Numbered from the whole stretch's first letter, positions 1 through 63,554 are shown. The stretch is 63,554 nucleotides of DNA, filler included, from Octopus bimaculoides (GCF_001194135.2; 5 parts of 4 records of this genome joined end to end with filler, not necessarily neighbours in it), one strand, 5' to 3'. The notes: generated by a model not told the origin, from the letters alone. Made by a program: numbers and translations.

Positions 1-27149: not shown

Positions 27150-27900
27150 ATGGTCACTCCTTGACCGACCACGACCAGCAACCTTTTGAGTATATATATA
27201 TATATACCGGGTCCTAACACGCGCAGAAGGAAGCGCCGCAGAAATATCATTTGCTTTGCACCCCTCTTCTCCGTCAACGTAAAACCGTGTGTAGGTACGA
27301 TGTTCCTCAGGTTAGTTGACAAACACTTTACACGTTCAAATAAGTACGGATGCATTTTCAACAGACACAATTTAAGGGTTTCTTTTAGCTGCGTCCCTGA
27401 TATTAAGAACATTCTAGTCAATTCCGGCAACACGTTCAAACAGCGCCTCTCCACAGTTTCTCTTTGATGATCCTGGAAAGGAGATCCGCTACGTCCTTCG
27501 CCAGCCATGTATGGCGGCTGAAAGACAATGAAACCCCACACATAGTATCATGGAAGGTCCTAGAAACTCCCTACAAAAATGGGACTAAGCGTTGTAAACT
27601 GTGCATGAACGGGCGATGACATTAATGGACTTCCTGGACCTGGGGAACATCCTTAACTCCAGAACAGAAGTCTTCAGACCCTGCTTGCACTTACCGAAAT
27701 TCCTGCTGGCGTCCTGGGATCCACACGCCAACATGGTCAATTAATTAGTGGTCAAAGGGAGGCAATCCCTTGTTGTTAGCGGAGTAACGAAGTCTTTCTT
27801 CCCCCATTTTCTAGAGAGACCATAGGCCAATGGGTTTTAGGAGCTGAAGAAACGCTGTGAAGCTAAGCACTTTATGGACATGAAACCCAGGATTGTACCA
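27150..27900 (+). mobile_element. Penelope-like element, RT-thumb/linker fused by deletion to GIY-YIG
   Basis: RKRRRNIICFAPLFSVNVK..FLRLVDKHF..IFNRHNLRVSFSC, then NTFKQR..VSWKVLE..NGTKRCKLC. Confidence 0.85.
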
Positions 27901-27986
27901 TAGATTGGCCATGTCTATCTTTATCTCTATAACTCTACTTCTCTATAACCTAAAGTGTGCTTCTGTTTCGGATTTATGATTTACTG

Positions 27987-28040
<54 letters not shown>

Positions 28041-28834
28041 NNNNNNNNNNNNNNNNNNNNNNNNNNNNNNNNNNNNNNNNNNNNNNNNNNNNNNNNNNNN
28101 NNNNNNNNNNNNNNNNNNNNNNNNNNNNNNNNNNNNNNNNNNNNNNNNNNNNNNNNNNNNNNNNNNNNNNNNNNNNNNNNNNNNNNNNNNNNNNNNNNNN
28201 NNNNNNNNNNNNNNNNNNNNNNNNNNNNNNNNNNNNNNNNNNNNNNNNNNNNNNNNNNNNNNNNNNNNNNNNNNNNNNNNNNNNNNNNNNNNNNNNNNNN
28301 NNNNNNNNNNNNNNNNNNNNNNNNNNNNNNNNNNNNNNNNNNNNNNNNNNNNNNNNNNNNNNNNNNNNNNNNNNNNNNNNNNNNNNNNNNNNNNNNNNNN
28401 NNNNNNNNNNNNNNNNNNNNNNNNNNNNNNNNNNNNNNNNNNNNNNNNNNNNNNNNNNNNNNNNNNNNNNNNNNNNNNNNNNNNNNNNNNNNNNNNNNNN
28501 NNNNNNNNNNNNNNNNNNNNNNNNNNNNNNNNNNNNNNNNNNNNNNNNNNNNNNNNNNNNNNNNNNNNNNNNNNNNNNNNNNNNNNNNNNNNNNNNNNNN
28601 NNNNNNNNNNNNNNNNNNNNNNNNNNNNNNNNNNNNNNNNNNNNNNNNNNNNNNNNNNNNNNNNNNNNNNNNNNNNNNNNNNNNNNNNNNNNNNNNNNNN
28701 NNNNNNNNNNNNNNNNNNNNNNNNNNNNNNNNNNNNNNNNNNNNNNNNNNNNNNNNNNNNNNNNNNNNNNNNNNNNNNNNNNNNNNNNNNNNNNNNNNNN
28801 NNNNNNNNNNNNNNNNNNNNNNNNNNNNNNNNNN

Positions 28835-28923
28835 AGTTCGGGAAAAGTTGAATCCATTGACTTGGTTAATTGTTGGATAAAATTACTACAGTTGTAACAG
28901 GAAGGGTACACTGAGTTGTTACA
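28835..28923 (-). CDS. Exon 3 (partial, runs into gap) of secreted helical cytokine/hormone-like gene
   Basis: Acceptor aatttatttcattttttag|; phase 0 open frame CNNSVYPSCYNCSNFIQQLTKSMDSTFPE(L), compatible with exon 2. Confidence 0.7.
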
Positions 28924-29532
28924 CTAAAAAATGAAATAAATTACATTAATTACATAATATTAATTACTTCATAATTAGCTAAACAAGATAGAAATCGATT
29001 AGAGGTGTTTCGTGTTTTTTTTTTATCTCTCAATGATTAAGAGGAGTTGTTTTTATAAGAATTTTTATCAAGAAATAATTATTGATTTGAAAAAGTCTTA
29101 GCAATTGGTAAACTAGAAAGTTGTAGAAGATAGGACATGATCGTAGAGGGATGAAAAATGATACATTTAACTTTGATGTCGTTCGATCTCGTAACCTGAA
29201 AACTTAACCAAATACGATGAGGTAAGTGGTTCAGTATTTTACTATTTCTGTCAAACAATCGATCATGCAGCACAGTAATTTCCGATATTGCCATCGAACA
29301 TACACAATCGATTAAATTGATCTCCAGTATATTACTAGTGACTGGTCAATCGTTCACGGAAGGATGAAGCCCTAGTTACTAATTTATCGCCCAGAAAGGA
29401 TTAATGACAAAGTCAAATCTGGTGAGATTTGAACTTAGAAAATAAATTAAATTAAATACCACAAGGTATTTCGTTGGTCCCTCAACCGCCATTCCATAAT
29501 TAATTTTTTTTAAACATATAATTATTACTTAC

Positions 29533-29687
29533 ATAATACTGTAATACGTTTCCAACTACAACTCTTGTCATTTTCGATGATTCTCTTGCTGAAGTGATGA
29601 GTTCATCTGTGGCCGACGAAGGAATTGGTGAGCCAAGAATTTGTAAAGCATAACTGCATAGCAATACGACGGTGATGAAACGGCAAA
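29533..29687 (-). CDS. Exon 2 of secreted helical cytokine/hormone-like gene (signal peptide plus predicted helix A)
   Basis: Acceptor tctttgcattatgccttatcgttccag|, donor TAT|gtaagt; 155 nt, phase 1 to 0; (V)CRFITVVLLCSYALQILGSPIPSSATDELITSARESSKMTRVVVGNVLQYY. Confidence 0.8.
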
Positions 29688-29967
29688 CTGGAACGATAAG
29701 GCATAATGCAAAGATTATTTTTACTTCGATATGTGTGTGTATAAGTGTGTGTGTATAAGTGTGTGTGTATAATGCAAAGATCATTTTTATTTCGATGTGT
29801 GTGTGTGTGTGTGTATACAAGTGTGTATGTGTGTGTTTGTGTGAGTGTGGGACGAGTATATATCTTGGAGCCCCGTCACCAAAAAGAAAAACAAACAGTA
29901 GAAAGAAAAATCATTGTTATTTGCCGAGAAGAAAATAATGTACAGAAAGCGAAAAATCTGATCTTAC

Positions 29968-29971
29968 CCAT
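29968..29971 (-). CDS. Exon 1 coding part (ATG-G) of the same gene
   Basis: ccacaATGG|gtaaga: good Kozak context followed by a phase-1 donor; joins exon 2 in frame to give MVCRF..; 280-bp intron. Confidence 0.7.
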
Positions 29972-30120
29972 TGTGGATATTCGTGCTTTTGTCAGTGAAG
30001 TGTACAATTGACTATGTCTACCTAGTGTAGCTGTTTTGTTGTAAGGTCGGCGTTAATTTGAAGCTTCAAGATAGTTACCAAGGCGAGATTGTGACCAAAT
30101 GCAAACCTTTGAGTTTGTGA

Positions 30121-30151
30121 TGAGTGAAAGCCACAACAACCCCTTTTTATA
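30121..30151 (-). promoter_or_regulatory. Core promoter: TATA box and initiator-like site
   Basis: TATAAAAA at 30151-30144 on minus; CTCA(+1)TC 30 nt downstream at 30121; implies a 150-nt 5' UTR. Confidence 0.55.
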
Positions 30152-30817
30152 GCAGCTTGTTTCTAATTTTTAAACAGAAATTTGAACCTCACTGGATTTC
30201 GTTGCATTTCAACACGGAACAATTTCAACCCTTAAACCAGGAATTCTGATGTTTAGGATTTAGTTACCAAGAATAGCCATATATAGTAGGTCGCCAAATG
30301 TTAATGTGTGGGTGCGAATATTGATGAGAGCGCATGTGTGTGTGTGTGTGTGTGTGTGTTTGTTTCACAATCGTACATCGAGACCATGTAGCTGGGGTTT
30401 AGTGGACCAAAGTGTTCCGTTTAGTTTACAAAGAAACTCGTCGAAATAACTTTAGGAAGTTAAATAGGAAAGATGATAGAGGTTTGTGCCGAAGGTTTAT
30501 TATGAAATACGTTTCTTCCATTGAAATTGTAACTTTTATTTTTTTTTCCTATCAGGATTTCTTAGATCTTTCAATCAATAAACGTAAAGAAACGAAAGTT
30601 GTTCAGTTTCTTTGTAATTCTCCTTCATTTTAATCAACGAGGAGGTGAAATAAATTTCAAGAAACAGATTCGTCTTTTGTCATTTTCTCTTATTTTGAAT
30701 TGACTTTACTTAGGCGTTACAATTCATTTCAGAGCTTTAATCTTAAGCCTGGTAATTATTCCAAAGGTCTCTTCTGTCGAACTGCTAAGTTACAGGAACG
30801 TAAACAAATACAAGCAC

Positions 30818-30852
<35 letters not shown>

Positions 30853-30939
30853 TGGGCTCCTTTTAGATTCCATCTTCCATGTTTGTGCGCGTGCGCGTGC
30901 GTGTTAGAGAGAGAGAGATAGAGTGAGTTAGTGACGGTG

Positions 30940-31095
30940 TTCTTTCAGTTTCGGTTTACCAAATCCATTCACAAGGCTTTGTTCGGCCCGAGGCTATAGT
31001 AGAAGACATTTGCCAAAGGTGCCACGCAGAGGGACTGAACTCAGCGCTATGTGGATGGGAAGCAATCTTCTTACCACACAGCCACGCCTGCGCCT
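30940..31095 (-). mobile_element. SINE family B, 5' part (tRNA head plus CORE-like module)
   Basis: Reverse complement of ggcgtggctgtgtggtaag..gagttcagtccc..ggcaccttt/gggcaa.tgtcttctactatagcc. Confidence 0.8.
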
Positions 31096-31494
31096 ATAAA
31101 CTCAACAAAATTGTCGATATTTTGCTTTTCTGGTCGACTTTCATGTTGGAAATCCATGATAAAGAATCTGTGAAGAGGTGCAGCTCTGACAACATAAGTT
31201 GTACGGAATCAACAATGGTGTCAGCAGAACTGTCCGAAATGAGTAGCGGTCTATGAAAAGATGATCAGAGAGACTGCTCACTGCTGACCTGTGGAATTGT
31301 GTCCAACAACGGTGATTGCGTGTGGTGGACAGATTTTGATGTTGTCCGAGTTAGTTTGAAATATCTCTCTGTTACCTTCGATCAGAAATGAATGACAGCT
31401 GTTTCTTTTGCTTAAGGGCCACGGCGGAAGAGACTGAAGGTTTGAACTGCCAAATCTTCATTAGCTGCTTTAAGTGCTACGTGAATATTCTTCT

Positions 31495-31703
31495 CTACTC
31501 TAGGCACAAGGCCCGAAATCTTAGGAGAAGGGGCCAGTCGATTAGATCGACCCCAGTACGCAACTGGTGCTTAATTTATCGACCCCGAAAGGATGAAAGG
31601 TAAAGTCGACCTCGGCGGAATTTGAACTCAGAACGTAAAGACAGACGAAATACCGCTAAGCATTTCGCCCGGCGCGATAACGTTTCTGCTAGCTCACCAC
31701 CTT
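31495..31703 (-). mobile_element. SINE family A
   Basis: Matches 24860-25030. Confidence 0.9.
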
Positions 31704-32134
31704 AGTGCCACATGAATATTAAATACAAAATGGAGAGTGAAATCCTGTCCTCTAGAAAATTGGAGAAAAGGTGAATGGGTAGCGACTTTGGTGTGTCTGG
31801 ACGGATTTCTGCAAAGTTTCCGTTTCTATTTACACAGCAAACAGGAAAATCAGCCTTTTGTGTTTAGGATCAACTCAGAATTTGGGATACGCATTGATTT
31901 CTCATCTGTCACTGGTCAGTTCCGTAAACGTCACCTATACTTTATTTTATTCCTATTTTTGTTTTAATACCAAATTCAGGTTCTCTAATATCGATTCCCT
32001 TCCCTCCCCCCACCGTTGATTTCAATATCTCACATTCACTGATTTTATCCCTAATCCATTCATCTTTTAATGACTTTCGTTCATTGAACTTGATATATAT
32101 ATATATAAAGCCATCCTTCTGGAGTCAATAAAAG

Positions 32135-32510
32135 AGGTGCAAGCGTGGCTGTGTGGCAAGAAGTTTTCTTTCCAACTACATGGTTCCGAGTTCAGTCCCA
32201 TGGCACCTTGGGCAAGTGTCTTCTACAACAGCCTCAGGCCAACCATACAGCCTCACGCCGATCATCGTAGCCTAGTGAGTGGATTTAGTAGATGGAAAAT
32301 GAAAGAAGCTTTTCATATAGAGTATGTGCGGGTGTGTGTGTGTCCATGTTTGTCCCTATAACCCAGCGGTCAGGCAAAAAAAGATCGATACAATAAGTAC
32401 CAGGTTTTAAAAAAATAAGTACTGGGGTCGATTCGTTCAAGTAAAACCCTTGAAAACGCTCCCTCAAATTGGCCGCAGTTCAGTGACTGAGACGAGTAAA
32501 CGATAAAGGA
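32135..32510 (+). mobile_element. SINE family B, full length, diverged
   Basis: Head gtggctgtgtgg..gagttcagtccc, ggcaccttgggcaagtgtcttc, internal (TG)n, tail ggccgcagttcagtgactga. Confidence 0.85.
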
Positions 32511-32776
32511 GGAAACAGATGAGGTTTTAAGAGATCGGAGAGGATGGGTGGATGGGGCGTTCACTTGGCGCAAATGTTTCAGGTGTTCAGTGGATTGGTT
32601 TTCTTGCGGAGATGATCTCGCTTTTAGGATGGGGTTATCCTGTTTTCTGCATGGACAATATCACCTGCATGGGAGAAAAGACCCAACTGAATTATTTTCA
32701 GTCTTACACGGCGTGGTCTTACATAGGATCAGGCAGACGACAAGTTTAGGAATACGCACGCACACGCGCACGCGCG

Positions 32777-32854
<78 letters not shown>

Positions 32855-32957
32855 ACACGTCTGTACACACTTACATATGTAGATCGATAAGTGCAGATCA
32901 ATTGATTAAGTATATTTGCAGAAAAGAATTTCCGATTTTCAGCTGCAAACCAACGCA

Positions 32958-33284
32958 GTTTATCTTTTATTCTTTTACTTGTTTCAGTAAATTGACTGCG
33001 GCCATGTTGGAGCACCACCTTTAGTCGAACAAATCGACCCCAGGACTTATTCTTTGTAAGCTTGGTGGTGGTGGTGGTGGTGGTGGGGACAAACGCAGAC
33101 ACAAAAATACATACATACATATATATACGACAGGCTTCTTCCGGTTTCCGTCTACCGAATCCAATCACAAGGCTTTGGTCGGCCCGAGACTATAGTAGAA
33201 GACACTTGCCCAAGGTACCACGTAGTGGGACTGAACCCGGAACCATGTGGTTGGGAAGCAAGCTTCTTACCACACAGCCACTCC
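32958..33284 (-). mobile_element. SINE family B with internal simple repeat
   Basis: Head, CORE-like module and tail all present on minus. Confidence 0.85.
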
Positions 33285-33329
33285 TGGAAGAAATTAAGAA
33301 ATTTAATATTAAATTTAGAATTTGCACAC

Positions 33330-33510
33330 CGGGTAGAGTGCCTCGCGGTATTTTGTCCCTCCTTACGTTCTGAGTTCAAATACCGCTGTGGTTGACTTTG
33401 CCTTTCAACCTTTCGGGGTCGATAAGATAAGTACCAGTGATACACTGGGGTCGATGTAATCGGCTTACCCCATCCCCCGAAATTGCTGGCCTTGATCCAA
33501 AATTTGAAGT
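33330..33510 (+). mobile_element. SINE family A, diverged
   Basis: cgttctgagttcaaat..ctttcaacctttcggggtcgataa..gtaccag. Confidence 0.8.
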
Positions 33511-33819
33511 TATTATTAAATTTAGAATTAAGATAGGAAAAAACCTTTAAGAATCGGCCACAACAGTTTAGTAACGGGACCCAAAAACTTACAAACGGTT
33601 TGTAAATTCTGGGAATAAAGGAGAGTTCCTTCCAGTTAGCTTTATAAATTATACTCTACTTGCAAACCTAGCGACCTACCTTAATTGCTATTCTGCACCT
33701 AGCGACCCACCTGCTTTCCAAGTATCTCATATCAATTCAATACATACGCACGTGCGCGAACGAGTGAGCTTGCGCGTATGTGCACATACATACACACGTA
33801 TGTATACGTACAAAGGCGA

Positions 33820-33904
33820 CTGTCTTCTACTCTAGCCTCTGGCTGACCAAAGCTTTATCAGTGGATTTCGTTCACGGAAACTGAAAGAAGCCCGTCGTGT
33901 GTGC

Positions 33905-33946
<42 letters not shown>

Positions 33947-34730
33947 NNNNNNNNNNNNNNNNNNNNNNNNNNNNNNNNNNNNNNNNNNNNNNNNNNNNNN
34001 NNNNNNNNNNNNNNNNNNNNNNNNNNNNNNNNNNNNNNNNNNNNNNNNNNNNNNNNNNNNNNNNNNNNNNNNNNNNNNNNNNNNNNNNNNNNNNNNNNNN
34101 NNNNNNNNNNNNNNNNNNNNNNNNNNNNNNNNNNNNNNNNNNNNNNNNNNNNNNNNNNNNNNNNNNNNNNNNNNNNNNNNNNNNNNNNNNNNNNNNNNNN
34201 NNNNNNNNNNNNNNNNNNNNNNNNNNNNNNNNNNNNNNNNNNNNNNNNNNNNNNNNNNNNNNNNNNNNNNNNNNNNNNNNNNNNNNNNNNNNNNNNNNNN
34301 NNNNNNNNNNNNNNNNNNNNNNNNNNNNNNNNNNNNNNNNNNNNNNNNNNNNNNNNNNNNNNNNNNNNNNNNNNNNNNNNNNNNNNNNNNNNNNNNNNNN
34401 NNNNNNNNNNNNNNNNNNNNNNNNNNNNNNNNNNNNNNNNNNNNNNNNNNNNNNNNNNNNNNNNNNNNNNNNNNNNNNNNNNNNNNNNNNNNNNNNNNNN
34501 NNNNNNNNNTGTGTGTGTGTGTGTGTATGTTTGTGTGTCTGTGGTTGCCCCCCACCATCGCTTGACAACCGATGTTGGTGTGTTTACGTCCCTATAACTT
34601 AGTGGTTCGGCATAATTGACCGATAGAATAAGTACTAGGCTTACAAAGAATAAGTCCTGGAGTCGATTTGCTCGACTAAAGGCGGTGCTGCAGCATGGCC
34701 GCAGTCAAATGACTGAAACAAGTAAAAGAA
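33820..34730 (+). mobile_element. SINE family B split by an expanded internal microsatellite and gap
   Basis: 5' body ends gaaagaagcccgtcg at 33896; 3' body resumes gtctgtggttgccccc at 34538. Confidence 0.85.
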
Positions 34731-34989
34731 AGACATACGAACGTACACGTGAATATATATATGCATATGTATATATACAAGCATACATATATACACACAT
34801 AAACACACACACACACACACACACACAGATATATATGGATGTGTGTATATACAAAGCATACATATATGCATATGTATATATACAAGCATACATATACATA
34901 TATATAAACACACACATACATATGCGCACATACGGGTATATACGTATGTATAAGTACGCATACATGCATATACACAAACATGCATACAT

Positions 34990-35067
<78 letters not shown>

Positions 35068-35207
35068 ACATACATTTATACACATGCACAATGATACATA
35101 CACACACACACATACAAGACACTAATCCTAGCCAGGGCCGGATTAAGAGCGATAAAGGTCTTAAGCAGTTAAATGATGTTGAAGTCCCTACTTCCGACGC
35201 AGATGAA

Positions 35208-35462
35208 TTGGTTTGGTGCATAATTATTGCGTTTTTTTTTTTTCAACAAATTTTATTCAACAAAAACAATAACAATATTTAACAAAGACATCTTTAAATG
35301 ACGGTTTGACCGTCTGCCAAGCAAATGGGAAGCAGAAATTGAAGTAGATGGTGAATATGCTCCGGAATAATCATTTAAAGATGTTTTTATTACATGTTGT
35401 TATTGTTTTTGTTGAATAAAATTTGTTGAAAAAAAAGCCGTAATAATTATGCACCACCCTAA
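35208..35462. mobile_element. Mariner-derived MITE (Hsmar1-like ends)
   Basis: About 92-bp inverted arms ending tt(a/g)gg(t/g)tggtgcataatta; 69-bp spacer encodes RFDRLPSKWEAEIEVDGEYAPE*, like a mariner C-terminus; TA on the right flank. Confidence 0.9.
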
Positions 35463-36211
35463 TAATTCGAAATGTAAATATTCATAAGCCGTAAAATGAT
35501 TTTTGTGTTTTTAAATACGAAGCGAATCTAACTGGAAGATGGAAGATAATGTCTATTCTTGTATCCTTCCACTTTATTTATATTTGAAACGTTTTCTCCC
35601 ACTTTTGTATTTGTAATTGCAAAGTCCTTGATCAGATTCTTACTGTGACATCATGAACGCTTCGAAATTATATTTCCGATCATATAAACCACTTGGAATA
35701 TTACTTGATTAAGTTTAAAGTAATTTATTTTGTGCCGTAAACCATTTACGATTTCTTCGTTCCCCCACCCTTTCCCTTGCTTCCCTAAACACGTGCTTAT
35801 TTTGCTTAATGGTTAATCCAGTGCTGATCAAAGTTATGCCCAGGTACACCTCCTGCAAGCAAAATAATACCAATAACATTGCTATCTCTCCTGGATCTGC
35901 GACAAATGAAAGGCTTACAGCTTTGCTGTCCAACCGCAGCTGACAGCTACTAAATATCTGATCAGCAAGGGAGATAACCATGCACCTCCACTTTCTCATC
36001 CCAAATTCCGATTATGCCATACCAAATTATTTCTTCCTATTATCTTAGGTGTAGGCGTGGGGGTTCCCCTTGCTCTCTGGCTGCCCCCAACATTCTCCAA
36101 ATACAATTGATTCGTGGTACAGTGAAAAAAATTATAGAATATTCTAAGGACTCTCTGTTTAAGATTTCTAAGCTGGACATTAATATATACGCGCGCGCGC
36201 GCGGACACACA

Positions 36212-36301
<90 letters not shown>

Positions 36302-36359
36302 TACACATACACACACACCAATTCAGATAACCACAAGCCCAAAGAGCTGATTTCAATCA

Positions 36360-36680
36360 GTGGTATGCAACATTTGCCAGTGACCGACATGGATTCTGCA
36401 AAGGAAAAACTTGAATGTAACTACTGCTAACATCACTAAACTGTTGTATGTCTCCAAATATAACCGATTCGTCTGTGCTAGAGCCAAAAATGAAGCTACC
36501 GAATTGGAAGAAAACTATAACCAGTTCCTCTGCGATCATTGTGAGTCTAACATGATGACTGATGCGCAGGCAGGTGGAAAAAAGGAAATGTAGGAATGTA
36601 TGAAACAACTTTGGGCAAACAAGGCTGAGCTGTCTGAAGAGAGAAAACACGACACGAATTTTGTAACAGGAATGACTTGA
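36360..36680 (+). pseudogene. Decayed Cys-rich (PHD-like) ORF1 remnant, probably CR1-type LINE
   Basis: KLECNYC .. YNQFLCDHC across a frameshift, followed by a coiled-coil-like stretch. Confidence 0.4.
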
Positions 36681-36999
36681 TTATATGAAAGCATTCGATT
36701 CTATTCCCCATTAATGGCTGTTGAAGTACTTGGTTAAAGTACCTGCTACCTTTAGTTACTGCCATCGAGAAACTCACAAAAAATTGACAACAATATAAAA
36801 TTGGTGGCGCAGTCTTGGAAAAAAAGTCCTAAAGAAGAGGATAAAATGAGTACCACGAGATTCAGTCTTCATAACAGAATATTGTTTCAAAATCTCGCAT
36901 TTCATTGGTGAGATTTTGTATTAGTGCCTAGGTATTTCAGAACTCCGTTTGGTGTGCTCAAATATCAACTGCCTTCAACCTTCTTATTCCGAAACAGAT

Positions 37000-37500
37000 C
37001 AACTGCTCAATAGCCTACCGGACCACTATGTCTATAATATGCACTGGGGGACCTCAATCGGTTCTTGTAGGATCAGTGTGAGATCAGCTACAGAATAAAA
37101 CCAGAGCATGCTGAGAGAAAGAAAAAAGTGTGCAGTCTTATATGGAGCAGCTGCTCATCAATAGATTGATGCAAAAACAGACACTAATTCATGGGATGCT
37201 CGCAGAAACCAAACAATAGTGTATTTATTCCTTCTCATTACCTTATTAACTCATAGCAGATACGGTGGATGGGACATGTTTGTAGATGAGAGCACATGGG
37301 AGCCGTCACTTCTCCGTTTCGTCAAGTAACTTCATCTGCAGTAGATGTTATCACTACTGCAGATCAAGGGTAGGCCTTGTAGCCCACATGTGAGCCTGCC
37401 AGAGATGATTTCTGAACAAGGACAGTCAACGTCGACCTTCGACGGACAATCAAAAAAGGAGATTCCTTCTTAGTAACATTCTGGTAGATTCAAACGCAGA
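37000..37500 (+). mobile_element. Highly decayed RTE-like LINE 3' coding region
   Basis: QIRWMGHVCR at about 37258 resembles the RTE LRWxGHVxRM motif. Confidence 0.4.
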
Positions 37501-37985
37501 ACACGCTGATTACTGTTGATTTTATTCTTGCCGTTTGTCATCAGCGAACACCTCCTTCTTATTGGCGATGTGTGTTCATAACAGACGTGATACATCGGTG
37601 TAAGGGGTCTTTGAGACACCTTGGTGCTTGCACTTTATTGTTAGGACCATCGGTTTGGTGGGGTAAATGTGACTGAGGAAACATACAATAAGTTCGAAAC
37701 ACTGCAGTTAATCCAAGTCTTCTTACAGCTGTGAATTGAATGTGTTATCAAACGTACATCTTCTAAAGAGGGAAGATGTTCTTTGATGACGAAGTACAAT
37801 GGAGATCAGACATTCACAACAGAGATCAGACATTGGAATCTGTCAAGAAGTTTTGAGGATGAAGAGATACGGTATTGATACAAGAACGTACTTCTAAAAT
37901 GTCAGGAACTTGGTCGTAATGTATACTCATGGAAGATACTGTCAAAAACAGTGTGCTTCGTGGTTCCTACAATTCAATGCCTAAC

Positions 37986-38041
37986 CAAGATTTGGTCCAC
38001 TTAACAAGACTTGGTCCACTTAACAAGACTTGGTCCACTTA
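37986..38041. repeat. 19-bp minisatellite, 3 copies
   Basis: caaga(c/t)ttggtccacttaa x3. Confidence 0.9.
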
Positions 38042-39229
38042 TTTAACTTCTCAGGTGTGGTAGTAAACAAATCAAATTTGCTACCTTGCATTGCCGAAAG
38101 CATATGTGCGGACGAGTGTTTTAGAAAACTTTTAGCAAGAAATTGACAAAGAAATTAAATTTAGAATTAATACAGGAAAAACCAGTCTGAATTCTAGACT
38201 CGGGGACAATCGATTTGTCTTCTTCTGAATCTGATAACGGATGTTTAAGTCTTTGAAATATTTTGTTATTTCCGAGAATAGAGGTGAGTCTCATCCGGTT
38301 ACCTTGATAATCAGCATCTACCCACCCATCACCATACCTACCTAGATACATACCTGATTTTCTGTTTCTTTTCTAAGTATCTCATTTCCATTTTCTTGTT
38401 AGATACACACACGCACACACATGTATACATACACACTCCCAGGCACACACATATTCATACACACTCTCACATTATACATACGCAAGTCATAACAGATCCA
38501 CATACGTAATGATATGCCTTTCACTAAATATTTGACGTTGGATTATATATTACACCACATTATAAGATAACCTCTAAACACGACAATTTCATTTAATTCA
38601 GTCTTTTAATGAGTTTCTCACCATTAAAATATGCACCAAGAATGATCTCATGAGATGGATATTGTAGTGCGAGCGATGAAAAGAATGCTCTGCAATTCAA
38701 CAACGTGACAAAGCACTTATTTGCCGACGTGATGTCATTGTGAGTAACAAACGGCCTTAGTTGCATTCTAACTTGCAGGTCAAAGTTACTGCTCAGGAAA
38801 AATGAATGAACCTATTGAATCTGTGCTGCTGTCTTAATGACAACTTCTCACACCTCAGTTACTTTTTTTTTCTTCTTCAATTTATTCATCAATCAACCAA
38901 GTTGTTGATGCATATATTTACATACATACTGTGTGGTAAGATGTTTGCTTCTCAACCACATGGTTCCCGGTTCGGTCCCACCGCAGACTATTTATACAGG
39001 ACATCTTGATTGTTGCTTTCACTGTTTCGGATGTCGTACGTTCCAGCCTCCTGCCTTTTTCGGAACTCGGTTGTTGTCGGAATTTCAAACCTAACCCTTT
39101 ATTTTATCTATGGGGTACACTGTTCTCCCTCCGCTCTCTGCGTTTCGCCACATTTCTGCTTCAGACGAATTTTTTTGTGACTTACCTTAGTGCCTATCCT
39201 GGGATTGAACTCAGAAGCTCTATAATGAA

Positions 39230-40320
39230 TGTACTGGCGGCCAGAATGGCCCTTGAGCATTTCTTTAAGGCGAAACTCCAATGCTGCGTTGTCAGAGCGC
39301 TAAAACACGAAGGAACTGAAGCTGTTCGATAGGCCCCAACGGTGGAGACGCAACGTGGCAAGAAAACGACGATCGGGTCTTTTAAGGATCGGGACGGCCG
39401 CATGCTACTCGGTTCCGAGCAGATGTGCGCGGCTTTCCAGCAGCATTTCGAGCAGCTGTTTGGGGGAACGATGTGTCGACAACGGTAGCGGACTTTAGTT
39501 CGTACCTGGACGGCTTGCTGCGGCTCTCGGCAGCGGACGCGATGTTCTACGAAAAGCCGATAACAGTCACTGAAATATGGGAAGCGATGAGCGATTGCCC
39601 ATGTCCCAAATCGCCCGGTTTAGATTATCTGCTCTATTAATTCTGTGTGTTCATGCTAGATTTGTTTGGTGGCCTCTTAGTAGACGTTATCGTAACTGGC
39701 AGCAGCAATAACAAAAGCAACAATAGCAAGATTTCTTTCGCTGGAGTGAACTCCACAAAAGAACTATACACTCTTTTCCTGGAAGATAAGCGGGCGAAAT
39801 TAGAAGATGCCGTTAGATTTAGGAAAACCGAGGGGGATAAGGGTAGAGCTTGCACCCACCCCTGAGACACTGGCTGCTACTGCTAAAAAGATGGTAAGAT
39901 ATCGGTGCGTTAGTTTAAAAACTAGTCATCTAGAGGCGACCACGAACGCTCAAATAGAAAGGGCTCTCAGCGATGTATGGTAGGAGATCGACCACATATC
40001 TAGGGCAAGTCAGTTCGGCGCGCATCAGTGGTCGTTTCTTTTCCCTTCTTATTTGGAAAGAAGGGCGGTAACGGTCATAATTCTGAGAGTCCCACCAGAG
40101 CTACATCTCTGGTGGATCCTGGCATGCGCAGTGTTGCGGTGGGGGGTGGGACGATATTCTTCCGAAGAGAACGAAGTAAGAGAACTAGTTTGGGACCGCA
40201 CTGGAGCTCCTTCTACATGTAAAGCCCAAGCAGCTGGAAAAGATCCCAGACCTCATCTTTCTGCCGAATGGGGCAGAACTGCAATTAATTGTGTAGGCTA
40301 GATGGTCGAAACTCCACGTC
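39230..40320 (+). mobile_element. Decayed Tx1/L1-clade LINE fragments
   Basis: ..CCVVRA..DRDGRML..QMCAAFQQHF..KPITVTEIWEAM..KSPGLD (EN-RT linker), plus later C-terminal remnants; same type as the 4.2-5.3 kb element. Confidence 0.7.
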
Positions 40321-42339
40321 TATGTAACACTTCGCCATCTCAAAGCATTCTGCCTGTACAACCAAAACAAGAAAGAGGAAAGGACACCATTGCTGCAACA
40401 ACAGCAGCAGCAGCACAACAACAACAACAACAACAACAGTAGCATCGATGAAAAGACAAAAGGAGCTACATTTACACCATCTGGGCCAACATCAACAAGA
40501 ATAACAACAATAACAGCAACAACGACGACAGCGGCAGTGGTAGCAGCGGCGGTAAAGGTGTATTGTTTCAAAGGTCGATATTCTTTGGCACTTTGACATA
40601 TGTCCAGTTCACTGGGCCGACATCGGCGATGACGATGGCGGAGAAACAGGCTCAAACTCCATTATTTCTGCAAGAAAAAAAAAAGAGAGGAAATATTAAA
40701 TGCTATTTGAAAGGAAGAAAGAAAGAAAGAAAGGAAAACGGAAAGAAAGAAGGCGATGGAGAAGAAAACAAAAACAGATCTTCAAAAGAACAGATGTTAA
40801 GATATTATGTAATGGGGGTTGAGGTTGCAATATATGCGGGCCTTTTACGATCTGAGATTCCATCAAGATCAACCACTGCCTTTGTATTCTTCGGAGATCG
40901 ATAGAATAAAGCACCATTTGCATCTTGAGGTCAATTTAACCATGCAACGCCCCACCCGCCTAATTTCTGACTTTATGCCAGTGATGAAAATCACTTATGG
41001 AAAAGAACACGACTGTTAGAGCGTCGAACAAATTGCTGTGCAGTACTTAGTTACAGCTCTTTACTTTGTGAGTTCAAATCTTACCATGGTCACCCTTTTT
41101 TTTTATTCTTCTTCTGCTGGAGAGTGATAAAATAAAGTACCACTCAGGTACAATAAATTGATTAAACTTCCCTCGTTAAAGTCGAGGCATTGTACTTTGT
41201 TAGAAATTACTTGAACATCGAAAGAAGGAAAGGAGAAAAACAGGGAGAGAGCCGGCCTCACTCCCTAGCATTCGAAGGAGACCTCAAACGCTCGAGGACT
41301 AGTCGGAGAGGATCAGAAATTGTAGCAGAAGTGATTTATACTGTCATTGTGTGATATGTTTTCGTTTTGACTCATCTAAACTTAAATACTCGAATACAGG
41401 CTCCACAAGCCCTTTTCGTTCCAGCAGGTCACATGACCATGTGATTAAACGAACCTGTTGTTTGGATTGGTCAGTTTCTAGCTGTCCAATCGCGTTAGCG
41501 CAACAGTTTAGTTTTTTTCTTTACGCAGGAAATTAACCACCAGCTTCTGGGAGCCCACTGATCTCTTTAAGAACGGCAATTCTCGACTGTTCTAGGTCTT
41601 TGGTACACGCCACTGACCATACGCAACTCGTTTCCGGCAAAGATGTTCTGACACTAGCCAGTCTCTGCTCTCACCTCCACCAGACGCCTGTCTACATCAT
41701 TGCTGCATGAACACTACACGACCAACAGACCAACGCCTACCTCTACATACCACCAAAAAAGTACGTCAACTTTGTCTAGAAGATCAGTCCAACCTAACCA
41801 CGAAGTCTCTCACACATCCTTGTTGTAACCTGTTATGTTATTTTATTTCATGTATGGCAATCATTGTATTTTATAACGAAGACTAAATCGTCGCTTACCA
41901 ATTCATTTCATCTCAAGTTGCATATATCCATTTTTACACATTCTCCTTATTAATCGTCTTCATTATAAAATAATCAGTGACAGTCAGATTGGTGATGCTT
42001 GTTGTGCACTCCGCTTTCATTATTTGATTGCTGTTATTCTGTGCGTCTCTGTGTAAAGATCAGTTGTGTTTAGCATGGTTGCCTTATTTTAACCCTTAAT
42101 GGAGAAAGATGCGGTGCTAGATATGCAAAATAAGCCATTTTTGGGGCTAGAAATATTGCGGAAAAAAGGTGAAATTCTTTGAGCAGGTAGGCTGACTCCT
42201 TCATTGAAAATAAGAGCTTAGTGAAAGAGCTAAAATATATGTTTTTGACAGTATTTCAAAAAGTGCAAGTCAATCAACTCCATTTTAAAATTACTGTATA
42301 AATTGGAGTTGACTTCCGCTATACCGGAATCCATTAAAT

Positions 42340-42510
42340 AATTAAGCGAATGCTGACCAAGCCCTTAACATCAGTCGCTAATGAGAAAAGTTTCTCAACG
42401 TTGGATGGAATCTGCTCACGTCTGAGAATCACAATGGCCCAAGAATGGCTGTCTTCACTGGCTCGTATTTCCATCGAGAAAAGAATTTTGAACAACTTGG
42501 ACAAGAAGGA
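42340..42510 (+). mobile_element. hAT transposase C-terminal dimerization-domain remnant
   Basis: LTKPLTSVANEKSFSTL..RLRITMAQEWLSSLARISIE, matching the TxASxERSFS..LRxTMxQxRL..LAxxSIE pattern. Confidence 0.75.
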
Positions 42511-42610
42511 ACTGTGTGCAGAGAGAGAGAGAAGCTTCTTTGCCCGTGTCTCTCTAGCTAAAACATAATTCTATCACTAAAAATTGCTCTTTTAACGCAT
42601 TATACGATTC

Positions 42611-43072
42611 TGTAGCGGCACAAGCAGTCAGCGCCATATGGGGTGAGATCTCGCAGCAGCCATTGCCATCTCCGAGACCTCACCTGCATCCATTTGCCAT
42701 GTGCGAGCTCACAACGAGGCTCGTGATGGCAAACTATATAAAAGGAAGAAACCACGAGGTTCGATCTCTTTTTCCCCGCGACTGCTCGCAGAGCACACTT
42801 CACTGACTGGGCCCCTAGGCTAATCCGCTTGTTGCATTTCCTGAGACAATGGGCCCGCGTAACTGAGAACGACGAATTCACACCACGTGAGATCGCTGCA
42901 AAGAGCAACTTACTACACCTTTGTATATATTGTAAATAAAACTGATGGAGAGCCTGCGTTTTGCCTAATACTTCTTTACTCGACTGCTAGAGCCTTAAGC
43001 AACACGATGAATAAGAAATTAATGGGAGAAGGCAATATTCAACCAATATCGAGAACCTTGCCTCCCATTATA
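42611..43072 (+). repeat. 5' LTR
   Basis: Starts TGTAG; TATA ctatataaaa 42734-42743; AATAAA 42935-42940; ends cccattata like 45887. Confidence 0.85.
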
Positions 43073-43074
43073 AA

Positions 43075-43089
43075 TGGTGGCCCGACGAG
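43075..43089 (+). promoter_or_regulatory. Primer binding site, tRNA-Trp-like
   Basis: TGGTGGCCCGACGAG, 2 nt after the LTR, resembles TGGTGACCCCGACGTG (complement of the tRNA-Trp 3' end). Confidence 0.65.
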
Positions 43090-43523
43090 TGAAGGAACTC
43101 CGGCAGCCGTAAGAAGCTACAGCCAGAAGACTCCACTTCCAGCCACCGTTCAGTTTGCCGCCACATTTGAATTGCCCCACATGGAAACAGGACTTTACCA
43201 GTCGCGCGCCATTTTTTGACAAGAAATAAAAATACACACCCCCACACACAAGCAGAGAAAAATAACAAAACAAACCTTGTTGGTACAGCACACATACATT
43301 CACAGTGATTTTGGCATTTTGTTTTGTTTTCTTTCAGCACAAAAAAAAAACCACAAACAGGTTTGGTGACGAAATATTTTTTTTTTGCTTTGTTTATTTG
43401 TGCATACAGTACACAATTCCATAAATTTTGCTCAGAAATTGTTTTTTCTCGCACAAACGCTATTATTTCCAACAACACTTTTGTCGGTTTTTTTTTGTCC
43501 TTTTTTTCTTTTTTCTCCTCTGA

Positions 43524-44290
43524 CAGAAAATTAGTTTACCTAATTTTCCTTCTTTCACTGGTGACGTCACGCTTTGGTTCGCACAGTTGGATGCGTACAT
43601 TGCGGCACATGCTGTGCCTTCCCCGCGACAGCTAAATCGTCTCCTTTGTAACATTCCTGCGCCACTTGCTACTTCCGTCAGGGATCTCATCACAGATCCT
43701 CGCCCGGATGCGACGTACGAGGTGGTCAAATCCGAGGTTCTCCGGCGGAACACTAAATCCGCAGAGTTTAAGCAGCTAATGCAGGACGAGGAGCTAAGAG
43801 ACAGGACGCTGTCTCAGTTTTTACGGCATCTCCGCGAACTCAGCGACACGACTGAGGACAACTCGCTCTTACGGAAGCTTTTCTTCTCCCGGCTACCTCC
43901 CAATATGCAAATTATTTTAGCCACAGCGGGTGATACCAACACCGTGGATCAACTAGCAACCATGGCTGATAAAACTTTAGGGTTCGCTATCCAGCCAGCT
44001 CCTCGTCATGTCTGCTCTTGCTCAGAGGTCTCTTCTGCTGCATCTTCCTCATCACATGATGAGATTGTGGAGTAACTCGACTCCTTAACACTCCCAATGG
44101 ACGCGCTTTGGCGAGGGCGCTCCAACTCTTCGCGCTGTCGCAGTCGGAGCCGGTCTCGTTCACGCTCGACCGATTCTTTTTCCTCTAGTCCCAGTCTTTG
44201 TTGGTACCACGCCAGGTATCAGCATAATGTCCGCAAATGCATTCAGCCTTGTTCTTTCCAATCGTCGGAAAACGCCCAGCGGAGGGTTTG
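43524..44290 (+). pseudogene. gag: Gypsy gag (stop at 44073-44075)
   Basis: SLPNF..LWFAQLDAY..VRDLI..EELRDRTLSQFLR..LFFSRLP..LATMAD; CWYH..RKC..PC knuckle. Confidence 0.85.
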
Positions 44291-44806
44291 AGCACGTCAA
44301 ACACTTCCAACCAATTATCCTCAAATCGTGCATTTTTTGTAAAGGATCGTGTGTCTGGTAAAGCGTTTATGGTCGACGCAGGTTCTAGTTGCTCTATTTG
44401 GCCTTTGCGTCTCGCTACAGACGAGCCAAAGCGTTCAGAGATCGCCTTGCATGCGGTCAACTGGTCTCCCATTATAACTTACGGTCAAGTTTCCTTACAT
44501 ATTGACATTAATCTTCGCCGGGATTTTAGGTGGATTTTTGTCATAGCTGATCTCCCACGTCCTATTCTGGGTGCGGACTTTTTGAACAATTTTAACCTAT
44601 TTGTAGATGTCAGGCGACAGACTCGTCGACGGTTCTACGTCTTTGTCTACACCTGCAAAAGCCACTACCAATGCTGTTCTCAGTCGTTCATCAGCGATTC
44701 CAAACGGCAAAACTTACTCACTCGACCCTCCACTATATTACCACCACTGGGCCACCTGTCTTTTCACACCCGCGGCGACTTGCTCCTGACCGTCTTAAGA
44801 AGGCTT
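44290..44806 (+). pseudogene. pol: Gypsy aspartic protease and start of RT
   Basis: FMVDAGSS, ILGADFL, then ITTTGPPVFSHPRRLAPDRL after frameshifts; ends at gap. Confidence 0.85.
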
Positions 44807-44898
44807 NNNNNNNNNNAATGGGAACAGGCTCCTTTTAACGCGTCGCACGTTCGACACAAAAATATAATATATTATAACATAACATAAGAGAACTCACA

Positions 44899-45734
44899 TG
44901 TGAAATGCGAGGAAATGCCAGCAAGGAAAAGAGAGAGACTCAACCGATAAAGATGTAAGTAAGGTTTTATTGGTTGTCAACTAGAATGTCTGTGTGAGTG
45001 TGAATGCGACATAATAAAACACAATATAAGACAGGCCGTCATGTAAACAAAGAGTGTGTATACAAATATATGTATGTGAATGCAAGAGATACAGAGCATA
45101 GAAAACAGTCTATAATAAGGACGTTAAAAGTCCTGAACACAAGGATAAGAAGTACCAGTTCTCAGTTAAGATACACAGTAGATTGAAAGTCTGTATATAA
45201 GAGGTTGTGGCGTGGAGGCAGAGCTAAGTCACATGTCGTGAAGTTGAGGCTTCTATGCCGAGCCGGCTACTTGATACAGATGGTCTTCGCAGGTTGAGTT
45301 CTGTTAACCTTGGTGAAGATATTTCACAACAGTATTGAGTGAACCTGTGCAGGCGCTGTTTGGTTGCTGTTGGTAGCTTGTGTACGTAGAGACGTCGTGT
45401 TGACGTTGGCGACGAAGCTTGTAGTAAACAGTTGAACGATGATGCTGATGTCGTCGCTGGAAACTTGCTGGTTGGTGTTACATGGTCAACGACCAGACCT
45501 TAGAAGGTCTGAAGCCGCGACCAACTGGCGTGGATAAAACAGGCTATTTATAGGTACAAAGAGGCTCCAGAAGTATCAGAAAAACACTCTCTCACGTGAC
45601 CTTATTAGATGGCCACGATTGGTCGGTATGCACCCTGGCGCGAAACAGAACTGGAGACAAATGCCGCGCAAATAAGAGTCAATCAGGGTGATGGACACAG
45701 CAGGGTCCAAGGCGGGAGAGAGATAGATGTTACA
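44899..45734 (-). mobile_element. LTR-like segment of another element, antisense orientation
   Basis: On minus: starts TGTAACA, CCAAT, CACGTG, cctataaatag TATA, AATAAA near the end, ends TTCACA; no TSD found. Confidence 0.45.
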
Positions 45735-46499
45735 CGCTACGTTCGCATTTGTAAATAAATAACCGAGAGAGGTGGTTTCACTACACTTCTTTACTTGACT
45801 GCTGGAGCCTTAAGCAACACGATGAATAAGAAATTAATGGGAGAAGGCGATATTCAGCCGATATCAAGAACCTTGCTTCCCATTATAATTCCTTATTGCA
45901 AGTGCCTTCAATACTTGTGGTTTTATTTTCCATATAACACCACTTATAAAGTAAATTGGAGATTCAACAAACCACGTGTAGCAACCACGATTGAAAACAA
46001 GTCACTCTACCTCGTAGAGGTAATTGTAAGTACATCCTGAATTCTAGAAAAACCATACACACAGTTTTATATATCAGCACACATCACACACGAAAATATA
46101 CACAAAGCAAATTTAAACCATACTTTCTTCTTTTTCGCTGAGGCATTATAGTGAGTATCGCGCGCGCGCACGTTATAAACACACCAACCATTGACTCCTT
46201 ACATCTCTTGATGTATATATAATTGTATCTTTTTGAATACACACAGTGAGTAAAGTGGAAACAGTTAACAACAAAAATAAAGCATCTTATTTATCTCCTT
46301 AACAAGTGTGCTTTATCTGCACGTGTGTAAATGTGTGTAGTTATATCTTTGTATACACACATACTACAATCAGGAAAGCGGGAACAGTCAACAACAAAAA
46401 ATAAAACATCTTATTTATCTCCCTCACAAGTGTGCTATATCTTCACGTCTTTTATTATTATTATTATTATTATTTGTTTACCTTTTGTACTACGGTACG

Positions 46500-48170
46500 G
46501 ATGGACAGACAGAACAAAACTGCCACGGTGTCATACTTAGATGAACTGTGCGACAAAACTGGTCGCTGTCCCAAAATAGAGCATTGCCCGGCAAATCACA
46601 TCTGTCATCTATGCACAGAACTCGAAAATTCCTTCCGAAATAGATGGGTTGAATGCAGTAAATGTCGTGTTTCGATCTACTTTCAATGTGCCACAAACTT
46701 TCAAAAGATCCCAGGTCAAAAAAAAAAGAAAAAGAAAAAAAAGGACACCACACTTTTATGATCTACAGGCATTTACTGGCAACACATCTAAGGACCTAAG
46801 CTGTGTTCCTCCAAAAAGTGCTTTCCGCTTTGGCCGACCAGGATCCAAACCCAGATTGATTAGGTTGTCGTTTTCCAACTCTACTGAGGCGCGGGCATAC
46901 CATCTAGCTGCTGATAGGGCTCGGCGCGAAAACAGAATTACCTTTCGGACACGTCCTGGCCTACCACCTGATGTATGCCCAAAGCTAAGAACTGTAGCTT
47001 CCCTAAATCGTAACCCTGTGCCACAGGAAAATTCATCAAGTCTGTCTTGACAATGGTGTTACTCCAGAGCAGTGGAAAACTGTCAGTGTTATCCCTCTGT
47101 TCAAAAAAGGTGACCGCACATCGCCTGTCAACTATCAGTCTTACTAGCCTGTCAACGTCAGTCTTACTAGCTGCATCGCCAAACTGATGGAATCGTGTGT
47201 CAGAGAAAACCTCTGGAACTTCTGGAAGTCTCACAGCCTCATCCAGCCGTCACAATTTGGATTTATTCCTAACCCCAGCTGCTGTAATCAACTCATTGAG
47301 TTTCTTGAGGACATTACCCGAATCACTGATGGCGGTTCCTGGGTGGATGTTGTTTACCTTGACTTTGCTAGGGCTTTTGATTCTGTGCCACACAAAAGAC
47401 TTATGGTAAAACTCTCTGCAATGGGTGTAAGAGATGATCTCTATAACTGGTTGAAGTCCTTCATTATCGGCCGAAAAGAGGTTTGTCACAGTTCTAGGAC
47501 AGCACTCTTCACCCTATGAGATGACATCTGGTGTACCACTGGGATCTGTTCTTGGCCCCCTTTTATTTGTTGCATATATTAATGACATAGATGCCAACTT
47601 AAAGAATGCCACAGTGCTGAAATAGGCAGATGACATCAAGCTGTACCTCGAAATAAAAAGGACAGATCCTGTACACTATAGATCTTTATTGCAATCAGAC
47701 CTGGACACGATGCAGCAATGGATCATGAACTGGCATCTCAAGCTGGCTGTGGACAAATGTACCACCATGCATTTTGGGAGGAAAACCCAGCGTCTACTTA
47801 CTCCCTCCACAACACTAATCTCAAAAAATCTTTTGTGAACGTGATCTGGACATTATTGTCGACAGCGATTTGCGTTGGACAAAACACATTGCTAAAAATG
47901 CCAAGAAGGCTGAGGGTGTCTTGGCATCACTTACCAAGTCCTTTGTGAGCCGCTCTCCAGTTATCTATATAAGGCTTTATATAGCTATAGTGCGGCCTCA
48001 CCTGGAATTTGCATCTCCGGTCTGGAACCCCTATCTTGCCCAGGATATTAATCGTCTGGAAACCGTTCAGCGACGTGCAACCAAGAGAATACCCTCCATC
48101 AGGCATTTGCCATATTCTGAACGCCTTACTTCCCTGGGTATGGATACATTGGAACTCCGACGTCTGGCAG
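46500..48170 (+). mobile_element. CR1-clade LINE: ORF1 remnants joined to RT, endonuclease missing
   Basis: PHD-like CHLC..WVECSKC..C; RFGRPGSKPRLI; RT motifs QFGF, YLDFARAFDSVPH, SGVPLGSVLGP, *ADD, VRPHLEFASPVWNP, ETVQRRATK. Confidence 0.9.
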
Positions 48171-48270
48171 NNNNNNNNNNNNNNNNNNNNNNNNNNNNNN
48201 NNNNNNNNNNNNNNTTAATTAATTAANNNNNNNNNNNNNNNNNNNNNNNNNNNNNNNNNNNNNNNNNNNN

Positions 48271-48607
48271 ACATACGTCAAGATCACCAGCAGTCTACCT
48301 CCCACACACAGCCCCTCGTTCCCGATCACCGTTTGTTATCTCCCCCTTTCTTAGCTCTCCTGAAATAAGAATTTCTAACTTCCGGTCAGCCATTGTTATG
48401 ATCGGCCATTATTATGATTGACCGTTGACTGAACACTATTCAATTTTTTTTCTCCGTGTTTTTCTCCTTGTCTCCGTATTCTTTCTGTTGAAGAGCGTAG
48501 CTCGAAACGTCAAAGACTTTCCGTATTCCCGAGCGTCATACTAATATATACTTTTGTTATTTACACCACCTGTCCTCGTCTGTTGTTATTTTTTGTATAT
48601 TCTCCCA
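48271..48607 (+). mobile_element. Penelope-like pseudo-LTR segment
   Basis: Non-coding, pyrimidine-rich segment carrying a minimal hammerhead-like motif, a known pLTR hallmark. Confidence 0.55.
48480..48516 (+). ncRNA. Minimal type I hammerhead-like motif with a non-canonical core
   Basis: TCTTT-CTGTTGA-A-GAGC gta GCTC-GAAA-C-GTC-AAAGA: 5-bp stem I, 4-bp stem II, palindromic ACGT stem III. Confidence 0.6.
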
Positions 48608-49057
48608 TATATATATATATATATAGTGAATTCAAATAAATGAACAATGAAATTAACAATAATAAGCTACAAGAGAACATACACAAGGAATGTATCAGCA
48701 AAAAGAGGGTGTTTTTTTTACGTTTTGAGTATAGCGCTTCTTTGGAAAGGAGAAAGGGTAAAGTTCAAACAAGGAAAATACATTCTAAGTAAATTTTCTC
48801 TGGAACTGTGTAAACTTTAAACTAATTGTTTCGTAATCTATCAGTTACTCTCGATACATCCTTTAGTATTTTAGGTATTCTACTGCAGAATTTAAATCTT
48901 ATAGCATTTTACATTCGTGTTCTTCAGTTTTCTCTCACCGTAAATTAATGATCCCGATATTTTTTCCTTATCTTGCCACATAAGACACCACCTACATCAA
49001 TAGACAGATAAATATATAACCCGAATAAATATTTATTTACGTTTTATAGAAATGACT

Positions 49058-49420
49058 GTGTGGTAAGAGGTTTGTTACCAAAGCACATGGCTTCGGGTTC
49101 GGTCTCACTGAGTGGTACCTTAGGGAAGTGTTTTCCAGTAGAATATCGGAGGTTAGGCACCAAAGTTTTTAAGTGGGTTTTAGCAGACGGAAATAGAAAC
49201 AAGCCTGTCGTACATATATGGGGGGGGGGATCTTTGTGCTTGTCCCCTACTACCACTTAATAACCGATGTTGCTTTATTTACGTCTGACAAAAGAGAGCA
49301 ATAGAATAAGTATCAGATTCAATAGAAAAACTTGCGATTTCTGAGATGGATTTATTCGACTAAAAACCTTCAAGGCTATATCCTGGAATTGCTGCTCTCC
49401 AATAACCGAAACGTATAAAA
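49058..49420 (+). mobile_element. SINE family B, diverged
   Basis: gtgtggtaag..gggttcggtctc..ggtaccttagggaagtgt..gatagaataagt-like..cgactaaaaaccttcaagg. Confidence 0.75.
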
Positions 49421-49582
49421 GATGTTGCACACATACACACATATCCTTGAAAAGCCATCCCTACTATCTAAAACTTTTACTGGACGTCAATCTAATTTAT
49501 TCACTATATATTTGCCTCTGTGCGTGTGTGCGTGTGTGTGTGTGTGTGTATGTGTGGGCGTGCGTGCGGAGGGCACACACAC

Positions 49583-49652
<70 letters not shown>

Positions 49653-49676
49653 TCAGACAGACAGACAGATAGATAG

Positions 49677-49738
<62 letters not shown>

Positions 49739-50629
49739 CCCATTTTATGCTTTCTGACGAGCTTCCTCAAAGGAAATTACATATGCAATCAAGTTCCGAT
49801 TCTCCTTTGCAGTTACTTCCCCTTAAGTCACACTACAAATACTTTTCAGCAAATTACAAGATCCATCAAATATAACAAAGTCGTTAAAGCATTGAATAGA
49901 ATACTACACAGTATTTGTTGGACTTACTGTGCTAAAATCCCGCCGAGGCCTACTCTGCTCCCATCTTATCAGGGTTGATAACAAATATGTACTTATCCAG
50001 GATGGTGGATCGGCAGAACTGTAGGAACGTTGAACCGGATTGCCTTGCCATATATGTTCTGCTTTCTTGGGATCTCTGTTCAAATCCTACTATAGCTACT
50101 TGAGCGGTGAACTTAAGCTGTCATATGGTTTAACACCAGCATCTGGCAACTTAGGTGCCTCCGGAGGTGTCCGCTCTGCTGCCGATTCTTTACTTACATG
50201 AAAGAAAATTAGCGGTGACATAACACGTGTTGTGCTAAAAATAGTAGTTAAATAAGACTTTTTTGATAAATCGTTTAAATTAACATAAACATTTATTAAT
50301 TTACACCGAAACAAAACGACAGTTTCCAAGTGCTGTTTCCTGACAGGATCAACGCGCAGATGGAGAGTCGAAATAGATAAATAGACGAAATCCTTTCACT
50401 TTTATAAAAAGATTTAAAATGTATGGAAAACCCTACATACAGAAAAAACTATGCCCATTTACGTCCGTTTACGCGGGAGCTCTGGAGAAAATATTACAGT
50501 GCATGACCATCTTGGGGATATAAGTAATGTGTTTGTAAAGTTTGGAGAAAATCAGTAGAGAATTGTGGAAATGTATGCGTTAGTCATTATACACACACAT
50601 ACTTTGATTTATATATACTATTTTCAATT

Positions 50630-50750
50630 TCAATTTCACGAAGCTTTTGGTGGGCTATAGATGACACTTGCCCAAGGTGCCGCGTAGTAGGACGAAACCC
50701 AAGGCTATATGATTAGAAACAAGCTTTTTAGCTGCACAGCTACGCCTGCT
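50630..50750 (-). mobile_element. SINE family B 5' fragment
   Basis: gacacttgcccaaggtgcc on plus is the reverse of the CORE-like module. Confidence 0.7.
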
Positions 50751-51463
50751 ATTTTATTATTAGAAATTGTGTATGAGTGCTTCTGTGTGGTTGTATGAGT
50801 TAATGTTTATATAGGTATATATGTCGATAAACAGACCATTAGTCTCAAAGAAATTTCCTAATTATACATAACGATCCTCGATATAGAAATTGCTATTGAT
50901 CTATGATGTGTGACTATATAAATGCTTAACCGTCAGTTCAGTTTGTAAGTTACTAAGACACTACATGTTTCTATGTGCTTGTAGGTTTTCGCAAAAGGGT
51001 GCTAGTCAACATATATCACAAAACTATACGAATATATCAATACTATTGTATTGACATTGGAAGAAAGCAATGTTTTAAAGGTTTCACTTCAAAATATCAG
51101 CAAAGCATTTCAGAAGCTAAACATATCAATAGATGCTTCTATAATATCTTTCAGTAGCTTATAGTCAACCACATTATTAGTACGTACGCATACATCCATA
51201 CTAGTGTTAACGCGTGGAAGGGTTGATTTCAGCGGCATCAAAGAATAATCAATATTACATCAAGAATCCAACACGCGGTTTGCTAGCATAGGATTCTTTA
51301 TTCTCATTGGTTTGATATGAAAATATATATTTCGTATTACGTAAAATGTTTATGAATCCACATAATTAACTTTTTGCACATAGAATCTCGTGTAGTTTTT
51401 CCTATACATACTTACATATATACATGTGTATATGAATATATTTTATATAGCTAGCTAGCTAGC

Positions 51464-51517
<54 letters not shown>

Positions 51518-51554
51518 TACACACACATATACATATGTACATACACACATAAAT

Positions 51555-51645
<91 letters not shown>

Positions 51646-51789
51646 AACACACAAATATGAGGGAATACAAGTTCAAAAGAAGCTATAACCAGCCGAGCAC
51701 TCAAAAATAGTCTGAGAATGAATAACGTACATAATCCATAATCTTTAGACCGACAAAATACATTTTACATATTATATATATATATATAT

Positions 51790-52720
51790 TCATTTTAGCC
51801 CACGGTATGAGGCCATGCTGGGGCACCGCCAGTACTATAACCTTTTCAATGGCAATTCTCTTATGGCTAGCTTTTGGTGAATGAGCTAGTTTGATACAGC
51901 TGCTCTCTTTTGAGTTTCTTTCCATGATGTAGGTTCATTTACGATGGGAAGAGCAGAATGTAAAATTGCTTCTTGGAAACATCTACCAGTAACAACTCCG
52001 TATAAATCTCTCAGATCTTTTAGCAATGTATTAAATACCTGTGGACCTTTGTATTCCAGACTATTGCAGTCCTTGGTCCTCACTGTTGACAGACTGGGTG
52101 GTACGTTTAGAACAGTGCAGTGACATCTAAGTTTGGGAGCTGGTATAACCTTCGATTCCGAAGTTTGGTGTCAGCCCTGTAGGATCTTCCATATGTATAT
52201 CATTGCATATTTCTCCCGCCTTCACTCCGCTATAGACACTGTGGGGTGACCATAGTTGAGAACAGTAGTCCAGACAGCTGAGGACAAAAGTCATTATACA
52301 AACAGCAGAGTTTCTTGAATCTTTATTCTGGAGATGCTCATAATCCAGCCAACTATTTGATGCACATTGCCACCATCTTGAGGATATATACATGAAACAA
52401 GGTGTCATCGTTCATATCAATACCCAGATTACGCACTATACTTCACTCTGGGATTGCTTTTCCCTTTGGATCCGAATATCTTTGTTGCGACATAGTAGCA
52501 CAAAATGGCGATAGCGGAGGGTTTAGAATTTTCATGCATTACACTGATTGTTGTTTTCCTCAGCCCATCTGTATGTAGCATCTAGGTTTTTCTGTAGAAG
52601 ATTGCCATAGAAAGGTCCCTTGACTACTTATACTACATTCGTATCGTCGGCATAGTTAGTAAGTGTGGTTGTCTGTGTAACCGATGGAATGTCCAAAAGA
52701 CCCACCATAAACAGCAGCTA
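51790..52720 (-). mobile_element. Decayed CR1-clade LINE, RT C-terminus and 3' tail
   Basis: NYADDT at about 52650; LDYCSQLWSP; NSLEYKGPQVFN..NEP..RAAVSN; tail ggcggtgccccagcatggcc. Confidence 0.85.
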
Positions 52721-53640
52721 CCACAAGGTAGTTTACTGAAGTTGACACCATTCAACGATGTGCCGAACTGCTCTGCAATGTCGGTTTTGACAGCGTCGGC
52801 TGGCAACAGGCCAAGATGCTAATTAGATTCGGTGGTCTTGGTCGCTGTTTTCAGGTGGACCTGGCACTACCGGCCTATCTTTCGTCGGTTTCCTCCAGCC
52901 GCACCTTCATTGGATGGCCGAACCAGATGTCGCCCGGGAATTGGAGTCAGCTCTAGCTGATTGGACCGCTGAAAGCCTTACCGTCCCCCAGAACGCAACT
53001 GGGACGACATGAGATGTTAGCCCACCTTCGAGCGGTTAGAGACATTACTAGACCAGCACCACCTTGTCTACTTCTGTTCCGCCTCACAGCCAAATAGCAG
53101 TGCATGGTTCAATTCAGTGCCCTCTTCATCTACCGATACACTTCTAGATGATGAGTACACTCGTATTGGAATGGCACAACGCCTCGGTTTTACGTGTGTG
53201 AGTTGCATAAATGTTGATGTGGAGACGAATTCGGCCTGCATCCATTATCCTTCAGCCTTAGCGCGAGCTGATTCCGCCGACACGCCACTGAAAGCGACAA
53301 AGATTTCCTCAGAAACATTTGAAAAACTGCATTGAATCACAATAAATGGAAGTTAATAAGTTATAAAGACATAAAACACGATGACTTTAGCTGTCTGGAA
53401 TATCTTAAAGAACTGAGGGCAAAGACAAAGTCTCGAGCTATCTTGCAGCTGTTTTGTGTAACAATCTTCTGTTATGATAAATCTGTGAACTCGTCTGTAA
53501 ATGATTCGATAGATTGAAGTCTCATAAAAGGCATAGGCATCAGAACCCAAAAAAAAAGATAAAATAAATGGGAGGATTCACCACATATATTCCAGTCTCT
53601 ACCCCTGTATCTAGGGCGGGTACGACTGGCTTCATTACGT

Positions 53641-53695
<55 letters not shown>

Positions 53696-55496
53696 CATAG
53701 TGTAGGTAGTTAGGGTAAATCCTGGCTTTTTCCTCTTAATATAAAAAACTGTATGCTTGTGTGTGTACGTGTATGTATGTGTGTGTGTGTAGGTGTGTGT
53801 ATACAATCATAATGGTGAATTACGCGAAGGAACGTTATACAAACTTGTGTCTATCCTTATTTTTCCTACACACACACACACATAAATATGTTTATATATA
53901 TATGTTTATAGCATATATATATATATGTTTATATATATATGTATATATATACAGGTATATTGGTGCAAACAGGAACAATAGAACTTAAAATATGAGTATA
54001 TATATATATATATATATATATATATNNNNNNNNNNNNNNNNNNNNNNNNNNNNNNNNNNNNNNNNNNNNNNNNNNNNNNNNNNNNNNNNNNNNNNNNNNN
54101 NNNNNNNNNNNNNNNNNNNNNNNNNNNNNNNNNNNNNNNNNNNNNNNNNNNNNNNNNNNNNNNNNNNNNNNNNNNNNNNNNNNNNNNNNNNNNNNNNNNN
54201 NNNNNNNNNNNNNNNNNNNNNNNNNNNNNNNNNNNNNNNNNNNNNNNNNNNNNNNNNNNNNNNNNNNNNNNNNNNNNNNNNNNNNTATATATAAATACAG
54301 CTATATGCAAATATTTATAAATATATACATATACATGTGTATGTATGTATGTATGTATATATGTATGGGCTTATGTATGCTTATGTATAAGAGCTCGCTT
54401 CTAACAGATATATAGTTTTCTTTTTTTTTTTGTTTGTAACAAAAACGTATGTGGAGCGTGAGTATGCGTATGTGTATGCGCGCGCGCGCGTGTGTGGTCT
54501 TTCATGACAATTACGCCAGCAGAATTGCTATGGAAATATGGTTTATTTCTTTATTACTATAAGTCCTATAAAACCTATCCACTACGGAGTAGACGCTATA
54601 AAATCTCCACCAAAAGCTTTTAAAGTAAATTATCTCATTTCTGTCAATAACTCTTAACATTATCATTGCGAGAATTTGAATCCACAATAAAGAATGTGCA
54701 CATCACCTTAATTATTTTAGAATGAATATAGTAGAACATCTATCTTGAATGTATAGAATTATATCTACATATCAATAGAAAAAGAGATATTTTCGCCATG
54801 AGTCAAGACTTTAATTTATTGCAGGAAATCTAAGATATAGCAAAATTATTAGATGCCCAATTTCTCGTTTTATTAGTTTATTGATGTTATTCATCGTAAA
54901 CAACTCTTAATGCACCGAGTAAAAGGTCACGTAATGAAGCTTCCCTTATTGGATTTTATATCTTCTCTCTAGGCAATAGATATCAGTCTATAAAGATTTG
55001 CATACACGTTTGTTGCTTCTTTGATGCTCGAAATTAACTGATGCCTTATAAATTTATTTATTTTGAAAATATTGATCAGCTACTAGTTTGGTTTGTTCTA
55101 GTTTCATGATCTCCATACGGTATCCAATTACATCAACAGCAACTCTTATCTTTCAAAAAGCAAATGTTCATTAATATAATTAATTGAAATAATATTCTAG
55201 ATCGACGACCGCAAATGTCTTATTTTTCCTTTGGTCTTTAGAAAATACTATCCCGTTTATTTAGTCTTCCAGTACCACCTCTTCTTTTCAATGCATTTGT
55301 TTTCATTTATATCTTAATAACACAACGTCTTGGTAACTGTTTTTAAATCGGGATTTTGTTTTTCAAAACCTGTTTGAAAAGTAAAGGAAAAAAAGATGTG
55401 ATCGTATCACCAGTCATTTGCACTAATGAACGCTTTTAGTCACAAATTGACTACCACTAAAATTAGCAAGACTGTATTCAAATATTGATTTCAAAT

Positions 55497-55692
55497 TTTG
55501 GCACAAGGTCAACATTTTCGTGGGAGGGAGTAAGTCGATTACATCGATTCCAGTACTCATCTAGTACCTATTTTATCGTTCCCGAAAGGATGAGAGCCGA
55601 CCGTAGCAGAATTTGAACTTAGAACATGAAAACGGACGAAATGCCGCTAAGCATTTCGACCGGCATGCTAACGATTCTATCAGCTCGCCGTC
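55497..55692 (-). mobile_element. SINE family A, diverged
   Basis: Matches 31495-31703. Confidence 0.8.
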
Positions 55693-56205
55693 TCAATATA
55701 TTCAAATATTATGATTAAATAATGTCACCGAATTATTTTTTATTCTTTCTCCTCTTCTCACTGCTGCAGTGGATCGACAATTAGACGTTGAAGAAACGAA
55801 TACTTATTTCCCAATATTTTATATTATTGCTTTCAATGAATAATTATTGCGCTAAATGTATGTGTTATTAATGATACTTTCCATTAAAATTTCAGATTTC
55901 TCGGTAAATATCTTTAACTACTCTTAATGTGTTATGCGAATCAGAATATTCTATAATTTACGATGATATACATAATCGCAATTCCTAAATTTAGGAGGAC
56001 ATGGTGAATTAAATCATACTGCAATAGGATTATTAACAGCTGATTATGTGAAAGCATATTCAATGTCTACAATATATTAAGTTTGCATTAAAATAATGCA
56101 AGGAATGAGACCAAAGTTTCTCGATTAACTTATTCGCTTTCTTTTCAAGTGGAAATGTAGCAAAGTCCACTGTACAGTACCAGGCCTAGATCTGAAACTT
56201 TAATG

Positions 56206-56457
56206 CAGTGGTTCTCAACTATTTTTTGCCTATAGGCTCTTTTGATTTCTATTTTACTTTACTGGACATCCGTAGCTATTCGGTGTGTATAAAAGACATA
56301 CTACTGTATTTTTATAACTAAATGTTATTAGGAATTCTTTAAAAAAATTTTATGTCTTGTGTATTGTAGAAGTAGAAATAATTTGTTGCTCATAAATTTT
56401 AACAAAATCTTTTATGGACCCCCCAAGAGCCATATGGACCCCGATTGAGAACCATTG
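56206..56457. mobile_element. hAT (Charlie-like) MITE
   Basis: TIRs CAGTGGTTCTCAA / TTGAGAACCATTG (12/13); perfect 8-bp TSD CTTTAATG at 56198-56205 and 56458-56465. Confidence 0.95.
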
Positions 56458-57407
56458 CTTTAATGTATAATTTATTTCGATCTAGTACAAACAGACATAA
56501 GGATTCTGTCCAAAAATCTTCGTAGGATATATTGTATTTATATGCTTAAAAATGTTTTCAGCACTGCGCATGCTATCCTGAATTACTTTTTCCTCTTAAA
56601 CGACATTTTGTGAATGATTTACTAACGACACAACTTCAACACTCCAGTAGTCATCACTAATATTATTGATTTCTTACATAGTGGCAATGATTCAAGAGGA
56701 AGGTAAAAATTGTTATATATTATTAAAGCCACCCTCAAGAGCATTATTTAAAAAATGATATATTATCTAAGGTTTTCGTGAACGACTACGTTCCTCACTT
56801 CAACTAATTTTAGAAAATAATTTATGGTGCGTGTATATTCTTCCCAAGATGTAAATTTATGTCATATTCAGGTTTCCTTTTCAGAGCCTGAAACTACTGC
56901 AGCTGCTAATTATATACACAAATAGGAAACTATATTACTGCATACAACTGACACGCGAGAAGCGCGTATATCCATAAACAAATAAACAAAAAATTGTCTT
57001 CCAGATATACAAGTTTCTATTTCTTACCAAGTAATCTTCTTCAGACAAAGATTTGTCTCGTCTCCACTTAACAATTTGAAAAGCATGACTACGACTGCTC
57101 TTTATGAGTCTCTTCTAGCTTCGGATGCATAAACATTTACGTCATCGGAGATGAAATTATACCAATTATATCAGAAATGAAAGAACTATATAAATATATA
57201 ATGATTTAACTAATCTAATCCAGTTACGTTGTTGGTATTCTTAGATTTCGAACAAGCGATCGAAGATGTTCAACTTAGTACCTACTATATTTTATATACA
57301 AGACGCTTTCAGTCATATTGTTGATAATCTTAATCAGCATCTCTCTCTCTCTCTCTCTTTCTCTCTTTCCCTTTCTCTCTCTTTCTCTCTTTCCCTCTCT
57401 ATCTCTC

Positions 57408-57454
<47 letters not shown>

Positions 57455-57625
57455 NNNNNNNNNNNNNNNNNNNNNNNNNNNNNNNNNNNNNNNNNNNNTT
57501 AATTAATTAANNNNNNNNNNNNNNNNNNNNNNNNNNNNNNNNNNNNNNNNNNNNAAGGTTTAATTGTATTTCTTTCAACACACGTATCCACATCAAGAAT
57601 CTTGCACGCGAAATACACATACGAA

Positions 57626-57673
<48 letters not shown>

Positions 57674-57704
57674 GTACATGTATATATATTATATATTTGC
57701 ACAG

Positions 57705-57835
57705 GTTTGGATGTGTGATAAGTTTTCCTCCTACCACATGGTTCATGGTTCACTGTCACAATGTGATATCTTAGCTAAGTTTCTTAGCCTTGGGCCTGCC
57801 AAAGCCTTGTGAGTAGATGGAGAGCTGTGCTGTAT

Positions 57836-57882
<47 letters not shown>

Positions 57883-57896
57883 CATACATACATACA

Positions 57897-57927
<31 letters not shown>

Positions 57928-58145
57928 GTGTGTATGCGTGTGCGTGTCTGTTTGTGTTTGTTCCCCACCACCGCTTGACACCTGTAGTTGTTTTGTTTAC
58001 GTCCCGTAACTTGATAGTTAAGCGAAAACGACCTATAGAATAAGTGCCAGTTTATATTAAAAAAAAAAGGCACCGGTGTCGACTTGTTCTACGAAATCCT
58101 TCAAGGCAGTGCTGCAGCATGACCACAGCCCAGTGATTGAAATAT
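57705..58145 (+). mobile_element. SINE family B with internal (ATAG)n(ATAC)n
   Basis: Head, body, internal microsatellite and tail gcagcatgaccacag present. Confidence 0.8.
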
Positions 58146-58404
58146 ATATATATACACACACACAATCAGAAAAAAATATGTGTGTACAGTGAGATACAAA
58201 TGTATATAGAGAGAGAAAGGCAACATAGAAAGTGAGATTACACAGAGGGGAATAGACAGATGTACAATGTCAGTGATATAAAGAAGGAGAAAGAAAACAA
58301 AGAGTAAAATTATGTGGTAGGTGGAGAAAAGGCGTGAGGGCGTCATACTGTGTCCGTGTGTGTGTGTATGTGACAGCGACAGAGATAAAGAGAGAGAGAG
58401 GCAG

Positions 58405-58495
<91 letters not shown>

Positions 58496-58638
58496 AAGAG
58501 ACAGAGTGAAAGAGAGGCCGGCAGAGCGTGCGTGAGTACTTGTTTGTGTGCGCGTATTTGTACAAGTGTGTTTTTGTGTTTGTTGAGAAAGACATGAATG
58601 TGGACATACGAGAATGTATTCTGTCTGTTTTCGTGCAG

Positions 58639-58823
58639 GCAAAGCAACAGAACAGATGAACATCCTGCATGTAAATCGAGGATGAATACGACTAACGCCG
58701 CCAACAAATCACTTTCAAAACAACATTACAGTGGCAATCTATCAAACAATGAAGTTTTCTCGAGGATAAATTTTTCGCATGATCAATGTAATAGCACTGG
58801 TCTCTTGACTGATCACATTACAG
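58639..58823 (+). CDS. Exon of an unidentified, probably extracellular glycoprotein
   Basis: Acceptor gttttcgtgcag|, donor CAG|gtaagt; single open frame QSNRT..MNTT..NKS..NLS..NFS..NST..ITG with six N-X-S/T sequons. Confidence 0.6.
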
Positions 58824-59354
58824 GTAAGTTTGTTGATTATTTTCGACTTGAAGATATAACACATTATCAACTATTTCATTAATGTTTATTATTTCATATA
58901 TTTCTGAACGTTATCTATATTGTTTCTATTTCATTTTTTACACTTCGCTCTGTATATTGTTATCAATGCAACTACAGAACGTGTGTGAGTATATATATAC
59001 ATATATATANNNNNNNNNNNNNNNNNNNNNNNNNNNNNNNNNNNNNNNNNNNNNNNNNNNNNNNNNNNNNNNNNNNNNNNNNNNNNNNNNNNNNNNNNNN
59101 NNNNNNNNNNNNNNNNNNNNNNNNNNNNNNNNNNNNNNNNNNNNNNNNNNNNNNNNNNNNNNNNNNNNNNNNNNNNNNNNNNNNNNNNNNNNNNNNNNNN
59201 NNNNNNNNNNNNNNNNNNNNNNNNNNNNNNNNNNNNNNNNNNNNNNNNNNNNNNNNNNNNNNNNNNNNNNNNNNNNNNNNNNNNNNNNNNNNNNNNNNNN
59301 NNNNNNNNNNNNNNNNNNNNNNNNNNNNNNNNNNNNNNNNNNNNNNNNNNNNNN

Positions 59355-59389
<35 letters not shown>

Positions 59390-59396
<7 letters not shown>

Positions 59397-59600
59397 TTTG
59401 CGTCTGTGTTTGTCCCCCCACCGTTGCTTGACAACCGGTGCTGGTATGCTTATGGCCTCGTAACTTAGTGGTTCAGCCAAAGAAATTGAAAGAACAAGTA
59501 CTAGGCTTTAAATCGTAAGGTTGATTTGTTCGACTGAAACCCTTCAAGGAGGTACTCCAGCATGGCCGCAGTCAAATGACTGTAACATGTAAAGGACAAG
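59390..59600 (+). mobile_element. SINE family B, 3' part after gap
   Basis: gtctgtgtttgtccccccaccg..ccagcatggccgcagtcaaatgact. Confidence 0.85.
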
Positions 59601-59622
59601 CACACACACACAGACACACACA

Positions 59623-59653
<31 letters not shown>

Positions 59654-59790
59654 GCATACACACACACAGGCGTATATGTGCATGACTGTGTCTGCGTGTG
59701 TAATAGGTATAAATGTGTTTGCGCGTGTACGTGTGTTTACATACACATATAACATACATACATGCGGCCATATATACACATACATAAGTT

Positions 59791-59846
<56 letters not shown>

Positions 59847-60058
59847 AGAGGAGGGAGAGCGTGAGAGAGGGAAAGGAGGGTGCGAGAGAATTAGACAAAC
59901 AATTAGAGCGAGAGAAAGAGAGCATATATACATATACACTCGCACACACATGTAGTTTGTTTTTATGTGAAGTTATGCATAAAAAAATAATTTAGCATTA
60001 AGCTGAAAGATTAATTGATACTTTTTAGTAGAGTGCGTAGCTTTTCATTTAACAAGAA

Positions 60059-60097
<39 letters not shown>

Positions 60098-60503
60098 TAT
60101 GTATGTATGTGTATAACTTTTGTTAACAAGGTAATGCCTCACAACCACACAATTGTTTTAATATCTTGTATATCTTAAAAGGCTAAAACGATTATCTTTT
60201 GAAAAAAAATGCAAAGATATATATAGAATCATTTGTTTAATAAAAAATATCATCTCTGCACTTAAAACGTTTTGAGGATTTTTTAAGAGTTATGGTCAAC
60301 TTTGTTCCATGGGTATGTAGCGAATATATCACGCACACGCGCGCGTAAACAAATATCTATATATATTTGTAATTGTATGTGAATGTGTGTATGCATAGAC
60401 ATATACACAGGATTGCAGTAAACAAACATGAATAAAAAAAAGCAGCCAGTTCATATATTTATATTTATATATTTAGCTTAGATGTATGTGTGTGTGTATG
60501 TGT

Positions 60504-60542
<39 letters not shown>

Positions 60543-60706
60543 NNNNNNNNNNNNNNNNNNNNNNNNNNNNNNNNNNNNNNNNNNNNTTAATTAATTAANN
60601 NNNNNNNNNNNNNNNNNNNNNNNNNNNNNNNNNNNNNNNNNNTGTGCACATGTATATTGCGGTTATTTTGGTTTCCTTTCAACTAAAAATATACATACTA
60701 TTTCAG

Positions 60707-60814
60707 GTACCTCTAATATTGTCCAGAGTTATTATTTCTCTTCTCAATGTTATCATAATGTAATGGAAATACTACCCACCAAAAGTATGAACCGCTCTAT
60801 ACAGTTTCATTCAG
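60707..60814 (+). CDS. Next exon of the same gene (phase 1-1)
   Basis: tatttcag| .. CAG|gtaaat; 108 nt; (G)TSNIVQSYYFSSQCYHNVMEILPTKSMNRSIQFHS; frame-compatible with 58639-58823. Confidence 0.55.
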
Positions 60815-62186
60815 GTAAATTACGCATAATTTCACATGTGTGTGTGTGTGTGTGTGTGTGTGTCTTCTGCTTTTATCTTTTATCTTTGATTTGTTATTCT
60901 CATTAGACTGTGGCCATGCTAGGCCACCGAATTGGAGAATATTTAGTTGAACAAATCGACGCCACCGATTCTTTTATAAAACCCTAGTACTTATCCAAGC
61001 GACTTACTTATGGGTACCTAAACACACTAACATATTTACCCAACGATGATGGTGTACAAGCACACATTCACAAATTCACAAACGCACGTACGCACTCTAA
61101 AATATATGTACATTTGTCCTGATGAAAAGCAATTCAATTCGGTTGTTTCACTTTCGAGTAGAATAGACAGAATGAAAAGTTAAATAAAGACAACGCAAAG
61201 CCCTGCAACTTTAGCTATGATGTTATTACAAACAATGTAATTATACATGCGCCTATGGTGATTTTTTTTCTCCTTCTTTGGGCATTTCCTTTTTCTCCTC
61301 TCCGGCAAAGAGCCATGCTCCAAATGTCAAACTCTGTCTTTTCTCCTAACGTCTAGTGCAAGTTCCCTTGTTGTCTGTTAATTTTACTTGTTTACATGAA
61401 TTGACTATATACATACATATATACATATATATACATATATATATATATNNNNNNNNNNNNNNNNNNNNNNNNNNNNNNNNNNNNNNNNNNNNNNNNNNNN
61501 NNNNNNNNNNNNNNNNNNNNNNNNNNNNNNNNNNNNNNNNNNNNNNNNNNNNNNNNNNNNNNNNNNNNNNNNNNNNNNNNNNNNNNNNNNNNNNNNNNNN
61601 NNNNNNNNNNNNNNNNNNNNNNNNNNNNNNNNNNNNNNNNNNNNNNNNNNNNNNNNNNNNNNNNNNNNNNNNNNNNNNNNNNNNNNNNNNNNNNNNNNNN
61701 NNNNNNNNNNNNNNNNNNNNNNNNNNNNNNNNNNNNNNNNNNNNNNNNNNNNNNNNNNNNNNNNNNNNNNNNNNNNNNNNNNNNNNNNNNNNNNNNNNNN
61801 NNNNNNNNNNNNNNNNNNNNNNNNNNNNNNNNNNNNNNNNNNNNNNNNNNNNNNNNNNNNNNNNNNNNNNNNNNNNNNNNNNNNNNNNNNNNNNNNNNNN
61901 NNNNNNNNNNNNNNNNNNNNNNNNNNNNNNNNNNNNNNNNNNNNNNNNNNNNNNNNNNNNNNNNNNNNNNNNNNNNNNNNNNNNNNNNNNNNNNNNNNNN
62001 NNNNNNNNNNNNNNNNNNNNNNNNNNNNNNNNNNNNNNNNNNNNNNNNNNNNNNNNNNNNNNNNNNNNNNNNNNNNNNNNNNNNNNNNNNNNNNNNNNNN
62101 NNNNNNNNNNNNNNNNNNNNNNNNNNNNNNNNNNNNNNNNNNNNNNNNNNNNNNNNNNNNNNNNNNNNNNNNNNNNNNNNNNNNNN

Positions 62187-62217
<31 letters not shown>

Positions 62218-63367
62218 TACATATATACATATATATTGATGATTTACATTTCAAAGGAAAAATCTAGGGGAATAATTATTAGGTAGCTAAGTGTCCCAGG
62301 ATAGTGTCCGGGATAGTAAGTCTTATTTAGTAGAAAATAGGGAAATTGAACAAGGAGACCAATTCTAGGGGTGTTGTTAAAGCTTTTATGTCTTGAAAAA
62401 AAAAATTCTTCTACATGTGTTTCGATGGATGAACTGCAAAATGTCCGACAGGGAAAATAATGGTCAGCATTGCATCAGTTTCATCGGGAAGGATATAAAT
62501 AACAAACCCATCACACAGACACGTTAACAGAAATAGTAAGTTCTATAAAATGTAACGTAATTACATTAATCTGCACACACGCGTACACACACTCACATAT
62601 GTGACGTGTCAATATAAACATTAAATACCCACAAACAACAGCACAAACGTATACAAATACACACACACAGACACTCACACACATATATATATATAAACGC
62701 AGTAACATACATACATATAGACATAAATATATACTTATACACATTTATAAATATATACATAGATACACACACACATATATATACATATATACATATTGTT
62801 TCTATCTATAAACATATACATAAATATATACATATACATACACACAAACACACATGCATATACATGCAAAAATTCGGTCGGCCTAAGGTTATAGATCTCT
62901 CTTGTCTAAAATGCCATGGAAGGAAACTGAAACCAGAAACACGTGTGTACGTACACATATATCAATGTATGAATTACATTTTGTCATATTTTCATTTCAT
63001 TTATTGGCTAAAACTATCACAGAATCATTGTGAAGGGACCTGAGTTTCATGTATTATCTAGTTTTACGAGTAAACTGATTCTGCTGGTCTTACATTTTGG
63101 CACAGACTAGCAAACTTCAGGAGAAGAAGGTTTATCAATTACATTCAGCCTAGTGTTTTACTGGTACGTATAACAATCTCGATAGGAGGACATTCAAAGT
63201 TTACCTTGGCCGGTCACAATGTCTCAAATTATTTAACCCGGCATTTTAACGATTCTGTCAACTTGCGATTCTGTCGTCTCGCGATCTCATTACTTTGCAC
63301 TTATGAAAATACCTTTTTGCATTTGTTTATATTCAATTGAACAACTCAATTTTGACCAATTCAGCAG

Positions 63368-63534
63368 GTACGGGAATGCAAGCGCCTGAAGCAAATTACA
63401 ACGCAAATATAAATTCGGAATATATATTTGTGGCATTTAAGAGATCGTGGTTTTCAGTGTTTTTATATAAACTTCCTACACAAAATTCGCCGACTGTCTA
63501 TCTCGACGAAGAGCAATTCATTTCAGTTGTTTAA
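63368..63534 (+). CDS. Possible terminal exon of the same gene
   Basis: aattcagcag| phase 1, (G)TGMQAPEANYN..QFISVV*; weak acceptor, and the junction could equally be a donor. Confidence 0.3.
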
Positions 63535-63554
63535 CTTCCAATGGGGAAAGATTG

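Follow-up and report, generated by a model that had tools for sequence, protein, structure and literature searches.

Promoter and first three exons of a conserved octopus gene for a predicted secreted, all-alpha glycoprotein with a cytokine-type exon layout

The window analysed here is a stretch of 63,554 nucleotides of Octopus bimaculoides DNA (GCF_001194135.2), in which five parts of four records of the genome are joined end to end with filler. Within one of these pieces three minus-strand exons, read directly from the sequence, join in frame to give a peptide of 82-83 residues, MVCRF...STFPE(L) (Table 1). The first ends in the donor TGG/GTAAGA (slashes mark exon junctions), the second follows the acceptor ttatcgttccag and ends in TAT/GTAAGT, and the third is preceded by the acceptor tttcattttttag ahead of position 28923, after which the frame stays open for 89 nt up to a run of N. 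The initial annotation had proposed three minus-strand exons with strong splice sites, and these were correct and join exactly as described. A TATA box, TATAAAAA, lies upstream, with no ATG between it and the start codon. Intron 1 includes (CA)n runs as well as a unit of ~45 nt that occurs twice. The surroundings of the gene are rich in transposon remains and microsatellites. An Rfam scan of the piece gave no match, and the piece contains no paralogues of the gene.

Table 1. Positions of the features of the locus, counted from the first letter of the window
Feature	Position	Strand	Basis
Conserved upstream promoter block	30152..30728	minus	Cross-copy alignment and identity to the paralogue locus L002
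TATA box TATAAAAA	30144..30151	minus	Read directly; 180 nt upstream of ATG
Exon 1: putative 5' UTR and coding ATGG (29971-29968)	29968..30120	minus	UTR start placed ~30 nt downstream of the TATA box
Intron 1, 280 nt, phase 1	29688..29967	minus	Boundaries confirmed by the orthologue protein
Exon 2, 155 nt: signal peptide and residues 21-53 (predicted helix A)	29533..29687	minus	Orthologue match
Intron 2, 609 nt, phase 0	28924..29532	minus	Boundaries from sequence and orthologue; 92% identity with its O. sinensis counterpart
Exon 3 (89 of ~135 nt lie before the gap): beginning of the A-B loop and mini-helix	28835..28923	minus	Orthologue match
Assembly gap, 794 N, covering the end of exon 3 and the start of intron 3	28041..28834	.	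Truncates the reading frame
Part of intron 3 with repeat insertions	24755..28040	minus	Colinear with O. sinensis locus L001 11761-14769, 87-89% identity

Both strands of the whole piece were scanned for a pyrimidine-rich acceptor followed by an open exon of 100-300 nt with a signal-peptide-like start and a GTRAGT donor. The scan returned exon 2 alone. Second-order Markov simulations gave an expectation of 0.03-0.07 such exons per 22 kb, an estimate for the exon 2 criteria alone, to which a correctly phased ATGG exon, the TATA box and exon 3 would be further requirements.

An exhaustive HMMER (phmmer) search with the contiguous exon-2 peptide recovered XP_029637482.2 (P0001; LOC115212847), a 228-aa 'uncharacterized protein' of Octopus sinensis, with E = 1.5e-18 and 87% identity over residues 2-53. 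The only further match, P0002, was a repetitive, bacterial-looking protein and was discarded as irrelevant. XP_029637482.2 reads M/VCRF... and ...QYY/CNHSVYPSCYNCSNF..., so both exon joins are the same as in the window. Amino-acid identity was 86.5% in exon 2 (residues 2-53) and 83% in exon 3 (residues 54-83), amounting to 86% over the 83 visible residues. As an orthologue, LOC115212847 has its exon joins, splice sites and TATA promoter in common with the window copy: the 4-nt coding exon 1 recurs, and exon 2 agrees in length (155 nt), acceptor and GTAAGT donor. The two copies differ at four positions of the signal peptide, and in the window copy exon 3 is cut by the assembly gap while exons 4-5 lie off the piece. 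The initial annotation had named orthologous exons in related species as a check on the gene, and those of O. sinensis, with the same splice positions, answer to it.

At its locus (L001), LOC115212847 has coding exons of 4, 155, 135, 231 and 162 nt, separated by introns that are all GT-AG and have phases 1,0,0,0. The window is colinear with L001 over ~10 kb (window 34.8 kb to 25.0 kb), from ~5 kb upstream of the gene into intron 3, at 87-92% identity. Since exon 3 is 135 nt in O. sinensis, 46 nt of the window exon should lie inside the gap. The colinear match ends at window position 25040, corresponding to L001 14769, and O. sinensis exon 4 begins at L001 16870. Because colinearity stops before this exon, 28040-24755 represents intron 3 and exons 4-5 lie beyond the edge of the piece; tblastn found no match to either exon within it. 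A helical-looking open reading frame of 75 codons in this region (26547-26323, minus strand) was considered as the last exon and rejected, as it falls outside the orthologue CDS and inside intron 3. It had no Pfam match and no homologue in a word-index search, a weak negative. This reading frame partly matches O. sinensis intron 3, in an orientation opposite to that of the surrounding colinear blocks.

The visible frame is intact, and dN/dS between the window and its orthologue was 0.48 over the 82 visible codons. Nucleotide identity was 92.3% in the CDS and ~92% in the introns. Orthology to this gene, hereafter gene A, and not to its paralogue, gene B, is indicated by the conserved flanking DNA and by exon 3, which is 83% identical to A and 43% to B at the amino-acid level. 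The feature in the window is therefore the promoter and first three exons of the LOC115212847 orthologue, a real spliced gene. That the gene is real and spliced and that its product is secreted, both proposed from the window sequence, was borne out by an orthologue with identical joins and a predicted signal peptide. The same proposal had called the gene hidden, which stands in so far as the window copy seems to be unannotated in this assembly, but in O. sinensis the gene is annotated as an uncharacterized protein. The missing annotation here is probably due to the assembly gap that cuts exon 3.

Gene B is represented by LOC118763732 of O. sinensis (P0004, 232 aa, full length) and LOC128248029 of O. 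bimaculoides (P0003). The model of LOC128248029 has 171 aa and matches P0001 with 63% identity starting at residue 65; LOC118763732 sits in its 90%-identity cluster. The coding exons of gene B measure 4, 170, 135, 231 and 159 nt, with phases 1,0,0,0 as in gene A, and in O. sinensis the two genes lie on one chromosome, ~51 Mb apart. Exons 1-2 of LOC128248029 coincide with an assembly gap (L002 7883-8296), which explains its truncated model. DNA flanking this gap is 96% identical to window positions 30728-30013 and 29455-29074, and a 7-nt deletion is common to the window and O. bimaculoides B and absent from both O. sinensis copies. The nearly identical flanks and the shared deletion suggest that the window belongs to the O. 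bimaculoides lineage and that the 5' regions of A and B were homogenised within this species.

Family members were found so far only in these two Octopus species. A search with P0001 returned no A-type protein of O. bimaculoides, in an index that is not fully reliable: the word-index search with the 83-aa peptide missed the orthologue, which is present in the database, despite long exact stretches, so its negatives are weak. A literature search with the LOC and XP identifiers of both genes, for cephalopod helical cytokines and for class I receptor/JAK-STAT signalling in octopus found no paper. The orthologue and paralogue are already in RefSeq as uncharacterised proteins and, as judged from the searches described here, they appear to form a two-gene family otherwise without detectable relatives.

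The promoter is the best-conserved part of the locus. In an alignment of the window gene A, O. sinensis A and B and O. bimaculoides B, ~95% of columns were identical over the ~150 nt upstream of the TATA box, and the box itself was at the same place in all four sequences, with an extra A in one. The stretch up to 30728 showed 96% identity to the paralogue locus L002.

Conservation between the two genes was uneven along the coding sequence. Like gene A, gene B has the signal peptide, the SPIPS start of the mature protein, six conserved cysteines and a similar exon 4 (82% amino-acid identity), whereas amino-acid identity drops to 46-58% in exon 3, exon 5 and the mature part of exon 2. At the nucleotide level these three regions were 70-72% identical between the O. 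sinensis genes, compared with mostly 84-95% for intron and promoter blocks; one block that also spans exon 4 was 77% identical. Exons 3 and 5 therefore diverge more in nucleotide identity than most introns. The dN/dS values between A and B were 0.69 for mature exon 2, 1.36 for exon 3, 1.14 for exon 5 and 0.34 for exon 4, and the last value argues for clear purifying selection on exon 4 between the paralogues.

The orthologue precursor of 228 aa is predicted to carry a 20-residue signal peptide, whose n-region contains R4, whose hydrophobic core spans 12 residues and whose position -1 is G or A. Conserved SPIPS directly follows the predicted cleavage point, leaving a mature protein of ~208 residues. 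There are five N-glycosylation sequons in A and seven in B. The six conserved cysteines are at positions 54, 65, 127, 137, 143 and 156 (P0001 numbering); C62 is specific to gene A and is a glycine in the paralogue. No cysteine follows residue 156. In the predicted structure all of them are confined to the stretch from the end of helix A to the beginning of helix C.

AlphaFold2, run once per paralogue with 2- and 3-sequence alignments, gave the same all-alpha layout for both proteins, with helices at 29-55, 65-79, 94-126, 150-180 and 203-227, at low confidence (pLDDT 44.0/pTM 0.38 and pLDDT 40.6/pTM 0.33). DSSP applied to these low-confidence models assigned four long helices of 27, 33, 31 and 25 residues connected by loops of 38, 23 and 22 residues. 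The predicted A-B loop (38 residues) contains a mini-helix, and the B-C loop (23 residues) holds three cysteines. Significant alpha-helical amphipathic periodicity was detected in the mini-helix and helix B only, helices A, C and D being without it. Foldseek searches of the PDB with both models gave best E-values of 0.39 and 0.61 and TM-scores of at most ~0.3 among the top hits; no cytokine was among the top hits, and prolactin ranked 36th with a TM-score of 0.17, again from low-confidence query models. As the query models are unreliable, the Foldseek result speaks neither for nor against a four-helix-bundle fold. No Pfam family, cytokine and hormone families included, matched any member at E<=10, and sequence and profile searches of PDB chains gave nothing meaningful (best nitroreductase and calbindin, E 0.16-1.1). 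Together, the sequence features and models describe a TATA-driven, conserved gene whose product is predicted to be secreted, glycosylated, disulfide-bonded and all-alpha.

The arrangement of exons relative to the predicted helices resembles that of vertebrate long-chain cytokine genes. Predicted helix A shares exon 2 with the signal peptide, exon 3 covers the A-B loop and its predicted mini-helix, both predicted helices B and C fall in exon 4, and the C-D loop together with predicted helix D is encoded by exon 5. The initial annotation had drawn attention to the ATG-G first coding exon with its phase-1 intron and to a second exon that carries a signal peptide and a predicted helix A and ends in phase 0, and this description agrees with the orthologue. 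GH/PRL/EPO/IL-6-type genes likewise have a tiny first coding exon and a phase-1 intron, then three phase-0 introns. GH, PRL, EPO and IL-6/G-CSF share matching exon boundaries and the 1,0,0,0 phases. GH exon 3 encodes residues 32-71, the loop between helix 1 and helix 2 (PMC6878336). In the octopus protein the introns after residues 53, 98 and 175 are offset by -2, +4 and -5 residues from the helix A end, the helix B start and the helix C end, respectively. Three introns placed at random (uniformly) match as well with P ~9e-4, a figure that takes its helix limits from low-confidence models and belongs to a comparison framed after the data had been seen.

The canonical gene structure of long-chain cytokines, with five coding exons, phases 1,0,0,0 and these intron positions, is thus present, and the signal peptide and the mature length of 208 residues in the orthologue accord with the ~160-210 residues of this class. 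With the full gene visible, the architectural argument is much stronger than from three exons. Vertebrate long-chain class I cytokines and the octopus protein are alike in being secreted glycoproteins of ~200 residues with the same exon-to-helix order, which is predicted in the octopus case. In contrast, they have no sequence or profile similarity to one another and their disulfide pattern is different, and the long cysteine-rich B-C loop of the octopus protein is unlike that of typical long-chain cytokines.

The initial annotation had gone further and aligned exon 2 with prolactin by eye, remarking also on a likeness between SPIP and the SPLP of LIF. The prolactin alignment had 3 identities in 24 positions and a BLOSUM62 score of 0, and the SPIP/SPLP likeness, a four-residue motif, provides no evidence. 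Comparisons of helix A anchored at the exon end were no better for GH and LIF (3/24 identities), and Smith-Waterman scores against PRL and LIF were within shuffle noise (LIF z = -0.44). When the family alignment was compared by hhalign with ten human helical cytokines, the probabilities were 0.0-0.6%, including 0.1% for PRL, 0.6% for GH and 0.2% for LIF, the same as for a myoglobin control (cytokine and myoglobin sequences entered by hand). A search for profiles of the Hormone_1/LIF_OSM type, the test that had been proposed for the family call, gave no Pfam match at E<=10.

Both GH/PRL and LIF/OSM rely on disulfides to hold helix D in place. In GH/PRL these connect the A-B loop to helix D and close a small C-terminal loop, and in LIF/OSM they link the N-terminal region and A-B loop with helices C and D. 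Without a cysteine after residue 156, the helix D-anchoring disulfides of GH/PRL and LIF are impossible in the octopus protein. It is very unlikely that the protein is specifically a member of the somatotropin/prolactin or LIF/OSM family. The shared five-exon 1,0,0,0 structure speaks for such membership, as do the exon-end-anchored helix A comparisons, which scored slightly above shuffled controls (z 1.9-2.5). The lack of Hormone_1 and LIF_OSM matches, the hhalign probabilities of 0.1-0.6%, the mere three identities in 24 and the absence of the defining disulfides from helix D and beyond speak against it. Membership in GH/PRL or LIF/OSM is thus not supported by the sequence comparisons, which already largely refute the family-specific reading at that level. 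Of the broader assignment to a cytokine/hormone-like class, the part that stands is the exon architecture; membership in GH/PRL or LIF does not.

We considered how else the locus could be explained. One alternative is an open reading frame that arose by chance, or the remnant of a dead gene, in DNA rich in repeats. It is suggested by the transposon remains and microsatellites around the gene, by the partly (CA)n character of the exon-2 open frame upstream of the acceptor, by the cut in exon 3 and by a CDS identity (92.3%) that is not above that of the introns (~92%). Set against these are an intact orthologue and two paralogue copies with identical exon structure in two species, the conserved promoter, the dN/dS of 0.48 and a chance expectation for exon 2 by itself that does not exceed 0.07 per 22 kb. 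For the family this explanation is essentially excluded, and for this copy it would apply only if the unseen exons were damaged, which makes it extremely improbable overall. Exon 3 was also examined as the start of a saposin-like (SAPLIP) domain, which opens with a CxxC and an amphipathic helix behind it; when matched to saposin C at the CxxC, PSCYNCSNFIQQLTKSMDSTF scored z = 2.85. The candidate was refuted by the full-length sequences and has a negligible probability, given that C62, the first cysteine of the CxxC, is a glycine in the paralogue, that the full-length protein is without the six-cysteine saposin pattern and that no SapB Pfam match was obtained.

The main rival to a ligand is a non-cytokine glycoprotein, secreted, alpha-helical and restricted to this lineage, with a salivary/venom, reproductive/pheromone, mucosal-defence or matrix role, in which the cytokine-type layout would be coincidental. 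We regard this as a substantial possibility, somewhat short of an even chance. No homology is detectable outside Octopus, and the signal peptide and introns are conserved while the mature exons evolve fast (dN/dS >1 in exons 3 and 5), a combination typical of toxins, antimicrobial proteins and reproductive proteins. Of the four long helices, three are weakly amphipathic. Genes of secreted proteins moreover often have a phase-1 intron in the signal peptide and introns of phase 0 elsewhere. Against this explanation stand the position of all three internal introns within 5 residues of GH-type helix ends (P ~9e-4), the fit of size, four predicted helices of 25-33 residues and A-B mini-helix to long-chain cytokines, and the purifying selection on exon 4.

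The reading we tentatively favour, with a likelihood approaching an even chance, is that the gene encodes a long-chain four-helix-bundle cytokine-like protein that acts as an extracellular ligand. In the mature protein four long helices would pack into a bundle, the long A-B loop would carry a mini-helix, and the whole would most likely act as a secreted ligand predicted to bind a cell-surface receptor. Receptor specificity would then reside in the fast-evolving faces (helix A, the A-B loop and helix D), with the conserved B/C core maintaining the fold. Receptor site I of GH is formed by helix A, the A-B loop and helix D. In the octopus family the predicted counterparts of these regions diverge fastest and the B/C core is kept, as expected of duplicated ligands that gain different receptor specificities. 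Points against the ligand reading are the lack of similarity to any family, the low-confidence models, the weak amphipathicity, the long B-C loop, the absence of a helix D cysteine and the restriction of homologues, so far, to two Octopus species. The protein may share an ancestor with the helical cytokines of vertebrates.

Because helical cytokines diverge too quickly to be picked up by sequence, they are usually approached through gene structure and fold. Known ligands of class I cytokine receptors come from vertebrates and from insects, where they are represented by Unpaired; Drosophila Upd1-3 are the characterised protostome helical cytokines. These proteins provide a precedent, being secreted, glycosylated and predicted to be helical without sequence similarity to vertebrate cytokines; they are about twice as long as the octopus protein. 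For molluscan helical cytokines, the sole entry in a review from 2022 is an interferon-like protein of oyster (PMC9756803). The molluscan helical-cytokine side of JAK/STAT signalling is essentially uncharacterised, and a gene with the full cytokine-type exon layout and fast-evolving, putatively receptor-facing exons makes a concrete and testable candidate.

If the cytokine reading is right, the octopus protein would be a very divergent new member of the class; otherwise the two genes form an orphan secreted family of ordinary interest. Even if the fold prediction fails, they constitute a well-defined, rapidly evolving, octopus-restricted secreted family. It is conceivable, though we consider it rather unlikely, that this two-gene family is the first long-chain class I helical cytokine/hormone family with a vertebrate-type exon layout in lophotrochozoans. 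If so, the exon-to-helix architecture would predate the protostome-deuterostome split, and the family would supply the missing ligand for molluscan cytokine-receptor/JAK-STAT signalling.

A word-index protein search with the 83-aa peptide of gene A, the window's gene for a predicted all-helical secreted protein, missed an 86%-identical orthologue that was present in the searched database and has exact stretches of 10-14 residues in common with the query. Negative results from this search are therefore undependable for short queries. The RefSeq model of the O. bimaculoides paralogue, gene B (LOC128248029, 171 aa), is truncated, with its start at an internal Met within exon 3, and a 414-N assembly gap at 7883-8296 of the gene B locus (L002; GCA_001194135.2, CM046606.1) covers exons 1-2. 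The O. sinensis counterpart, LOC118763732, comprises 232 aa with a signal peptide.

Intron 3 of gene A holds extra DNA: the flanking matches to O. sinensis intron 3 lie ∼950 nt apart in the window, as against ∼390 nt apart in O. sinensis itself. The extra DNA carries a 140-codon ORF (..YVGATENPFKQRLNNRR..LNSKREIFSRCLHQRKF) that reads like the decayed GIY-YIG endonuclease tail of a Penelope-like retroelement; a Pfam search of the ORF gave no match backing this reading. A second ORF of 75 codons was considered as part of gene A and rejected. Homologue and Pfam searches with it returned no match, and a portion of it (26334-26494) is 91% identical to O. sinensis intron 3, in an orientation opposite to that of the neighbouring colinear blocks.

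Short interspersed repeats have many matches across all three other octopus loci (gene A and gene B of O. sinensis, gene B of O. bimaculoides) at 75-93% identity, and an Rfam search of the window part holding gene A returned no RNA family, tRNA included. Elsewhere in the window, three features are retrotransposon remains; a Pfam search of the putative aspartic protease ORF among them yielded no match.

Features of the window around gene A (window positions unless stated)
Feature	Position	Strand	Remarks
Short interspersed repeats	24859-25035, 31481-31706, 33114-33550, 34510-34738		∼150-220 nt
Stretch of intron 3 with extra DNA	26235-27190	minus	ORF 26995-26576
75-codon ORF	26547-26323	minus	strongly helical-looking, ..LLLRRISFWESLFTTLADQDLFPLLVERLRTFDQRVW..
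Gene A/gene B blocks, 96% identity	30728-30013 and 29455-29074		L002 7180-7882 and 8297-8678
Gag-like DUF7041 match, weak	43587-44072	plus	E = 1.5e-4, below Pfam cut-off
ORF adjoining gag-like match	44237-44806	plus	retroviral-type aspartic protease by reading of sequence
Reverse-transcriptase fragment	47187-47516	plus	RVT_1, E = 6.6e-10

In the O. bimaculoides lineage, genes A and B are 96% identical in their promoter and intron 2 and have a 7-nt deletion in common, whereas their exon 3 shows an amino-acid identity of only 43%. This disparity suggests that the 5' region has undergone gene conversion, or else that selection has been very uneven.

When the O. sinensis genes A and B were compared, nucleotide identity was 70-72% for exons 3 and 5 and for the portion of exon 2 that encodes mature protein, with dN/dS values of 0.69-1.36. 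Most introns were more alike (84-95%), the exception being one block spanning exon 4 at 77%. Exon 4 itself is conserved (dN/dS 0.34). Coding exons that are less alike than most introns, alongside a conserved exon 4, point to diversifying selection acting on particular exons of this gene pair.
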